DNA of 64,000 nt from Promethearchaeota archaeon (GTDB lineage Archaea > Asgardarchaeota > Lokiarchaeia > Sigyniarchaeales > SOKP01). The translations under genes and the position numbers were made by a program. Every line of letters starts with the position of its first letter. Position 1 is the stretch's first letter. The stretch lies in contig JAHPZA010000009.1 of assembly GCA_019058445.1 (NCBI GenBank), positions 224,001 through 288,000 of the forward strand. Reading direction: 5' to 3'. Under the pieces are notes generated by a model. That model ran no database searches, had not been told where the DNA came from, and saw nothing but the letters and a program-made list of their open reading frames with translations. This document shows positions 1 to 64,000 of the stretch, in pieces.

Positions 1-127
1 CAACCAAAAAGAGATATTTAGAATTCGTTTTTCTTGACCGATAAATACTGATAACCCCCCACAATATCCCTAAAATTACCCAGACGATTACAGTTATTCC
101 ATTGATCAAACCTAGTAAGGAAATCAT
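1..127 (-). CDS. 5' part of a multi-TM membrane protein, paralog of the two adjacent 7TM genes (runs off window)
   Basis: Manual translation from ATG at 127 gives MISLLGLINGITVIVWVILGILWGVISIYRSRKTNSKYLFLV, which matches the N-termini of 1359..2402 and 5065..5772. Confidence 0.8.
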   Translation of the reverse strand, partial: MISLLGLINGITVIVWVILGILWGVISIYRSRKTNSKYLFLV

Positions 128-141
128 AATAAAACCATATT

Positions 142-1227
142 TTATTGTTTATTCTTTTTTTTTTTAGGTTTATGTTTAGACTGAGAGGAGTCTATAACAA
201 TATTCTCATCTTCTTGTTTAATAGGGCTAATGGGTTTTGAGTCATCTATAGGTCCGGAGCAAACCCAACACATATTTTCTAATTTTATTAATTCTTGTGC
301 ACATTTTTCACAGTATATAGATTTACATTGAGGACAAATGAACACATCGTTAAACCCCAACATTTTAGCTTTACAAATTATGCAAAGCGTTTGTTCTCGA
401 AAGTATTGTATGTCCTGATCTGAAAGGTCATCTGGTCTTGAATATGACTCAAGAGTTGTCAGTAATGAAATTTTTGGCCCCTCAAATTCTGATTTTTCAA
501 TTTTACTTGTTGAGATTTCAACTTTCTCTTCTCTTATTCCGAAGTAAAAAACTATGGCACAGCTTAACTCTCCTATCCTTAGGAAAATAACATAAATACC
601 AGGAGCAGTTAAAATATCTATTGCACCTAAAGTAAGAAACGCTATAAATGCATATGATAAAATAATAAACTTTTTTCTAAGGATTCCAGTCGTTTGAATC
701 CCTATCACAAAAAATCCGATTCCAAACAATATAAAGGCTGATATAAATATAAAACTAAGAACTACAAAAATTATTGTACCATAAACCAAACTAGAATGAA
801 TAATTCCACCATCCAGTGTTGTGTATGATATTTTAAATGAATCTACTGGATCTAAAAAAAGTAATATTTCAAATACAATACTCAAAACAAGAAAAATTGG
901 TAAAATATACCATTTTTTCTCGGGAATCGTAACCTCAAAAATAATATACATTCCTAATATAATGGTAGGGCCAATCCAGATATACGTAAGAAGCGAGAAT
1001 AATCCGAAAGAATTATCCATATTACTTCCTGTTATGATAAGTGTTAAGAAGTCCAATATAGTGGCAAGATAGATTTGACTCAAAAATAAAATAATAAGGC
1101 CAAAATAATCTAAGATTTTCGCTTCCGTTTTTGTTGCTTTATACAGGGCATATAATCCCGTAATCACTCCTAAAGCATAATTTCCAATTGTGATGACCCC
1201 CTCAAGTAATACAAAGGACGATATCAT
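142..1227 (-). CDS. 7TM membrane protein with C-terminal Cys-rich (RING/C1-like) zinc finger
   Basis: About 7 hydrophobic segments, then CIICK...CPQCKSIYCEKC...CWVC. Confidence 0.8.
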   Translation of the reverse strand: MISSFVLLEGVITIGNYALGVITGLYALYKATKTEAKILDYFGLIILFLSQIYLATILDFLTLIITGSNMDNSFGLFSLLTYIWIGPTIILGMYIIFEVTIPEKKWYILPIFLVLSIVFEILLFLDPVDSFKISYTTLDGGIIHSSLVYGTIIFVVLSFIFISAFILFGIGFFVIGIQTTGILRKKFIILSYAFIAFLTLGAIDILTAPGIYVIFLRIGELSCAIVFYFGIREEKVEISTSKIEKSEFEGPKISLLTTLESYSRPDDLSDQDIQYFREQTLCIICKAKMLGFNDVFICPQCKSIYCEKCAQELIKLENMCWVCSGPIDDSKPISPIKQEDENIVIDSSQSKHKPKKKKNKQ

Positions 1228-1358
1228 TGATTTTCTCTCGTTTCGCGGAGTTTACCTTATTTTTCACTCCTATTGATTGTACTTAAGTTAATAATCTTAT
1301 TCAACATAAAAATATTATTTCTAAATCAATAATTCATATTGTTCTTCAGTTCAATAGA

Positions 1359-2402
1359 TTATTTCTTTTTCGCGGATTTAAAATCTTCTATTTCCTTTCT
1401 TTTAGGTGTTTTTATAGGTTTATTTTTATCGATAGCATTATTACATATCCAACATGCGTTCTCCAAATTAATCAGTGAACGAGCACACTTTTCACAATAT
1501 AAAGCTTTACAATCTGGACAAATATAAGTAAAACCTAACGCTTTTCCTTTGCAAACTAAACATATTGTTTGTTCTCTATAAAAAGTCACTTCTTCATCTG
1601 AAAGATGCTCATCGGTTAATTCTGTAAGCCTTTCTATTAAAGTGATATCTGCATCTTCGCCTATGGCCTGCTTATCAGATATTTCAACCGTTTTAATCTT
1701 TTCCTCCCTTAAGCCAAAATACCAAAACCATGAGCTACTTAGCATGCCAATTCTAACTAAAAATAGCCCAATTCCGGGGGATGTTAATGAATCTAATGCT
1801 CCTGCTGAAGCAAACATAATCCACCCTAACGAGAGATAAATAAATTTCCTCTTAATTATGCCGGTCGATTGAAAACTTTTATATAAAAATCCAAAACCAT
1901 TGAAGATCAACGCAGAGAGTAAGAAAAAGGCAATTAAGATAAATGTTGGAGAAGATCTATTGAAATTCACATCAATTATATCTTCTCCAGGATTAGTAGG
2001 GAGTCTAAAAATAAAAGAATTATTTATATCTAGAAATAAAAACAATTCAAAAACAATTCCTATAATAGTATATATCAATACGATAAGCTTTTTTTTCTCA
2101 GGAAGAAGAATTTCGGCTCCTAAATAAAAACCGAAAATTACCGCTGGAGCAACCCACATATAACATAAAATGGCATATAGCTGGTAAGGTTTTAAATTCT
2201 CTCCGGTAATTATAATAGCTATAAAATCAATAAATTGGCCCAAATACAAAAGACTGACAAAAATTGTTAATATTCCTGTATATAATAAAAGCTTGGCATT
2301 CGATTGTTTAGATTTATATATAAAATACAGTCCAAATATGCAACCAGAAATAACTACACCCGATCCTGTAAGGCTATTTAGCCATCCAATAGGAGAAAGC
2401 AT
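1359..2402 (-). CDS. 7TM membrane protein with C-terminal Cys-rich zinc finger (paralog)
   Basis: Same architecture; CLVCK...CPDCKALYCEKC...CWIC. Confidence 0.8.
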   Translation of the reverse strand: MLSPIGWLNSLTGSGVVISGCIFGLYFIYKSKQSNAKLLLYTGILTIFVSLLYLGQFIDFIAIIITGENLKPYQLYAILCYMWVAPAVIFGFYLGAEILLPEKKKLIVLIYTIIGIVFELFLFLDINNSFIFRLPTNPGEDIIDVNFNRSSPTFILIAFFLLSALIFNGFGFLYKSFQSTGIIKRKFIYLSLGWIMFASAGALDSLTSPGIGLFLVRIGMLSSSWFWYFGLREEKIKTVEISDKQAIGEDADITLIERLTELTDEHLSDEEVTFYREQTICLVCKGKALGFTYICPDCKALYCEKCARSLINLENACWICNNAIDKNKPIKTPKRKEIEDFKSAKKK

Positions 2403-2589
2403 CTAGAAATTCAGCCTCCATAAAGATTTTTAACAAAATATTATTGAATTGGAAATCTCTTATTAAATCTTAAAATAATATAATTTAATTTAATATAATC
2501 TTCTTTTAGTTCTAAGATTTAAAAAGATTATTGACCTAAATGTAGAAAATTTGTTATTATAGCTATTACTATTGGAATGGAAAATAGAA

Positions 2590-2751
2590 CTAGTCAATTT
2601 TTATCCAATGCCTACATACTTTACATTGGAGTATTTTAATGAATGCTTTCGAATTTTTTATCGCAAGCAACCTCTCAACCATTACACTACCGCACTTATC
2701 ACATCTATCCAATAATATCTTGGTCTGAGACTTTGTTTTTTGTGCGGCCAT
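2590..2751 (-). CDS. 53-aa zinc-ribbon protein (below ORF-track cutoff)
   Basis: Manual translation MAAQKTKSQTKILLDRCDKCGSVMVERLLAIKNSKAFIKILQCKVCRHWIKID*, with two CxxC pairs. Confidence 0.75.
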   Translation of the reverse strand: MAAQKTKSQTKILLDRCDKCGSVMVERLLAIKNSKAFIKILQCKVCRHWIKID

Positions 2752-2965
2752 AGCATTCAACTTCCGTGAACTAACTAAATATTTTTTAAAAAATTCGATT
2801 TTGTATGTTTTTATACCTAGAGTATATAAAAATAATAGGTCTCCATTTATTTAAATGTTTGTTTGATCAAAGAATTTGTAAATTTTAGCGGTTAAATCGT
2901 AAAGAAATTTGCCTTATTTAACCGACATATTCTTTTAGCACAGATTACTTAATCGTATTGGATTA

Positions 2966-3254
2966 ATATTACCTCTATTCTCTATTTTATTGGATTTTTA
3001 TATTCATAATTTTTTAATGCTCTCTTACGGTAAACTATCATAAACATTTTATTCAGGACTGGCACCATAACACATAAGATCAAATCAATTAAGATTACTT
3101 GTGTAAAATCTAAACGAATTAATTCTATATCCTCATCATCACCATGCTTAATCACAGTCTCTGCTCTCTCGGAATCCTCGTTAAAATTATTCAATAAGCT
3201 ATTATTCATACGTATGATATAAAAATCCAATAAAATAGAGAATAGAGGTAATAT
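2966..3254. repeat. 38-bp perfect inverted repeat (arms 2966..3003 and 3217..3254, 213-bp spacer)
   Basis: ATATTACCTCTATTCTCTATTTTATTGGATTTTTATAT at 2966 and its exact reverse complement at 3217. Confidence 0.95.
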
Positions 3255-3453
3255 ACTCCTCCTCGGGATACTGTCGTCCCAGTTGGAAGGTCTCAAGTAA
3301 AGTACGCAATTGATCTTTTCGGACCAAAAGATATAAATACACTAAAACTACTACAAGCAATCCAAGAAATGCGATAAAACTAAATAAAAGAGAAATAGCA
3401 CTGGCTATGATAAACTCAAAAAACATCATCCTACAGTATAATTTTAAATCCAT
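2982..3453 (-). pseudogene. Probable frameshifted membrane-protein gene (ORFs 3202..3453 and 2982..3296)
   Basis: Two overlapping same-strand ORFs. Removing one T from the T5 run near 3221-3225 gives continuous ...ITSILYFIGFYIIRMNNSLL... Confidence 0.5.
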
Positions 3454-3497
3454 ATTTCTCCCAAATATTAAAAGCGTGTTTAATAATTTGACTATTC

Positions 3498-4229
3498 TTA
3501 ATGGGCTTCATCATCTAAATTAAACCAGCAATCTATTGTAGCGTTTTTGGTACGCTTTAACGTTAATCTTTTAGGATTCCGGGGTTTCCAACGTAATCGC
3601 CTATCTTCTGGAAGATCAGGATGTTTAATAAGGATATACTCAATATATCGCTCCCCATCGTTTATCAATACCAAGACAAATTTGGACGAAAAAGGAACTT
3701 TGTCGCTTTCTATGTTAAAAGTAGTATCTTTACTTAAAGGATGAGTTAATATAAAAATCGGAGCTGATTTGATCAGTATTTCATTGAGCCCTTCTATCAC
3801 TTGGATTTGTTCCTCAAGAGTTTTTTTCTCGCTGCTCTGAAACAAGATATTTATGCCTGAGACCATGACCATCTTGAAATGTTCAAGCTTGGCAAGTCGA
3901 TTCTCAAACAGCTCGATCATTTGATCATATGTGCCCACGCAGGCAATAATGATGTTTTCTAAGACTTTTGTTGGGGAAAGCTTTTGGGTGACAGCATATT
4001 TGCTTACTTTGTTGGGATTAAACCGATTATTCCCATCAATAAACACAACTTTTGTTTTCCCGCTAGGATTGCTAGAATCCAACGATATCTGAGCTTTCAC
4101 AGCAGTTTTTAACAGAATATTTGATGTTACCCTTTTATCTCCGAATAGTAAATATGTTAAATCTTTCTGAAATCCTCCGCCTAATAATTCATCGAGCGTA
4201 TTATCTCCACTTGATATAAAGTTTACCAT
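3498..4229 (-). CDS. RadA/Rad51-like RecA-fold paralog with degenerate Walker A
   Basis: ISSGDNTLDELLGGG and VVFIDGNNRFNP motifs; the Walker A position reads GDKRVTSN (no GKT). Confidence 0.8.
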   Translation of the reverse strand: MVNFISSGDNTLDELLGGGFQKDLTYLLFGDKRVTSNILLKTAVKAQISLDSSNPSGKTKVVFIDGNNRFNPNKVSKYAVTQKLSPTKVLENIIIACVGTYDQMIELFENRLAKLEHFKMVMVSGINILFQSSEKKTLEEQIQVIEGLNEILIKSAPIFILTHPLSKDTTFNIESDKVPFSSKFVLVLINDGERYIEYILIKHPDLPEDRRLRWKPRNPKRLTLKRTKNATIDCWFNLDDEAH

Positions 4230-4426
4230 AACCTAGTAGAATTTTGTCCTTTTTTTCTAAATTATTTTAGGTGGTCTAATAATTTAAATTTTTTTCATAA
4301 TCACACAACAGAATCTAATGTTAATTTATATCCCTCGGATAGAATCTACCGTTGATGTTCTATAAGAAAATCAAAGTAGTTTTTTATGAAATTAAGAATT
4401 ATTATCCTTTAGTAAGGTGAGAAAAA

Positions 4427-4984
4427 ACGGATTTTAAAGAAGCTTTAGATACCCTAGGTGAAGAAATAAGTCGTAATTCAGTTTTTATAAGCGAAGTTAT
4501 AGAAACTCTGAATTTGAATAAGAATATGAAAATTTTAGATATTGGAACAGGTCGAGGAACAATGGCAATCATGCTTGCCCTAAAAGGATATCATGTCATT
4601 ACAGGGGAACCAGAGGGTCATGACTGGGCAGACTGGCGTAGTTCAGCGAAAAAAGTAGGTGTTGAAAATTTAATCACTTTTAAACATCTAAACGCGGAGC
4701 AATTACCATTTTCTAATTCGGAATTTGATGCGATTTTTGTGTATGTCTCCTTTCACCATATAAATGATAAAATTTCTGCTTTAAAAGAGTTTTTTCGGGT
4801 GGCTAAACAACATGGAATTATAGTTATATTCGAACTTACTCCCGAAGGTGTTGAGGAAGTTCGGATGTCATTTCCTTCTCATGCGAACGCAGTAGATCCC
4901 AGAGATTACACAAAAAACACGTCATATTCTTTGAATATAATTGAGCATGGCAATATAAATGCCTATATTTATAAAAAGAGTTAA
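4427..4984 (+). CDS. Class I SAM-dependent methyltransferase (start uncertain: ACG at 4427 or TTG at 4514)
   Basis: ILDIGTGRG motif I and LPFSNSEFDAI; frame is open back to 4421 behind SD-like AAGGTGA. Confidence 0.85.
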   Translation, partial: TDFKEALDTLGEEISRNSVFISEVIETLNLNKNMKILDIGTGRGTMAIMLALKGYHVITGEPEGHDWADWRSSAKKVGVENLITFKHLNAEQLPFSNSEFDAIFVYVSFHHINDKISALKEFFRVAKQHGIIVIFELTPEGVEEVRMSFPSHANAVDPRDYTKNTSYSLNIIEHGNINAYIYKKS

Positions 4985-5064
4985 AAAAAAATTTATGGAT
5001 ATAAGACATTTTTGTTTTAATTCGTCAATAGTTTCCCTTTTTCAATTAATGTAATTATAAGTTT

Positions 5065-5772
5065 TTAGGATTTTTCTCTAAAACCGAAATACATTATCCA
5101 AAAGCCAACAATTTCGGGAATTCTAACAAAGATTAGTCCAATACCTGGTGTAGTTAGTCCATCTAAACCCGCAAATATAATATATAGAAACATTCCAATT
5201 GATATTGCTAAGAACTTCTTTCTTGTATCTCCTGCGGTTTTAAGTGCTTGATATAAAAATCCAAAACCGAGAAAAATTAAACCAGAAATTGCAAAAACAA
5301 GTACTAAAATACCAGCAGGAGAGGTAAGCGCAACGCTGTCATCAATTAAATCTTCACCTGATTTTTCGGGATAAATATATGAAAAAGAATTCTCATCTAA
5401 AAATATAAATAATTCAAAAATTACGCCTAAAATACTATATACAATCAGAATATATCTCTTTTTTTCCGGCATTAATAGTTCAGCACCTAAGTACAATGCA
5501 AATATGATAGTAAACGGCAACCACACAAAACTCAACTTAGGGATTTGTCCGTAGCTATTATCCAAATTTTTCCCCGTAATAAGAATATGTATGAAATCAA
5601 AACAGGGACCTAACATCCCGAGACCTGAACAGATGGCAGCTAAACCTAAATACAAGAGAAGTTTAGCATCTTTCGTTCTCGATTTGTAAATGCAGACTAT
5701 TCCAAATATGCAACCACTAAGAAGTACACATAATGCTGTGCTCCCGTTAATCCAACCTACATTAGATAACAT
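5065..5772 (-). CDS. 7TM membrane protein, same family but without zinc finger
   Basis: Clear similarity to the TM region of 1359..2402 (GEDLID, GFGFLY, LDGLTTPGIG). Confidence 0.8.
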   Translation of the reverse strand: MLSNVGWINGSTALCVLLSGCIFGIVCIYKSRTKDAKLLLYLGLAAICSGLGMLGPCFDFIHILITGKNLDNSYGQIPKLSFVWLPFTIIFALYLGAELLMPEKKRYILIVYSILGVIFELFIFLDENSFSYIYPEKSGEDLIDDSVALTSPAGILVLVFAISGLIFLGFGFLYQALKTAGDTRKKFLAISIGMFLYIIFAGLDGLTTPGIGLIFVRIPEIVGFWIMYFGFREKS

Positions 5773-5935
5773 TTTGAATTTACCCTTTTTAGAAATACTT
5801 ATTTTTTTATTACTATTAAAGATATACTTTATTTTTGTTTAAATATGTTTTCACTCGAGTATTAGAATATAGTTTCTACTTTAATAAAACTAATTTAATA
5901 AAAATGAATTAATCAAAATACTCTTGAACTGCAAT

Positions 5936-6259
5936 TTATTCTAATCTCTGAATTTTGAAATACACAGGCCTAAACCAATCACTACAAGAGGAGATAATGG
6001 TTCCCTTTTGTTTCATACCTATCATATTTCCTCCAGAGGCAATGAGATTAATATCATTGCGTATATCCGCCCAAGCCCAATCACAAAATTCATCAGGAAC
6101 TTTAGCTAAATTAGGATCAATAATGAATTCTTGACCTTCTGTAAAGCGCTCACATTTATTCATTTCCTTATATTTCTCAACGACATACTCATCAATTAAA
6201 TCTTTATTTAGCATTCTTTTAATGATTGTAATTTTACATTTTGGCATCATATCTGACAT
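5936..6259 (-). CDS. TIGR04076-family small protein
   Basis: CERFTEGQEF, FCDWAW and CSDWFRPVYFKI motifs. Confidence 0.75.
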   Translation of the reverse strand: MSDMMPKCKITIIKRMLNKDLIDEYVVEKYKEMNKCERFTEGQEFIIDPNLAKVPDEFCDWAWADIRNDINLIASGGNMIGMKQKGTIISSCSDWFRPVYFKIQRLE

Positions 6260-6351
6260 ATTAAAATAACCTTTATGGAGTTATAATATAAATAAGTTAT
6301 TTCATAGTATATTAAGTATTTCTATAGGACAAGTAGGTTTGAATTTTCAAT

Positions 6352-6885
6352 CTAAATATATCCAATTTCTTTTAAGATTAATAGGGTTAATAATTTAAAA
6401 ATTAGTTCTACGTTCTCTCCAGTTTTTGAAGAGCACTCAATAACAGTGAAAACATCCTTAGAAAGAGCAAAATTAAATGCTTCCTCATAGAAAATACCTC
6501 GCTTATGGTCTAAATCTATTTTACCCCCTATCATAATGATCGGAATCGGATTTGATTTATAGTCTATTCCTTTTCGAAATACATTCATCCATGTATCGAA
6601 ATCCATTAAAGTACTATATCTAGTAATATCATACATAAAAATCCCAGCAAAAGATCCTCTGGCATAAGCGGGTAAGAAAAACCTAAAACGTTCTTCACCT
6701 CCAAAATCCCAAATCTGGAGAGTCACAGCCCAATCCCTGATTTTTATGAATTTAGTTGCAATATCCACTCCAATTGTCATTTTAGTGCTTGTATTAAAAC
6801 GACCGCTAACATATCTTTGTGTCAGTGTGGTTTTTCCTACACCTCCATCTCCAAAAAGGCATACTTTAAATGTAGCAGTCTTCAT
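6352..6885 (-). CDS. Rab-like small GTPase
   Basis: GDGGVGKT, TIGVD, WDFGGEERF, GGKID, SSK. Confidence 0.95.
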   Translation of the reverse strand: MKTATFKVCLFGDGGVGKTTLTQRYVSGRFNTSTKMTIGVDIATKFIKIRDWAVTLQIWDFGGEERFRFFLPAYARGSFAGIFMYDITRYSTLMDFDTWMNVFRKGIDYKSNPIPIIMIGGKIDLDHKRGIFYEEAFNFALSKDVFTVIECSSKTGENVELIFKLLTLLILKEIGYI

Positions 6886-7063
6886 TTTACTCTTTTCTCA
6901 ATCTTTCCCAATTATTAGATTAATTATTTTCCATACTTTCGTATAAATTATGATTTATAATTCATTTAAAATTTACTTATACTTTTTTAAAAAATTCTAA
7001 AAAAAATCTAAGAACCTAATATTCAAGGCAAAACGGTTAGGTAAATAAAGCTTCAAAATGAAT

Positions 7064-7600
7064 TTAAAATAAGTGACCCACATCTTTCATTATGAGATGA
7101 GTGATTTCTGTAAAGATTGATTCTACATTTAAGCCAGTTTTAGCTGAACATTCAATAACTTTATATATATGGCGTGATTGCGCAAAATTAAATGCTTGTT
7201 CCAAAGAAATCGCACGTCTTTCCACAAGATCTAATTTTCCACCGACCATTAAGATAGGAATAGGTTTTTGATCATATCCACATCCTCTCTTAAACACGGT
7301 TAACCATTCATCGAAATCCATAATAGAGCTATAACGCGATATATCATACATATAAATCCCCCCAAAAGATCCTCGAGCATATGCTGGTAAGAAAAATCTG
7401 AAACGTTCTTCACCTCCAAAATCCCATATCTGGAGTGTTACTTGCCAATCTTCTATTTGTACTTGTTTTGTCACTATATCAACACCAATCGTCATTTTAG
7501 TGCTCTGAGTGAATTGGCCTGAGACATATCTTTGAACAAGAGTAGTCTTTCCTACCCCACCGTCTCCAAAAATGCAGATTTTGAAAGTTGCAGTTCGCAT
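7064..7600 (-). CDS. Rab-like small GTPase (tandem paralog)
   Basis: GDGGVGKT, TIGVD, WDFGGEERF, GGKLD, SAK. Confidence 0.95.
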   Translation of the reverse strand: MRTATFKICIFGDGGVGKTTLVQRYVSGQFTQSTKMTIGVDIVTKQVQIEDWQVTLQIWDFGGEERFRFFLPAYARGSFGGIYMYDISRYSSIMDFDEWLTVFKRGCGYDQKPIPILMVGGKLDLVERRAISLEQAFNFAQSRHIYKVIECSAKTGLNVESIFTEITHLIMKDVGHLF

Positions 7601-7764
7601 GTTTTTAAATGAATTTCCTTTCTTATTTAAAGATTGAATTTGTATAAAAAATTATGTATAAGTTAATTTTAATTATCTCTTTTTTAAATTTATTTCCAAA
7701 TTTGTCACGTGAATAAAATTCCCTTTATCTTCTTTTGAGTTTTCATGAGGATTGATTGAAATTT

Positions 7765-9669
7765 CTATAAATTCTTTATTAACCAAATAGGACTTGACCA
7801 GGCCATATTATTATTAATAAGAAAAACTCGAATATAGTAAAAAATAAAAATTTCGTTTTTTTGAGAGTGTTTAAGAGCTATAGCATTAAAAGAATCATTA
7901 TCAATAAACTCATGCGTAATTGCTTCATTGTGGGTTGTTATAAGATCGATTACAGAATTATTTCTAATTATTTCGATTTTTTTGATAGGAATAGGACTTA
8001 ACAAGAAAAGTGTCAATTTTCTCTCGGAATTCATATGGGGAATATTTGTTAAATCTATGATATCTCCCATAAAATAGTCATTTACATAGAATTGAATGAT
8101 TACTCGGGGGCCTGTTGTCCCATAGCACTTTCGATCATGAAGTGCTTTCCATAAAGATTCTTTCGTGAGATTTTCAGCCCATACTGCCATAATTCCAGGG
8201 GGGTATATCCCATTATCGGGATCAATCGAACCCGAGGGATAAATCCCGAAATGATCATCGCCTCCTGCCACAAAACCTAATTTATATCCTCGTTCAAGAG
8301 CATCTGAAACAAAGGAATCCCTTTTTTCTAAAATAGCGCCTCTCTTTCTGGCATATTTTCCGTTCCCGAAAAACTTATACCTAGGGGGTAAAGGATTACC
8401 TTTTTTGGAGGGATATTCTTGATTCCCCCAAGTTGAGTAGATTTCTACTAATTTCTCAAGAGAATTATCGAAAGATTGCCAGTTACGATAGCCCGGTCTT
8501 AATGCCGTATGGTGAGCAATCATCAAGATTTTTCCATTATATTTTTTTAAATTTTTTATCAATTTTCGGGTCGAATTAAATTTATTCAAATCTGACCTAA
8601 AAACAGGTATGTTATCGTCGAGATTATATATACAAATGTCTCCATGCCCTCCACTATACCAACTTCCATATTCATATCCGAAAAATGAAACAAATTCATG
8701 ATCCTTATGATATTTTTTGACATTTTGTTTTATCTCCTCAAAATCCTCATCAGAGGTTTCCCATACATGATCATGTTCAGTAACTGTCCCAAAATCTAAT
8801 CCTGCGTTCAATATATTGTCATAATATTCATGCAACTCCCTAATGCCATCACTTTTGAGGGAATGACCATGGATATACCCCCAATATAATTTTCTTTCCA
8901 AAAGTTTTTCTTTACAAATAATGGGATTCGATCTAAAAAATTTATTATTGTATAACGCCTCAAGATGAAAGATTCCAGATTTTGAAAGCTTAAGTCCCTC
9001 TATTCTCAAAATTCCTTTATTTTCTTTCTTAAATTCAACTTCTCGTAATAAATTCCTTTTATTAGGACTTACTACCTCATAGATTTGAATATTATTTTCA
9101 AAATTTTTCACAAGATTTTTGAATCTATCTTCAATTCGAATTAGTAATTTAAATTCTTCATTAACAACAATATTAGACGGACAAATTAAAGTAATATGAT
9201 TAAATTCACCGTTAATGACTTCGATTGTAGGAGATTTATTTAGTTGTATGGGTTGTTGCTTTTTGGTAGGAAATTCAACTAAGATATCAATTTTTTTTTT
9301 TTCCTCTACTAAAGATTGAACTAACGTATTGTAAATTTTGAGTCGAAATGGAGTATTTTTCTTTATACCTTTTTCCTCACAAATTAGATATTTAATGTAC
9401 AAGTCTTTACCAGTAATAAGTATCGGTTTTAATTTAGTAGGTTCGTCTATACTTAATACTGTATATCCATTTGAATTGGCATTATAGGGTTGTAAACAAT
9501 ACCAATCATTCTTATTGTTTCTGCCACCTCGAAGTCGAACAATGAGAGATGAATCTTTTGGAAGGGTAAAATTTAACGAAAAATTAATTGAGAGGTTTGA
9601 AAAAGTTCTTACTCTCACTTTGGTAGGCTCAATTTTAAAGAGTTCTAAGGTAAACTGATTTTCAGACAT
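7765..9669 (-). CDS. DUF3604-like PHP-fold metallohydrolase
   Basis: YWGYIHGHS..SDG, TEHD, VEIYSTWG, GFVAGGDDH, YGTTG, WSSPIW. Confidence 0.8.
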   Translation of the reverse strand: MSENQFTLELFKIEPTKVRVRTFSNLSINFSLNFTLPKDSSLIVRLRGGRNNKNDWYCLQPYNANSNGYTVLSIDEPTKLKPILITGKDLYIKYLICEEKGIKKNTPFRLKIYNTLVQSLVEEKKKIDILVEFPTKKQQPIQLNKSPTIEVINGEFNHITLICPSNIVVNEEFKLLIRIEDRFKNLVKNFENNIQIYEVVSPNKRNLLREVEFKKENKGILRIEGLKLSKSGIFHLEALYNNKFFRSNPIICKEKLLERKLYWGYIHGHSLKSDGIRELHEYYDNILNAGLDFGTVTEHDHVWETSDEDFEEIKQNVKKYHKDHEFVSFFGYEYGSWYSGGHGDICIYNLDDNIPVFRSDLNKFNSTRKLIKNLKKYNGKILMIAHHTALRPGYRNWQSFDNSLEKLVEIYSTWGNQEYPSKKGNPLPPRYKFFGNGKYARKRGAILEKRDSFVSDALERGYKLGFVAGGDDHFGIYPSGSIDPDNGIYPPGIMAVWAENLTKESLWKALHDRKCYGTTGPRVIIQFYVNDYFMGDIIDLTNIPHMNSERKLTLFLLSPIPIKKIEIIRNNSVIDLITTHNEAITHEFIDNDSFNAIALKHSQKNEIFIFYYIRVFLINNNMAWSSPIWLIKNL

Positions 9670-9856
9670 TATTCTTTATTTTAAATGAAATAATTATACA
9701 TTAATTACTTTTGTTAAATCTATATGGCATAAACTTATAAGGATTAGACACGGTATTTTGCATATAACTCTTAAAAATGATCGAATAACAAAAATTGTAC
9801 TATTAAAAATTTATAATACAAAGTAAAATATCATACATAAGAGTAGTTAAGGTTGA

Positions 9857-10252
9857 GTGAAGAAAATTATGATTCAAATGAGTAAAATAGATACTGTGAG
9901 AAAGATTTTAGAAGAATTAGAAGAAAAAGTAATGGATATTATTGGTACTGCTGTTATCAGAACAAATGGTTTGGTTGTAGCATCGGCATTACCAAGTGAA
10001 TCTAATGAAAGAATGATAGCAGCAATGTCAGCTGCTCTGTTAGGTACCTCTAAAAGAAGTGCTGAAAATTTATTCGATGCAAATTTTAGAAGTTTGAATC
10101 TTGAATTAGATAAAGGAAACATGTTTCTTATTGAGGCTGGTCGCGTAATTCTTGTCGCGATTACGAAAAAAGAGCCAAATGTAGGATTGATTACATTAGA
10201 AATGGAAGATACCTCAAAAAAGTTAAAAGAAATATTTAAATTTGAGGATTAA
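9857..10252 (+). CDS. Roadblock/LC7 domain protein
   Basis: AVIRTNGLVVASALP...IAAMSAALLG; the likely start is the ATG at 9878. Confidence 0.9.
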   Translation: MKKIMIQMSKIDTVRKILEELEEKVMDIIGTAVIRTNGLVVASALPSESNERMIAAMSAALLGTSKRSAENLFDANFRSLNLELDKGNMFLIEAGRVILVAITKKEPNVGLITLEMEDTSKKLKEIFKFED

Positions 10253-10255
10253 GTC

Positions 10256-10720
10256 ATGTCGGATAAAAGAATTAATCAATTAAAGTTCATAGTATCAATG
10301 TTTAAAATGTCTATGAATGAATTCAATAATGTAATGGGGCCTGAATCAATTCAGACTATTTTTAGATTAATCGGAGAAAATCAAGGTACAGCAATAGAAA
10401 AAAGATTAAAAGAAAAATATAAGGTTGATAATTGGACTCCAGAAAAATTAAGCGAATTATTAATTAAAGATGTATTTGAACCTGCTATAGGAGAAGATAG
10501 CGCGGAGATAAATGTTACAGGTAATGAACTGACTGTTAAAATAAAAGCCTGCCCATTTCATAAAGCAGGTATAAAAATTGATGATAAATTCTATTGTACA
10601 TATACAGAGGGATTAATTGATACAGTATCTAAATTAGCATTGAAAGATACAGAATTTAAAACTGAACTTTTGCAATCTGAGGGAAAAGATTGTTGTCAAT
10701 TTAAAATAATAATTAACTAA
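10256..10720 (+). CDS. V4R-type (methanogen output domain 1-like) protein
   Basis: IKACPF...FYCTYTEGLI...GKDCCQF pattern; 3 nt downstream of the roadblock gene. Confidence 0.7.
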   Translation: MSDKRINQLKFIVSMFKMSMNEFNNVMGPESIQTIFRLIGENQGTAIEKRLKEKYKVDNWTPEKLSELLIKDVFEPAIGEDSAEINVTGNELTVKIKACPFHKAGIKIDDKFYCTYTEGLIDTVSKLALKDTEFKTELLQSEGKDCCQFKIIIN

Positions 10721-10752
10721 ATAAACAGGTATTAGAATTTTTATTCTTAATC

Positions 10753-11523
10753 TTATATCAGGGTTTTAATTTTTTCTGCAATGCGTTCAGCAGAATAATC
10801 CATCATTCCAAGTGTAGTTTTTTTAGTAAATTGAATAATCAATAATAAATTAATGAAATTCTGATAAGATATAACTCTTTCACATACCTTTTGTCCATTT
10901 CCTAATGTATAAAATAGTTCAGGTAAATCAAACACGCCGGTCATATACCTAATTTCTAATTCTCTCATTGCTCTAAGAAATACATCATCTGTTAGTGAAG
11001 AATAGATAATAGACCCTTTACTTGTTAATAATGCACAGCCAATTATTTCTTCTTCAGAGCGTAAGGTTGCAAAGTAATTAATGATCTCATTATATGATTT
11101 ATGTTGTTTCATTTGATTGATTTCTTCTTCCCCATGAATTATGGTGTCAATTTGAGTATTAAAATTAGGATCCTCAATTATTTCACAGCCTTTCTCATAT
11201 TCTCCATCATTTATCATTTTTTGATAATATTGAACAAAGAGAAGAGTGATTTTTTCCAATCTACTATTAATGAATAATAGATTTTCCCCTGAATCAGAGA
11301 GAATTACGAATACAAACTCCTTTTCTTTTTTTAAAACAAATCTTAATTCGCTTAATTCTAGAACCTCTAGATTTTTCGAAATTACCTTTTCAGAAAAAGA
11401 TAATATTGCAGAGATAAAAGGTGTTATTAAATCAGTTTGTAAATCTTTAAATTCATCTGAAAAATCCCGTTTATACACACATACTCCACCAGAATGCAAA
11501 ATAAAAAGAGAATGAATCTTCAT
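10753..11523 (-). CDS. Longin-like plus roadblock-like fusion protein
   Basis: N-terminal IHSLFILHSGGVCVY...LITPFISAILSFS (longin-like); C-terminal IIGCALLTSKGSIIYSSL (roadblock-like). Confidence 0.7.
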   Translation of the reverse strand: MKIHSLFILHSGGVCVYKRDFSDEFKDLQTDLITPFISAILSFSEKVISKNLEVLELSELRFVLKKEKEFVFVILSDSGENLLFINSRLEKITLLFVQYYQKMINDGEYEKGCEIIEDPNFNTQIDTIIHGEEEINQMKQHKSYNEIINYFATLRSEEEIIGCALLTSKGSIIYSSLTDDVFLRAMRELEIRYMTGVFDLPELFYTLGNGQKVCERVISYQNFINLLLIIQFTKKTTLGMMDYSAERIAEKIKTLI

Positions 11524-11585
11524 TAGCTAACTATATTAGATGGTATTAATATTAAATTATAAGTAATACTTTAAAATTATTTAGA

Positions 11586-12020
11586 TTGATGATCAGAATG
11601 GGGATTCTTACTAAAGTAAAGGAATTGTTTGAGAAGAAACCTATTGAAACCCTTCGCCAGTTAGAAGAAGAGTTAGCGAAAATTCAAAGTAAAAATAAGT
11701 ATGAAATAATTGCTTTAATCGGGACTGGGGGAAGGCTTAAGGGATTACCCCTTGTTTATGCCGCTGAAGATGAAAATTCTTTAAAAATTCTTTCAGCAAG
11801 ACTGAGTGAACTATTAAAAATAATACAGAATCTTTCAGAGGAAGATATTCTCAGAGACATAGTGATTAATTATGATGATACAATATTATTTTTCAAACCC
11901 ATAATGGCTAATATTAGTTTTTTCGCTGTTGTAAGGGAGAATGATGATATTTTAATTTTAAAGCAATTTATTTATAAACATGAAGATATATTAAAAGAAT
12001 TATTTCATGATAAAATATAG
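11586..12020 (+). CDS. Hypothetical protein, possibly roadblock/profilin-like fold
   Basis: IIALIG...GLPLVY followed by a helix and beta hairpins. Confidence 0.5.
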   Translation: MMIRMGILTKVKELFEKKPIETLRQLEEELAKIQSKNKYEIIALIGTGGRLKGLPLVYAAEDENSLKILSARLSELLKIIQNLSEEDILRDIVINYDDTILFFKPIMANISFFAVVRENDDILILKQFIYKHEDILKELFHDKI

Positions 12021-12050
12021 ATAAAAAAAGAGCAATTTTTTGCATTATCC

Positions 12051-12962
12051 TTAATCACTTGAATCTTCATAACTCGAGTTCAGGTCTTTATTTTTCAAAA
12101 CTGTTATTATAATAGCAATAAAGATTAGACCACATCCAATCCAAGCTTGTAATGATAAAACTTCATTCCCGAGTAAATAGCTAGCAAAAATTACAGCAAA
12201 AACAGGTTCGAGTGTGAAAATAATGGCGGTTTGGGAAGGACCTTGATATTGCTGACCCCAGTTCTGAAATAAGAATGTGAGAGTAGTAACGATGAGTCCC
12301 ATGTAAACCATAATTAACCAAAAACTTATATTTGCACTCATTAATTCATATGACTCATTAATTAATAGAGAGCTGCCAAAACAGAGCAAGGCAAGCGTTG
12401 CTAATTGAATCATAGAATAAAGGTATACATCAACCATCCGCACATATTTGTCATTAAAAACTATAAAAATAGCACAAAAGACTGCACATATCAAAACCAA
12501 TATATCCCCAATGATAACTTGCGCGTTTCCTTCCAATAATAGAAAGCCCATTCCGACAACAGATAACGCAACCGCAATCCAAATTCGCACATTAACCTCC
12601 TTTTTTTTAAATATAATCCAAGCCAGAAATGGAACCATTACACAGTTGAGACCTGTAATAAATCCCGCTTTTCCAGCAGAAGTTGTTTGAAGACCAATGG
12701 TTTGGAATGTAATAGCAAAATAATAAATTATTCCGCTGATGATTCCCATCCATATAATTTTTTTATTGATATTCCTTATATGGATAAAAAATGGAGCAAA
12801 TCCGATAAGTGCTATCAAATATCTTAAGCCGAGATATAAAAAAATTGGGACTTCTTTAGTAACTGTTTTAGTAATAATAAATGTAGAACCCCATAGGACT
12901 GATGTTATTATTAGCACTATAATTGCGATGGTTTTTTTTTCTGAGAGGGAAATAGTGACCAT
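12051..12962 (-). CDS. DMT/EamA family transporter
   Basis: WGSTF, TSAGKAGFITG, IIFTLEPVFA; 10 TM. Confidence 0.92.
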   Translation of the reverse strand: MVTISLSEKKTIAIIVLIITSVLWGSTFIITKTVTKEVPIFLYLGLRYLIALIGFAPFFIHIRNINKKIIWMGIISGIIYYFAITFQTIGLQTTSAGKAGFITGLNCVMVPFLAWIIFKKKEVNVRIWIAVALSVVGMGFLLLEGNAQVIIGDILVLICAVFCAIFIVFNDKYVRMVDVYLYSMIQLATLALLCFGSSLLINESYELMSANISFWLIMVYMGLIVTTLTFLFQNWGQQYQGPSQTAIIFTLEPVFAVIFASYLLGNEVLSLQAWIGCGLIFIAIIITVLKNKDLNSSYEDSSD

Positions 12963-13042
12963 AGTTAGTCTAAAGATATATTATGATATTTAGGAAAATT
13001 TTTCATGATTTACTAATCTTCTGATTTCAACAAAAAATGGGA

Positions 13043-16000
13043 CTAATTTTTATTAAAAAGCAAAAAATATTGCTCCTTAATAGTTTCTAAATTTTTAAGC
13101 GCTTCAAGGGTAAAGATCATCATATATTTAGAATGAAGTTTATCGTGATTCGGACAGATATTATGTGCTAGTTCATGGGCAGCAATCATTAACCAAATTA
13201 AAAATAAGGGATACTTGTTTTCAAGCTCTTCATCAATCATTAACAAATAGTTAAACAGTATTTGTCCCTTATAATTAAAAGCTTCAATAGGGGCATTGAA
13301 TAGTGCAACTGAAACTGTCTCTTGATTTCCCCCCATCATAGAGATTATGAATTGTAGCATTTTTTCAAATTTTTGAAGTAAATTAACATCAAAATTAACT
13401 TCAAGATCATCTTGGATATAGTAATGAAATCCATTTACTTTTTCAATTTTTAATTTCGGAATTGGTGGGGTAATATCAACTCCACCGAATTCAGCACGAC
13501 CCGGGAATTCCATTGATTTGTACATAGTTTTTCTTTGCTTTTTTAAAATCCTTTTGGTATTATTGTTGATTTTGTAATAATTGGAAATTCTTCCCTGATT
13601 AAAATTAAAATTATTATCAATTTGTTGTTTAATAAAATCAGTCATTTTATTATGAGGAGGTGGTGATTTAAGGATAATATTAATCTGATCCTCCTGATTA
13701 ACCGATATATTTTTATTCATATTTAGTATTCTTTTTTGAATATTAGTTCCAGTAGCTTCTTTGATTATATTAAACCGTTTGGGCGTCCATGATTTCGGTT
13801 TTATATCTTTCTTTTTAGAAATTCTGGGTAAGTTTTGATAAAATCGTGAATTTTTAATTAAATCCTGATTTTTTTCCTCTACCAAATTTAATTTGACATT
13901 GGGGTTATTAAATTTCTTAGCTTCTAACTTAAATGTAGAATATCCAAGTTCTTTCAAGGTTTGAATCTTATTTTCTGAAAATAACAATTTTTCTATTATA
14001 GGACTGAACATTTTAGCTTTAGGGACACTTCCAATGAATACACTATATGCGATTGCTTTTGAAAAATCCATTAAAAATTTGGTGGGATTTCTTTTATTGA
14101 TATGTTGGATTATCCCAATTATATTTTTCTTTGAATCATATTCTACTGTATTGCCTTGAATCTTACTCTTTTTATTTTCATACTGAAGTTCATAGAATAT
14201 ATGTTCACATATTAAACATTTTATTTTTCTAATTCGGCTTTTCCAATTTTTATCTAGTGAAGAAATATTACTTTCTTTTACAATGATTTCTATATAGGGT
14301 ATAAGTTCAACAATCTTCATTGATAAATCTTTGGAGAATTGAGCTCCTTTTATTTCTCCAGTAAACATAATATTTTTGAGAATGACATCCGAAACCTTTT
14401 TCACACCGACACTCTCTAAAAAATCTATAATTTTATCATTAATAATGGCTACTTTAATTGAAGGGAATCTTTCTATATAGGATTTTTCATCAGGAATAAA
14501 AATTTTATCGGGATATTCGAATGATTTTAAATCATCACTTAGTACTATCTTGGATTTCCTTAAGCTTAGTCTCATACTTTCGCTTAGAAATCTATAACGC
14601 TGTCCTAGTATGTTATACAACATAAAAAGCCTCTGAGATTCTACTTTCCCATGATTTGTATATTCGATTAAAAATTCTGCCACATCATCGCTGTTAATAG
14701 ATGTTTTAACGCCTATTCTTTTAAAGAAATTTAGACTATTAGGGTAATCCGAATATCTAATCAAATTCTTTTTATCTCCATAAATAACTTCCGCCTCTCT
14801 TGAATAGATAATGAGTTTTGATGCCTTTTCGAAAGTTTGATATTTAGGGAGATATATAATTGGATTATTCATCAATTTCTTTATAGTATTAACATTTAAT
14901 CTGTTAAAATTATCGGTTTGTCCAAGAAATGCATAAATTTTATCAAATCTCTTTTTAAGGCTCGGAATATCTGAGTTATTATCAAAGATCTGTTTATCTT
15001 TTATTAGGTTATTAAATAAATGATAAGCAACATCCTCAGGGATAGCGTTTTCATTTATTCCTAATTTTTTAAATAATTTTTCAGGAATGTTAATTAATGG
15101 ATAAGGAACAGATTCTCCTAATAAATTCATTATTTTTTCTTGTTTGATGTAGATTTCAGTAGATTTTTTAAGGCCTTTAGTGCTAGGAATGAAAGCTAAT
15201 TCTTTTAACTCGAGAAAAAATCCACGTTTTTCATCTTTTTGATCGTTTTTAGCAATAGCATTTAAGAGTAATTCTATTCTTTCTTTAAGTTCATGCGCAA
15301 TCTTTCCGTTTTGTTTTTCCTGTGATTTATAAATATTAATTGCTTGCTCTATTGCTAATCTCAAGTGTTTTATTTTTGGATACTTTGAAATTCCAATTTT
15401 CTTAAAAAACTTTAACCACTCTTTATTAGTATCCTCTTTTGGATCAAAATAATTTACAAGATCGCCCAATATTTTTTTATTTTGGTCATTTAAGAAATAA
15501 CAATCATTTGGTCTGACAAATTTACCATCAGTAGTGGGAATTAATTCAATTTTTTCTAAATATTTAAGATCGCTGTTTTTAAGACTACGCACATTTTTTG
15601 ATAAAAATTTCAAGACCTCTAAAGATATTATCGCAGATCCATGTTTTCTTATCTGAGCTATAACATATTTTGCAGTTAATTCTTTAGAAACTCCTAAATT
15701 TTCGAAGTACATTTTGCATTTTCTAGATGCCTCAAGTTTCTTAGGAATTAAAGCTATATTATTCCCAAAGACATTTTTTGTGGCCGCACGATTGAAAAAG
15801 GCCTCATCAGGATTCTTAAAACCATCATTAGTAATAATTATTTTACGTTTTTTATCTAAAAGCCCGAACTTATGAAAATATATGTAGTATTTTTTCAATA
15901 ACTCTAAATTTTTTGTGGAAAATGAGGATTTCTTTGAAATGAAATAATCTAAAACTTGTTTAGGTCTGAGTTTTGGGACCCCCAGATTTATAATAAAATC

Positions 16001-17605
16001 CTTTAATGGTTTGTTCTCTATGAAGTCAGAATTAAGTTCCTTCTGTGACGAATAGAGACCTATAGCTTCCTCATGTGGGATGATTAAATGCCTTGGTACG
16101 AGGAGTTTCCCCCCTCTATTTGGGAGGGTTTTCCTATTTAAGAGAAGGGTTTTCATTTGCTTGGTTATTTTGTTACGGTGAATGGAAAGATATGACCACG
16201 CGTTAAAAAGATCTTGCGTCTTTCTAATATTTCCAAGTGCAATGTTTTCAACTAAGTCGCTAATTGTAAGTTCTCTTACACCTGCGGTTTTAAGAAGTTT
16301 AATTATATCTTCATTTGAGCCGGGATCTATAAATTTAAACTGATTTTTGAAGAAGGTCCATAATCCAGGATCGGCAATTGCCATTTTTGATGCCTTATTC
16401 CAGTTACCATTTTGATCTAATACATTCGTTTCAAGATATTTTACAATTTGTCTGAAAATATATTCCTTAGTATAAGATTCCAATGAAGAATACGTTTCTC
16501 TATAGTAAATTGTTTCCAGAATTGCATTAAAGAATTCAATCTTTCTTGCATCAGGAAAAGAAGATAAATATTTTTTAAAATAAGTGAGGGTAACTTCAAG
16601 TAATTCGGAAGCTTTACTTAGCAAAAACTTATTAAAATCTCCATCTATACCCTCTGTGGAAAATCCTTTTCTTGAAGTTTCTGGACTAAAATTACTAGAG
16701 AGCACAAAACCCAATCCAAATTGTGTATCAGATGGAAAAATGATATAAATTGGATAGTCGACTCTTTTTGGCAGGTTATTCTCAATTGCAAATGCGAGAT
16801 AAATGGGAATTTTAATATCTTCGGATTCTAAGATTAATACTTTTTGATTTAAATACTTTTTAGGAATATCTATGTCGCGTTTAACCACAATCCATCTATT
16901 CTCTTCTGAACGTAATTTTTTTCCTTTTGAAAATGTCTTAGTGATTAGAACGTTCATTATATTTGCTTGAATTTTATTACTTTTGAACAATACCTGATCC
17001 TCTATTGATTTTTTTAATTCAAGCATTTTATCAGAGTAAGTTAAATTTATAGTTTTTAATTTTCGCGTAAACAATAGATGGGAATATTGTGTGAGATAAT
17101 CTTCAATTTTATCCAATTTTTTTAAGTCATCTGAAGAGAGCCGTGAATGGAATGGCAGAATTAATCTTGTACCCTTAAAAAATGAATTGTAGTTTTCATT
17201 GATATATGGAACGAAATCTTCTGAATCATGATCCATTTTAAATTTTAGCAAAACCTTTCCCGAATGATACATAGGCGTGTCTGAAACCGATAGAACTGAG
17301 AGTGCTCCTAAGTTCATAGCTCCTGTTTTATCAAAATCTTTTCCTCCTAAACATGGTGTTAGAAGTCTTTCAATATCGTTAGAATCGAATGGTTTCCCAT
17401 CGTTAATAACCTCTATTTCTTTTGGCAAACTTATTCTAAATTTAATAGAATCGGCATCTGCATCATCAGCATTCTGGATTAATTCTCGTACAAACGTACG
17501 CACATCACTGTATAGATTATGAAATCGATGAGTTGTTTGATAAGCAGGATATATGATTTGTTTTCTTTTTAAATTACAATTTTCAAATTCTTTATTTATT
17601 TCCAT
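13043..17605 (-). CDS. 1520-aa sacsin-like GHKL ATPase protein with C-terminal HEXXH motif
   Basis: RELIQNADDA, NDGKPF, repeated sacsin-like IPT..G.F..P...Y segments, AAHELAHNICPNHDKLH. Confidence 0.8.
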   Translation of the reverse strand: MEINKEFENCNLKRKQIIYPAYQTTHRFHNLYSDVRTFVRELIQNADDADADSIKFRISLPKEIEVINDGKPFDSNDIERLLTPCLGGKDFDKTGAMNLGALSVLSVSDTPMYHSGKVLLKFKMDHDSEDFVPYINENYNSFFKGTRLILPFHSRLSSDDLKKLDKIEDYLTQYSHLLFTRKLKTINLTYSDKMLELKKSIEDQVLFKSNKIQANIMNVLITKTFSKGKKLRSEENRWIVVKRDIDIPKKYLNQKVLILESEDIKIPIYLAFAIENNLPKRVDYPIYIIFPSDTQFGLGFVLSSNFSPETSRKGFSTEGIDGDFNKFLLSKASELLEVTLTYFKKYLSSFPDARKIEFFNAILETIYYRETYSSLESYTKEYIFRQIVKYLETNVLDQNGNWNKASKMAIADPGLWTFFKNQFKFIDPGSNEDIIKLLKTAGVRELTISDLVENIALGNIRKTQDLFNAWSYLSIHRNKITKQMKTLLLNRKTLPNRGGKLLVPRHLIIPHEEAIGLYSSQKELNSDFIENKPLKDFIINLGVPKLRPKQVLDYFISKKSSFSTKNLELLKKYYIYFHKFGLLDKKRKIIITNDGFKNPDEAFFNRAATKNVFGNNIALIPKKLEASRKCKMYFENLGVSKELTAKYVIAQIRKHGSAIISLEVLKFLSKNVRSLKNSDLKYLEKIELIPTTDGKFVRPNDCYFLNDQNKKILGDLVNYFDPKEDTNKEWLKFFKKIGISKYPKIKHLRLAIEQAINIYKSQEKQNGKIAHELKERIELLLNAIAKNDQKDEKRGFFLELKELAFIPSTKGLKKSTEIYIKQEKIMNLLGESVPYPLINIPEKLFKKLGINENAIPEDVAYHLFNNLIKDKQIFDNNSDIPSLKKRFDKIYAFLGQTDNFNRLNVNTIKKLMNNPIIYLPKYQTFEKASKLIIYSREAEVIYGDKKNLIRYSDYPNSLNFFKRIGVKTSINSDDVAEFLIEYTNHGKVESQRLFMLYNILGQRYRFLSESMRLSLRKSKIVLSDDLKSFEYPDKIFIPDEKSYIERFPSIKVAIINDKIIDFLESVGVKKVSDVILKNIMFTGEIKGAQFSKDLSMKIVELIPYIEIIVKESNISSLDKNWKSRIRKIKCLICEHIFYELQYENKKSKIQGNTVEYDSKKNIIGIIQHINKRNPTKFLMDFSKAIAYSVFIGSVPKAKMFSPIIEKLLFSENKIQTLKELGYSTFKLEAKKFNNPNVKLNLVEEKNQDLIKNSRFYQNLPRISKKKDIKPKSWTPKRFNIIKEATGTNIQKRILNMNKNISVNQEDQINIILKSPPPHNKMTDFIKQQIDNNFNFNQGRISNYYKINNNTKRILKKQRKTMYKSMEFPGRAEFGGVDITPPIPKLKIEKVNGFHYYIQDDLEVNFDVNLLQKFEKMLQFIISMMGGNQETVSVALFNAPIEAFNYKGQILFNYLLMIDEELENKYPLFLIWLMIAAHELAHNICPNHDKLHSKYMMIFTLEALKNLETIKEQYFLLFNKN

Positions 17606-17860
17606 TCAATAACCCCAAAAAATAGTTATATTCAATGAGCTTATAAAAAAGATGATGTTTATTGATTTTAAATTTAACTATAAGGAATAATAAGAATCGA
17701 AATGAGTGATTTTAGTATTAAATGTAAGAGATTTGAGCTTATAAGAAAGAGCATAAATCCTAGACAAATAATTTAACAAGATTTACATAAATTTTTTTAT
17801 ATATCTAAGAATAAATAAATATTAACAACAAATTAAAGAGATTCATTAAAGTCGATTGTT

Positions 17861-18298
17861 ATGCCTGAAATAGAAACAAAAATAGAAATAAATGCCCCTC
17901 CAGATCTTATCTTTAAAATCTTAGATGATTTTAAAAATGCTCAAGTTTGGAACATAGTAATTAGCCATACAGAGGAATTAGAACCGAATAAAAAATATTT
18001 CTTTAAAACAAATGTAGGAGATATGACAACCACGAGAACTGAAACTATTGAAAATAAAAAAGTTGCAATGCTCCAAGAAGGGAGCCCTATACAAGAAATG
18101 GCATATCTTATAGAACCCAAAGGGGAAGTTACAGAAGTTGCTATATGGGGTGTATTTGAATTAGAAGAGCAGCGGAGTATTATGAAGATGGCAGGCGAAT
18201 TGCTACTTAAAAGTTTAAAAGTATATGTTAACCATATCGTAGCTGGTGGGAAACCTGAAGACTATGAAAAATCTTTTGATGAAATAAAAAATGCCTAA
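17861..18298 (+). CDS. SRPBCC/START-fold protein
   Basis: IEINAPPDLIFKILDDFKNAQVW. Confidence 0.8.
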   Translation: MPEIETKIEINAPPDLIFKILDDFKNAQVWNIVISHTEELEPNKKYFFKTNVGDMTTTRTETIENKKVAMLQEGSPIQEMAYLIEPKGEVTEVAIWGVFELEEQRSIMKMAGELLLKSLKVYVNHIVAGGKPEDYEKSFDEIKNA

Positions 18299-18348
18299 TT
18301 CTTTTTTTGAAATTAATTTTTTTTTTTAATTTTGTTATGTAATTATTG

Positions 18349-18909
18349 CTATACTAGTTTTAATAAGTCTGCATCAGTACTAATTCCAATATATTTTCCA
18401 TGTTCTTTTACAAGAACAGCAGGATAATTGGTTAGTAAATTAGAGATATCCCTTATATCCCAATCCTTTTCTATTTCGGGAAATGGTAATTCTTTAATGA
18501 GTTCAACTTCAGCGTTAATTAGATTAGGATTATCAGTAATGAGCTTTTGAATTTTCTTAGAAGTAATACTTCCAAGATTTTGTCCATTCTCAATAATAGG
18601 AAGCTGAGATATTTTATATTTATTCATTAATTCAACGGCGTTTTTAATAGTGGATTTAGGTGTTATAGAGATAATATTTTTACTCATAATTGTTTCTGCT
18701 CTCCGTTCTGATTTTTTAATTCTCAATTTTTCATTCTCTAAGTAATCAAAAATCTTTTTTACTGTTAAATAAGATGGATTTCCAATACCATTTTCAATTC
18801 GAGAAATAGTAGCTTGAGAAATGCCTAAATCTTTTTCAATCTTTTTTTGATTAATATTAAGTTTCCTTCTAATTATCTTAATCTCTTTCAAATCTGGAAT
18901 TAGTGGCAT
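18349..18909 (-). CDS. XRE-HTH plus CBS-pair transcriptional regulator
   Basis: IRRKLNINQ..GISQATISRIENG..PSY; ISQLPII CBS. Confidence 0.9.
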   Translation of the reverse strand: MPLIPDLKEIKIIRRKLNINQKKIEKDLGISQATISRIENGIGNPSYLTVKKIFDYLENEKLRIKKSERRAETIMSKNIISITPKSTIKNAVELMNKYKISQLPIIENGQNLGSITSKKIQKLITDNPNLINAEVELIKELPFPEIEKDWDIRDISNLLTNYPAVLVKEHGKYIGISTDADLLKLV

Positions 18910-19048
18910 TTTTATAATATTTATGAATATTTTATGTTATATATGGATATTTCTTTTCTTAATTATTTATAAATAAAATATTGTTTTTATTATTAACTTT
19001 TATTGATATTTTTAAAATAGAAACAATATTTTATTACATGGTGATAGC

Positions 19049-20521
19049 GTGACTAAGACGTATTCTGAGATTAATGAAAAAATAAAAAATGGCAGTGTGG
19101 TGGTATTAACCGCCGAAGAAATGATAAATTTTGTAGATGAGCATGGAATTAAAGTTGCTGCCGAGGAAGTTGATGTGGTTACCACGGGAACTTTTGGTCC
19201 TATGTGTTCGAGTGGAGCGTTTTTAAATTTCGGGCATAGCGACCCCCCTATAAAGTTCGAACATTTAACATTAAACGATGTAAAGGCATATCATGGGAAT
19301 GCTGCTGTCGATTGCTATATTGGTTGTACCAGAATGGCAGATATAAAGCCATTTGAATATGGAGGAGGGCATGTAATTGAGGATCTCGTGTCTGGTAAAC
19401 CAATAAGGCTGAAAGGAACTTCTTATACGACGGATTGTTACCCCCTTGCTGAAGTTGATACCGAATTTACACTTGATGATCTTAATCAGGCAATTTTATG
19501 TAATCCTAGAAATGGGTATCAGCGATATGTATGTGCGGTAAATAGTTCCGATAAAACGATCTATACATATATGGGGAAATTATTGCCAAATTTTGGAAAT
19601 GCTCATTTTGCTGGATCTGGGTGTTTGAATCCTTTAACTAATGATCCTGATTATGAAACCATTGGATTGGGTACAAAAATATTTCTTGGAGGAGGGGTGG
19701 GATATGTAATTGGGGAAGGAACGCAACATAGCCCCTCCAATAGATTTGGTACTTTATTTGTTAAAGGAAATCTAAAGCAAATGAAGCCGGAATTTTTACG
19801 TGGAGCAACTTATGAAAAATATGGCACTTCAATGTTTGTTGGGCTTGGTATTCCCATACCCATTTTGAATGAAGGATTAGCTAAAAAAACGGCTATTAAA
19901 GACGAGGAAGTAATAACTGGTATTGTAGATTATGGTATACCCCGAAGGGATAGACCTACACTTAAAGAAATTACATATAAAGAATTAAAAAGTGGTTCAA
20001 TTGAGTTAAATGGGAAAAAAATAAAGTGTTCATCTTTAACATCGTTGTATCATGCACGAAAAATTGCTGAAACTCTTAAAAACTGGATCCTCAATGGAGA
20101 CTTTCTATTAAATCCTCCAGCTGAAACGCTGCCAACAGATACCGTATTTAAACCAATGAAGTTGACAGCTGAGTTGAAATTCGTAAAAGATTTAAAGAAA
20201 GATGCTGAAATTTGTTATGATGACTGTGATATTAAAGTAGTCGCTGAAATTATTATTAGAAAAAATGTTAATCACATTGTTATTACCGATCGAGACCGTA
20301 CTCTAAAAGGAATCGTCACGAGTTTTGATATTACAAGGGCTATTGCTGAAGATAAGGATCACTTGAGTGATATAATTACAAAGCGGGTCTTTACAACCAA
20401 GGATAATGAGCCTATAAGTAACGCCGCGAGAAAAATGAAAATAAATAATATTTCTGCCTTACCTGTCCTCGATGATGAGAGAAGGGTTATAGGTATAATA
20501 ACAAGCGAGGAGCTGATGTAA
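19049..20521 (+). CDS. L-aspartate semialdehyde sulfurtransferase (homocysteine biosynthesis, DUF39+CBS, MA1821-like)
   Basis: VDVVTTGTFGPMCSSGAFLNFGH, YTYMGKLLP, C-terminal CBS pair. Confidence 0.92.
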   Translation: MTKTYSEINEKIKNGSVVVLTAEEMINFVDEHGIKVAAEEVDVVTTGTFGPMCSSGAFLNFGHSDPPIKFEHLTLNDVKAYHGNAAVDCYIGCTRMADIKPFEYGGGHVIEDLVSGKPIRLKGTSYTTDCYPLAEVDTEFTLDDLNQAILCNPRNGYQRYVCAVNSSDKTIYTYMGKLLPNFGNAHFAGSGCLNPLTNDPDYETIGLGTKIFLGGGVGYVIGEGTQHSPSNRFGTLFVKGNLKQMKPEFLRGATYEKYGTSMFVGLGIPIPILNEGLAKKTAIKDEEVITGIVDYGIPRRDRPTLKEITYKELKSGSIELNGKKIKCSSLTSLYHARKIAETLKNWILNGDFLLNPPAETLPTDTVFKPMKLTAELKFVKDLKKDAEICYDDCDIKVVAEIIIRKNVNHIVITDRDRTLKGIVTSFDITRAIAEDKDHLSDIITKRVFTTKDNEPISNAARKMKINNISALPVLDDERRVIGIITSEELM

Positions 20522-20525
20522 AAAT

Positions 20526-20921
20526 TTGACTGTCATTAACGTTACCTTGCCATTTGGGCTAATAAAAAAAGTTGATGATTACTCAAAAATAATTAACGTT
20601 ATCTTAGAACAACAAATTTCTGTTAATATATTAAAATTTTCAACTGGTAGGAGTGGTATTAATCTACTTTTAGACATTCCTGAAGATAAAATAAACAGTA
20701 TCACTGAAGCATTGAAAAAGAATAAAGTTATTGTCAATAAAAAAGGAAGAGTAATTGTTGATATCGAAAAATGTATCGATTGTGGAGCATGCGTGTCCCT
20801 TTGTCCAACTGATGCCCTTCATCTGGACGAAAAAGGATTATTAGAATATTCCTTAGAACGTTGTCTTGGATGTGGGCTCTGTATTGATGCTTGTCCACGA
20901 GGCGCGATTGAAGAAACCTAA
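20526..20921 (+). CDS. NIL/ACT-like plus 2x[4Fe-4S] ferredoxin (MA1822-like partner)
   Basis: CIDCGACVSLCP and CLGCGLCIDACP; immediately downstream of the sulfurtransferase. Confidence 0.88.
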   Translation: MTVINVTLPFGLIKKVDDYSKIINVILEQQISVNILKFSTGRSGINLLLDIPEDKINSITEALKKNKVIVNKKGRVIVDIEKCIDCGACVSLCPTDALHLDEKGLLEYSLERCLGCGLCIDACPRGAIEET

Positions 20922-20957
20922 AAGTTCTTAATCTTTTTTTTCTCTTTTATTTTTGAA

Positions 20958-21971
20958 TCAATCTTGAGTTATTATCGAGTATATCTCATCTAATCGTGGG
21001 GTTTTCCTTCGTAGTGTAATACAACGTTCTTCTTCACATCCTCTTAGTATAGCGATTAATTCGTTAATATGGATTGTAGGAATGTCCAACTTTTCCTTAT
21101 AATATTTGTTAATCTTTTCTCTATATTCTGGTTTACTCAAGGTATATAAACAGGTTGGACATGGCATTAACATAAAATCAGCGTCGACATTTTCTGCGCT
21201 TTTTAATTTGTTGTAAGTAATCTTGAGAGCTTCTTTCGGATGAATAACAATTTGAGATGCCCCCCATCCACAACACGCTTCTTTTTCTTGATATTCTACG
21301 GGCTTCCCACCAAAAAGTAAGACAAGCTCATCTAATTTGGTTTTATCTCTTAGATACGCATCAGCTGTTTTCTTATCTCTTGAAAGATTTAGATAATGAC
21401 ATCCGTAATGAACTGCAACTTTTAACTTTTTTAAATCAAATTTTAGTGTATTTAATACATCATTTCTAATTAGATATAACAAATCTAAATCGTGGACTAA
21501 TTTTAATTTTGGATTATCCAAGATCTCGTATTTTCCCGGATAATTCTTTCCAGAAGATTTTGCTTTTAAGCGGCTTAAAATTTCTTGAGTCTTCCTTTTT
21601 ACATCAGGATTTTTCAAAAAATCTCTTCCTCTCAGGAGAGAATTATAACACCCATTACAACTGAATAAAACCACATCAGCTTGCTGGTTAAGCTCACTAA
21701 GATTTCTTTCATTAATGGCAGCAAACTGAGCTCTAGTGATTAAATTTCTCTGAAAAAAAGTACCGGAACAGCATGATTGATTTTCACAGACAGAAATATC
21801 CAAATTAAGTTCTTCTAATAAGTCATGAATCCCCCAGCGCACTCCCGGAAAATATTTTTCGAGACATGCTTTAAATAAGCATAACTTTTTATTCCTAAAA
21901 AAATCTAGAGGATTCTCAGGATATTTGCTTTCTATTTCATCTAAATCTAATGCTAAACTGTTAAATTCCAT
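20958..21971 (-). CDS. hdrB: Heterodisulfide reductase subunit B-like (two CCG domains)
   Basis: QSCCSG, SCNGCY, HYGCH, ACCGWG, PCPTC. Confidence 0.85.
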   Translation of the reverse strand: MEFNSLALDLDEIESKYPENPLDFFRNKKLCLFKACLEKYFPGVRWGIHDLLEELNLDISVCENQSCCSGTFFQRNLITRAQFAAINERNLSELNQQADVVLFSCNGCYNSLLRGRDFLKNPDVKRKTQEILSRLKAKSSGKNYPGKYEILDNPKLKLVHDLDLLYLIRNDVLNTLKFDLKKLKVAVHYGCHYLNLSRDKKTADAYLRDKTKLDELVLLFGGKPVEYQEKEACCGWGASQIVIHPKEALKITYNKLKSAENVDADFMLMPCPTCLYTLSKPEYREKINKYYKEKLDIPTIHINELIAILRGCEEERCITLRRKTPRLDEIYSIITQD

Positions 21972-21991
21972 TTTAACCTATAATTATAATT

Positions 21992-22519
21992 TTATTTACG
22001 CTTTTTTCTTTTATTTTTATTGGTCTTACTAGCTTTAAATACATATTTTATTCGAGCAAAATTACAAATTTCGTTTAATTCATCAATCATTTCTTGAGGA
22101 AGTTTATTTCCTAGTTGTTCCTCAACAACAACACCAGATGTTAGAAATCTTTCTGCCATTTCTACATATTTGGTAAGGTCATTATAGCGAGGACCATATC
22201 CTTTTTTAAATGATTCGTTTCTTAGATTTATGATTAATAATGGGATGTTTATTCCTTCTCTCGGACACACCCTTTTACATTTTTCACATAGGAAACAATA
22301 CCAAATATCGTCCTCTTTCAAAACGCTTTTGTCGCCCCGAAGGATTTTTTGTATGATTTTTCTTATGTTAAAATTAGAAATTTTAGAAGCTGGACACTCT
22401 CCCACACATTTACCGCAGGAAATACATTCGATTATATTTCTATTTTCTTCAACATCAGCAATAAGTTCAGCTAAGAAATCATCATTCCAATTATCATCAG
22501 ACTCTATATCATCTACCAT
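21992..22519 (-). CDS. hdrC: Heterodisulfide reductase subunit C-like
   Basis: CISCGKCVGECP and IWYCFLCEKCKRVCPR. Confidence 0.85.
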   Translation of the reverse strand: MVDDIESDDNWNDDFLAELIADVEENRNIIECISCGKCVGECPASKISNFNIRKIIQKILRGDKSVLKEDDIWYCFLCEKCKRVCPREGINIPLLIINLRNESFKKGYGPRYNDLTKYVEMAERFLTSGVVVEEQLGNKLPQEMIDELNEICNFARIKYVFKASKTNKNKRKKRK

Positions 22520-22646
22520 ACTGAGCCAATTTTTTCATTTAATTTCTCTTCCTATATGATAACCATAATTCATTGTAAAAAAATTATTAGTTTTTAAATA
22601 TAACACAATTAATTAAATCTTTTAAAGAAAATAATCTTTAAAGCAA

Positions 22647-23738
22647 TTATATTATCTCATAATCTAATAAAGAAGATTTAGTTCCATATTGAGTCGTCAG
22701 TAATTTTATATGAGTAAGATATTCATTTAATGAAATTTCCTGACTTCGATATCGCTTATATACCCTTTGAATAATATAATAAGGCGTAAACTTAATAAAT
22801 CTAATATCTGAAAAGAGACTGACAGTACCTCTCGACTCATAAATAATATTTTTGGTTAATAACTCATTAAATAGATCCTCTTTATTACTTAAGATATCTA
22901 AGCAATTACTCACAGATACCACACTATTCTCTCTCAATTTCTGAATTAAATAATACACCTCTTTATTCATTAAAAAGCTAATGAGTGATTTATCTTCAAT
23001 TTCCGAGATATAATCATAATTCGCAAAGAACTTTATAATCTTATCACTATAATCACTCAATATTTCATCATCATTTTGATAAACTTTCGGAATATCTCGT
23101 GGGGGAATTCTAACACATGAGAGATCTTTTATTAGAAAATAACACTCCCTGCTTCCTGGTATACTTTTTTTTATAATTAAATTCTCACGAATGAATGAGA
23201 TTAGCAGTAAATCGATATTTATTGTTGAAAATCCAAAATCCTGTCTTAAAATAATATTTAACTTATCTTTAGAAATAGCACCATCTTGTAGGATATTTAA
23301 AATTGTAGATTTAATCTTGTCTCTGAAAAAATTCAACAGATTCGCTCCAGTTTCCAATTTTGTGTAATTTCTAATGGTATGAAAGGCTTCTGATATCGCC
23401 CTTGTTATCTTATTAGTATTTATTAGTTCAATCAAATTTCTACTAACAATTGCCAAAATATCAGGATAATCCATAACGATATTTTTGATTTTATCCTTTC
23501 GGTTATACACAATAATTATGAAGTATATCTCTCCCTCATATTTCTGAATAATAGAGATATACTGTTCTTCCTTGACCTCAGGAATGAATTCTATCATCGA
23601 AGATTCTTTATCTAACTCATGCAAAGCCCAAATTTTAAGGAACAAATCATTTGATGGGAATTTTTGCTCTGGTGGATATTGAAGTATAGGTTCTGGACCA
23701 GTGCTTTTATTCCAATGAACAATTATTATACGGTCCAT
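22647..23738 (-). CDS. Hypothetical protein with uDENN/longin-like N-terminus
   Basis: IIIVHWNKSTGPEPILQYPPE resembles the F/W-D-xx-GP-x4-YP start of uDENN/NPRL2-type longin domains. Confidence 0.55.
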   Translation of the reverse strand: MDRIIIVHWNKSTGPEPILQYPPEQKFPSNDLFLKIWALHELDKESSMIEFIPEVKEEQYISIIQKYEGEIYFIIIVYNRKDKIKNIVMDYPDILAIVSRNLIELINTNKITRAISEAFHTIRNYTKLETGANLLNFFRDKIKSTILNILQDGAISKDKLNIILRQDFGFSTINIDLLLISFIRENLIIKKSIPGSRECYFLIKDLSCVRIPPRDIPKVYQNDDEILSDYSDKIIKFFANYDYISEIEDKSLISFLMNKEVYYLIQKLRENSVVSVSNCLDILSNKEDLFNELLTKNIIYESRGTVSLFSDIRFIKFTPYYIIQRVYKRYRSQEISLNEYLTHIKLLTTQYGTKSSLLDYEII

Positions 23739-23918
23739 ACATTAATTCGCTTAAAAAATTATTGATAACTCTTTATTCAATTAAACGATATATACTCTCT
23801 ATCCTATAATATAGAAGTAGTAAAATATATAATTTGATTTTTTAAGAGTTAAATAAATCTATTAAATTTTGAAATGTTGACTCCACTTTACTAAAATCTT
23901 AAATATTACAACTATTTT

Positions 23919-24098
23919 CTAGTTTTTATGCAATTGTTGTCTTGTAATAATCTTAGAGAGTTGCCAAATTGATTGCGTATTACTTGAATTTATGGCTTTT
24001 TTAATATCTTTGTAATACTGTTTTAAACTCATATTATTATTTTCAGTAAAATCAAAATCTTTTATAGCAGAATCTTTTTCATACACTAAAATTTTCAT
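23919..24098 (-). CDS. Possible 59-aa hypothetical protein
   Basis: Open frame ATG 24098 to TAG 23919 filling a 450-bp gap; no motif. Confidence 0.3.
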   Translation of the reverse strand: MKILVYEKDSAIKDFDFTENNNMSLKQYYKDIKKAINSSNTQSIWQLSKIITRQQLHKN

Positions 24099-24185
24099 GA
24101 GCTAAAAAAACACTCAAATACTAAAAAAAAAATGTAATACGACGATATTATAGATTTAAAAAAAAATAATCAGAGAGAAGTGTGT

Positions 24186-25031
24186 TTATTTGTTTACCTT
24201 TTTCTCCCAATATATGCCAAATAAATAATAGGCAACAAATATAACAACCAAGACACCTAAGATAATGAGCAAGATATTATTAAACAAGGCTGCTTGTGCT
24301 TCTACTTTTTCAAAAGGAATCTCTGATAGATTTATAGGTTCTCCAGGCTTATGTGAAATTAATGATGCGCCTAAAAACGCGAAAAAGAACGCCCGTGGAA
24401 TTGATCCAATAAAGGTTGCTATTGTGTATTTTTTTATTGGGTATCTCAATACTCCACTAATGTAGCTGATAGGATCAAATGCTACAAATGGTAAAAGTCG
24501 AGCAATTAGTATAGCTCCTGTCCCATATTTTTCTATGAATACATCCGCCATATTTAGCGCACTTTCACCTACAAATTTTTCCGCAAGCGGTCTTCCTCCT
24601 TTATATGCGATATAATAACATAATAAACCTGCTGCCATACTCCCAATAATGCCCATTATGCCCCCAATCCAAAATCCCCAAATCATACCAGATGCTAAAA
24701 GAACTAGCTCAGACGGTATTGGAACTAAGAGCCCTTGTATTGCCATTACACCTATAAAGAGAAATATCCCCCATATGCCCAATCTAATAATTGGATTTAC
24801 AAACCACTCAACAACGAGGATGTATAGAAAAGTGGGATCAACAAAATAGATATAATACAATAAGTATACGGAGACACCAAATAAGAATATAAAGATGATA
24901 ATATACAGTTTTGTTTTCATATCATAGTTAGAAAAATCAAAAAGATTCTTAATATAATCTTTTAACTTTACTGAAAACGACTTTTTTTCATTTTCTTTAG
25001 ATTTATTGCTCATTTCTTCCATTCTTATCAA
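24186..25031 (-). CDS. DedA/TVP38 (VTT domain) membrane protein
   Basis: VPIPSELV, GGRPL, ARLLPFVAFDPISY. Confidence 0.9.
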   Translation of the reverse strand: MIRMEEMSNKSKENEKKSFSVKLKDYIKNLFDFSNYDMKTKLYIIIFIFLFGVSVYLLYYIYFVDPTFLYILVVEWFVNPIIRLGIWGIFLFIGVMAIQGLLVPIPSELVLLASGMIWGFWIGGIMGIIGSMAAGLLCYYIAYKGGRPLAEKFVGESALNMADVFIEKYGTGAILIARLLPFVAFDPISYISGVLRYPIKKYTIATFIGSIPRAFFFAFLGASLISHKPGEPINLSEIPFEKVEAQAALFNNILLIILGVLVVIFVAYYLFGIYWEKKVNK

Positions 25032-25125
25032 ATTCTAGTATAAAAATTAAGTAATATAGGAAATTTTTACAATAAAAAAAACATTTTTATTTATATAATT
25101 CACTCATTTTAGGAATTTCTTAAGA

Positions 25126-25860
25126 ATGAAAAAACCTTACATTTTTGCTCATCGTGGTGCCATGGGCTATTGCATAGAAAATACAATGGAGTCATTTCAA
25201 AAAGCTGTAGAGCTGAAAGTGGGTATTGAAACGGATATACAAATTACTAAGGACAATATACTCGTTTGTTTCCATGATCCTGCGTTCAGGATTGGTGATG
25301 GATGGCATAATATACGAAATTTAAATTTAGAGGAGCTTAAAGCTCTTAATTTTGAAGATGGAAGAGAAATACCCACATTAAATGAAGTACTTAATACTTT
25401 TAGTTATTGTCCTAAAAATTTTCGATATAGTATGGATATAATTGATAGAAAAACTGGTTTGGCTTTAATTAAACTGCTAAAAAAAAGACCCTTTTATAAA
25501 CAGGTTGAAATCACAGACACCCGTTTCTACATTCTCAAAAGATTGCGAAAAAATAGTGAGAATGTAAAACTCGTCCATACCATACCTTCTTATATTGCGA
25601 ATATTAGCGAGCACACCATTAATTTTGAAAAATTGACCCAGAGTAACATAAAAGCTCTAAATATTAAAGTCGATTACGCTACTAAAAAAAATTTCGGTAA
25701 TATTGTAAAGAATGGATTTAAATGTTATGTGTGGGACGTAAATTCAATAGATCATATGAAAAAAGTATTAAAACTCAGAAGTAATGAAGAATTTGTAAGA
25801 GCAATTTATACTAATTATCCTGATGTGCTTAAAAAGCTAAGAGACTCGATATTTACATAA
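25126..25860 (+). CDS. Glycerophosphodiester phosphodiesterase
   Basis: AHRGA, ENTMESF, IETDIQITKD, HD, TNYPD. Confidence 0.92.
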   Translation: MKKPYIFAHRGAMGYCIENTMESFQKAVELKVGIETDIQITKDNILVCFHDPAFRIGDGWHNIRNLNLEELKALNFEDGREIPTLNEVLNTFSYCPKNFRYSMDIIDRKTGLALIKLLKKRPFYKQVEITDTRFYILKRLRKNSENVKLVHTIPSYIANISEHTINFEKLTQSNIKALNIKVDYATKKNFGNIVKNGFKCYVWDVNSIDHMKKVLKLRSNEEFVRAIYTNYPDVLKKLRDSIFT

Positions 25861-25942
25861 CAAACATTAAAAATTTCAGAAGAGAAAATTATAAAATTTA
25901 AAACTAAAAACATACTAATTATAAAATACTCAAAAAGAGATC

Positions 25943-26761
25943 GTGAAGAATATGAAATTAGAAGGACCTCTGAAATATTTATTATTATTAATCATAATAT
26001 GTTGGGTTATTTTAGCTATAATATTTGGACTGACCGATTTGGAAATATCTAAAGCTTTATTGAATAGAAAATCAATATGGGCAAATATTGGAAAATATTT
26101 TGGGGAAGGCCCAGGTTATGGTCTAATTGCGATATCTATTGGTATTCTAATTGGAAGTAGGGAAGAGGATCTGAAAAAGCAGAGAACCGCTTTATATATC
26201 ATACTAATCATAGGGATTGTTTTTCTTATTATGGCTATCACATTCGATAACTTATGGTTCATAACTTTTGGTGGAGGCATTAGTATTTTTGTTCTGATCT
26301 TTTTATTCCTTACTCGTGGCAAAGATCTGAAAGAATATAATACCATCGCTACATTTATAATCTGCCTTGCTATTATAAATCCCTTGTTATTTGTTCAAAT
26401 AACTAAGGTTATGTGCGGAAGGGTTCGATTTAATGATTTATCACCGGGATATTCAAATTATACTCCTTGGTACTTACCTCCAGGTCCTCTTAGTGGAATA
26501 CAGGGCAACGCCTCATTTCCTTCAGGTCATACCGCTATGGGCTGGATGTTCTTGCCTTTATTAATAGGAGTCCGGAATAGAAAATGGAAAAATCCAATTA
26601 AAATTTTAGTGATTATCTTAGTGATCGGATTTGGTTTATTTCTAGGAGTTTCAAGGATCGTTACAGGAGATCATTACGCTTCAGATGTATTATTTTCAAC
26701 CGGAGTCGCTGCGATCGCTACAATTTGGTTATATCAAAAATTTTATATTGAAAAAGCATAG
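25943..26761 (+). CDS. PAP2 family membrane phosphatase
   Basis: K..CGRVRF, SFPSGH, SRIVTGDHYASD. Confidence 0.92.
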   Translation: MKNMKLEGPLKYLLLLIIICWVILAIIFGLTDLEISKALLNRKSIWANIGKYFGEGPGYGLIAISIGILIGSREEDLKKQRTALYIILIIGIVFLIMAITFDNLWFITFGGGISIFVLIFLFLTRGKDLKEYNTIATFIICLAIINPLLFVQITKVMCGRVRFNDLSPGYSNYTPWYLPPGPLSGIQGNASFPSGHTAMGWMFLPLLIGVRNRKWKNPIKILVIILVIGFGLFLGVSRIVTGDHYASDVLFSTGVAAIATIWLYQKFYIEKA

Positions 26762-26782
26762 AGAAAATAGGGATCTGATAAA

Positions 26783-27431
26783 AGTGAAAGAAATTATTAA
26801 AAATGTCTATCATGTCGGAGATTCTGGTTGTTCGGTCTTTTTAGTTAATACACAGAGTGATGATGGTTTAGTGTTAATTGATTGTGGAATGTCTTTGAGT
26901 TTAATAAAAAATATTAGCAGAGCGGGCCTAGATCCGAAGAATATAAAGAACTGTATTATTACGCATTTTCATATCGACCATATTGGAGCTTGTAGTGATC
27001 TTAAGAAATTTAATAAAAACGTTAAATTTTTTGCACACGAGTTAGATGCAACTGCTATTGAAGAGAAAGGTCATGATCATGAAACCGCTGCTCGATGGTA
27101 TGGTGTAAGTTACACTCCAGTTAAATTAGAAAAAAGACTAAAAGGAGATCTTGAAATTCTAAAATTTGGACAGTGTGAATTTAAATGTATCCATACTCCG
27201 GGGCATACTCCGGGATCTATTGTAGTAGTTATAGAAGTTAATAAAACTAAAGTTCTCTTTGGGCAAGATTTACATGGTCCAATTATCCCAGGAGTAAGCA
27301 ATTTTAACGATTACCAAGATTCTCTACGAAAAATTTTGGATTTAAAAGCGGACATTTTATGTGAAGGCCATTTCGGGATTTACCAGCCCGCTGAAAGAGT
27401 CGAACGGTATATTAAAGGATATATCGAATAA
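26783..27431 (+). CDS. Metallo-beta-lactamase-fold hydrolase (start moved to GTG 26783 to avoid overlap)
   Basis: THFHIDHIG, TPGHTPGS, GQD, EGH. Confidence 0.9.
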
Positions 27432-27451
27432 AAACATATTTTCGAACAATA

Positions 27452-28240
27452 ATGTTATTGGAAAGCGTCTTTATTGTAAGGGGGGGATTTTGGGGCGAGG
27501 AGTATGAGTTTAAACTACTATTTGCCATAGTTGCAATAAGCATTACTATTTTTGATTGGAAGTGGAAAAATAGAAAGGATTATTTCTGGGTTTTTTTAAC
27601 GGGGGCCATTTTCTGGACTTTAGTTGAATTAATGCTTCATTTTACTGGTGTTAGGGACATGCCGAACAGATATCTTTTCGGGATGGAAATACCAATTTGG
27701 CTTTCAATACCTATGCAGGGCTTATCAGAAGGAGTTTCGGTAGGAATCATGGGCTTATTTATTACAGATTTATATTTAGATAAGGAGATGAGGAAGTACA
27801 GTCTAATTATTTTTATAATTGTTGTAAATGGATTGGCTTTAGTTATGTTTAGCCATGGAATTTATACTCCAAATGTTGGTGGAGAGGTTCCATCTCGAAG
27901 AGAAGTATTTCCTCTATGGTCCTTACTTATCCCAGTTTTAGTTTCCCCAGCAATTTATTGGTTTGCAAAAACTGATCATGAATCTAGGAAGAGAGGTTCA
28001 TATATGTTTATTACTATGTTTATCCTCGGTTGTATCTGGTATTTGTTTTATTGGTTATCTGGTCAACGTTGGGTTGAAATAGGAACTAAAAATCGGGATG
28101 GAAGCTATTCAAATTTACGGCGTGCTGATCCTATAATTGAACTTAGTGTTATTATTTACAATGCAGCAGTAGAAATCGCTTTAATCTATATGCCATTTTT
28201 AGCAATACCATATTTATGTGGATTAATTCAAGAAAAATAG
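27452..28240 (+). CDS. Multi-pass membrane protein, unknown function
   Basis: About 7 hydrophobic segments. Confidence 0.7.
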   Translation: MLLESVFIVRGGFWGEEYEFKLLFAIVAISITIFDWKWKNRKDYFWVFLTGAIFWTLVELMLHFTGVRDMPNRYLFGMEIPIWLSIPMQGLSEGVSVGIMGLFITDLYLDKEMRKYSLIIFIIVVNGLALVMFSHGIYTPNVGGEVPSRREVFPLWSLLIPVLVSPAIYWFAKTDHESRKRGSYMFITMFILGCIWYLFYWLSGQRWVEIGTKNRDGSYSNLRRADPIIELSVIIYNAAVEIALIYMPFLAIPYLCGLIQEK

Positions 28241-28299
28241 GCATGATATATTAAGTTGTATAAATTGCCGAAAAGACATGGAAAATTAATCCGAGCAAA

Positions 28300-30087
28300 T
28301 CAAGAAACTTCAACCCATATTGGACCAATCCAAGCCGCTCCCCCTCCAGAGTCCTGCATTCGAACATAGTAGTAATCTGCTCCATTTGTGTTTAATTCAT
28401 CAGGATCTACCGATTTTGATGATGTCTCATGAATATAATATTTACCATCATCTCTTTTAATGCAATCTTCATATTCCGTGCCAGTTATAGGACTGGTATC
28501 ACTTACTGTAATTTTACTAAGAACTTCATCAATATTTTCATAGGATTTCCATAATTCCGAGTTTTTAAATATTTCAATTTCTTCAATTTTTGTTCTTTTA
28601 TTTGGTTTCAACGAAATTCCATCAGCAGCAATAAAAATATTAATTTGTCTTGCCGAATCTATATTAGGTACGTGCACTGTTGAATCGTTAACACCTACAG
28701 TCAAACCATTGATTGAGAATTCAATGTAGGGTCGATTAATCCAGGTCGTTGCATAGGCAGAACGTTTTTTCAATGCGTCAAAAATGTGGCTCCTATCAAG
28801 TGTATCTGAATATATTCCGGTTAATCCATTTGGATAGGGTGTTCCATAACGATAACCTGATAGAGTATATGGTTGTTGGTTGACGGCACGTGCATCAGTA
28901 TGGGATATACTATGTCCTAATCTTCCATCATGACTATCTCCTGACGCCATAAATCCAAATTTTCTCCCCATTTTGAGAGCATCTCTTATAGAATATCCAT
29001 CTCCATCTATCTCTTTAGCTGAGGTATATAAATTATCCCTACCAGTACATTCACTAGAACCATGACAAGAATAAATTTCAACCATAGTATTTATATCTTC
29101 ATCATAATAGGCAAAATCCGAAGGATTTGTGCTTCTTATGCAATGATGTGTCCAAGAGATAAAATCATCATCAGATTCTTTTTCAATTGCTTTGTATAGG
29201 TCATCTGGATTATTATGAGTAAGAGTAGAAAAGAAAGGCATATCATCATCTTCAAAATATATATTAAGATGCTCAGTAGGAAAATTAGAATTTGGGCCAC
29301 CAAACCAAGTAGTCCATTCCATAGCGACAAGTGTAGCGAATTCACCATCATCATTGAATTCATTCGATATCTCAATATATTTTTTAAATCTACCAGTGAG
29401 GTCTACTTCACTAATTCTAGGAAACAATTCAACATGTTCCGTTAATGCAGCGAAGTCTAATAAAGCGACATCTCGAGCAAATTTGTAAGCATCCTCGGGT
29501 GTTCCCGAACCATCGGAATAAGCTGTATGACCGTGTATATCACCCCAAAACAAATTTTTAAAATAAGTATCTTCAGGTTTGACTATAATAGGATTACTTC
29601 GGTACTTTTCTTTTGTATCCATATCCTTTAATTTAATGTAGTGAATTCCTGGTGTTGATATTTTGATAATAAAAGTTCTTTTTCCATTATCAGCACCTTT
29701 AATATTATAAGCTGGTACTAATCCATTCCATATAAAATTAGATGTAAATTCGTAATCTTTAGGTAAAGAAGAAATAGCATTGATTTTTTCTAATGTTGTA
29801 TAGTTATAGGATTCGATTTCAAATGATACCATTCCATTATAGCTACCTGCTAATCTTTCATATTGATCCCATGCTTCTACGGTAATTTCAAAATCTTCAT
29901 TTTCTACTACCATAGAGGGACCATGAATCCACATTGTTGTTTTATTATTATCAAACATTACATTAAAATCAATGAACATAAAAACCCAAGAACCAATGAC
30001 AATCGAAATTATGAGAATTTTTCCAAGAGGGGATAATTTGTTTTTAAAATCTTTATTAATTTTCATCATTTTTGTTTGCTTAATCAT
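28300..30087 (-). CDS. DUF3604-like PHP-fold hydrolase with N-terminal membrane anchor
   Basis: FWGDIHGHTAYSDG, LDFAALTEH, VEIYSCHG, SGDSHDG, YATT, WIGPIW. Confidence 0.82.
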   Translation of the reverse strand: MIKQTKMMKINKDFKNKLSPLGKILIISIVIGSWVFMFIDFNVMFDNNKTTMWIHGPSMVVENEDFEITVEAWDQYERLAGSYNGMVSFEIESYNYTTLEKINAISSLPKDYEFTSNFIWNGLVPAYNIKGADNGKRTFIIKISTPGIHYIKLKDMDTKEKYRSNPIIVKPEDTYFKNLFWGDIHGHTAYSDGSGTPEDAYKFARDVALLDFAALTEHVELFPRISEVDLTGRFKKYIEISNEFNDDGEFATLVAMEWTTWFGGPNSNFPTEHLNIYFEDDDMPFFSTLTHNNPDDLYKAIEKESDDDFISWTHHCIRSTNPSDFAYYDEDINTMVEIYSCHGSSECTGRDNLYTSAKEIDGDGYSIRDALKMGRKFGFMASGDSHDGRLGHSISHTDARAVNQQPYTLSGYRYGTPYPNGLTGIYSDTLDRSHIFDALKKRSAYATTWINRPYIEFSINGLTVGVNDSTVHVPNIDSARQINIFIAADGISLKPNKRTKIEEIEIFKNSELWKSYENIDEVLSKITVSDTSPITGTEYEDCIKRDDGKYYIHETSSKSVDPDELNTNGADYYYVRMQDSGGGAAWIGPIWVEVS

Positions 30088-30093
30088 GTTGTT

Positions 30094-30405
30094 TTAGAAA
30101 AATTCCATAGAGTATGCAAAATGTGCTAATATAAAAATTTGGATGAGAATTATAATAAAACCTAACAAAACTACCTTTTTATTTTTTTGAAATAATAAAT
30201 AACTTGCGCAAATAATACCTATAGGCATAAATACTGGGGTCGAAAAAGCAATGCCTAATATAAAGATCGTTAAGTAATAGATTTTTTTTTTTTTAGATTT
30301 TGTTGCTACGATCTCTTTATCTCTTGAAATTAAATTAGAAGTTGAATTAGTACTATTATTCTTAATTAAATCTTTGGTTAGATGTATATCTCGAGAATCA
30401 CTCAT
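30094..30405 (-). CDS. Small membrane protein
   Basis: 2-3 TM segments; co-oriented, 6 nt upstream of the DUF3604-like gene. Confidence 0.6.
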   Translation of the reverse strand: MSDSRDIHLTKDLIKNNSTNSTSNLISRDKEIVATKSKKKKIYYLTIFILGIAFSTPVFMPIGIICASYLLFQKNKKVVLLGFIIILIQIFILAHFAYSMEFF

Positions 30406-30547
30406 TTATTTAGATTTGTTCCTTAATTTTATAAATGTTTGCATGCATTTTCAATATGAATGAAATACATCAATTTAAAGGGGGAAAAATATAAATACCT
30501 TATCGTTGATTTAAATTATTATAAAATTTTAAATAAAGAGATAGATC

Positions 30548-30997
30548 TTGATTCCAGCATATTTTTTTTTAGGATTAACCTTAATTGGTTATTTCATTTT
30601 TTCAATCATTCAGACCATAATTTATCTACTACTTTTAAATCTACTATTATATCTTGGATTTTGGATGCTTATAAAAGATATTTCCAAGATAGATAAAAAA
30701 GATATACTCTTAACGAGTGTAATTATTGAATTATGCAATCTTATTAACTCTTTTGTGGTTTATTTTTATGTATATCTTGCATTATATGGAGTATTGATAT
30801 TTCTACTTATATTTTTTATGTTTCCATTTATAATTTTATATTTAAGATATTATGAAAGAGACAAGATCTCCGAGTTCAAAATCTTTTTATTATATTTTAT
30901 TTCTATCCCAGCATCTTTTTTTATTAGTATCTTATGTGCTAGTGTAATTCTTAACCTGCTTGGATTCCAAAATATATTTCTATTTTCGAGAAATTAA
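30548..30997 (+). CDS. Hydrophobic membrane protein
   Basis: 4-5 TM segments. Confidence 0.6.
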   Translation: MIPAYFFLGLTLIGYFIFSIIQTIIYLLLLNLLLYLGFWMLIKDISKIDKKDILLTSVIIELCNLINSFVVYFYVYLALYGVLIFLLIFFMFPFIILYLRYYERDKISEFKIFLLYFISIPASFFISILCASVILNLLGFQNIFLFSRN

Positions 30998-31054
30998 GAG
31001 GATTATAGAAAGTTTTATACTACTAAAAAAGAAGTATAAAATTATTCGGATGAT

Positions 31055-31423
31055 TTATTTCGCGAGTTCTAAATACTTTTCATCAACTAGTATATTAAGC
31101 TCTGCTATGAGCCAACATAATTCATCATATGGGGTCGCTGACCTGAAAATCTCTGCTGCTTTTTTCCGTATATCTTCTTCTGAAACATTTTTATCTCCTT
31201 TTTGAATAATTAGTTGCTTTTCTGCTAACATCCAACATAATTCATCATATGAAAGCTGATTTTGCGAAAGATAATATGCTCCAACGCTAATCATCTCGCT
31301 TAAATCTACTTCTTGCTTTTCAATCTGTATTGGTTCTTCTTTATCTGGTTCAGATTTTCTATATTTTTTAAGTTGGAGAAACCATTCTAATATATCCTTT
31401 TTTGTTGATGTGATAATTATCAC
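31055..31423 (-). CDS. Small protein with two internal YDELCWxxAE repeats (DUF2934-like)
   Basis: AYYLSQNQLSYDELCWMLAEKQL and AAEIFRSATPYDELCWLIAELNI. Confidence 0.7.
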   Translation of the reverse strand: MIIITSTKKDILEWFLQLKKYRKSEPDKEEPIQIEKQEVDLSEMISVGAYYLSQNQLSYDELCWMLAEKQLIIQKGDKNVSEEDIRKKAAEIFRSATPYDELCWLIAELNILVDEKYLELAK

Positions 31424-31489
31424 CTCTATTAAACAAATTAATAATGGAGATTTCCACTTTTAAAGTTAAGGGCAAATTTGATTGTAAAA

Positions 31490-31885
31490 TTATAATTTGA
31501 TATCCAAATACTCTCTCAGAAATTTTTGAATTTGCTCACAAGTTTTCTCGAATTCATCATGCGACTGGTAAAATAAGTGGGTTCTGGGACAATCTTCATC
31601 AAACACACAGGTTTTTTTATCTTTGTCATATGTAAGAGGATAAAATCTGCATCCTTGAGGACGATTAGAATATATTTTACACTTCTTAGTTGAGATATCA
31701 AAAAATACGCAATGTCCGTTTACATTTTTTAATTGAAAGTATTCGTTATTCTTAAGCACAAAATCCTCTTCTTGTAAGTCTTGTGGATAATTTTTTAGAA
31801 GTAAAATAATTTCCTTTTTGGATAACATCATCTCAGTATTTAAACAACATTTTCCACAATCTTTACATTTTTCTGTCATAAGCAA
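31490..31885 (-). CDS. YkgJ/CxxCxxCC cysteine-cluster protein
   Basis: CKDCGKCC, CVFFD, CKIYSNRPQGCRFYP. Confidence 0.9.
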   Translation of the reverse strand: MLMTEKCKDCGKCCLNTEMMLSKKEIILLLKNYPQDLQEEDFVLKNNEYFQLKNVNGHCVFFDISTKKCKIYSNRPQGCRFYPLTYDKDKKTCVFDEDCPRTHLFYQSHDEFEKTCEQIQKFLREYLDIKL

Positions 31886-32026
31886 GTCAATAGATCGATA
31901 TATTTTAAGTTATTTAGAATTGTAATTGTTATAAAAATTCACATAAATATCAAATGAAATCCTAGCAAAATCTATATTATTATTAGGATAAACTTTAAAA
32001 ACTTTATAATTCAAAAGTGATATAAG

Positions 32027-32941
32027 ATGACTACAGACTCAGCAGAGGCACCATCGTCTGATATGCATAAGGAATTAGAAAAAAAAGAACCTAAGTTTCA
32101 ATACCATTTGTATTTCGTTTTTTTTGGCGCCATATATTTCGGCTCATTTCTACTTCCGGGATTAGTATATATGTTGTATTTTCTTTTAATATTCCAGCCA
32201 CTTGTTTTGGAAAATCCCGACTTTTTTTCTCTTTTCACCAATCCCATTTCATTATTAGCTTTTATGTTTTTTCCAATTGCCATGATTATTAGTTATGTTC
32301 TCCATTTGGTATTTATCGGAGTTTTTACAAGATTGTTTTGGAGATTCACCGAAAAAATGTGTCCGACTAAAGATGGAATAATCCTACGAACCGTACCAAG
32401 TGACACATTAAATTATTATCATTTACGTTCATTTATGATTAAATATGGAAAATATGCATTTACCAAAGGTATGTTTCCATGGTTAGCAAACTGGTTTTAT
32501 AATTTTGTGGGCTCAAATAAAATTGGTAAAGGAAGTACTATTGAAGAAGAAATTGTTGCCGATAAATATATTGATGTAGGAGACAATTGTTATATCGGAG
32601 TTAATTCAGCAATTTGCTCTCATGTAGTAGAAGGGATATTTGGTCGAATTCCCTATTTTGAAATTAAAATAGGTGATAATGTGACTTGTTCAGTATTTAA
32701 TATTGTAGGTCCAGGGGGAGATATAAAAGATAATTCATATTTTTTACCTCTGGCCAGCGTTGCAAAACATCAGACCACGAAAGGTAATAGTAATTATTAT
32801 TTTGGTTTACCTGCTCGGAAAATATTTCACAAAAAAATTGTGAATTACTTAAAGATCACTGATGAAGATATTGAAAGAGATAAGCAATTAACCAAAAACC
32901 AACAAGAAAGAAAGAAATTAAAAAAAAGTAGAGAGAAATAA
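32027..32941 (+). CDS. 2TM plus left-handed beta-helix acyltransferase-like protein (1 of 3)
   Basis: Two TM helices, then hexapeptide repeats (IDVGDNCYIGVNS, IKIGDNV), YFGLPA. Confidence 0.8.
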   Translation: MTTDSAEAPSSDMHKELEKKEPKFQYHLYFVFFGAIYFGSFLLPGLVYMLYFLLIFQPLVLENPDFFSLFTNPISLLAFMFFPIAMIISYVLHLVFIGVFTRLFWRFTEKMCPTKDGIILRTVPSDTLNYYHLRSFMIKYGKYAFTKGMFPWLANWFYNFVGSNKIGKGSTIEEEIVADKYIDVGDNCYIGVNSAICSHVVEGIFGRIPYFEIKIGDNVTCSVFNIVGPGGDIKDNSYFLPLASVAKHQTTKGNSNYYFGLPARKIFHKKIVNYLKITDEDIERDKQLTKNQQERKKLKKSREK

Positions 32942-32945
32942 TTTC

Positions 32946-33839
32946 ATGAGTGATGCTAAGAATACTGGTTTAGATGATGAGGATGATTTTACACTCGATT
33001 TCACGACGAGTAGTGCGATAAGTAGAGTGAATATTAAATTTTTAGCTATCTACATCCCGATTATCTGGTTGAGTGGAATTCTTACAGGAATCTTCTGGTA
33101 CGAGTGGAATAAGAACAAGCCCCCTATTACAGAAGAATGGGAACCTTGGGTTGGCACATTAATTTTTCTACCTTACGCAATAATAGCTATGTTTTTTATT
33201 TTCATTATATCATGTATGATCCTCAGTAAATTGTTTTTGATTTTAATTAATCTTATTCATAAACCGAGAGAAGGGGTTTTTAGAGCGGAAATAGGGGATG
33301 CTGATTTTGAGTTCTGGTGCTTGCGAACCGAACTTAAAAAGCTTGTTTTATGGCTTATGCGTAATTTTCCAATACCATGGTTAGATTCTTTGGCTTTTAA
33401 ATGGTTTGGCGTAAAAATGGATAGTTCAAGCCATATGCCAGATGCGTGGTGTGATATAGAGTTTGTCAGATTAGGACGTAGAGTTTTGGTCGGACAAGGT
33501 GCTGTAGTAATGAGTTCGATGGTAATTGGGAATTATTTAATTATTAAAGAAGTTATTCTTGACGATTATACTGTTATTGGTGGAATGTCATGCGTTTCAC
33601 CGGGAACAATAACTGGAAGAGATGTACTTTTGGGTGCAATTTCCGCAACAGTTTTAAATCAGCTTTTAGAAACTGGATGGATCTACTTCGGAATCCCCGC
33701 AATTAAACTTAAGCCTAATAAACTTGCCTTTGTATCTGAAATAACGAAAAGCTCTGTAGATGATGAACAAAAGGTTATCGTTGCGCAAGAGATTAATATC
33801 GAAGAGGATAAAAAGGAAAAACTAAAAGAGAGGTTATGA
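32946..33839 (+). CDS. 2TM plus LbH acyltransferase-like protein (2 of 3)
   Basis: KPREGVF, LGRRVLVGQGA, ILDDYTVIGG, YFGIPA. Confidence 0.8.
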   Translation: MSDAKNTGLDDEDDFTLDFTTSSAISRVNIKFLAIYIPIIWLSGILTGIFWYEWNKNKPPITEEWEPWVGTLIFLPYAIIAMFFIFIISCMILSKLFLILINLIHKPREGVFRAEIGDADFEFWCLRTELKKLVLWLMRNFPIPWLDSLAFKWFGVKMDSSSHMPDAWCDIEFVRLGRRVLVGQGAVVMSSMVIGNYLIIKEVILDDYTVIGGMSCVSPGTITGRDVLLGAISATVLNQLLETGWIYFGIPAIKLKPNKLAFVSEITKSSVDDEQKVIVAQEINIEEDKKEKLKERL

Positions 33840-33840
33840 A

Positions 33841-34758
33841 ATGTCAGTTCCTACATCAATGAGGGTTGGGCCGTTTACTCCAACTGTTTTAGTAAAGAAA
33901 AGATATTTAATCTTTTACATCTTTTTGATTTGGATTAGCATTATCCCAGTTTTACTTGAGTTTTGGTTTTATTGGCAATGGTTATACGACCCAATTCGAC
34001 CCGTTCACTTTTACATTTTTCTTCCGCTTTTATTTTTTGTAATGTATCTGACAATGGTATTCACGTCGCTGCTATTTGCGAAGATTTTTTTAGGTATTGC
34101 AAACACGATTCATAAACCTAAAGAAGGTATATTCCTTAGAGATGCTTCGGATAAAGATTATAGATATTGGAGCCTTAGAAATACCATTAAGAGATGGCCA
34201 GTCTGGCTTGCTCATAAATTTCCTTTTCCTTTTTTAGATAATGTATGCTTTAAAGCATTTGGTGTAAAGACTACGTTTACTAATTCGCTTTTTGAAGGTT
34301 GGGTGGATTGTGAATTTATTGAATTTGGGAAAAATGTGGTTGTAGGGCAAGGAAGCATTATTCAAAGTGCTATGATCGTTGGAAATCTCATCATAATCCG
34401 AAAAACTATAATCGATGATGATGTAAGAATTGGTGCCCATGCAGTAGTTATGCCTGGTACTCATATTGGTAAACGAAGTGTATTGGCTGCCAATTCTGTT
34501 ACGATTGTTGGGCAAGAGCTCGAGGATGAATATATCTATATAGGCATTCCATGTAAAAAATATAAGAAAAATAGATTTTTTGAGGATGGCTTAGAAGAAG
34601 TATTTGGTCATGCAGAGGATGTAGAGGGATTAAGGCAAAAATACGAAGAAATGTATATTAAGCGCCATGATCAGCATCAAAGTATTAAAGAAAGAATAGA
34701 GCATAGGAAAGAGATAAAAGAAAAAGAAAAAAGGCTGAAAGAACAACAAGAACCCTAA
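33841..34758 (+). CDS. 2TM plus LbH acyltransferase-like protein (3 of 3)
   Basis: KPKEGIF, FGKNVVVGQGS, IDDDVRIGAHAVVMPG, YIGIPC. Confidence 0.8.
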   Translation: MSVPTSMRVGPFTPTVLVKKRYLIFYIFLIWISIIPVLLEFWFYWQWLYDPIRPVHFYIFLPLLFFVMYLTMVFTSLLFAKIFLGIANTIHKPKEGIFLRDASDKDYRYWSLRNTIKRWPVWLAHKFPFPFLDNVCFKAFGVKTTFTNSLFEGWVDCEFIEFGKNVVVGQGSIIQSAMIVGNLIIIRKTIIDDDVRIGAHAVVMPGTHIGKRSVLAANSVTIVGQELEDEYIYIGIPCKKYKKNRFFEDGLEEVFGHAEDVEGLRQKYEEMYIKRHDQHQSIKERIEHRKEIKEKEKRLKEQQEP

Positions 34759-34867
34759 TACATTCATTTATAATAATAACAGTATCTTTTCATTTTAGAA
34801 TTTTTTTCTCATTTTAAATACTTGTTTTGTAAATTTATTTTAAAGATAAAAATTAATTTGAATTCCC

Positions 34868-35734
34868 ATGGACATTACTTTCTTGAATAAATTTGAAGCG
34901 AGAAAAATACTTACTGAGAAAGATCAATTCATTTTATCCTTAAGTCCTTTTGATCGTGCTTCGAGACTAAAAACTGAATCGCAAGTCTCGCAAAATACGT
35001 TTTTAAATTTTATTTCTAAACAAACCTTAGATTGGGGTTCATTTGAGTGCACCTCGATTGAATCGATATTGGACTCAATTATATCTAAACTTGATAAGTA
35101 TTCTTTAAAATTTCCAAGGAAAATTTCTATTATAAAGACTACGGGTAAAGAAGAAGGGAACGCAGCCTATTGCCGTGGGAATGCGATAATACTACCTCAA
35201 TCATTTGTAAATACTCCATATACCTTGAAGAATCTATTAACCCATGAACTATTTCATATTTATTCAAAAAACAATCCTACTAAGAGAAGTGAATTATACA
35301 AACAAATCGGATTTTTCGAATGTTCAGAATTAGAATTTCCGGAGGAATTAAGTGCGTTAAAAATTACCAACCCCGATGCCCCCATAATTAGCTGTTATTT
35401 CGAGGATAAGGACCAAAAATTAATGCCCATGTTGTTTTCTAACGAGCCATATAATATGAAAAAAAGGGGGGAATTTTTCGATTATCTTGAATTTAGATTA
35501 CTGGGAGTAGAGCTCAATAAAGAATGTTTTAGTCCGCTATATAAAAATGGCAGGCTACAGTTATTTCGTTCAGATGATATTCAATCATACGTCCAAAAAA
35601 TAGGTTTAAATACTGACTATATAATCCACCCCGAAGAGATTTTAGCTGAGAACTTCGTTTTATTAGTGAATAATTCAAGATATATTAGGAGTCCTGAAAT
35701 CTTAGAAAGAATTAACAAGGTTTTAAGTCAATAA
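34868..35734 (+). CDS. Putative zincin-like metalloprotein (HEXXH)
   Basis: THELFH and downstream HPEEILAENF. Confidence 0.65.
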   Translation: MDITFLNKFEARKILTEKDQFILSLSPFDRASRLKTESQVSQNTFLNFISKQTLDWGSFECTSIESILDSIISKLDKYSLKFPRKISIIKTTGKEEGNAAYCRGNAIILPQSFVNTPYTLKNLLTHELFHIYSKNNPTKRSELYKQIGFFECSELEFPEELSALKITNPDAPIISCYFEDKDQKLMPMLFSNEPYNMKKRGEFFDYLEFRLLGVELNKECFSPLYKNGRLQLFRSDDIQSYVQKIGLNTDYIIHPEEILAENFVLLVNNSRYIRSPEILERINKVLSQ

Positions 35735-35740
35735 AGATGG

Positions 35741-36949
35741 TTAAATTAGAAGTGATTTGAGCTCTAAGGTTTTGATTGATTCCGGAAGCTGTTCAATTGG
35801 ATTATTCTTTACATTCAAATAATATAATGACTTTAACTTGCTTAATTTTTCAGGAATTTTTTGAATATAATTGTTTTCTAAGTCTAATACTTCGAGTAAA
35901 TTCAGTGATCCTATTGAGTCTGGAATACGCTTTATCTTATTATTACTTAGCCATAAGACTTTAAGTGAGGAATTTGAACCGATCGACTCTGGAATGAGTT
36001 CGATTTGATTATCTCTTAAATCTAAGTACTCTAAGCTTTTTAAATTGCCTATAGAATCAGGGATTATCTTTATTTGGTTATCTCGCAAGTTTAGATAATG
36101 TAATGCTTCTAGGTTATCAATCCAATGAGGTATCGATTTAATCTCATTATGGTCTAAATCCAACCGAAAATTTTTCACTGATTTAACTTTAGCTAAAAAA
36201 CCGGGGATAGATTGAAATCTATTCCAACCCAAATCTAAAAATTTAAGGCGAGAGAGTTCATCTATGGATGTAGGTAAAATCTTTAATTCGTTGCAACTCA
36301 AGTTGAGATATTTTAGTTTTTCTAAGTTCTTTATAGATTCTGGAAGACTTTCTGGTTTCCAATTTGATAAGCTTATCGCTTTCACGCGTCTATTTTTGAT
36401 TATCACTAAAATGTTATTTCCGTAAATTACCTTACGTTCAGAATGGGAATCAGCATCCATAAATGAATCGGGATTTAATCCAATATCCAATAAAAATCCG
36501 ACTTCTTTTGGGATAACACCAAAATTTACAGAGATTGCTTCTAACCTTTTTGAGTATTCTATTTTTAAAATATTGCGATAATGGTTCTCTAAATTTTTAA
36601 TTAAATTATTAATTGTAATTAATACATGGGAAGAGTTATCATTTTGAATAATCCATTTTAGAGGATCCACTATTTCTTCTGGAAAAAGTGAGACAATTAC
36701 TTTAGCAGCAACAGCTCTAACAATTTGGCTTTCATCAGATATTAGAAGATTCTCTAAAAAATCAAATACTTTTTTATTTTTTAGTGATAAGTTTTCAAAC
36801 ACATTCACATATTTAGCGCGAGTTTGTTCGGAATTAGATCCTTCAATTAAAGAAATTAAAACATTAGCCGCCTCGGATTTACTCATATTATTATTTCTAA
36901 TAAGCTTTTGCAATTCTTTTAGAGTATATGTGTTGCTTATAAAGGCCAC
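35741..36949 (-). CDS. HEAT-repeat plus leucine-rich-repeat protein
   Basis: LISDESQIVRAVAA; repeated IPxSIGxLxxLxxLxLxxNxI. Confidence 0.9.
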   Translation of the reverse strand: MAFISNTYTLKELQKLIRNNNMSKSEAANVLISLIEGSNSEQTRAKYVNVFENLSLKNKKVFDFLENLLISDESQIVRAVAAKVIVSLFPEEIVDPLKWIIQNDNSSHVLITINNLIKNLENHYRNILKIEYSKRLEAISVNFGVIPKEVGFLLDIGLNPDSFMDADSHSERKVIYGNNILVIIKNRRVKAISLSNWKPESLPESIKNLEKLKYLNLSCNELKILPTSIDELSRLKFLDLGWNRFQSIPGFLAKVKSVKNFRLDLDHNEIKSIPHWIDNLEALHYLNLRDNQIKIIPDSIGNLKSLEYLDLRDNQIELIPESIGSNSSLKVLWLSNNKIKRIPDSIGSLNLLEVLDLENNYIQKIPEKLSKLKSLYYLNVKNNPIEQLPESIKTLELKSLLI

Positions 36950-36986
36950 CTTTAACTAATTTGTATCTCTTCTTTTTTTATTTACT

Positions 36987-37811
36987 TTAAAAATAGTTTT
37001 CAATCTTTTTTCTGATTTCTTCTAATTCCTCATCTTCTATGAATTGGTGATCCACGCCTTTAATTATATCTATTTCAGGGATTAAGTTAGATGGTTGCAT
37101 TATAGTAGTAACTTCAGAAATGGGAGTTATTTTGTCTTTTTCTCCAATAATTATTTTGAGTTTTTTATTTTTCAAGCGTCTAATTATTGTATTGATCTTA
37201 AAATCTTTTTTAGATAACTCTTTTTTAGTTTTTCTTATAAAACTTTCCACATTATCTATACCCCGGATGTTACCCTGAAGAAACTGGTTTATATAATTCA
37301 AGACTTTTTTAAACTCTTCATTATAAACATGCTGTTCTACGTTTAGGATAGGGCTAATTAATAACAATTTATTTATTAATTTAGTTTTTGAACATAAAAT
37401 TAAAGCAATATATGCTCCAAAGTCATGAGCTAAGATATTAACATTTTTCAAATCAAAAATTCCTCTATGAGCCAGTTTTTCTGCGAATTCAATGATCTTT
37501 ATTGCGTCAGTATATTGTCCCTTAATTGATACTACCCCATCGCTATACCTATAACCTCTAAAATTAAAAATCATAAATGCAAATCCTCCATCCAAGATAT
37601 ACTCATAGTTTCTTACAATTTCTTGCAAAGGAAAGAGCTGAGGAAAACCGTGAAAATAAATGACTAATGGATATGGTTTTTGAAAAGAATTTGGGGGAAA
37701 ATATAACAATCCTTTAAGAAATTCTCCCTTATTATCAATCTCAATCTCAATCTCGATAACTTCGTAAGGACCATCAAACTGTTTCTCTTTGAATTCCAAT
37801 AGAACAACCAC
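36987..37811 (-). CDS. Alpha/beta hydrolase fold protein
   Basis: YFHGFP, FNFRG, AHDFGA elbow, GEKD, GVDHQF. Confidence 0.8.
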   Translation of the reverse strand: MVVLLEFKEKQFDGPYEVIEIEIEIDNKGEFLKGLLYFPPNSFQKPYPLVIYFHGFPQLFPLQEIVRNYEYILDGGFAFMIFNFRGYRYSDGVVSIKGQYTDAIKIIEFAEKLAHRGIFDLKNVNILAHDFGAYIALILCSKTKLINKLLLISPILNVEQHVYNEEFKKVLNYINQFLQGNIRGIDNVESFIRKTKKELSKKDFKINTIIRRLKNKKLKIIIGEKDKITPISEVTTIMQPSNLIPEIDIIKGVDHQFIEDEELEEIRKKIENYF

Positions 37812-37864
37812 TAATATATCATAACCAATAATTTTAACTTATTTAACATATTTCATAAGGTATA

Positions 37865-38716
37865 ATGAAATTAGAAGATTGGCATACTCATAGTGAACTA
37901 TGTCGACACGCAGTAGGAACAATTGAGGATTATATCAAAAAAGCTGTGGATTTTAATTTAACCACTATTGGAGTATCCGATCATTTTCCCTATGATTTTC
38001 TTTCTAATATTGAAAGAATACCTTATAAGGAATATGCTATAACTTTAGGAGAAATCGAGCATTACTTATCTCTTGCAGAAAATTTGAGGGATAAGTATGA
38101 GTCTAAAATAAATGTGAGGATAGGGTTTGAAATCGACTTCTTTGAAAATCAAGAACCTGCGCTCAATTCACAACTAGAAAAGATTATCGATAGGTTGGAT
38201 TATATCTATGGATCAATACATATATTAAATTTTAACGATGGAAAGGGTGCTTGGGGATTTGATGATAGTAGATTTAGAGAGGATTACCAATCTTATGGTC
38301 CCGATAGGGTTTATATGGAATATTATAAAACACAGGAGAAAATGCTTACATCTAACCATTTTCAATTGGATATACTCAGCCATTTTGATTTGCCCAAAAA
38401 ATTTAATGATTTTCCACAAAACAAAGAGCCGATTGAAAATGAAATTCTTAAAATTCTTGATCTCGTGAGAAAAAAGGATTTGGCAATTGAAATTAATACA
38501 GCAGGTTTAAGAAAAGAAGTAAAGGAGCAATATCCCAGTAAAGAAATTATTTTAAGAATGTATGAATATGATATTCCGATCGTGTTAGGGTCAGATGCTC
38601 ATAATCCTGATGAAGTTGCTTGGGAATTTAAAAAAACAGGTAGAATGCTTAAACAGATTGGATATAATCAATTAGCACATTTTCATCAAAGAAAAAGAAC
38701 TTCGATTGAATTATAA
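37865..38716 (+). CDS. Histidinol-phosphatase, PHP (HisJ/HisK) family
   Basis: DWHTHS.LCRHA, SDHFP, SHFDL, EINTAG, GSDAH. Confidence 0.88.
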   Translation: MKLEDWHTHSELCRHAVGTIEDYIKKAVDFNLTTIGVSDHFPYDFLSNIERIPYKEYAITLGEIEHYLSLAENLRDKYESKINVRIGFEIDFFENQEPALNSQLEKIIDRLDYIYGSIHILNFNDGKGAWGFDDSRFREDYQSYGPDRVYMEYYKTQEKMLTSNHFQLDILSHFDLPKKFNDFPQNKEPIENEILKILDLVRKKDLAIEINTAGLRKEVKEQYPSKEIILRMYEYDIPIVLGSDAHNPDEVAWEFKKTGRMLKQIGYNQLAHFHQRKRTSIEL

Positions 38717-38739
38717 TAAAATTCAGAGGATAATTTTTT

Positions 38740-39456
38740 ATGTCTGAGAAAAAAAAAGATAAATGTGAAATATGTGGAAAAGATTTAGTATATGCAAAAG
38801 TACCAAAAGAATATAGAAATATTAAGTGTGAGTTTTGCGGCAAATTATTCAATGCGAACACATTTTGTGAAGATGGACACTATATTTGTGATTCCTGCCA
38901 TTCAAAAGGTCCGATAGAGGTGATAGAAGACATTTGCGAATCAACTGATATTAAAGATCCATTTTTATTGGCAGACATGATTATGCAACATCCAAAATTT
39001 AAAATGTATGGTCCAGAACATCATGTGTTAACTCCAGCAGTAATTTTAACGAGTTTAAAGAATAATAACATAAAAAAATCCGATGGTACAGAGATTGCAC
39101 AATTTGATATAAAGGAAGCTATCAGAAGAGCTTCTAAAATTCCAGGGGGTTGGTGCGGTTTTTATGGATCCTGTGGATCAGGAATGGGGTCTGGGATCGC
39201 AATCAGTATTTTTACGGGAGCAACACCCGCAACCGATAAAGAGAGAACGCTCGCAAATAAGATGACATCCCGGGCGTTAGCTAAAATTGCAGACAATTTG
39301 GAGCATTGTTGTAAAAGATCTGTTCGATTAAGTATTTGCGAAGCATTAGATTTTTTAGCTGAACATTTTCACATTAAATTAGATTACCATCCGAGCAAAT
39401 GTGAATTTTCCACCTTAAATAATAAATGTGAAAAACAGAATTGCCCCATTTTCTGA
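38740..39456 (+). CDS. DUF5714-like Cys-rich protein
   Basis: CEICG, GHYICDSCH, GPEHH, PGGWCGFYGSCG, CCKR. Confidence 0.75.
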   Translation: MSEKKKDKCEICGKDLVYAKVPKEYRNIKCEFCGKLFNANTFCEDGHYICDSCHSKGPIEVIEDICESTDIKDPFLLADMIMQHPKFKMYGPEHHVLTPAVILTSLKNNNIKKSDGTEIAQFDIKEAIRRASKIPGGWCGFYGSCGSGMGSGIAISIFTGATPATDKERTLANKMTSRALAKIADNLEHCCKRSVRLSICEALDFLAEHFHIKLDYHPSKCEFSTLNNKCEKQNCPIF

Positions 39457-39475
39457 ATTATATGGGAACAATAAA

Positions 39476-40297
39476 TTATATCTTTCTTCCTCTAAGCCAT
39501 GAATCCATCACTAAAGGATTAAGAAGGCGGATATGCGCAGGATCTTTTGTTCTAAAGACAAGATGATTATTTTCATTTTTTCCTATAATAGCCATTAAGA
39601 GTTCTTCACCATCTCTATTTAAAAGATATCGATCAGCTCCATCAAAATGTCGTAAAGATATATTATCAAGAGATTCATACTCATCCAATAATTCCACATG
39701 CTCCTCGATTCCGGGATTGATCTCACATGAAATTTTGATGCTTACCGATGATCTCACTTCATAAAGATATAACTCTTGTAGGTCATCAATCTTAGGAACC
39801 GCAATAGTAACACTACTTATGGATTCTTGTATGATTTTACGCATTTCTTCTAGAATTTCTGATTTTGTAATCTCTTGGTTTGAAAAATCTATAATTTTGG
39901 ATTCTAAGGATGCAATTCCACTTTTTCGTAGTTTTTCATTTTCATTTTCTAATTTTTCTAAGTCCTCATCTGCTTTTGCTAACTCGTCATTTAAAAGTTC
40001 AATTTCTTTTCTGAGTTCTTCGATTTCTTTATCCTTTTCTGTAATAATATTTTCATCTACGGATGTAGATGCCATGGATCTAATTTGATCTTCTTTTAAA
40101 TTAATTGTTTTTTCTAAAGTTGCAATTTTAGCGTCTTTAGTACTTAAAGAAGTCTCTAAAATGTTGATCTGTTCATCTTTTAATTGTAAAGAATCTTTGA
40201 TTGTGTCTAATTGATTATCCTTGAGTTTAATTGAATCTTGAAGTGTCTTTATTAAATTTTCTTTAGTCTCAAGTTGTTTCTTATATTGTTCTTCCAT
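39476..40297 (-). CDS. Coiled-coil protein with C-terminal TrmB/PLD-like domain
   Basis: 14-aa periodic LKDxQ(L/I)xxL repeats; C-terminal alpha/beta domain with NRDGEELL. Confidence 0.6.
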   Translation of the reverse strand: MEEQYKKQLETKENLIKTLQDSIKLKDNQLDTIKDSLQLKDEQINILETSLSTKDAKIATLEKTINLKEDQIRSMASTSVDENIITEKDKEIEELRKEIELLNDELAKADEDLEKLENENEKLRKSGIASLESKIIDFSNQEITKSEILEEMRKIIQESISSVTIAVPKIDDLQELYLYEVRSSVSIKISCEINPGIEEHVELLDEYESLDNISLRHFDGADRYLLNRDGEELLMAIIGKNENNHLVFRTKDPAHIRLLNPLVMDSWLRGRKI

Positions 40298-40473
40298 AAT
40301 TGGGATTCAAATTTTTTTTCTTAAATATTTAAAACAAATTAGTACTTATAAACTAATTGGATACAAATAAGTTTATTCTAGTAATAGCCATTTCAATTAA
40401 TCTTATAATTTAACCTATAATTTTTTTTTCACTTTAGCATATCTTTAAATTTTAAACTTTTAATATAATTAAT

Positions 40474-41217
40474 ATGGTAGATACACCCGAGGAAAGTCTG
40501 AAGCAATTGCAAGCAGATATATATGACTTAATTGAAAAAGGAATAAGTGAAGATTCCGCCATATTAGGGATAAATATTGGAACTCATGGAGGGACATTTC
40601 TAGGAAACTATTTTAATGAAGAGACGAAATTATCAAAACTTGAAATTGCTGCTGCAACCTCAAGTTTATTATTTTTATCCTCAAAGACATTAATGGGCTC
40701 ATTAATGCAAGAAATTTCATATAACATCATAACCGGGAAGGAAAAAATGATTCTCGCCATTTTAACAGAAAATATTACTATGATTTCATACCTAAATCGT
40801 GAACTGGCAGAATTGGAAGGAGTAAGTCACTATATATATAAAATGAAGCAATTAGCTTTACAGGTATCGGCTTTTGTAGAAACATCAGAGTTTATTAGAG
40901 AAGAAATCTTTGTAGCGGTAAAAAGAACCATACCATCCGCGATTATGTTAGGAATAATTTCGAGGGAGGGAATACCTATTAAAATTCAATCTACTATGCC
41001 GGAACCGGTGATTTCGGCAATGATATCTGCTCTTTATAACTTATCTGACGTGCTTTTGGAAGATCAGATTGTGGAATACTCTATAATTGCTGGCGAAAAT
41101 GGCTCGATTATTCTTCATGAATTAGATGAGCATAGGATTTTATTTGTCGCTGTGCCTGAAGCAGATGAGAGTAAGTTAGGTTCATATATAGCAAAAATAA
41201 AAACTATCATTAAATAA
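40474..41217 (+). CDS. Tandem roadblock/LC7 domain protein
   Basis: IAAATSSLLFLS and GIISREGIPI...ISAMISALY...IAGENG. Confidence 0.8.
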   Translation: MVDTPEESLKQLQADIYDLIEKGISEDSAILGINIGTHGGTFLGNYFNEETKLSKLEIAAATSSLLFLSSKTLMGSLMQEISYNIITGKEKMILAILTENITMISYLNRELAELEGVSHYIYKMKQLALQVSAFVETSEFIREEIFVAVKRTIPSAIMLGIISREGIPIKIQSTMPEPVISAMISALYNLSDVLLEDQIVEYSIIAGENGSIILHELDEHRILFVAVPEADESKLGSYIAKIKTIIK

Positions 41218-41221
41218 AGAA

Positions 41222-42478
41222 CTAGTTATTTGGTTTACAAATTCTATTTATTTCATCGATGATTTTTAAAGCTCCAAAGTAGGATTCCGAAAAATTTTTA
41301 CCCTTATATAGCACAGTACAGATTGGATCGCCTTTTAAAATTTTTACATCTTGCTCACTTTTATCATGAACATTTTCAAGGCTATTAATTTTCATTAGCT
41401 GGTTTTTCTCAAGATCATTAGGAGCAAACATGATTAATTTTGTAGCAAATGTTTTGGATTTGGCAACATTTATTGTTTTTTTCACGTACTTCCATTTCGA
41501 TTTATTAAAACTTTTCACATGTAAATCTAATAGGTTAAGATTTAAGGATGATTCTGAAACCCTGATTGACCCTGGAATTCTAGGATTGATTTCCATTAAA
41601 TACGGATAGTGATCTTTTAGCACAAAATCAAAACCATTTATTCCTCTTAAATTTAGTTCATTAGCTAAAGTCTTAGATATTTCTGAAATTAATATATTAT
41701 CTTTGTTAAACAAATTAGCAGGCACGATATTACCGCAATACATGAATTCTTTTGGCGAGTTGACGAATTTTTCACCTATAATTTGTCGATTAATTGAAAT
41801 AATCACGCATTCTTTTCCATTAGAAATAGTTGTACAACTTACTGGGATACCTTCTAAATACTCTTGCACTAACCATTCCGATTCAATAAAACTTTTAGTT
41901 TCCTGTAATTTTAGAAATAGCGATAACGCACTTTGATTCTCAATTTTATAGACATTTATCCCTCCAGCTCCAGACTTTTTCTTCATCACAAAAGGGAATC
42001 GAGCTTTAACATCTATTGCTTTGAAATCTTCATAAGAAATGGTTAAAGGAACCTTATAACCTTTAGATATTAAAAAATCGTATGAGTATTTGATATCTCG
42101 TGCCTTTTTAATAACTTCTATAGAGTTATTCAAATTATTTATTTTGTATTGATAATTGTTTATTGCTTCCAAAATTTTCTCCCTTTCCTCATAAGCATCA
42201 TCCATACCACTTCCTATTATTAAATTTTCTATCTCTGAATGCTTTTTTAGCATATCAATGGTAAACTTAGCTAAAAAAACGTTATATTTATCTCTTATCA
42301 AATTATAGTTCGAATGTAATTCTCTCATTATAATTAGGCTGTCATTCACATTCGGAAATAAATCTATATCTCCAAAGAAGTCTACTGCGTAAACCTCATA
42401 TCCCGCCTTTTTTAGGGAATAAGCTATAGGACGAGTATTAAATCCTACAACTAATACCGATTTTGATTTTTTATCCAT
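41222..42478 (-). CDS. ATP-grasp protein (COG2232-like)
   Basis: VDFFGDID, KKKSGAGG, QEYLEG, GINGFDF, EINPR. Confidence 0.88.
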   Translation of the reverse strand: MDKKSKSVLVVGFNTRPIAYSLKKAGYEVYAVDFFGDIDLFPNVNDSLIIMRELHSNYNLIRDKYNVFLAKFTIDMLKKHSEIENLIIGSGMDDAYEEREKILEAINNYQYKINNLNNSIEVIKKARDIKYSYDFLISKGYKVPLTISYEDFKAIDVKARFPFVMKKKSGAGGINVYKIENQSALSLFLKLQETKSFIESEWLVQEYLEGIPVSCTTISNGKECVIISINRQIIGEKFVNSPKEFMYCGNIVPANLFNKDNILISEISKTLANELNLRGINGFDFVLKDHYPYLMEINPRIPGSIRVSESSLNLNLLDLHVKSFNKSKWKYVKKTINVAKSKTFATKLIMFAPNDLEKNQLMKINSLENVHDKSEQDVKILKGDPICTVLYKGKNFSESYFGALKIIDEINRICKPNN

Positions 42479-42598
42479 TATTTAAATATTAGATGGAGAA
42501 TTTAAAGAAATATTTATTATCCTAATTTTATTAAATTCGCCTTAATTCTAGGATTAAAGGATAAAAAAAATATGATTCATTTTGTAAATTGACTCATT

Positions 42599-43357
42599 AT
42601 GCCCGTCGAACCTAAATTAGCTGCTACTGTTATCTTACTACGAAAGCGAAAAGCCGACGTAAATACTGATAACTGTGAATTTGAAGTTTTCATGGCGAAA
42701 AGACATGAAAATAACAAATTCCTAGGTGGTCATCACGTATTTCCCGGGGGAAGTATTGATAAACAAGATGCAAGTAAGGAGTCAACTGGAAGATTAATCG
42801 GGCTTGATAAAGATTTTGTAAAAAATTTAAGAGAAATTCATGAAAATCCATCTGTTATTTGGATAATAGCAATTCGTGAATTATTTGAAGAAACAGGGAT
42901 TTTACTTGCGACTAATGAGAGTGGAGATATAGTAGCAATAAACGAGGAAAACCAGAAAAAATTTCAAGATTATCAGGAAGATCTCCAAAAAAACCAAAAA
43001 ACGATGACTAATATCTTAATCAGTGAAAACCTTTATTATTATGCCGCAAAAATACGTTATTTTGGAAGATTGGTCACCCCTGCAATGTCTCCTATTAGAT
43101 TTGATACGCAATTCCTCTTATGTGAAATTCCTCAAAATCAGATTATTAATCTATTTAAAGATGAATTAACAGAAGGGTTATGGGGGACACCGAAGCATTT
43201 TCTAAAATTAAATAAAAAAAATCAGATTAAAATTATTTTCCCCCAATATTCTACTCTTCGTCGACTTAATAAGTTTCATACCATTCAAGAGGTATTTGAT
43301 AATTCAAAAATGACGTTTAAGAAAAATCAATTTATACGTCTTGGGAATAAAAGCTAA
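42599..43357 (+). CDS. NUDIX hydrolase (NUDT19-like)
   Basis: AATVILLR, VFPGG, AIRELFEETGI, TP...RFDT. Confidence 0.9.
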   Translation: MPVEPKLAATVILLRKRKADVNTDNCEFEVFMAKRHENNKFLGGHHVFPGGSIDKQDASKESTGRLIGLDKDFVKNLREIHENPSVIWIIAIRELFEETGILLATNESGDIVAINEENQKKFQDYQEDLQKNQKTMTNILISENLYYYAAKIRYFGRLVTPAMSPIRFDTQFLLCEIPQNQIINLFKDELTEGLWGTPKHFLKLNKKNQIKIIFPQYSTLRRLNKFHTIQEVFDNSKMTFKKNQFIRLGNKS

Positions 43358-43403
43358 TACTAAAAAGGGGAATTAAATAGTTTTAGAGATTTCTTTCACA
43401 AAA

Positions 43404-45641
43404 CTATAGAATTCTTTTCAATTCCAAAATTAAAGCAGAAGGATTGTAGCGATCGAACGCAAATACTTCGGCTTTTGCATATTTGCGAAAATTCTTTTTG
43501 ATTTTTTCTGCCGAGTAAGGATGGATTCCTAAAGCCTGGGTAGCATAACTTTTCTTAGGTTCTAGAACTACTGTATGAATCTTCTGCTTGGCTAATTTTT
43601 TCTGTAAATCTTTCATTTCCTCAACTACTAACATGTAATCATTTTCAATTTGTGCAATAAGATCAGGATGTTTCACTGAAATATTGGCTCCACAATCAGA
43701 AAGAACAAATATAACAGGAATAATATTTCTATTCTTTAATTTCTCAACCTTAATTAATTTCATGCATTTTTGTAATGCGGCCGCCATTGGCGTATAAGAT
43801 TTTCCTTTAATATGTTTTAGCTTTCCCAAAGCGGTTTTAAAATTAACCGTAGGTTTCTGGAGGACGATAGCTTCTTTTCCCCTAAAAATTATTAAAGCCA
43901 GTTTATCTTTTTTACGATACCCTTCCTTTTGCAAAGATGAGATGACGTCGGTCATTTGCTTGATAACATAATACATCGAAGCTGAGCTATCTAACACAAA
44001 AAAAAGAGCTAATGGAGCACGATATTCATAGATTTTATCCATCAGATCATATTTATCAAAATGTATGGGAAATTCCACATTTGTTTTATTGTACACTACA
44101 TTTTTTAAATAATTCCGAATAGTAGCATCCAAGGCAATACTTTTGGGTAAATTTACAGGAGTTCTATAAGACACATACCTGCCCTTTTGAGATGATGCTA
44201 CTTTAATTCTCCTTCCTATACCTCGACCTCCATAATCAGATATCTTCCTATCCTTTCTTATGTTATCCAAAATTGATGTCATTTTTTTTTCCATTTTATA
44301 TATAAATGGCATAACGTCAAGTTCATAATCTGAAAGATTAAACTCTTTTTTCTCCTCTTCAGGGATATCTTTTACTTTCCAGCCTCCGGCAGGAACCGAT
44401 TCTCTTTTTCGTTTATCGGGATATTTAGGAGGTGGTAACTTCTGTTCTTTAGTCTCGGGAATATCTACTTTCTTTGGATCGATAGATTGTCGCTGAAATT
44501 CCTTCTGAGGAGTATCATCATGTTTTAACGGTCCTTCTGTATCCTTATTTGGTTGATATATTTTAGGGTCCTCGTAGGCCTTTTGTATTTTTCCATAAAC
44601 TTCCGCAATTTTTGCTTTAATTTCCTGAGGAGTCATCTCATAATGTAAGGAAGCGATTCGATGCTCAAAGACTAGATCCATAGCTACATTGAGATCTTCT
44701 TCTGTAATCTTTTTTCTATTACTTAAAGCGGCATGAGCACGAGCACATCTAATAAAAGTGATATCTGCTCGTTGAGAAAAAATCTCTAAATCATTTACGA
44801 TTTTTGAGACCAATTCATATATTGAAGCCGGAATTTCTACATGCTTTAATATCTCTCTGGCATTAATTATATTCTGTTTAAGGCTTTCTTGGTCTTTTTC
44901 GTATTTTTTAATAAACTCCTTCGGATTATCGTCAAAATCAATCACTCTTTTAGTTATTTCAGCTCGTAAGGTGGGATCACGAGGAGCTCTAATTTTCACT
45001 TCTAATCCGAGTCTATCCGCTATCTGTGGTCGGAGTTCTCCTATCGAATCCTAATTCGAAGCGAATTGAGAATCTTCGGGATTCATACTCCCGACCAAAA
45101 CGAATCTTGAGGGATGTGATACTGAAATTCCTTCTCTTTCAATAATATTAACACCTGAAGCCGCAGCATCCAAAAGTACATCAACAATGTGGTCTTGCAA
45201 GAGATTTATCTCATCTACATAAAGAATCCCTCGATTAGCTTTAGCTAATAACCCAGGATGAAGCTCGGAGGTGCCTTCGGTAAGCACTTTATCAATGGAA
45301 AGAGATCCGCACACCATATCTTCTGTGACTCCAAGTGGTAAGTTTACAAGACGCATTTCTCTGATTTCTGTTTCAAGTTTACCTTTTTCCTTCTTTTCCC
45401 TACAGGATGCACATAAATCGTCGAGGTTTGATTTAGGATCACAAGCGAAATTACAATCTCCGATAACTTCTATTTTAGGCATAATTTCGACTAGGGATCT
45501 TACAGCAGTAGATTTACCAGTACCTTGGTGTCCAGTTAGCAATACACCACCTATGAGAGGGTCAATTACATTTAAAATTAACCCCATCTTCATTTTATCC
45601 TGACCTAAGATCGCTGTGAAGGGGAAATTAATTTTTTTCAT
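43404..45641 (-). CDS. chlD: ChlD/BchD-type chelatase subunit (AAA+, linker, vWA); exons 45641..45073 and 45042..43404, 735 aa after removing a 30-nt intron
   Basis: FPFTAILGQ, GHQGTGKST, LYVDEINLL, MNPEE/GELRPQIADRLG, SQRADI, vWA DSSAS..TP..SD. The two listed ORFs share one frame and are separated by a single TAG inside the insertion. Confidence 0.88.
45043..45072 (-). other. Candidate 30-nt bulge-helix-bulge (BHB) mRNA intron
   Basis: UCC/GGA helix, CGAA/UUCG 4-bp central helix, and 3-nt bulges GAU and AUA. Cutting after the 2nd nt of each bulge restores GAA GAA GGA (EEG). Confidence 0.88.
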
Positions 45642-45749
45642 AATAATTTTAGAGTAATTTTTAATTTTTTAATTAGAGTAAAATTCTCTTTTAATTAAAA
45701 TTTCCCCCCTAAACCAACGGGTAAAATTATTATTTCGGAAAAAAAAAAA

Positions 45750-48689
45750 TTATTGATCTTTATAGTAATCCTTAAAATATTTCATTAAAGAAACAGCTTC
45801 TACGCCTTTCTTAGTTAAGGAGTATTTATAGACCTTTTCAGTTTTGTTGATCTTTACATATAGTTTCATATAGTCGTTTCTTGTAAAAAAAGAGGAGACT
45901 ATCTTTCTTGAGGATAGTCCTAAATAACTTGCTATGGATATATTAGTTATACTATTACCTAATTTTGAGAGCTCATAAATAGCGTATAAAAATTGTTCAA
46001 AATTATCACTAAGCCGTTTAGAGAGTTTTAATGGATTTTTAATGGAATTTTTATTATGAAGAAGTGTAAAATTACGAGTACAGATATTATAGTCTGTTAA
46101 TGCTTTCTTTGCTATGCTTTTATCATTATATATCTCATTTAGTGAATTAAGATAAGTATTATTATCAATAACAGAATGACAATTCGCACAAATATATCCC
46201 CCCTCTTCTTGGTCTAGAGTTTGTACGATTTCAGAACAAGAAAGAGCCTCCGTCTTAAATAAATCAGAAGCTAAAAGTGTCTTTGTATCTTTATTATTAT
46301 GATTAAATTGGAATGAAACTAAATGATCTTTTGTATTAAATTCCCCACACAAATGACATTTATCCCCATAAATAGATTCAATGATATATCTCCTTTTAAG
46401 CAAACTTATTAAACTAAGCTTAATATAACCCTTTTGTTTAATAGATAAGTTCTTTGTCTTATTATGAATATTTATTGAAATCTTTACAAGAGTATGAATC
46501 AATTCAGGAGAAAGTGAAAAGATATTTTGAGGAAATCTATTGGACAATCCTTGCCATGAGATAAGATCCCTAAAATAATTAAAATATTTGCCTGAAATAA
46601 TGTCATGATGGCTTGCGCAAACGAGAACTACTTTTTTTGATTCCATAAATTTAATTAAATTCTCTAAAAATTCCGGGTTGGTTTGATTTTTCATGTACAT
46701 CTCGTATAATGCCGAAGAACTATATTTATATTCCTTTCCATTTTGATCATGGTGAAAATCCAAAGCTTTTAACCTCGAAATATCCGTGTTTGTTTTAAAT
46801 CCTTCTTTTAAGCATAATGGGCATTTTATTAAATTTTCATTATAGATTCCATTGTATATATGGGCTATTATATAAAGTTTTATTCTACTGCCTATTACAA
46901 TTGCTCCTTTATTATATGAATACTGAGTTTTAGATCGATGTGGGATTGCATTTGGGAATTTAACTTTTAAGCTATCATAAATTTCAATAACTGAATAATA
47001 AAATTGCTTGAAGCTTTGGAATAGATTTATATCTTTCTTGTATAAGCATTCTGCTATAGGTTTAACAACTAAACGAATTCCAATTTTTTTGTGTAGTAAA
47101 CTAGATCCATATATCTGCTTTATTACTTCAGTAAGATCATTAAGATATTTGAGAAATTTATCATAATGATTATTTATTAAACTATGTAATAAGTCAATAT
47201 CCTTATTAGATAATTGGGTTGGGAGATTTATATTCTCTAAAATGTCATTTACTAGAGTGAAAGCAATTTTAGCTACCTTTTCTTTTCTAGAACAAATTAA
47301 ATCAAATATATAAAAGGATAGTGCATTCCTTATCCTTGAAAACCCGTAATAGGGCGGGAAATTAAAGTTCTTATTTGTATAATATTCTTTAAAATATTTA
47401 GTATAATATTTAGAAATGCTATATTTTGGTACTCCTGTCAATTCGGGAACGCTAATTTTCGGTAGTGTTTCATTAGCTATAATTACAGTATAAATGATGG
47501 CAGCAGCAATAATTTTTGGATTTGTTTTATTTGAAATTTTTATTTCATTATTTTCCAGTCTTAAAAAAAACTCATCTAAAATCATTTGAGATTCTAATTT
47601 TATCAGTTCTTTTTGTTCTTTTGTACACTTGATTGTACTTAAGATATTTAAATTGGTTTCTACTTTTTTTCTAAAATTTAACATATCAGCTTTAATTACT
47701 TTATCTATTTTTTCATCGTATCTTATAGATTCTTTACTTTTATCTAATTTATTTATGGATTTATTAAGATTTTCATTTTCTTTTTGAGTGTCTAATATTT
47801 CTTCTTCATTTCCATTTAAAAATTCCTCAGATTCTTCTATTAATAATTTTAAATCTTTAATTTTTAATTCATGACATAATCCGGCTTCTAAAAATTCATG
47901 ATAAGCAGAAAAAAGCTCAAAGGCAGATATTGATTTCACTACAACAGTAGGAGATTTCCCTAATAATATAACGCAAGTTTCAGAGTGGAGAATTTTGTCA
48001 TACTTTTCTTTAAGCAGGGAAAGTGTTTCATTTTCCGACAGGTCTTCAAAACTATTCTCCTTTTTTATAGGATCAATTGTATTTAAATATTTTTTCAACC
48101 AGGTTTTGAGAATAATTTGTAACTTATCTGAAAATGGGTTTAGATATTCTTGATCATAAAGTTGTTCTGATTTTTCTCGGAACTCTTTTAAAAAAGTAGT
48201 ATAATCATCAGCGATCTTCTTTAAACCCGAGCGCAACATCTTATATTGGTTTTTTGATTTTTTCTCGTTATTAAGTACTTTTTTCTGCTTCCTACTTAGT
48301 GATTTAATATAAGCCCTTGTTAAACCATCGACATATTGAGAAATAACTTGGGCGCCTCTTCCTATAGGATTACAGTACATCCAACCATTAATAAACTTAA
48401 TTAGCTCATCCGAAGCACTTGTTTTGATTAGATCTATAAGAGTTTCGGGAGATAGACTTGAAATATCAAATATACAGGTATTTACAGCCTCAAAGAGATT
48501 TCCAATAAATTCTTCAACAAATATTAAGGGAATTTTATGCTCAGAACATTTCGGATATTTGCGAAATCCGAGAATACCAAATTTTAAAGGTTTAACTTTC
48601 TCAAGATGTATGCATCCGATTTGAGGACAAATTGCAATCCGATCCTCTTTCACAACTTTTCTGCTGACTTGACTTTCTCCTTTAATCAT
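45750..48689 (-). CDS. 979-aa multidomain protein: N-terminal Zn motif, TFB/cyclin-like segment, two HNH-like Zn domains, C-terminal wHTH
   Basis: CPQIGC..CSEH; NPKIIAAAIIY; CPLC..LDFHH..VCASHH; CHLC..FQFNH..ICANCH; ITNISIASYLGL..YSLTKKG. Confidence 0.7.
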   Translation of the reverse strand: MIKGESQVSRKVVKEDRIAICPQIGCIHLEKVKPLKFGILGFRKYPKCSEHKIPLIFVEEFIGNLFEAVNTCIFDISSLSPETLIDLIKTSASDELIKFINGWMYCNPIGRGAQVISQYVDGLTRAYIKSLSRKQKKVLNNEKKSKNQYKMLRSGLKKIADDYTTFLKEFREKSEQLYDQEYLNPFSDKLQIILKTWLKKYLNTIDPIKKENSFEDLSENETLSLLKEKYDKILHSETCVILLGKSPTVVVKSISAFELFSAYHEFLEAGLCHELKIKDLKLLIEESEEFLNGNEEEILDTQKENENLNKSINKLDKSKESIRYDEKIDKVIKADMLNFRKKVETNLNILSTIKCTKEQKELIKLESQMILDEFFLRLENNEIKISNKTNPKIIAAAIIYTVIIANETLPKISVPELTGVPKYSISKYYTKYFKEYYTNKNFNFPPYYGFSRIRNALSFYIFDLICSRKEKVAKIAFTLVNDILENINLPTQLSNKDIDLLHSLINNHYDKFLKYLNDLTEVIKQIYGSSLLHKKIGIRLVVKPIAECLYKKDINLFQSFKQFYYSVIEIYDSLKVKFPNAIPHRSKTQYSYNKGAIVIGSRIKLYIIAHIYNGIYNENLIKCPLCLKEGFKTNTDISRLKALDFHHDQNGKEYKYSSSALYEMYMKNQTNPEFLENLIKFMESKKVVLVCASHHDIISGKYFNYFRDLISWQGLSNRFPQNIFSLSPELIHTLVKISINIHNKTKNLSIKQKGYIKLSLISLLKRRYIIESIYGDKCHLCGEFNTKDHLVSFQFNHNNKDTKTLLASDLFKTEALSCSEIVQTLDQEEGGYICANCHSVIDNNTYLNSLNEIYNDKSIAKKALTDYNICTRNFTLLHNKNSIKNPLKLSKRLSDNFEQFLYAIYELSKLGNSITNISIASYLGLSSRKIVSSFFTRNDYMKLYVKINKTEKVYKYSLTKKGVEAVSLMKYFKDYYKDQ

Positions 48690-49354
48690 TCTAGTATTCC
48701 CATCCTCTTCTTTATTTCTATATCTTTTGATTGTTCTGTACTATTTAATTGAAGTAATTCTGTGATTTCTTTTTCTAATTTTAAATAGTCTAATTTTAAT
48801 TCAGTGTAAAAATCGGAAAAGAGTGGATAAAATACTCCCTCAACGCTACTTAATATACATGCCAATTTAATCGCGGTATGTAATTCTTGAGGATGATAGT
48901 TAAGTTCAGATTCTGAAAGAATATGAAGATTTTTCCATATTTCACTTTCGAGATGTTTAATCTCCTTCATAAGGGAAATTTCGTGATTATTTGGTTGAAT
49001 CTTTATTTTTTGTAATAGATTTCGGGTTTTTTCGGCTATTGATTCATATTCTATTCCAATCATCACTAAAGTTTTTGAATAACGAGTAAATAAAGAGATA
49101 AGATCTTCTACTCGCTTAGAAATGGAGTCTTTTTTAAGCGTGCGATAATCCATCTTAAATATTGAAAACCTTAAAAGAGTTATATTACTTTTATAATTAA
49201 GAAAGCTGCGTAATTGCCTTGAAAGCTCATTTATTCTATTTGAACCTTCCACTATATACCATTCTAAAAAATCGGAATCTACATCATGCTCTAAATATGA
49301 AGTCGTGTTATATGAATCAATAAACACTTCTTGGCTATTAGCATTCTTTGTCAT
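48686..49354 (-). CDS. Hypothetical alpha-helical protein coupled to the 979-aa gene
   Basis: 222-aa ORF; ATGA 4-nt stop/start overlap. Confidence 0.7.
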   Translation of the reverse strand: MTKNANSQEVFIDSYNTTSYLEHDVDSDFLEWYIVEGSNRINELSRQLRSFLNYKSNITLLRFSIFKMDYRTLKKDSISKRVEDLISLFTRYSKTLVMIGIEYESIAEKTRNLLQKIKIQPNNHEISLMKEIKHLESEIWKNLHILSESELNYHPQELHTAIKLACILSSVEGVFYPLFSDFYTELKLDYLKLEKEITELLQLNSTEQSKDIEIKKRMGILE

Positions 49355-49499
49355 GGAAATGTTTTTTTTTGAATTTATTTAAATAAAAAAACAAACCAAG
49401 TATAAAATTCAGGAAACTCTTAATGAAAATCATTAAATATATAGAGGCAAATTGTTAATTATTGAAGTAAAAAATAAAGACAAAAGTTTCTAGTAAGAT

Positions 49500-50150
49500 A
49501 TGGAGCAAATTCAGCAATTCTTAGATGAAGATGAAGAGATTTTATGGAAGAGAGAAATAATAAGGAATTTGTCTGTGGAAAGAAAATATTTTACAATTTT
49601 TATTATATCATTTCTTGTAGCTTTTTCAACAATTTTTACCTACTTTTTGTATGTTTTTTATCTAACCTTTAGCGTTATATTTATTTTATTATTTATTAGT
49701 GTCTCTCTTTTAATTCTTCCCAATATTATGATAATGATTAAGATTTTAAAAAAATACAAAAATTCTAAGAAACAAGTAATAGAAAAATATCAGCTAAGTT
49801 TAGAAGAACTTAGAAATTATCATTTTTTATGGGTTTTAACAAATAAAAAATGGATCCAGAAAGATTTTACTTCAGATGATAAAGTAAAAATGGATCCCGC
49901 TGGTATCATGCAGCAAAAAGGCGATATTCTACAGATAGATTTGAAATCCATTAGAATAATTGAAATCAAGAGAAACTTCCGTGAGATATCCTTTTATATA
50001 TCGGATGATTATTATCTAGCGAAATCGCCAAATCTCAGTGTTGAAATTCATTCAAAACAAGATTTTAAAAATTTGGAGCAAGTAATTAGAGATTTAATTC
50101 CCATTGAGAAAGAGGATAATAGGAAAAAGAAAGTTACATTGTATACTTAA
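49500..50150 (+). CDS. 2TM protein, possibly with PH-like cytoplasmic domain
   Basis: LDEDEEILW, two TM helices, WVLTNKK. Confidence 0.6.
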   Translation: MEQIQQFLDEDEEILWKREIIRNLSVERKYFTIFIISFLVAFSTIFTYFLYVFYLTFSVIFILLFISVSLLILPNIMIMIKILKKYKNSKKQVIEKYQLSLEELRNYHFLWVLTNKKWIQKDFTSDDKVKMDPAGIMQQKGDILQIDLKSIRIIEIKRNFREISFYISDDYYLAKSPNLSVEIHSKQDFKNLEQVIRDLIPIEKEDNRKKKVTLYT

Positions 50151-50246
50151 TAAAATGATTAAATTATAAAAATGAAATGAGTAATTCTATGTGATTAGTA
50201 AAATTAGGTTTTAAAATCGAAGGATATAACTTTAAATATCTCGTTT

Positions 50247-51197
50247 TTAAAATTTTCTTGAGATTTCAGCTAATCTTTCATCTAATTTAGAAATGACTTC
50301 ATCCCATTTTGAGAGAGTATTATTAATTTGAGGTATAATCCCGGCTCTCTCTTTATATTCTAAATATTCCATGAATTCTTTTATATGTCCAATTTTGATG
50401 AATGTTTCCGCCACGAATTCTCTGATTTCTTTTGTTTGTGTTTCCAAAACCTCAGATATTCTGCTTGTCTCACCTTTTCGCGTTAATGTCGTTAAATATT
50501 CATCTGTACCAACTAGTAAAGAATTTAATTGAGTTATTCGCTCATTGACAAAAAGTTCATAACTTTCAATTATCTTATCTTTCGGTAAAAAATTGGTAAT
50601 ATCAACAACGAGTTTTTGTGCTTGTTGAAGGAATTGTTCATCATTTTCAAATCCCTCAATCTCAAAATCAACTTCATGATATCCTGAATGGGCACCCTTG
50701 CTAGTATCATCTAATCTGAAAATCTTGAAACCGGGATCACCCTTTAATTGGATCACAGGATCTCCCTTTTTACTCGGCAGTTCTAGCTGTTTTATTAATC
50801 TTTGATGATTGAATACCAATGAAATAGCTAAGGGATTAAATTGTTGATAGCTTAAAGTAGTTTGAAGATCTAAATGTGTCATCATAACTTTCATACCAGG
50901 ATGGGAATGCCACCATCCTATCGTAAATTCTCCTTGCGCAAAAGCCTCATCATCTATTATAGCAAATGATTCATAATCTTCATTTGACCAGTATACCTTA
51001 TCAATAATGTCTTCTGGTCTTTTTTTTTGATGTGTTATAGGATAAGTATTTGAGATTATTACATCATCCCCTTCATTTTTCCCTATAAAAATTCCATATA
51101 CTTCTAACCAATCATCAAAGGGTATTTTTTGATTGGCAAATCTCACCGCAGAAGCAATAATTGTAAAATAAACCTTTTTCGAGATTTTTACTGTCAT
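50247..51197 (-). CDS. MPN/JAMM metalloprotease-family protein with helical C-terminus
   Basis: EVYGIFIG, GWWHSHPG-x5-THLD. Confidence 0.88.
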   Translation of the reverse strand: MTVKISKKVYFTIIASAVRFANQKIPFDDWLEVYGIFIGKNEGDDVIISNTYPITHQKKRPEDIIDKVYWSNEDYESFAIIDDEAFAQGEFTIGWWHSHPGMKVMMTHLDLQTTLSYQQFNPLAISLVFNHQRLIKQLELPSKKGDPVIQLKGDPGFKIFRLDDTSKGAHSGYHEVDFEIEGFENDEQFLQQAQKLVVDITNFLPKDKIIESYELFVNERITQLNSLLVGTDEYLTTLTRKGETSRISEVLETQTKEIREFVAETFIKIGHIKEFMEYLEYKERAGIIPQINNTLSKWDEVISKLDERLAEISRKF

Positions 51198-51409
51198 TTT
51201 TCTTTAAAAATGATTAAAGTAAGTCTTAAATTCAATTTTATTGATAATAAAGGAACTTGTATTTATGCTTTTTTTTAACCAAAGAAATTCTTATAATGCC
51301 TTTTTCTATTCGAACATTAAATATTTAAAGCTTAAATTTAACTTTATATTAAGTTCAATATATTACAAAATTGGATTAATTAATCGATATTAAAAAAAGG
51401 TGAGAAATA

Positions 51410-52075
51410 ATAACTGAACAAGGTTTCATACCTTTAACTTCTCAACTTGGTATTTCAGGTACATCTTATAGACTCCAATTAGGATTAATAAATGGTAAAT
51501 GGGCTTCAAGAATTATGAAAGGAAAAGACCTTATCGATTCATATGTATATAAAGAATCAGAAGTATCTGGGGATTTTCCTAACCAAAATTATATTGTAGG
51601 ATGGGTTCTTCGAACCGTTGCAATTCCCAACATTAATCCTCACCAAATAATGAAAACTACCCAAGCTTTGGTAAAGCAAGCTGTTCAGCGTAAGACTGAG
51701 AAAAAAGTGGTTGCTCCTGTTGAAGAAACACGTAAAGTTGAATTAGAAAAGGTTCCTGAAAGCCAATTAAAGAGACCAAAAGCAAAAGGATGGGTAAAAC
51801 AAGAAGGGATGGTTTCAACTCAGGATAGGGAAGATGAAATGCGTAAGGCATTTAAAGCAAGAATGGCAGCAGCTAAAGAGGAAGAAGAGAGCAAAGCTGC
51901 ATCCTCTAGCCCTACAATAAAAACAAAAAGAGAATTACCCTCAATACCAGGAGGAACTCAGAAAGCTGAACCGGTTGTGGAAAAAGAAGACGCGGTTTTC
52001 TGTCCATATTGTGGAAAAGATTTAACTTTTAAATTCTGTCCCTTTTGCGGTAAACCACTCCCTCATGAGCATTAA
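51410..52075 (+). CDS. Hypothetical protein with C-terminal double-CxxC zinc ribbon (probable ATA start at 51410; first ATG at 51515)
   Basis: CPYCG..FCPFCG; frame open to 51404 behind AAGGTGA. Confidence 0.75.
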   Translation: MTEQGFIPLTSQLGISGTSYRLQLGLINGKWASRIMKGKDLIDSYVYKESEVSGDFPNQNYIVGWVLRTVAIPNINPHQIMKTTQALVKQAVQRKTEKKVVAPVEETRKVELEKVPESQLKRPKAKGWVKQEGMVSTQDREDEMRKAFKARMAAAKEEEESKAASSSPTIKTKRELPSIPGGTQKAEPVVEKEDAVFCPYCGKDLTFKFCPFCGKPLPHEH

Positions 52076-52283
52076 TTTTTTAAACCCTATTTTTTGTTCT
52101 TGAGATAACTACGAGTTTTTTTGAAAGTATAACTTATTTCAGAGAATTACTGAATCTTATTTTCATGAGAATAATTTCAAAAATAAATTGATAATTAACT
52201 TCAAAATTTAAATCCATTAAATTTTATATTATTATTTATATTAAAATTATACTAATCTAAATTTTAGAATTTCGTGAACAATC

Positions 52284-53729
52284 TTGAGTAAGAGGTCTAA
52301 GAATAAAGAAGTTGAGAAACGAGTCATTATTAAGTCAATTGCATATTATAAAATGCTTATTCATGTATTGCGATTTGGTAATAAGGCAAGAGACCCAAGA
52401 GATTATCGAGAAGTTATGGGCATGTTGATAGGCCATCTTGAGGGAGATCCCGACCACCGTGGGATTCAAAATGTTATTGTAGAAGATGCTGTACCCGTTT
52501 CTCATGGAGGATCAATAGAGGTTAATTTTGCACCTCAAGATTACGTAACTTTTGCGACGATCGATGAGAATTTTGCTGAAAAAAATTGGTGGACATTAGG
52601 GTGGTATCATAGTCATCCCGGCTTAGGAATCTTTTTCTCCGGAACTGATATTAATAACCAATTAGGATGGCAAACACCTAATCCCAGTGCGATAGGAATG
52701 GTATTTGATCACACGGTGTTAGAAACTCCAGGAGATTTAGGATTCAGGACATTTAGACTTGATGATCCTTCGAAAGGCTCAAGGTCAGGCTATCACGAAG
52801 TAGAGACTGTAGTGGAGCCTCCCGATAATATCGAATATTATTTTAAAATGATGAAAGTAATTGATAGTATTCATTCTAAAGAGCCTCCGATTATGGAAAT
52901 TAATGAAACAGCAGACCCGTTTGGTGATATTAATTTTCCGACTCAAAACGAGATCTTATCAAAAAAACCTGAATTGCATTTGCCAAGTCTATTATCAGCA
53001 CTGCAAGAGGGAGTTTCGAAATTTATAGAATTATCTATTGGACCATTGATCGAATTTTTAAATTCTTGGAGCCAAAACACTATAAAATGCGTAATAGATA
53101 ATAATATACAGATGCGAAAAGATCTAATTGCGTTAAAAGATATTATGACTGAAGGAATAAATAATCTAAAAAATACATTTCAATTTACATTTAGAGATAA
53201 GCTTAATGAACTTGAAGTCTATGTGGATGATAGATTAGAGGATTTTGACAATGATCACCAAACAGTTAAAGAAATTATTACTCAGCTAAAGGAACAATTT
53301 AATCATTTAATAGATACTCTATTTCAAGAGAAAATAAAAGATACTATTGATAAAATCTTGGGAGATTTTGAAGAAGGAATAAAAATTTTAGCTGAAATCG
53401 ATCATAATAATACTAAAAACTCTGAAAAATTAGATACGCTCCAAAACTCTTTAGCTGGTTTATCAGAGAAAACAAAATCTATAGAAAATTTAACAATTAA
53501 TGAAATAGGGAATGAACATGAAAAATTTATGGGAAATTTAGGAGAAAAAATTGATGATATTAAAACATCCCTAGTTGATATTAAGAAAGAAGGAATTAGC
53601 TTTTTTACTGAATTAGAGAATCTATTATCAGATCTTAAATCTTCAAAAGAAACTCTTTATGAGAAAATTAAATCAATAGAAAAAGAAAAAAAAGAATTAT
53701 CAAATGAGTTAAAAAAATTAAAAACATAA
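52284..53729 (+). CDS. MPN+/JAMM (Rpn11/CSN5-like) protein with long coiled coil
   Basis: EVMGMLIG, GWYHSHPGLGIFFSGTD (intact H-x-H-x7-S-x2-D). Confidence 0.92.
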   Translation: MSKRSKNKEVEKRVIIKSIAYYKMLIHVLRFGNKARDPRDYREVMGMLIGHLEGDPDHRGIQNVIVEDAVPVSHGGSIEVNFAPQDYVTFATIDENFAEKNWWTLGWYHSHPGLGIFFSGTDINNQLGWQTPNPSAIGMVFDHTVLETPGDLGFRTFRLDDPSKGSRSGYHEVETVVEPPDNIEYYFKMMKVIDSIHSKEPPIMEINETADPFGDINFPTQNEILSKKPELHLPSLLSALQEGVSKFIELSIGPLIEFLNSWSQNTIKCVIDNNIQMRKDLIALKDIMTEGINNLKNTFQFTFRDKLNELEVYVDDRLEDFDNDHQTVKEIITQLKEQFNHLIDTLFQEKIKDTIDKILGDFEEGIKILAEIDHNNTKNSEKLDTLQNSLAGLSEKTKSIENLTINEIGNEHEKFMGNLGEKIDDIKTSLVDIKKEGISFFTELENLLSDLKSSKETLYEKIKSIEKEKKELSNELKKLKT

Positions 53730-53744
53730 AGGAATTGAATAGAA

Positions 53745-55130
53745 ATGTCTCTGCCGTCAAATAATAAGACTAATTTTAAAGAGGGAAAAGTTCACATTTC
53801 AAAAGAAGCTTTTCGAAATATGCTTACACATGTATTGCGATTTGGTAGTAATGCCTTAGATAATAGCGTTGAAGTTATGGGAATCTGTTTGGGAAAAGTC
53901 CTTCCAAACGGAATTGATGTAGCTTTAATAAATGCTATTCCAATAAAACATGGACCCCAAGTATCTAACGGCTTTTCACCAGAAGATCACATAACTTTTA
54001 AAAAAATTGAGGAACATTATACAAACCAAGATCTTCATATTATTGGTTTCTATTTATCACATCCAGGCTGGGGTTTATTCTTTTCGGATATTGGAATAAA
54101 AAACCATCGACATTTTCAAAATGAGCAAAACCCACATGGTTTTTGTATAGTATTTGACCATACTATAATGGATGCGGAAGGTAACTTTGGTTTTGAAATT
54201 TTTCGATTAGACAACTATTCAGATCAAATGGCAAAAGAACACCACAAGGTAAAGTATGAACTTGAACCTCCTGACACTTTGGAGTATTTCAAATGGATAC
54301 AGAAATTTGTAGAAGATGCTCAAAAAAGAGAACCCATTTTAATTAAAGAATTTAATGAGTTAATTGATACTCCTCCTAGTGATCTTCAAGAAATACCAAA
54401 ATCAGAAATAGAATTGGCCGTGTTAAAAGAAGAAAGGGAAAGGCATAGTGTAATGAAGCCTATAATTTCCGGGTTTCAAGAGGGTTCATCGCAATTTTCA
54501 GATATATTCGCCAACATTTTTGAAACTCAAGTTGACAATTGGGTTAAAGATGTAAATCAGGGAACTTTAGATGGTAGTGTACTAATCCGTGATAGTTTAA
54601 CCGAAATGAAAGAAAAAGTCTCCTCTGGGTTTACCAAACTAGATAGTTGGTTAAATAGAAATTTGAATGAAATTGTGGATGGATTTAAAGAACAATTTTA
54701 CCTGGATGTAGATAAACGGATTCAATCTCAAAAAGAATTAGTTATTCACTCCTCTAAAACTAAAGATGATATTATGAATAATTATAATACTAACTTAGAG
54801 GCAAACTTCAATAATTTAACTAATGAAATAGACAATAAAACTAAAACTCTAACAGATAATCTAGCCCAAACATTACGTATAACCTCAAAAATGGATGATA
54901 ATATCAGTAATTCTTCAGGGCAAATTACTAAAATCATTGATAATGCGACAAACCTATCTACTAACATAAAAAACGGAGTAAAAGCACATTTAACACCATT
55001 AGAGCAACAGATGAGTAATAAAATTAAAGATTTAAGTAAAGATTTAAATGTTGTTAAGGATGATTATTCGAAGTTAAGCAATATTATTAAAAAATTATCC
55101 AAAACAGTCAATAGTCTAAAAGAACTTTAA
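53745..55130 (+). CDS. MPN- (catalytically degenerate) protein with long coiled coil
   Basis: EVMGICLG, GFYLSHPGWGLFFSDIG (first His and the Asp ligand are lost). Confidence 0.88.
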   Translation: MSLPSNNKTNFKEGKVHISKEAFRNMLTHVLRFGSNALDNSVEVMGICLGKVLPNGIDVALINAIPIKHGPQVSNGFSPEDHITFKKIEEHYTNQDLHIIGFYLSHPGWGLFFSDIGIKNHRHFQNEQNPHGFCIVFDHTIMDAEGNFGFEIFRLDNYSDQMAKEHHKVKYELEPPDTLEYFKWIQKFVEDAQKREPILIKEFNELIDTPPSDLQEIPKSEIELAVLKEERERHSVMKPIISGFQEGSSQFSDIFANIFETQVDNWVKDVNQGTLDGSVLIRDSLTEMKEKVSSGFTKLDSWLNRNLNEIVDGFKEQFYLDVDKRIQSQKELVIHSSKTKDDIMNNYNTNLEANFNNLTNEIDNKTKTLTDNLAQTLRITSKMDDNISNSSGQITKIIDNATNLSTNIKNGVKAHLTPLEQQMSNKIKDLSKDLNVVKDDYSKLSNIIKKLSKTVNSLKEL

Positions 55131-55397
55131 TTTTGTAAAATTAGAGATATGTAGCTTATATTTTGGTATATTGGTACTCAGCCGCTTTAGCTCATTTCTC
55201 TTGGCAATAGAGCTAAGCACTCGTCCTATTTTGTCTACTTTAATATCAACCCCATATGTTTCTCGTAACACAGAATTGATTTTGTAAGAACTAAGTATTA
55301 CAACATCAGAAATGTTTTTCTCGCAGAGTAGTTCAATAGCTTTTTTAATTAATAACAATAATTTCTCTTTTTCTAAATTTTGTTCCTTTTCCATCAT
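55116..55397 (-). CDS. Small winged-helix-like protein
   Basis: Helical N-terminus, KIGRVLSSIA recognition-helix-like segment, PKYKL wing. Confidence 0.55.
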   Translation of the reverse strand: MMEKEQNLEKEKLLLLIKKAIELLCEKNISDVVILSSYKINSVLRETYGVDIKVDKIGRVLSSIAKRNELKRLSTNIPKYKLHISNFTKLKFF

Positions 55398-55613
55398 AGT
55401 GATCTATATGTTATATCAGATTTTATGCTTTTTAAAAATTATTATCGAATCCATGTTAAACATTCGAGCACATCTGTTAAGCTTTCTGAAAATAGTAAGA
55501 AAAAACTTAAAATGGAATACGTCTATTATCCTTATTATAGCTCTATAATAATCTTAAATTAGGTAATAATAATATATATCTAAAGAGTAAAAATTAACGA
55601 ATTTACTACAGAA

Positions 55614-58001
55614 ATGTCCGAAAAGAACTCTAAGATAAGGGATAACTCGAAAAATCCAAAGAATTCAAAACAAAAAGGACATAAATCTTCGAAAGGTCCC
55701 AAAAAACCAATACCCACTTCAATTCGAGATAAACTTAGAAAAGATTTTGAAAAATTGAAAAATAGTATCATTCGTAGAGAACTTTATACAAAAGGAAAAG
55801 AACCTCCAAAATCTTTTGCTTTTGAAAAAAAATTTATTGGAATATACCTTCTATTTGGCTTTTATTCTTTTGTTTTGATTTTAGGAATAAATGATCCCAA
55901 CAATCTTATCTTTGTTGTGTTTATGTTTGGCGATCCTTTTGCTTTTGGTAATGCAATTTTATTGTTTTTTCTAACACTTGCATTAATTTTGAATATTGAT
56001 AAGTTTAGGCTGTTTGTTTTTGAAAAGAAGACACAATTCAAACAGCCATTAATATTTGGAGGAATTATCACCATTTATTATTTCATATTCTTAGAATATG
56101 GAACTAGCGTTAATTTAATCGATTACTTCTTAATATTTTCAATGATTTGGTTAATCTTATTAAGCTCTAGGTATTATACTTTAGCTAGAAAAACTTCCAC
56201 AAAAATCGAGGCAAGATTTATTTCAAAATACTCCTATTCCAGATATCTTTTTGCTTTAATTACACCATTTATCATTATGACAATCCTTATTATAATATCT
56301 TTATTTTACCGAAGTATGCTTGTTTTCCTTGCTTTAGATTTTTTTGGCGAAAAAGATCCTGTAAATGCGGTAAGAGTATATAATTTTGGAATGCGAATCA
56401 TAATGCCGTTAATATATTTTAGTTTAGTTTTAACACTGGTGTTTATTGTTATAGAATTTTTTGCTACTAGAAGAAGAGCTGAAACAAGGAAATCTGGGTG
56501 TTATGATAATTTTACCTTTTCTTTTATAATTTTATTTATCTTTTTCTTTCAAATATTGCAGGTTAGCATTTATTTACTGTTAAGACCAGAAACAGTTACA
56601 GGATTTAAAAATACAGTTGGAGCTACAGGAACAGCACTTACTTACCTTTATTTAATTCAGTTCGCAATTTCCATGATATTTCTTTATCGATTAATTGTAA
56701 AATTAGGAGGAACTTTTGGTTGGAGAATCTTATTCTTTAAAAGAGATGGCTTAATTTTATTTTTCTTAGCTTGTGTATTTGCTGATTCTTTAACTGCATT
56801 CACATTAGCAAGTCAAATAGAAAATCAAAAATTAACTCTTCTTGGATCTATTTTATTGGCAAATAGGTATATCATCTCTATATTGATGATATCCTTTCTA
56901 GGGATTACTTTATTACTATATTACTTAAAACCTCATGAGACTTCAATGTTTATGCGGTTACAAAAAGAAACCGTTAAAGAAGAAGAGGAAAATATGGATA
57001 TAATTTATAAACTAATTAAAAGTGAATATATCCGAAGAGGTGAAGAGTATCCATTGGAGATTTTAGATCGAGAACTTATTAAAGCAACAAAACTATCAAA
57101 AGGCGAAATATCTTCTATCATTAAAAGATTGGCGACTCAAAAAGTTGACCTTTCTGTAGCTAGGAAAAGAGATAAATCAGGAAGGGTTGTCCAGATGGTT
57201 GATTTCCTTTCTGTTACTGAGCGCTTTGATAAGAAAGGAGTTGCGGAAAAAAAGGCAAAGAGTTTTCTTTCAAGAAAATTAATTGAAACAATCTCAACTA
57301 AAGAACGAAAAGCATTAAAAATAACTCAACCATTAGAAAAGGATAAAGCTTCAGATCAATTTATTGCTTCCCTTGCCACCACTTACACTAAAAAGCAAAA
57401 ACAAAAAGAGAGCTTCGATGAAAAAGCAAAAAAGGGGGTTTTTTTTATAGATAAAAAACTCCCGGATTATTTAAAGAATCAAATTCTAGAAATCTTAAAG
57501 AAAGAGTATATTTATCGAATTGAGAATACAGAAAGTTATCCAGATTTTCATTATCCAATTTCTCACATTGTAAATCAAATTGCCATGGCTACAAGAATTT
57601 CGATTGGCGAAATATATCCCATTCTAGAAAATCTACGAAAATCTGACATAGAACTAACATTAATTAAAAATCCTGAAGAACCCGAAGATAAAAAAATTAA
57701 ATTCTTTCCTATTGCTGATGATGATATGAGTTATGCATTAGCGAATTTTAGACCAGAGGAATATTCTAAAATAAGGATTAAGGTTATTAAGAAATTAATT
57801 CCACTTTTAAAACAGAAAACTACTAGTACAGTGTTAGGGAGCATTAAAAGAAAAATTCCAAATCAAACTGAGAGTCAAAAAGCATGGCGAACTCTCTTGG
57901 ATTACTTAAATAATTACTATCCATTATTTTCTAAAGAGCTAATTACGTTACCAGATATCAAGAAGCTTCCAAAAATTATTACCAAACTTGGGAAAAAATA
58001 G
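55614..58001 (+). CDS. Polytopic membrane protein (~10 TM) with large, internally repeated cytoplasmic C-terminus (wHTH-like)
   Basis: TM block around aa 75-440; IIYKLIKSEYIRR..ATKLSKGEI recurs as ILEILKKEYIYR..ATRISIGEI. Confidence 0.7.
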   Translation: MSEKNSKIRDNSKNPKNSKQKGHKSSKGPKKPIPTSIRDKLRKDFEKLKNSIIRRELYTKGKEPPKSFAFEKKFIGIYLLFGFYSFVLILGINDPNNLIFVVFMFGDPFAFGNAILLFFLTLALILNIDKFRLFVFEKKTQFKQPLIFGGIITIYYFIFLEYGTSVNLIDYFLIFSMIWLILLSSRYYTLARKTSTKIEARFISKYSYSRYLFALITPFIIMTILIIISLFYRSMLVFLALDFFGEKDPVNAVRVYNFGMRIIMPLIYFSLVLTLVFIVIEFFATRRRAETRKSGCYDNFTFSFIILFIFFFQILQVSIYLLLRPETVTGFKNTVGATGTALTYLYLIQFAISMIFLYRLIVKLGGTFGWRILFFKRDGLILFFLACVFADSLTAFTLASQIENQKLTLLGSILLANRYIISILMISFLGITLLLYYLKPHETSMFMRLQKETVKEEEENMDIIYKLIKSEYIRRGEEYPLEILDRELIKATKLSKGEISSIIKRLATQKVDLSVARKRDKSGRVVQMVDFLSVTERFDKKGVAEKKAKSFLSRKLIETISTKERKALKITQPLEKDKASDQFIASLATTYTKKQKQKESFDEKAKKGVFFIDKKLPDYLKNQILEILKKEYIYRIENTESYPDFHYPISHIVNQIAMATRISIGEIYPILENLRKSDIELTLIKNPEEPEDKKIKFFPIADDDMSYALANFRPEEYSKIRIKVIKKLIPLLKQKTTSTVLGSIKRKIPNQTESQKAWRTLLDYLNNYYPLFSKELITLPDIKKLPKIITKLGKK

Positions 58002-58133
58002 AAACAAAAGACTATAAAATTCTTTACTAATTTTATTTTATATATTTATCCTAATTTCCTCTAATTAAAGCTAAAAATAGGAAGAAAATTAAGAAGTGAG
58101 TAATTATAATAAACTTGCTAAGTTTGATGAAAA

Positions 58134-59333
58134 ATGGAATGGAATAATAATCGTACCATAAATAGATTAAAAAAATTTGCTTTTCCACGTCTTGCGGGTA
58201 CTACTTCACTGATAAATGCAAAAGATATCATATATGAAGAACTAAAAGCGGTTGTACCTAATGCAAGCACAGAAGAATTTCTATGCCGTAATGAGTTAAA
58301 AACGGTATTGAGATTTTGGGGATTTATATTTCTTGGATTAATAGTAGCAATTGCTATATTTTGGATGGATTTCTTTTGGATTTCCATGATATGTGCTATA
58401 GCTATAATAATTCTGAATATCTTGGCTCAAGGTACCTTAGGACGCAAACAAGTATATCATTTATTTAAAAATCGAGGACCTATTAAAGGGTATAATATCA
58501 ATGGGAATATAAGTGCCTTAGAGGATGAGAAAAAAATCTTGGTTCTTGGAGCCCATTACGATTCGAAATCTTCACCCTCCATCCACAAAAAAAATGAATT
58601 AATAATGATAGGGGGCGTCTTACTAATGAATTTAGCGGTAATAATCTTTGGGATCTTACTGTTCTTTATTAATTATGCTCTTATATGGTGGTTTATCTAT
58701 ATACTTTGGATTGGCTCGGCACTAGAGTTTATTTCAGTGGTAATTTATACATTGCTTTATAAAGTCTTAAATGAATCTCCAGGAGTAAACGATAATGGTT
58801 CTGGTGTTGCTATCATCCTTGAATTAGCCGAAATTTTTTCAAAAAAACCTCCGAAATATCTCACATTAGCATTTTCTCTTCTTGACGCAGAAGAAATAGG
58901 ACTTCAAGGGGCTAGTGCTTATGTCAATTTTAATGCTCAAAAATTATTACAAAATAATGCGTGGATGATTAATTTTGATGAAATTGGAGGTGGCTTTCCA
59001 CTCAAAGTTATTTTAAAAGGAGGATTCCCTTCGGTTAAATATGGGAAAGAATTAATGCCGATTTTTCAAAAGGTGATTCGGTCTAATAAACAACTATTAG
59101 ATATGCAAAATGAAAAAAAGCTCATCCTAAATGGCAGTAGTTTCACATCCCAATCGGATCATGCTCCCTTTTTTATATCATCCATTCCGTCAGCATATAT
59201 CTATACAAGCAATAAGAAACGTCATTCTGCTAATGATGATTGGGAAGCCTTTAAATCAGAATCTATTGAACCTTGTGGGCTATTATTGGAAAAATTTATC
59301 ACAACCTTGGATAATGAGCTCTCTCAAATATAA
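58134..59333 (+). CDS. M28 family metallopeptidase, membrane-embedded
   Basis: GAHYDS, PGVNDNGSG, AEEIGLQG, SDH. Confidence 0.9.
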   Translation: MEWNNNRTINRLKKFAFPRLAGTTSLINAKDIIYEELKAVVPNASTEEFLCRNELKTVLRFWGFIFLGLIVAIAIFWMDFFWISMICAIAIIILNILAQGTLGRKQVYHLFKNRGPIKGYNINGNISALEDEKKILVLGAHYDSKSSPSIHKKNELIMIGGVLLMNLAVIIFGILLFFINYALIWWFIYILWIGSALEFISVVIYTLLYKVLNESPGVNDNGSGVAIILELAEIFSKKPPKYLTLAFSLLDAEEIGLQGASAYVNFNAQKLLQNNAWMINFDEIGGGFPLKVILKGGFPSVKYGKELMPIFQKVIRSNKQLLDMQNEKKLILNGSSFTSQSDHAPFFISSIPSAYIYTSNKKRHSANDDWEAFKSESIEPCGLLLEKFITTLDNELSQI

Positions 59334-59399
59334 TATTTTTTTATTTGAATATATGAATAAATTATAGATTATCATAATTTCCAAAGTGGAGTTAAGAAC

Positions 59400-60560
59400 A
59401 TGAATTTTAATATTAATGAAAATGAGTTATTAGAATTACTTCAAGAACTAATTAAAATTGAATCAATCAATCCCACACTATCAAAACATGGAAGTGGGGA
59501 AGCAGAGATTGCGCAATATATCGGTAATTATTTAAAAAAAATGGGACTTGAAGTTAGGTATCAAGATATTGGTGACGGAAGATTAAATGTTGTAGGAATA
59601 CTCAAGGGAAAGGGTAACGGAAAAAGTATTATGTTAAATGGCCACACCGATACAGTAAGCATAGATGGTATGGAAATAGAATCATTTAATCCTGTTTTTA
59701 AGAATGGAAAAGTGTATGGAAGAGGGGCTATGGATATGAAAAGCGGTCTTGCTGCAATCATTCTAGCTGTAAAAACAATAATTGAAACTAAAGGAGAACT
59801 TAATGGAGACATGATTTTAACCTTTGTTGCTGATGAAGAATATGCCAGTTTAGGAACTGAAAAAGTTGTTGAAGAGTATCATGCTGATGCGGCTATCATT
59901 TGTGAGCCTTCAAATTTACAAATTGTCATTGCCCATAAAGGTTTTGCATGGATTAAGGTTGGCGTACATGGGAAATCGGGACATGGAAGCTTACCTGAGT
60001 TCGGTGTTGATGCTATTGTAAAAGGAGGAAAATTTCTGGTTAAATTGGAAGATTTGGAGAAAAGGATTCTTTCTCAAAAGAAACATCCATTGCTTAGCTC
60101 TCCTTCAATTCATGCTTCTCTTATCAAAGGCGGTATTGAGTTAAGTACTTATCCCGATTACTGTGAAATCCAATTAGAACGAAGAACATTGCCTGGAGAA
60201 GATCGTGATTATATAACTGAAGAAATAAATAATTTAATAAAAAACTTACATGGAGAAGATACTAAATTCAATGCGGATTTCGATGTGTTTTTTTACCGAT
60301 CGCCTTTAGAAGTATCATCAAATCAACCCATAGTGCAATCATTATCTAAAATATGTAGCCAAACATTAAATCGTAAAACAAAATTTAGCGGATTTAGCGG
60401 TTGGACTGATGCTGCGATCCTCAATGATGCCGGTATACCTACAGTTCTTTTTGGACCAAAAGGTGTAGGAGCTCATGGCTCGCTTGAATTTGTAAATTTT
60501 AGATCTGTTGTTTCTACAACGCAGATATTAATAGGTACAATTTTAGATTTTTGTAATTAA
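59400..60560 (+). CDS. M20 family ArgE/DapE-type deacylase
   Basis: LNGHTDTV, GRGAMDMKSG, DEE, CEP, AHG. Confidence 0.92.
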   Translation: MNFNINENELLELLQELIKIESINPTLSKHGSGEAEIAQYIGNYLKKMGLEVRYQDIGDGRLNVVGILKGKGNGKSIMLNGHTDTVSIDGMEIESFNPVFKNGKVYGRGAMDMKSGLAAIILAVKTIIETKGELNGDMILTFVADEEYASLGTEKVVEEYHADAAIICEPSNLQIVIAHKGFAWIKVGVHGKSGHGSLPEFGVDAIVKGGKFLVKLEDLEKRILSQKKHPLLSSPSIHASLIKGGIELSTYPDYCEIQLERRTLPGEDRDYITEEINNLIKNLHGEDTKFNADFDVFFYRSPLEVSSNQPIVQSLSKICSQTLNRKTKFSGFSGWTDAAILNDAGIPTVLFGPKGVGAHGSLEFVNFRSVVSTTQILIGTILDFCN

Positions 60561-60636
60561 TACATATATAATAAATTCTTTTTGAAATTTTATATTTAAG
60601 TATTATAATTAAGTTAATATTTTGAATTGAGCTTTA

Positions 60637-62118
60637 ATGATTGACTTAAGTATTAAAGAAAAACAATTAGAATCAACGATAGAGCGATTACGAGAAAGAA
60701 ATATCATTCTGCCTAGTTATGAACAAATGAAAAATCCAAATGAAACTGTTTCCTCGAATATTAAAAGTGAATTAAGTTCGCTAGGTCTATGGGAAATTCA
60801 TAGCAGAAATTTATTCCGAATAACGTGGAATAATGAACCGAAACCTAACGGGGGTCTTTATCAGGAATTGCCGAATTATATGGAATTACCCTCAGAATTG
60901 ACCGGTGTGAAAGCACGAATCATTGCTTTAATAGGAAAATGGATGCCGACGGGCTCTCACAAAGTTGGTGCTACATATGGATGTCTTATTCCTCGTTTGG
61001 TCACGGGACAATTTAATCCAATAATACAAAAAGCGGTTTGGCCCTCTACAGGGAATTATTGTCGAGGAGGTGCTTTTAATGCAACTCTTTTAGCTTGTGA
61101 ATCCATAGCCATTCTTCCTGAAGGAATGAGTAAAGAACGATTCGAATGGTTAAATACCGTTGCCGGAGAAATCATTGCTACCCCGGGTTCTGAGAGTAAT
61201 GTAAAAGAGATTTATGATAAATGTCACGAGTTAATGGCAAGTCCTCGTGGTCAAAAAGGTGAAATTGTGATATTTAATCAATTTGATGAGTTTGGGAATC
61301 ACCTATGGCACTATGAGGTGACTGGAAATGCCATGAATAAAGTACTTCAAAAAGAGTTGCGTACTGATCGCTTTAGAGGAATTGCTCTTACAACAGGATC
61401 AGCAGGTACCCTTGGATGTGGTGATTTTTTAAAAGAGTGTTATCCGACTATTAAAATTGCTGTGGGAGAAGCATTACAATGTCCAACTCTATTGAAAAAT
61501 GGTTATGGTGCCCATCGAATTGAAGGAATAGGAGATAAGCATGTTCCTTGGATTCATAATGTTAAAAATACTGATATGGTAATCGCAATTGATGATAATG
61601 ATGCTATGGCGTTAATTAGATTGTTTAATGAAAAAGAAGGTCAAAAACAATTAAGAAAAGCAGGAGTTTCCGAAGCAATTATTGAGAACTTGCATTTATT
61701 GGGGATTTCAAGTGTGGCAAATGTAATAATGGCTATAAAAATGGCAAAATATTATGAAATGGACGAGAATGATGTTATTTTAACCGTTTTCACAGATTCC
61801 ATGGAACTTTATCAGTCCCGTTTGGAAGAACTAAAAATAGAATTTGGACAATATACGGAAAAAGATGCGATTCGGGACTACAATATGTGTCTTAGAGGGC
61901 AACAAACAAATAATATGATTGAATTGAATTATCTTCAAAAGCGAAGAATCCACAATCTCAAATATTTTACTTGGATTGAACAGCAGGGAAAATCCTTAGA
62001 TGAACTAAATCGTCAATGGTATGATTCTGACTATTGGAATTTAATCCATTCAGAAGTTTCTGAAATTGACCGTCTAATTGGTGAAATAAATAACCATGTT
62101 GGACTGGAAAATAAATAA
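60637..62118 (+). CDS. Fold-type II PLP-dependent enzyme (cysteine synthase/threonine dehydratase superfamily)
   Basis: PTGSHKVG, PSTGNY, TGSAGT, HRIEGIG. Confidence 0.88.
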   Translation: MIDLSIKEKQLESTIERLRERNIILPSYEQMKNPNETVSSNIKSELSSLGLWEIHSRNLFRITWNNEPKPNGGLYQELPNYMELPSELTGVKARIIALIGKWMPTGSHKVGATYGCLIPRLVTGQFNPIIQKAVWPSTGNYCRGGAFNATLLACESIAILPEGMSKERFEWLNTVAGEIIATPGSESNVKEIYDKCHELMASPRGQKGEIVIFNQFDEFGNHLWHYEVTGNAMNKVLQKELRTDRFRGIALTTGSAGTLGCGDFLKECYPTIKIAVGEALQCPTLLKNGYGAHRIEGIGDKHVPWIHNVKNTDMVIAIDDNDAMALIRLFNEKEGQKQLRKAGVSEAIIENLHLLGISSVANVIMAIKMAKYYEMDENDVILTVFTDSMELYQSRLEELKIEFGQYTEKDAIRDYNMCLRGQQTNNMIELNYLQKRRIHNLKYFTWIEQQGKSLDELNRQWYDSDYWNLIHSEVSEIDRLIGEINNHVGLENK

Positions 62119-62171
62119 AATTTAATAAATTCAACATAGAGATTATTAAAAAAAAGGGAAGTAGTATAAAT

Positions 62172-62909
62172 TTATTCTTTTATCAACACTTTAGCAATAG
62201 GCTTAGGAAGAAAGAATCCAAAGTAAAATTCAATACTGCCAGAAATAAGTAATGCTCTTACTAATATTAATTCCAATGGTCCTAAAAGAAAAATTGCTTC
62301 TAAAGCTGCTCCAAACGCAATTGAAAAAAAAGCAATTAATAGGAAAATTCCTTTCCATTTAATATCTGGTTTATCTGATCTTATAGATTTCCGAGAGACG
62401 ATAATACCTGTTATGACGATTGATAATATGGCAAAGATTTGGAAACCAATGAAGAAATCTGTAAGTCTAGAAGTAAAGATCCCTTCCTCAATGCCTGTAC
62501 CAACAAGCTCTGTATCTATACTTAGAAAAGTAAAAAGTATTATTTCAAATATCACACAAATAATAAAATATATCGAAACAATGAGTTTCTGTGATTTTAA
62601 TCTCATAAGAGCGCAAAAGGAGTATATCCAAAAGATTATCGCAAAGGGAGTGAACGCATTTTCGATTAAGAGATAAAGATAAGGGGTGAATTTGTAATCA
62701 AATAAAGCGATGATGACAAATTGGAAAGCAGAAACCCACCACGCAGAAGTTATGAATACCCATGCAAGTCCAACTGTAAGAAGCGTTTTTTCTTTAAACG
62801 TAAAATATTTTGATATAATCCGCAATCCTACAATAGTTGATACTAAAACGAGGATTAAACTTAAAGTACCAAATAGAATGTCTGTTTGTGTTAAATCTTC
62901 AAGACCCAT
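62172..62909 (-). CDS. 7TM membrane protein, distant member of the family at the window start
   Basis: 7 TM; IKWKGIFL..AFF...GAALE; start at ATG 62909 preferred. Confidence 0.72.
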   Translation of the reverse strand: MGLEDLTQTDILFGTLSLILVLVSTIVGLRIISKYFTFKEKTLLTVGLAWVFITSAWWVSAFQFVIIALFDYKFTPYLYLLIENAFTPFAIIFWIYSFCALMRLKSQKLIVSIYFIICVIFEIILFTFLSIDTELVGTGIEEGIFTSRLTDFFIGFQIFAILSIVITGIIVSRKSIRSDKPDIKWKGIFLLIAFFSIAFGAALEAIFLLGPLELILVRALLISGSIEFYFGFFLPKPIAKVLIKE

Positions 62910-63111
62910 TAATTCCACTTTTTTTAAATTGAATTTTTTGATCTTAAATGTATTTTATACAATCTTAAACTTAAAAGTCATATTTATATCTTTCTGAATT
63001 GCCTAAAGTAAATTATGAGGGATAATTTAATTATACTTTACGAGCAAGGTTATGTGATTAATAGTTCTAATTCTTTACACAAGTAAAATAATAAAAAAAA
63101 GAAAAAATTAT

Positions 63112-64000
63112 TTATTCAATTACTTCCATAGGTTTTCCATGGTGTTCGGGGATTGGTTGAGCTCCACATGACGCACCCATCCAGCAGACTAATTGATCTC
63201 CTTCCTTATGCATCGCCTGTCCGCAATGCATCGGCAAGTCTTGCTCTATTCCACATTCCACACATTTTAATTTTCCCACTTTTTCTTCAACCTCCTTTTT
63301 TGGTTTACTTATTTCTTTATCTTCCTCAATTTCAATATATTTTTCAGGATTTTTCTTAAATTTTACTAAACATGATTGATTACAAAAATAATATTTCTTA
63401 CTTTTATGTTCATGCTCAATCCAATCTTCAGGTTTTCCTTTCATACCACAGACGGGATCGATAACAAGCTCCTGTTCCTTTATTCCTTTATGCATTAACT
63501 TTGGATCAATATTCTCAAATGTCTTATATTTCTCAGGATCACGTTTAAATTCTGCTTCGCATGAGGGATTACAAAAGTAATAGCTTTTTCCCTTGTAAGT
63601 GTACTCTATTGATTGACTGGGTATTATTTTCATGCCACAAATAGGATCTATTACCTCTTCTTCAAGAAGTAATTTTTCTTCTTCAATTTGTTGTTCGGTT
63701 TTAGGCTCAAAACGCTTTAAAAATAAAGCATTAGTAACCACTGACACCGAACTCGTAGCCATGAATACAGCTGCCAAGAATGGTGGTAAGAAGAATCCAG
63801 TAGAGTAATACAAAATTCCCGCAGCAATGGGAATTCCAATTAAGTTGTAAATGAAAGCCCAGAAAAGGTTCGTAATCATTTTTTTATAAGTTTTTTTAGA
63901 TAACTTAATTGCAGATACCACATTTCTCAAATCTCCTCGCATAAGCACAATATCAGCTGTTTCTATAGCAACATCAGTACCAGATCCTACAGCGATACCT
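63112..64000 (-). CDS. copA: C-terminal part of a Cu(I) P1B-type ATPase with two YHS domains and a Cys/His tail (5' end off window)
   Basis: [33 protein letters not shown]; two DPxCGM...YYFC repeats. Confidence 0.92.

What the first reader, a model, noticed from the sequence alone, without database searches (positions are those of the whole stretch)
45027..45097. Canonical BHB intron in the mRNA of an Asgard chlD-type chelatase gene
Seen in sequence: on the minus strand the gene reads ATG AAT CCC GAA GA[TTCTCAATTCGCTTCGAATTAGGATTCGAT]A GGA GAA CTC CGA CCA CAG. The 30-nt bracket (45072..45043) contains an in-frame TAG. It interrupts the conserved ChlI/ChlD sensor-1 motif MNPEEGELRPQ, and deleting it restores that motif exactly. 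The RNA folds as outer helix UCC/GGA, central 4-bp helix CGAA/UUCG, 3-nt bulges GAU and AUA on opposite strands, and inner stem UCU-C-AAUUCG/CGAAUU-A-GGA. Established: the archaeal splicing endonuclease EndA cuts after the second nucleotide of each bulge (GA^U, AU^A). Those are exactly the boundaries predicted independently from the protein motif. The exons add a further stem (UGGUCGGGAGU 45097..45087 with ACUCCGACCA 45036..45027) built from GC-rich codons in an AT-rich genome, which suggests selection on RNA structure. BHB mRNA introns are best known from crenarchaeal cbf5; I do not know of one in a chelatase gene or an Asgard mRNA, but cannot check the literature. Inference: expression needs EndA/RtcB splicing, which could act as a switch (unspliced 196-aa truncated AAA fragment vs spliced 735 aa), loosely analogous to HAC1/XBP1 non-spliceosomal splicing. 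Automatic annotation would call this a pseudogene.
Basis: partly seen in the sequence, partly recalled or inferred. Interest (0 to 1): 0.96.

Follow-up and report, generated by a model that had tools for sequence, protein, structure and literature searches.

The report
tRNA-type mini-intron in Asgard protein gene
A 30-base insert shaped like the introns that archaea cut out of tRNAs splits a conserved ATPase gene of a Loki-type Asgard archaeon, and related genomes keep it in a way that only makes sense if the messenger RNA is cut and rejoined; the papers I could search report this inside a coding sequence only for cbf5.

Summary
On the minus strand, 45072..45043 is a 30-nt insert with an in-frame TAG inside the invariant MNPEEGELRPQ motif of a ChlI-AAA+/vWA gene. 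Removing it gives one 735-aa frame.

The RNA can form a canonical bulge-helix-bulge motif. The cuts its geometry predicts are the only ones that restore the protein.

New evidence comes from orthologs. Eight other species in two other genera of the same family carry an insert at the same codon:
- Seven carry a clearly homologous 32-nt insert, which shifts the frame, so read-through is excluded.
- One carries a 30-nt AU-rich insert whose hairpin is kept by compensatory changes.
- All give about 735-aa frames once the insert is removed.

The closest relatives (94% identical protein) lack it precisely. Four further species have a 30-nt, less regular BHB-like insert at a second site in the same gene. 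EndA and RtcB are encoded in the genome.

No RNA data exist for this organism, so splicing is inferred, not shown. The "switch" idea has no support. The gene is a ChlI/ChlD-family ATPase, but the genome has no ChlH/CobN partner, so "chelatase" is doubtful.

This scan has already noted many such introns on other Asgard DNA and elsewhere in this genome. In the papers I searched, only cbf5 (coding) and one Haloferax 5' UTR are reported.

The parts
43404..45641 (-). Whole interrupted gene (pre-mRNA coding region). It encodes a ChlI-type AAA+ domain, an AAA lid and a vWA domain, 735 aa after removal of the insert.
   Evidence: ORFs. Spliced translation has a single stop, at the end. Pfam: Mg_chelatase, AAA_5, AAA_lid_2, VWA_2. 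More than 100 Asgard homologs of 733-736 aa at 75-92% identity. ChlI structures match at E 3e-96.
45073..45641 (-). Exon 1. It ends ...AUG AAU CCC GAA GA, phase 2 inside the second Glu codon of MNPEEG.
45043..45072 (-). 30-nt BHB intron. It carries an in-frame TAG (45053-45051) and a hairpin of 3 + 6 bp with a 3-nt loop.
   Evidence: Homologous 32-nt and 30-nt inserts sit at the same codon in 8 other species.
43404..45042 (-). Exon 2. It starts A GGA GAA CUC CGA..., and the stop codon is included.
   Evidence: GELRPQIADRLGLE, upstream of the first possible internal start (GTG 44999), is invariant among homologs, so it must be translated.
45075..45078 (-). Central 4-bp helix, 5' strand (CGAA, exon 1). 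It pairs with UUCG 45048-45045 in the intron.
   Evidence: These columns are paired in 93.5% of cells across 8 orthologs.
45045..45048 (-). Central 4-bp helix, 3' strand (UUCG, intron).
45072..45074 (-). 5' bulge GAU. The predicted cut is GA^U, between 45073 and 45072.
   Evidence: Geometry. The cut position within the bulge is from established knowledge of EndA, not tested here.
45042..45044 (-). 3' bulge AUA. The predicted cut is AU^A, between 45043 and 45042.
45079..45081 (-). Outer helix h, 5' strand (UCC). It pairs with GGA 45041-45039.
45039..45041 (-). Outer helix h, 3' strand (GGA).
45087..45097 (-). Exon-exon stem, 5' strand (UGGUCGGGAGU; the Leu, Val, Gly and Ser codons).
45027..45036 (-). 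Exon-exon stem, 3' strand (ACUCCGACCA; part of the Glu, Leu, Arg and Pro codons).

Best explanation
The 30 nt at 45072..45043 (minus strand) are an archaeal bulge-helix-bulge intron inside the coding sequence of a ChlI-AAA+/vWA gene.

Proposed mechanism:
1. The gene is transcribed with the insert.
2. Exon 1, the intron and exon 2 fold into helix, 3-nt bulge, 4-bp helix, 3-nt bulge, helix. An exon-exon stem of about 10 bp stabilises this.
3. The tRNA splicing endonuclease EndA cuts in both bulges (GA^U and AU^A).
4. RtcB joins the exons to give ...CCC GAA GA|A GGA GAA..., and probably circularises the 30-mer.
5. Only the spliced mRNA encodes the 735-aa protein with an intact sensor-1/arginine-finger region.

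What is shown and what is inferred:
- Shown: the structure, the exact match between the geometric cuts and the protein-restoring cuts, homologous inserts in other genera, intact reading frames, and the presence of the enzymes.
- Inferred: the cutting and joining themselves.

I read the intron as a tolerated, probably constitutively removed element rather than a regulator. It has persisted through speciation in one genus and is absent from most relatives.
For: 1. Canonical geometry. The central helix is 4/4, the bulges are 3 nt, h is 3 bp, and h' is 3 + 6 bp. The fold lies within 1.6 kcal/mol of the optimum. Random genomic 30-mers at this site match the full pattern in 7 of 400,000 trials.

2. 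The insert sits in an invariant motif. All listed homologs are 726-750 aa long, close to the 735-aa spliced frame, and the nine aligned across the site (88-96% identical to the query over that segment) have an unbroken MNPEEG(E/D)LRPQ.

3. A pattern search of 400 Asgard species genomes found an insert at this codon in 9, all in one family, and none with the reversed control pattern. Seven of the other genus carry a 32-nt insert about 85% identical to this one. Because 32 is not a multiple of 3, neither read-through nor a tolerated peptide insertion can explain it.

4. In every one of these genes, exactly one frame-restoring pair of cuts fits BHB geometry. Removing it gives an open frame of about 735 aa. 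These genes are only 70-78% identical to each other in protein or DNA, yet show no other lesion, so the genes are under purifying selection.

5. The structure is conserved by compensatory change. 79% of cells are paired, against 25-61% when the partners are slid. Five pairs change on both sides, which 2 of 500 shuffles reach. The first intron base in the 32-nt forms varies A/G/U while the exon bases stay fixed.

6. The codons between the TAG and the first possible restart (GTG 44999) encode the invariant GELRPQIADRLGLE, so they are translated.

7. EndA and RtcB are encoded in the genome. Published work assigns Asgard archaea a broad-specificity (alpha-beta)2 EndA (PMC5829648).

8. This is the only copy of the gene in the genome at E <= 1e-50.

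9. An EF-2 paralog in the same genome carries an independent 30-nt canonical BHB insert, which I verified.

10. The insert is present in the DNA of a second sample.
Against: - There is no RNA evidence of any kind for this organism. Neither a spliced junction nor a circular intron has been seen.
- RNAfold's unconstrained optimum does not form the 4-bp central helix.
- The 32-nt orthologous forms are not strictly canonical. They have an extra unpaired U opposite the 5' bulge, or can be drawn as a 5-bp helix with a 2-nt bulge. The AU-rich form has only 3 of 4 central pairs.
- Only one Pfam EndA hit was found, although the literature expects two subunits.
- My two genome-wide BHB-plus-ORF scans did not separate signal from background, so they give no statistical support at genome scale.
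Confidence: 0.87

Rival explanations
1. The intron is real, but splicing is regulated. It acts as a switch between a truncated 196-aa AAA fragment and the full protein, as proposed for HAC1/XBP1 and, as a negative regulator, for the cbf5 intron.
For: The insert splits a catalytically essential motif, as the cbf5 intron does (PMC2738675). The exon stem looks selected, so the efficiency of structure formation matters.
Against: It is absent from the closest relatives (94% identical) and from about 125 of 134 genomes of the family. The same kind of insert occurs in unrelated genes of this genome. No sensor or condition is known. Nothing in the sequence speaks for regulation beyond the mere presence of an intron.
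Confidence: 0.07
2. The gene is a pseudogene or a fissioned gene. The insert is a random indel, and either no product or two separate products are made.
For: An in-frame stop sits in an essential motif. Automatic gene calling gives two ORFs, of 196 and 531 aa.
Against: No other lesion exists in 2.2 kb. Homologous inserts sit in species whose genes have diverged to 70-78% identity yet remain fully open after removal. The invariant residues between the stop and the next possible start are preserved. It is the sole copy in the genome. BHB geometry arises by chance in about 2e-5 of trials.
Confidence: 0.03
3. The insert is dealt with at translation, either by read-through of TAG (for example as pyrrolysine) giving a 10-aa insertion, or by ribosomal bypassing as in T4 gene 60.
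For: In this genome the insert is 30 nt and in frame with a single TAG. ARAGORN calls a doubtful tRNA(cta) in the genome.
Against: The homologous inserts in the other genus are 32 nt and shift the frame. The AU-rich form carries two TAA codons. The restored Glu codon is split in phase 2, or phase 1 in the 32-nt forms, so there are no matching take-off and landing codons (read). A 10-aa insertion would sit in an invariant AAA+ motif.
Confidence: 0.02
4. The insert is an assembly or sequencing artefact.
For: The genome is metagenome-assembled. Contigs of two related genomes, and of a second sample, end within a few bases of the junctions.
Against: An identical sequence occurs in a second sample's contig. 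Homologous inserts occur in 8 independently assembled species genomes.
Confidence: 0.01

Closest known systems
cbf5 pre-mRNA intron of Crenarchaeota (Desulfurococcales, Sulfolobales; Watanabe 2002; Yokobori 2009, PMC2738675)
   Same: Both are BHB-type introns inside a protein-coding sequence, dependent on EndA. Both split a catalytically essential codon or motif. Both are patchy among relatives, with apparent precise losses.
   Different: The host gene differs (ChlI-AAA+/vWA ATPase, not cbf5) and so does the phylum (Asgard, Loki-type family). Here a second intron site exists in the same gene in other species. The splice point differs by one base between genera. Splicing is not yet shown experimentally, whereas cbf5 splicing is.
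Archaeal tRNA and rRNA BHB introns (hBHBh' motif; Marck and Grosjean 2003, from my own knowledge)
   Same: The motif is identical: 3-nt bulges, a 4-bp helix, flanking helices and a small hairpin intron. The presumed enzymes are the same (EndA, RtcB), and both are encoded here.
   Different: The substrate is an mRNA. The outer helix is built from codons, so it is constrained by the protein sequence and achieved through synonymous codon choice.
BHB intron in the 5' UTR of Haloferax volcanii HVO_1309 (Schwarz 2020, PMC7714728)
   Same: It is an EndA substrate in an mRNA that yields a circular RNA.
   Different: That one lies in the untranslated leader (46 nt) and does not interrupt a reading frame.
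HAC1/XBP1 unconventional mRNA splicing (IRE1 plus tRNA ligase or RtcB)
   Same: Both are non-spliceosomal cut-and-ligate removal of a short intron from an mRNA. RtcB is the ligase in metazoa.
   Different: The endonuclease and the RNA motif differ (twin stem-loops, not BHB). That system is stress-regulated, and no regulation is indicated here.
Mg-chelatase ChlI/ChlD and fused putative cobaltochelatase (TIGR02442)
   Same: The N-terminal AAA+ module matches ChlI structures at E 3e-96, and the AAA-lid plus C-terminal vWA architecture resembles ChlD.
   Different: Scores lie below all equivalog cut-offs. No ChlH/CobN is found in the genome. The conserved neighbours are three JAB/MPN genes, not tetrapyrrole genes.

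Membership tests
Archaeal BHB (EndA/RtcB-spliced) intron | Two 3-nt bulges on opposite strands, separated by a 4-bp helix. | tested here: met
   CGAA/UUCG with bulges GAU and AUA. The 32-nt orthologs have CCGA/UCGG with bulges AGN and AAA plus one extra unpaired U. The AU-rich ortholog has 3 of 4 pairs.
Archaeal BHB (EndA/RtcB-spliced) intron | Flanking helices h (exon-exon) and h' (within the intron). | tested here: met
   h is UCC/GGA plus a 10-bp exon stem. h' is 3 + 6 bp. It is paired in 75-79% of cells across 8 orthologs, against 25-61% when slid.
Archaeal BHB (EndA/RtcB-spliced) intron | Cuts set by the geometry give a functional product. | tested here: met
   The single geometry-compatible cut pair restores MNPEEGELRPQ and an open frame of about 735 aa in all 9 species.
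Archaeal BHB (EndA/RtcB-spliced) intron | Splicing endonuclease and RNA ligase are encoded by the organism. | tested here: met
   PF01974 at C9:770595-770843 (68 bits) and PF01139 at C1:114713-116020 (574 bits). A second (beta) EndA subunit was not looked for.
Archaeal BHB (EndA/RtcB-spliced) intron | Excision is seen in RNA (spliced junction, circular intron). | not testable with these tools
   No RNA run holds this sequence. The metagenome scan for the spliced junction found only intronless relatives and unrelated genes.
cbf5 pre-mRNA intron | The host gene is cbf5 (pseudouridine synthase) of Crenarchaeota. | tested here: not met
   The host is a ChlI-AAA+/vWA gene of an Asgard archaeon. The mechanism is the same, but it is not a member.
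Mg-/Co-chelatase D-type subunit (ChlD/BchD, TIGR02442) | ChlI-like AAA+ N-terminal module and a C-terminal vWA domain. | tested here: met
   Pfam Mg_chelatase, AAA_lid_2 and VWA_2. ChlI structures 6l8d, 8osf and 1g8p match.
Mg-/Co-chelatase D-type subunit (ChlD/BchD, TIGR02442) | Score above the curated equivalog cut-off. | tested here: not met
   Tested on the 92%-identical intact ortholog P0001. TIGR02442 scores 587 against a cut-off of 779, BchI 384 against 467, and BchD 323 against 500.
Mg-/Co-chelatase D-type subunit (ChlD/BchD, TIGR02442) | A large porphyrin-binding partner (ChlH/CobN) is present. | tested here: not met
   PF02514 has no match in the genome, which is 92.6% complete.
HAC1/XBP1-type regulated unconventional splicing | Condition-dependent cleavage by a sensor nuclease. 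| not testable with these tools
   No expression data exist. The RNA motif is BHB, not the IRE1 twin stem-loop.
Programmed translational bypass (T4 gene 60 type) | Matching take-off and landing codons flank the gap. | tested here: not met
   The restored codon is split in phase 2 (phase 1 in the 32-nt forms). No matching whole codons flank the gap (sequence).

The most novel reading that the evidence does not exclude
BHB mini-introns are mobile elements of Asgard protein-coding genes. This one spread between genera, or has survived since their common ancestor with many precise losses. It carries a short tract of flanking exon sequence, enters or persists at a 'proto-splice' site whose codons already supply the outer helix (CCN...GGN), and can slide by one base when the helix register changes. 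If so, messenger-RNA splicing by the tRNA machinery is a routine part of gene expression in the closest archaeal relatives of eukaryotes.
Probability: 0.3. Interest if true: 0.9.

Novelty: new member of a known kind. Interest (0 to 1): 0.72.

Why it matters
In the papers I could search, EndA-type splicing of a coding sequence is documented for a single archaeal gene, cbf5, in Crenarchaeota. This is a well-supported case in a different gene and in Asgard archaea, the lineage closest to eukaryotes.

It comes with a small natural series:
- The same intron in three genera.
- Frame-shifting and in-frame versions.
- A one-base shift of the splice point.
- A second site in the same gene.
- Precise absence in sister species.

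Such a series makes gain, loss and the structural rules of mRNA BHB introns directly testable.

It also matters for annotation. Gene callers split or discard such genes. It raises the question of how an organism usually assumed to couple transcription and translation avoids translating unspliced mRNA.

Tried and rejected
- RNA evidence: no RNA holder is listed for this sequence. The only runs that could be laid were DNA contigs, and none joins across the insert.
- A metagenome scan for the spliced or intronless junction with intron-type exon codons gave 27 hits. Twenty-six are unrelated GC-rich ChlI genes and one is an intronless relative of the same genus. No spliced copy of an intron-bearing allele was found.
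- Two genome-wide scans for strict BHB geometry plus ORF fusion recovered this intron. Overall they gave as many hits as decoy geometries (705 against 678; 876 against about 916), so they say nothing about how many such introns the genome holds.
- The same strict filter did not recover the acs inserts reported in earlier notes, although the acs gene is clearly split and holds stops.
- Rfam and ARAGORN find nothing in the window.
- No other copy of the intron sequence exists in the genome, so it is not a repeated element there.
- Rejected readings: TAG read-through, translational bypass, gene fission, pseudogene and assembly artefact. The reasons are given under the rival explanations.
Full report
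**1. Observation**

- The bracket is 45072..45043, and its in-frame TAG is at 45053..45051.
- ORF calling gives two pieces, of 196 aa (45641..45051) and 531 aa (from GTG 44999).
- Deleting the 30 nt yields a single 735-aa frame through ...SMNPEEGELRPQIADR....

The RNA can form the following motif:
- outer helix UCC/GGA
- central helix CGAA/UUCG
- bulges GAU and AUA
- an intron hairpin of 3 + 6 bp around one C.A mismatch
- an exon-exon stem of about 10 bp

With the BHB enforced the fold costs -23.9 kcal/mol. The unconstrained optimum costs -25.5 and differs only in the central helix.

As a chance test I placed random 30-mers from the same genome at this site. They give a 4/4 central helix plus at least 3 bp of inner helix in 263 of 400,000 trials. 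They give the full hairpin in 7 of 400,000.

**2. The host gene**

- Pfam finds Mg_chelatase/AAA_5 in exon 1, and AAA_lid_2 plus VWA_2 in exon 2.
- The N-terminal half of the intact ortholog P0001 matches ChlI structures (6l8d, 8osf, 1g8p) at E down to 3e-96.
- More than 100 homologs at 75-92% identity come from Loki-, Thor-, Heimdall-, Odin- and Hod-type Asgard bins. All listed are 726-750 aa long (nearly all 731-736), consistent with an uninterrupted gene.
- An alignment of nine of them across the site shows MNPEE-G(E/D)LRPQIADRLGLEV unbroken. The window has ten extra codons exactly there.

The name 'chelatase' should be used with care:
- On the 92%-identical intact ortholog, the best NCBIfam models stay below their cut-offs. 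TIGR02442 scores 587 against 779, BchI 384 against 467, and BchD 323 against 500.
- The genome (4.6 Mb, 10 contigs, 92.6% complete) has no ChlH/CobN match.
- The conserved neighbours, in the window and in two relatives, are JAB/MPN genes and an ATP-grasp gene.

**3. Comparative evidence (new here)**

A protein search of 154 genomes of the same order found the gene in 147. Stops or a break appeared near residue 200 in several of them.

A DNA pattern search then asked for 20-50 extra bases between ATGAAYCCNGAR and GGNGANYTNMGNCCNCAR. Among 400 Asgard species genomes it hit nine, all in one family. The reversed control pattern hit none. The nine are:
- this genome
- seven of 42 genomes in another genus
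- one in a third genus

A tenth genome, in a fourth genus, has the insert at a contig end.

The seven share a 32-nt insert that is plainly homologous to the window's. Compare UUCUCAAUUCG.UUCGAAUUAG.AUUCG in both. Because 32 is not a multiple of three, only removal at the RNA level can restore the frame.

The third genus has a 30-nt AU-rich insert with two TAA codons. It aligns position by position with the window's hairpin and keeps that hairpin through two double changes (U-A to A-U, and C-G to U-A) and two repaired mismatches.

For every gene I listed all cut pairs that restore MNPE(E/D)G(E/D)LRPQ. Exactly one pair per gene fits BHB geometry:

| Gene set | Cut after | Insert length | Central helix |
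|---|---|---|---|
| This genome | GAAGA | 30 | 4/4 |
| Seven genomes of the other genus | GAAG | 32 | 4/4 (CCGA/UCGG) |
| AU-rich form | GAGGAA | 30 | 3/4, with 9-bp inner helix |

- In the 32-nt forms, one U lies unpaired opposite the 5' bulge.
- The splice point therefore differs by one base between genera, along with the helix register.
- In the 32-nt forms the first intron base varies A/G/U, while the exon bases stay fixed.

After removal, all genes give frames of about 735 aa with no other lesion. Yet they are only about 71-73% identical to the window's gene in DNA.

A formal count on the eight-sequence alignment gave:
- 79% of cells paired, against 25-61% with slid partners
- five pairs with changes on both sides, which 2 of 500 shuffles reach
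- central-helix columns paired in 93.5% of cells

**4. History of the intron**

- The gene tree follows the genera.
- The window's gene is nested, with 99/97 support, among intronless genes: G045 at 94% identity and two metagenome contigs.
- In the other genus, of 12 sampled genes, six have the site-1 insert, two have an insert at a second site, and four have none.
- So either an old intron was lost precisely many times, or it moved between lineages.

Around the junction, the window's DNA identity to its nearest relatives drops from 0.83 to 0.73-0.78. Its identity to an intron-bearing gene of the other genus rises to 0.85. All eight stem codons differ synonymously from the 94%-identical relative.

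Exon-exon duplex energy averages -15.9 kcal/mol in 8 intron-bearing genes and -10.6 in 33 intronless genes. The nominal p of 4e-4 overstates this, because relatives are not independent.

Both convergent selection for the stem and co-conversion of flanking exon sequence would explain this pattern. I cannot separate them.

**5. Second site**

Four species of the other genus are intact at site 1. They carry a 30-nt insert with a TAA after ...EVYGK, flanked by a GGAAAA repeat. The best cut pair has:
- 3 of 4 central pairs
- AAA-type bulges
- a 2-bp outer helix
- an inner hairpin that starts after one mismatch

That cut pair is among the three (of the 12 tried) that keep the conserved Lys in both genomes, and of those it is the only one with more than one central pair. 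This is a more relaxed motif. I rate it as probable, not certain.

**6. Machinery and context**

- EndA (PF01974) and RtcB (PF01139) are encoded in the genome.
- Published analysis assigns Asgard archaea an (alpha-beta)2 EndA with the L1 loop, which confers broad specificity (PMC5829648). That would accommodate the relaxed variants.
- ARAGORN finds only 23 tRNA genes, 19 of them with introns. This agrees with a recent preprint on heavily interrupted Asgard tRNA genes (10.64898/2026.10.13.758758), which does not mention mRNAs.
- Elsewhere in this genome, I verified that an EF-2 paralog carries a 30-nt insert ending in TAG, with a 4/4 central helix (ACAG/CUGU) and a 9-bp hairpin.
- The acs gene and several acyl-CoA synthetase paralogs hold in-frame stops.
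- Earlier notes of this scan list many such cases in this and other Asgard genomes. I used them only as leads.

**7. What is not shown**

- No RNA run holds this sequence.
- DNA contigs from a second sample confirm that the insert is in the DNA.
- A metagenome scan for the joined form found no spliced copy.
- Splicing is therefore an inference from structure, conservation and coding logic.
- The regulatory-switch idea is untested, and the patchy distribution argues against a conserved role.

**8. Literature**

- In the searchable library, BHB introns in mRNAs are reported for cbf5 of Crenarchaeota (PMC2738675), where they lie in the coding sequence.
- They are also reported for the 5' UTR of Haloferax HVO_1309 (PMC7714728). 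That 2020 paper states that cbf5 was the only other example.
- Five searches found no paper on BHB introns in Asgard protein genes.
- Papers outside the library cannot be excluded.

**9. Verdict**

This is a real feature, and very probably a genuine EndA/RtcB-type intron in an Asgard pre-mRNA (confidence 0.87). It is a new member of the kind known from cbf5, with an unusually informative set of orthologous variants.

Noticed in passing
L034 about 2135-2170 (+); also L035, L037, L038: A second intron site exists in the same gene in four species of another genus. It is a 30-nt insert with a TAA after ...EVYGK, flanked by a GGAAAA repeat, with a relaxed BHB (3 of 4 central pairs, AAA-type bulges).
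   Followed up: partly
window 50250-51197 (-), 52284-53726 (+), 53745-55127 (+), 41225-42478 (-): Three JAB/MPN-domain genes and an ATP-grasp gene lie beside the AAA+/vWA gene, in the same order as in relatives L001 and L002. With no ChlH/CobN in the genome, this suggests a role other than chelation, perhaps in a ubiquitin-like or proteasome-lid-like module.
   Followed up: partly
window 45750-48689 (-), plus 48686-49354 (-) and 49500-50150 (+): A 979-aa ORF without any Pfam match carries repeated CxxC...HH...N...H patterns that look HNH-like. Together with two small unknown ORFs, it sits between the AAA+/vWA gene and the JAB gene, which are adjacent in relatives. This may be an inserted element.
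   Followed up: no
L046 (G046:C155 end), L045 (G100:C88 end), and the contig of run X2 ending at window 45038: Three independent contigs end within 0-5 bases of a splice junction of this intron. This would be expected if alleles with and without the intron co-occur in the samples and split the assembly graph. Low coverage is the alternative explanation.
   Followed up: no
G000:C10:682100-684277 (-), locus L059: An EF-2 paralog of the same genome has a 30-nt insert ending in TAG, between ...QMTD and SDDEE..., with canonical BHB geometry (central helix ACAG/CUGU, 9-bp hairpin).
   Followed up: yes
G000:C10:621084-623089 (-); C6:861976-863748; C6:220650-222302; C10:295477-296580; C6:876338-877153: The acs gene is split and holds three stops, and four acyl-CoA-synthetase paralogs hold one to three in-frame TAA codons each. 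They are candidates for further mini-introns. My strict BHB filter did not resolve them.
   Followed up: partly
G000, whole genome: ARAGORN finds only 23 tRNA genes in 4.6 Mb, 19 with predicted introns, including doubtful calls for tRNA(cta) and tRNA(tca). Most tRNA genes are probably too interrupted for the program to find.
   Followed up: no
window 45022-45101 (-) compared with L005 and L044: In the roughly 90 nt around the junction, the window resembles intron-bearing genes of another genus (0.85 identity) more than its own nearest relatives (0.73-0.78, against 0.83 overall). This may be a co-conversion tract or convergent selection for the stem.
   Followed up: partly
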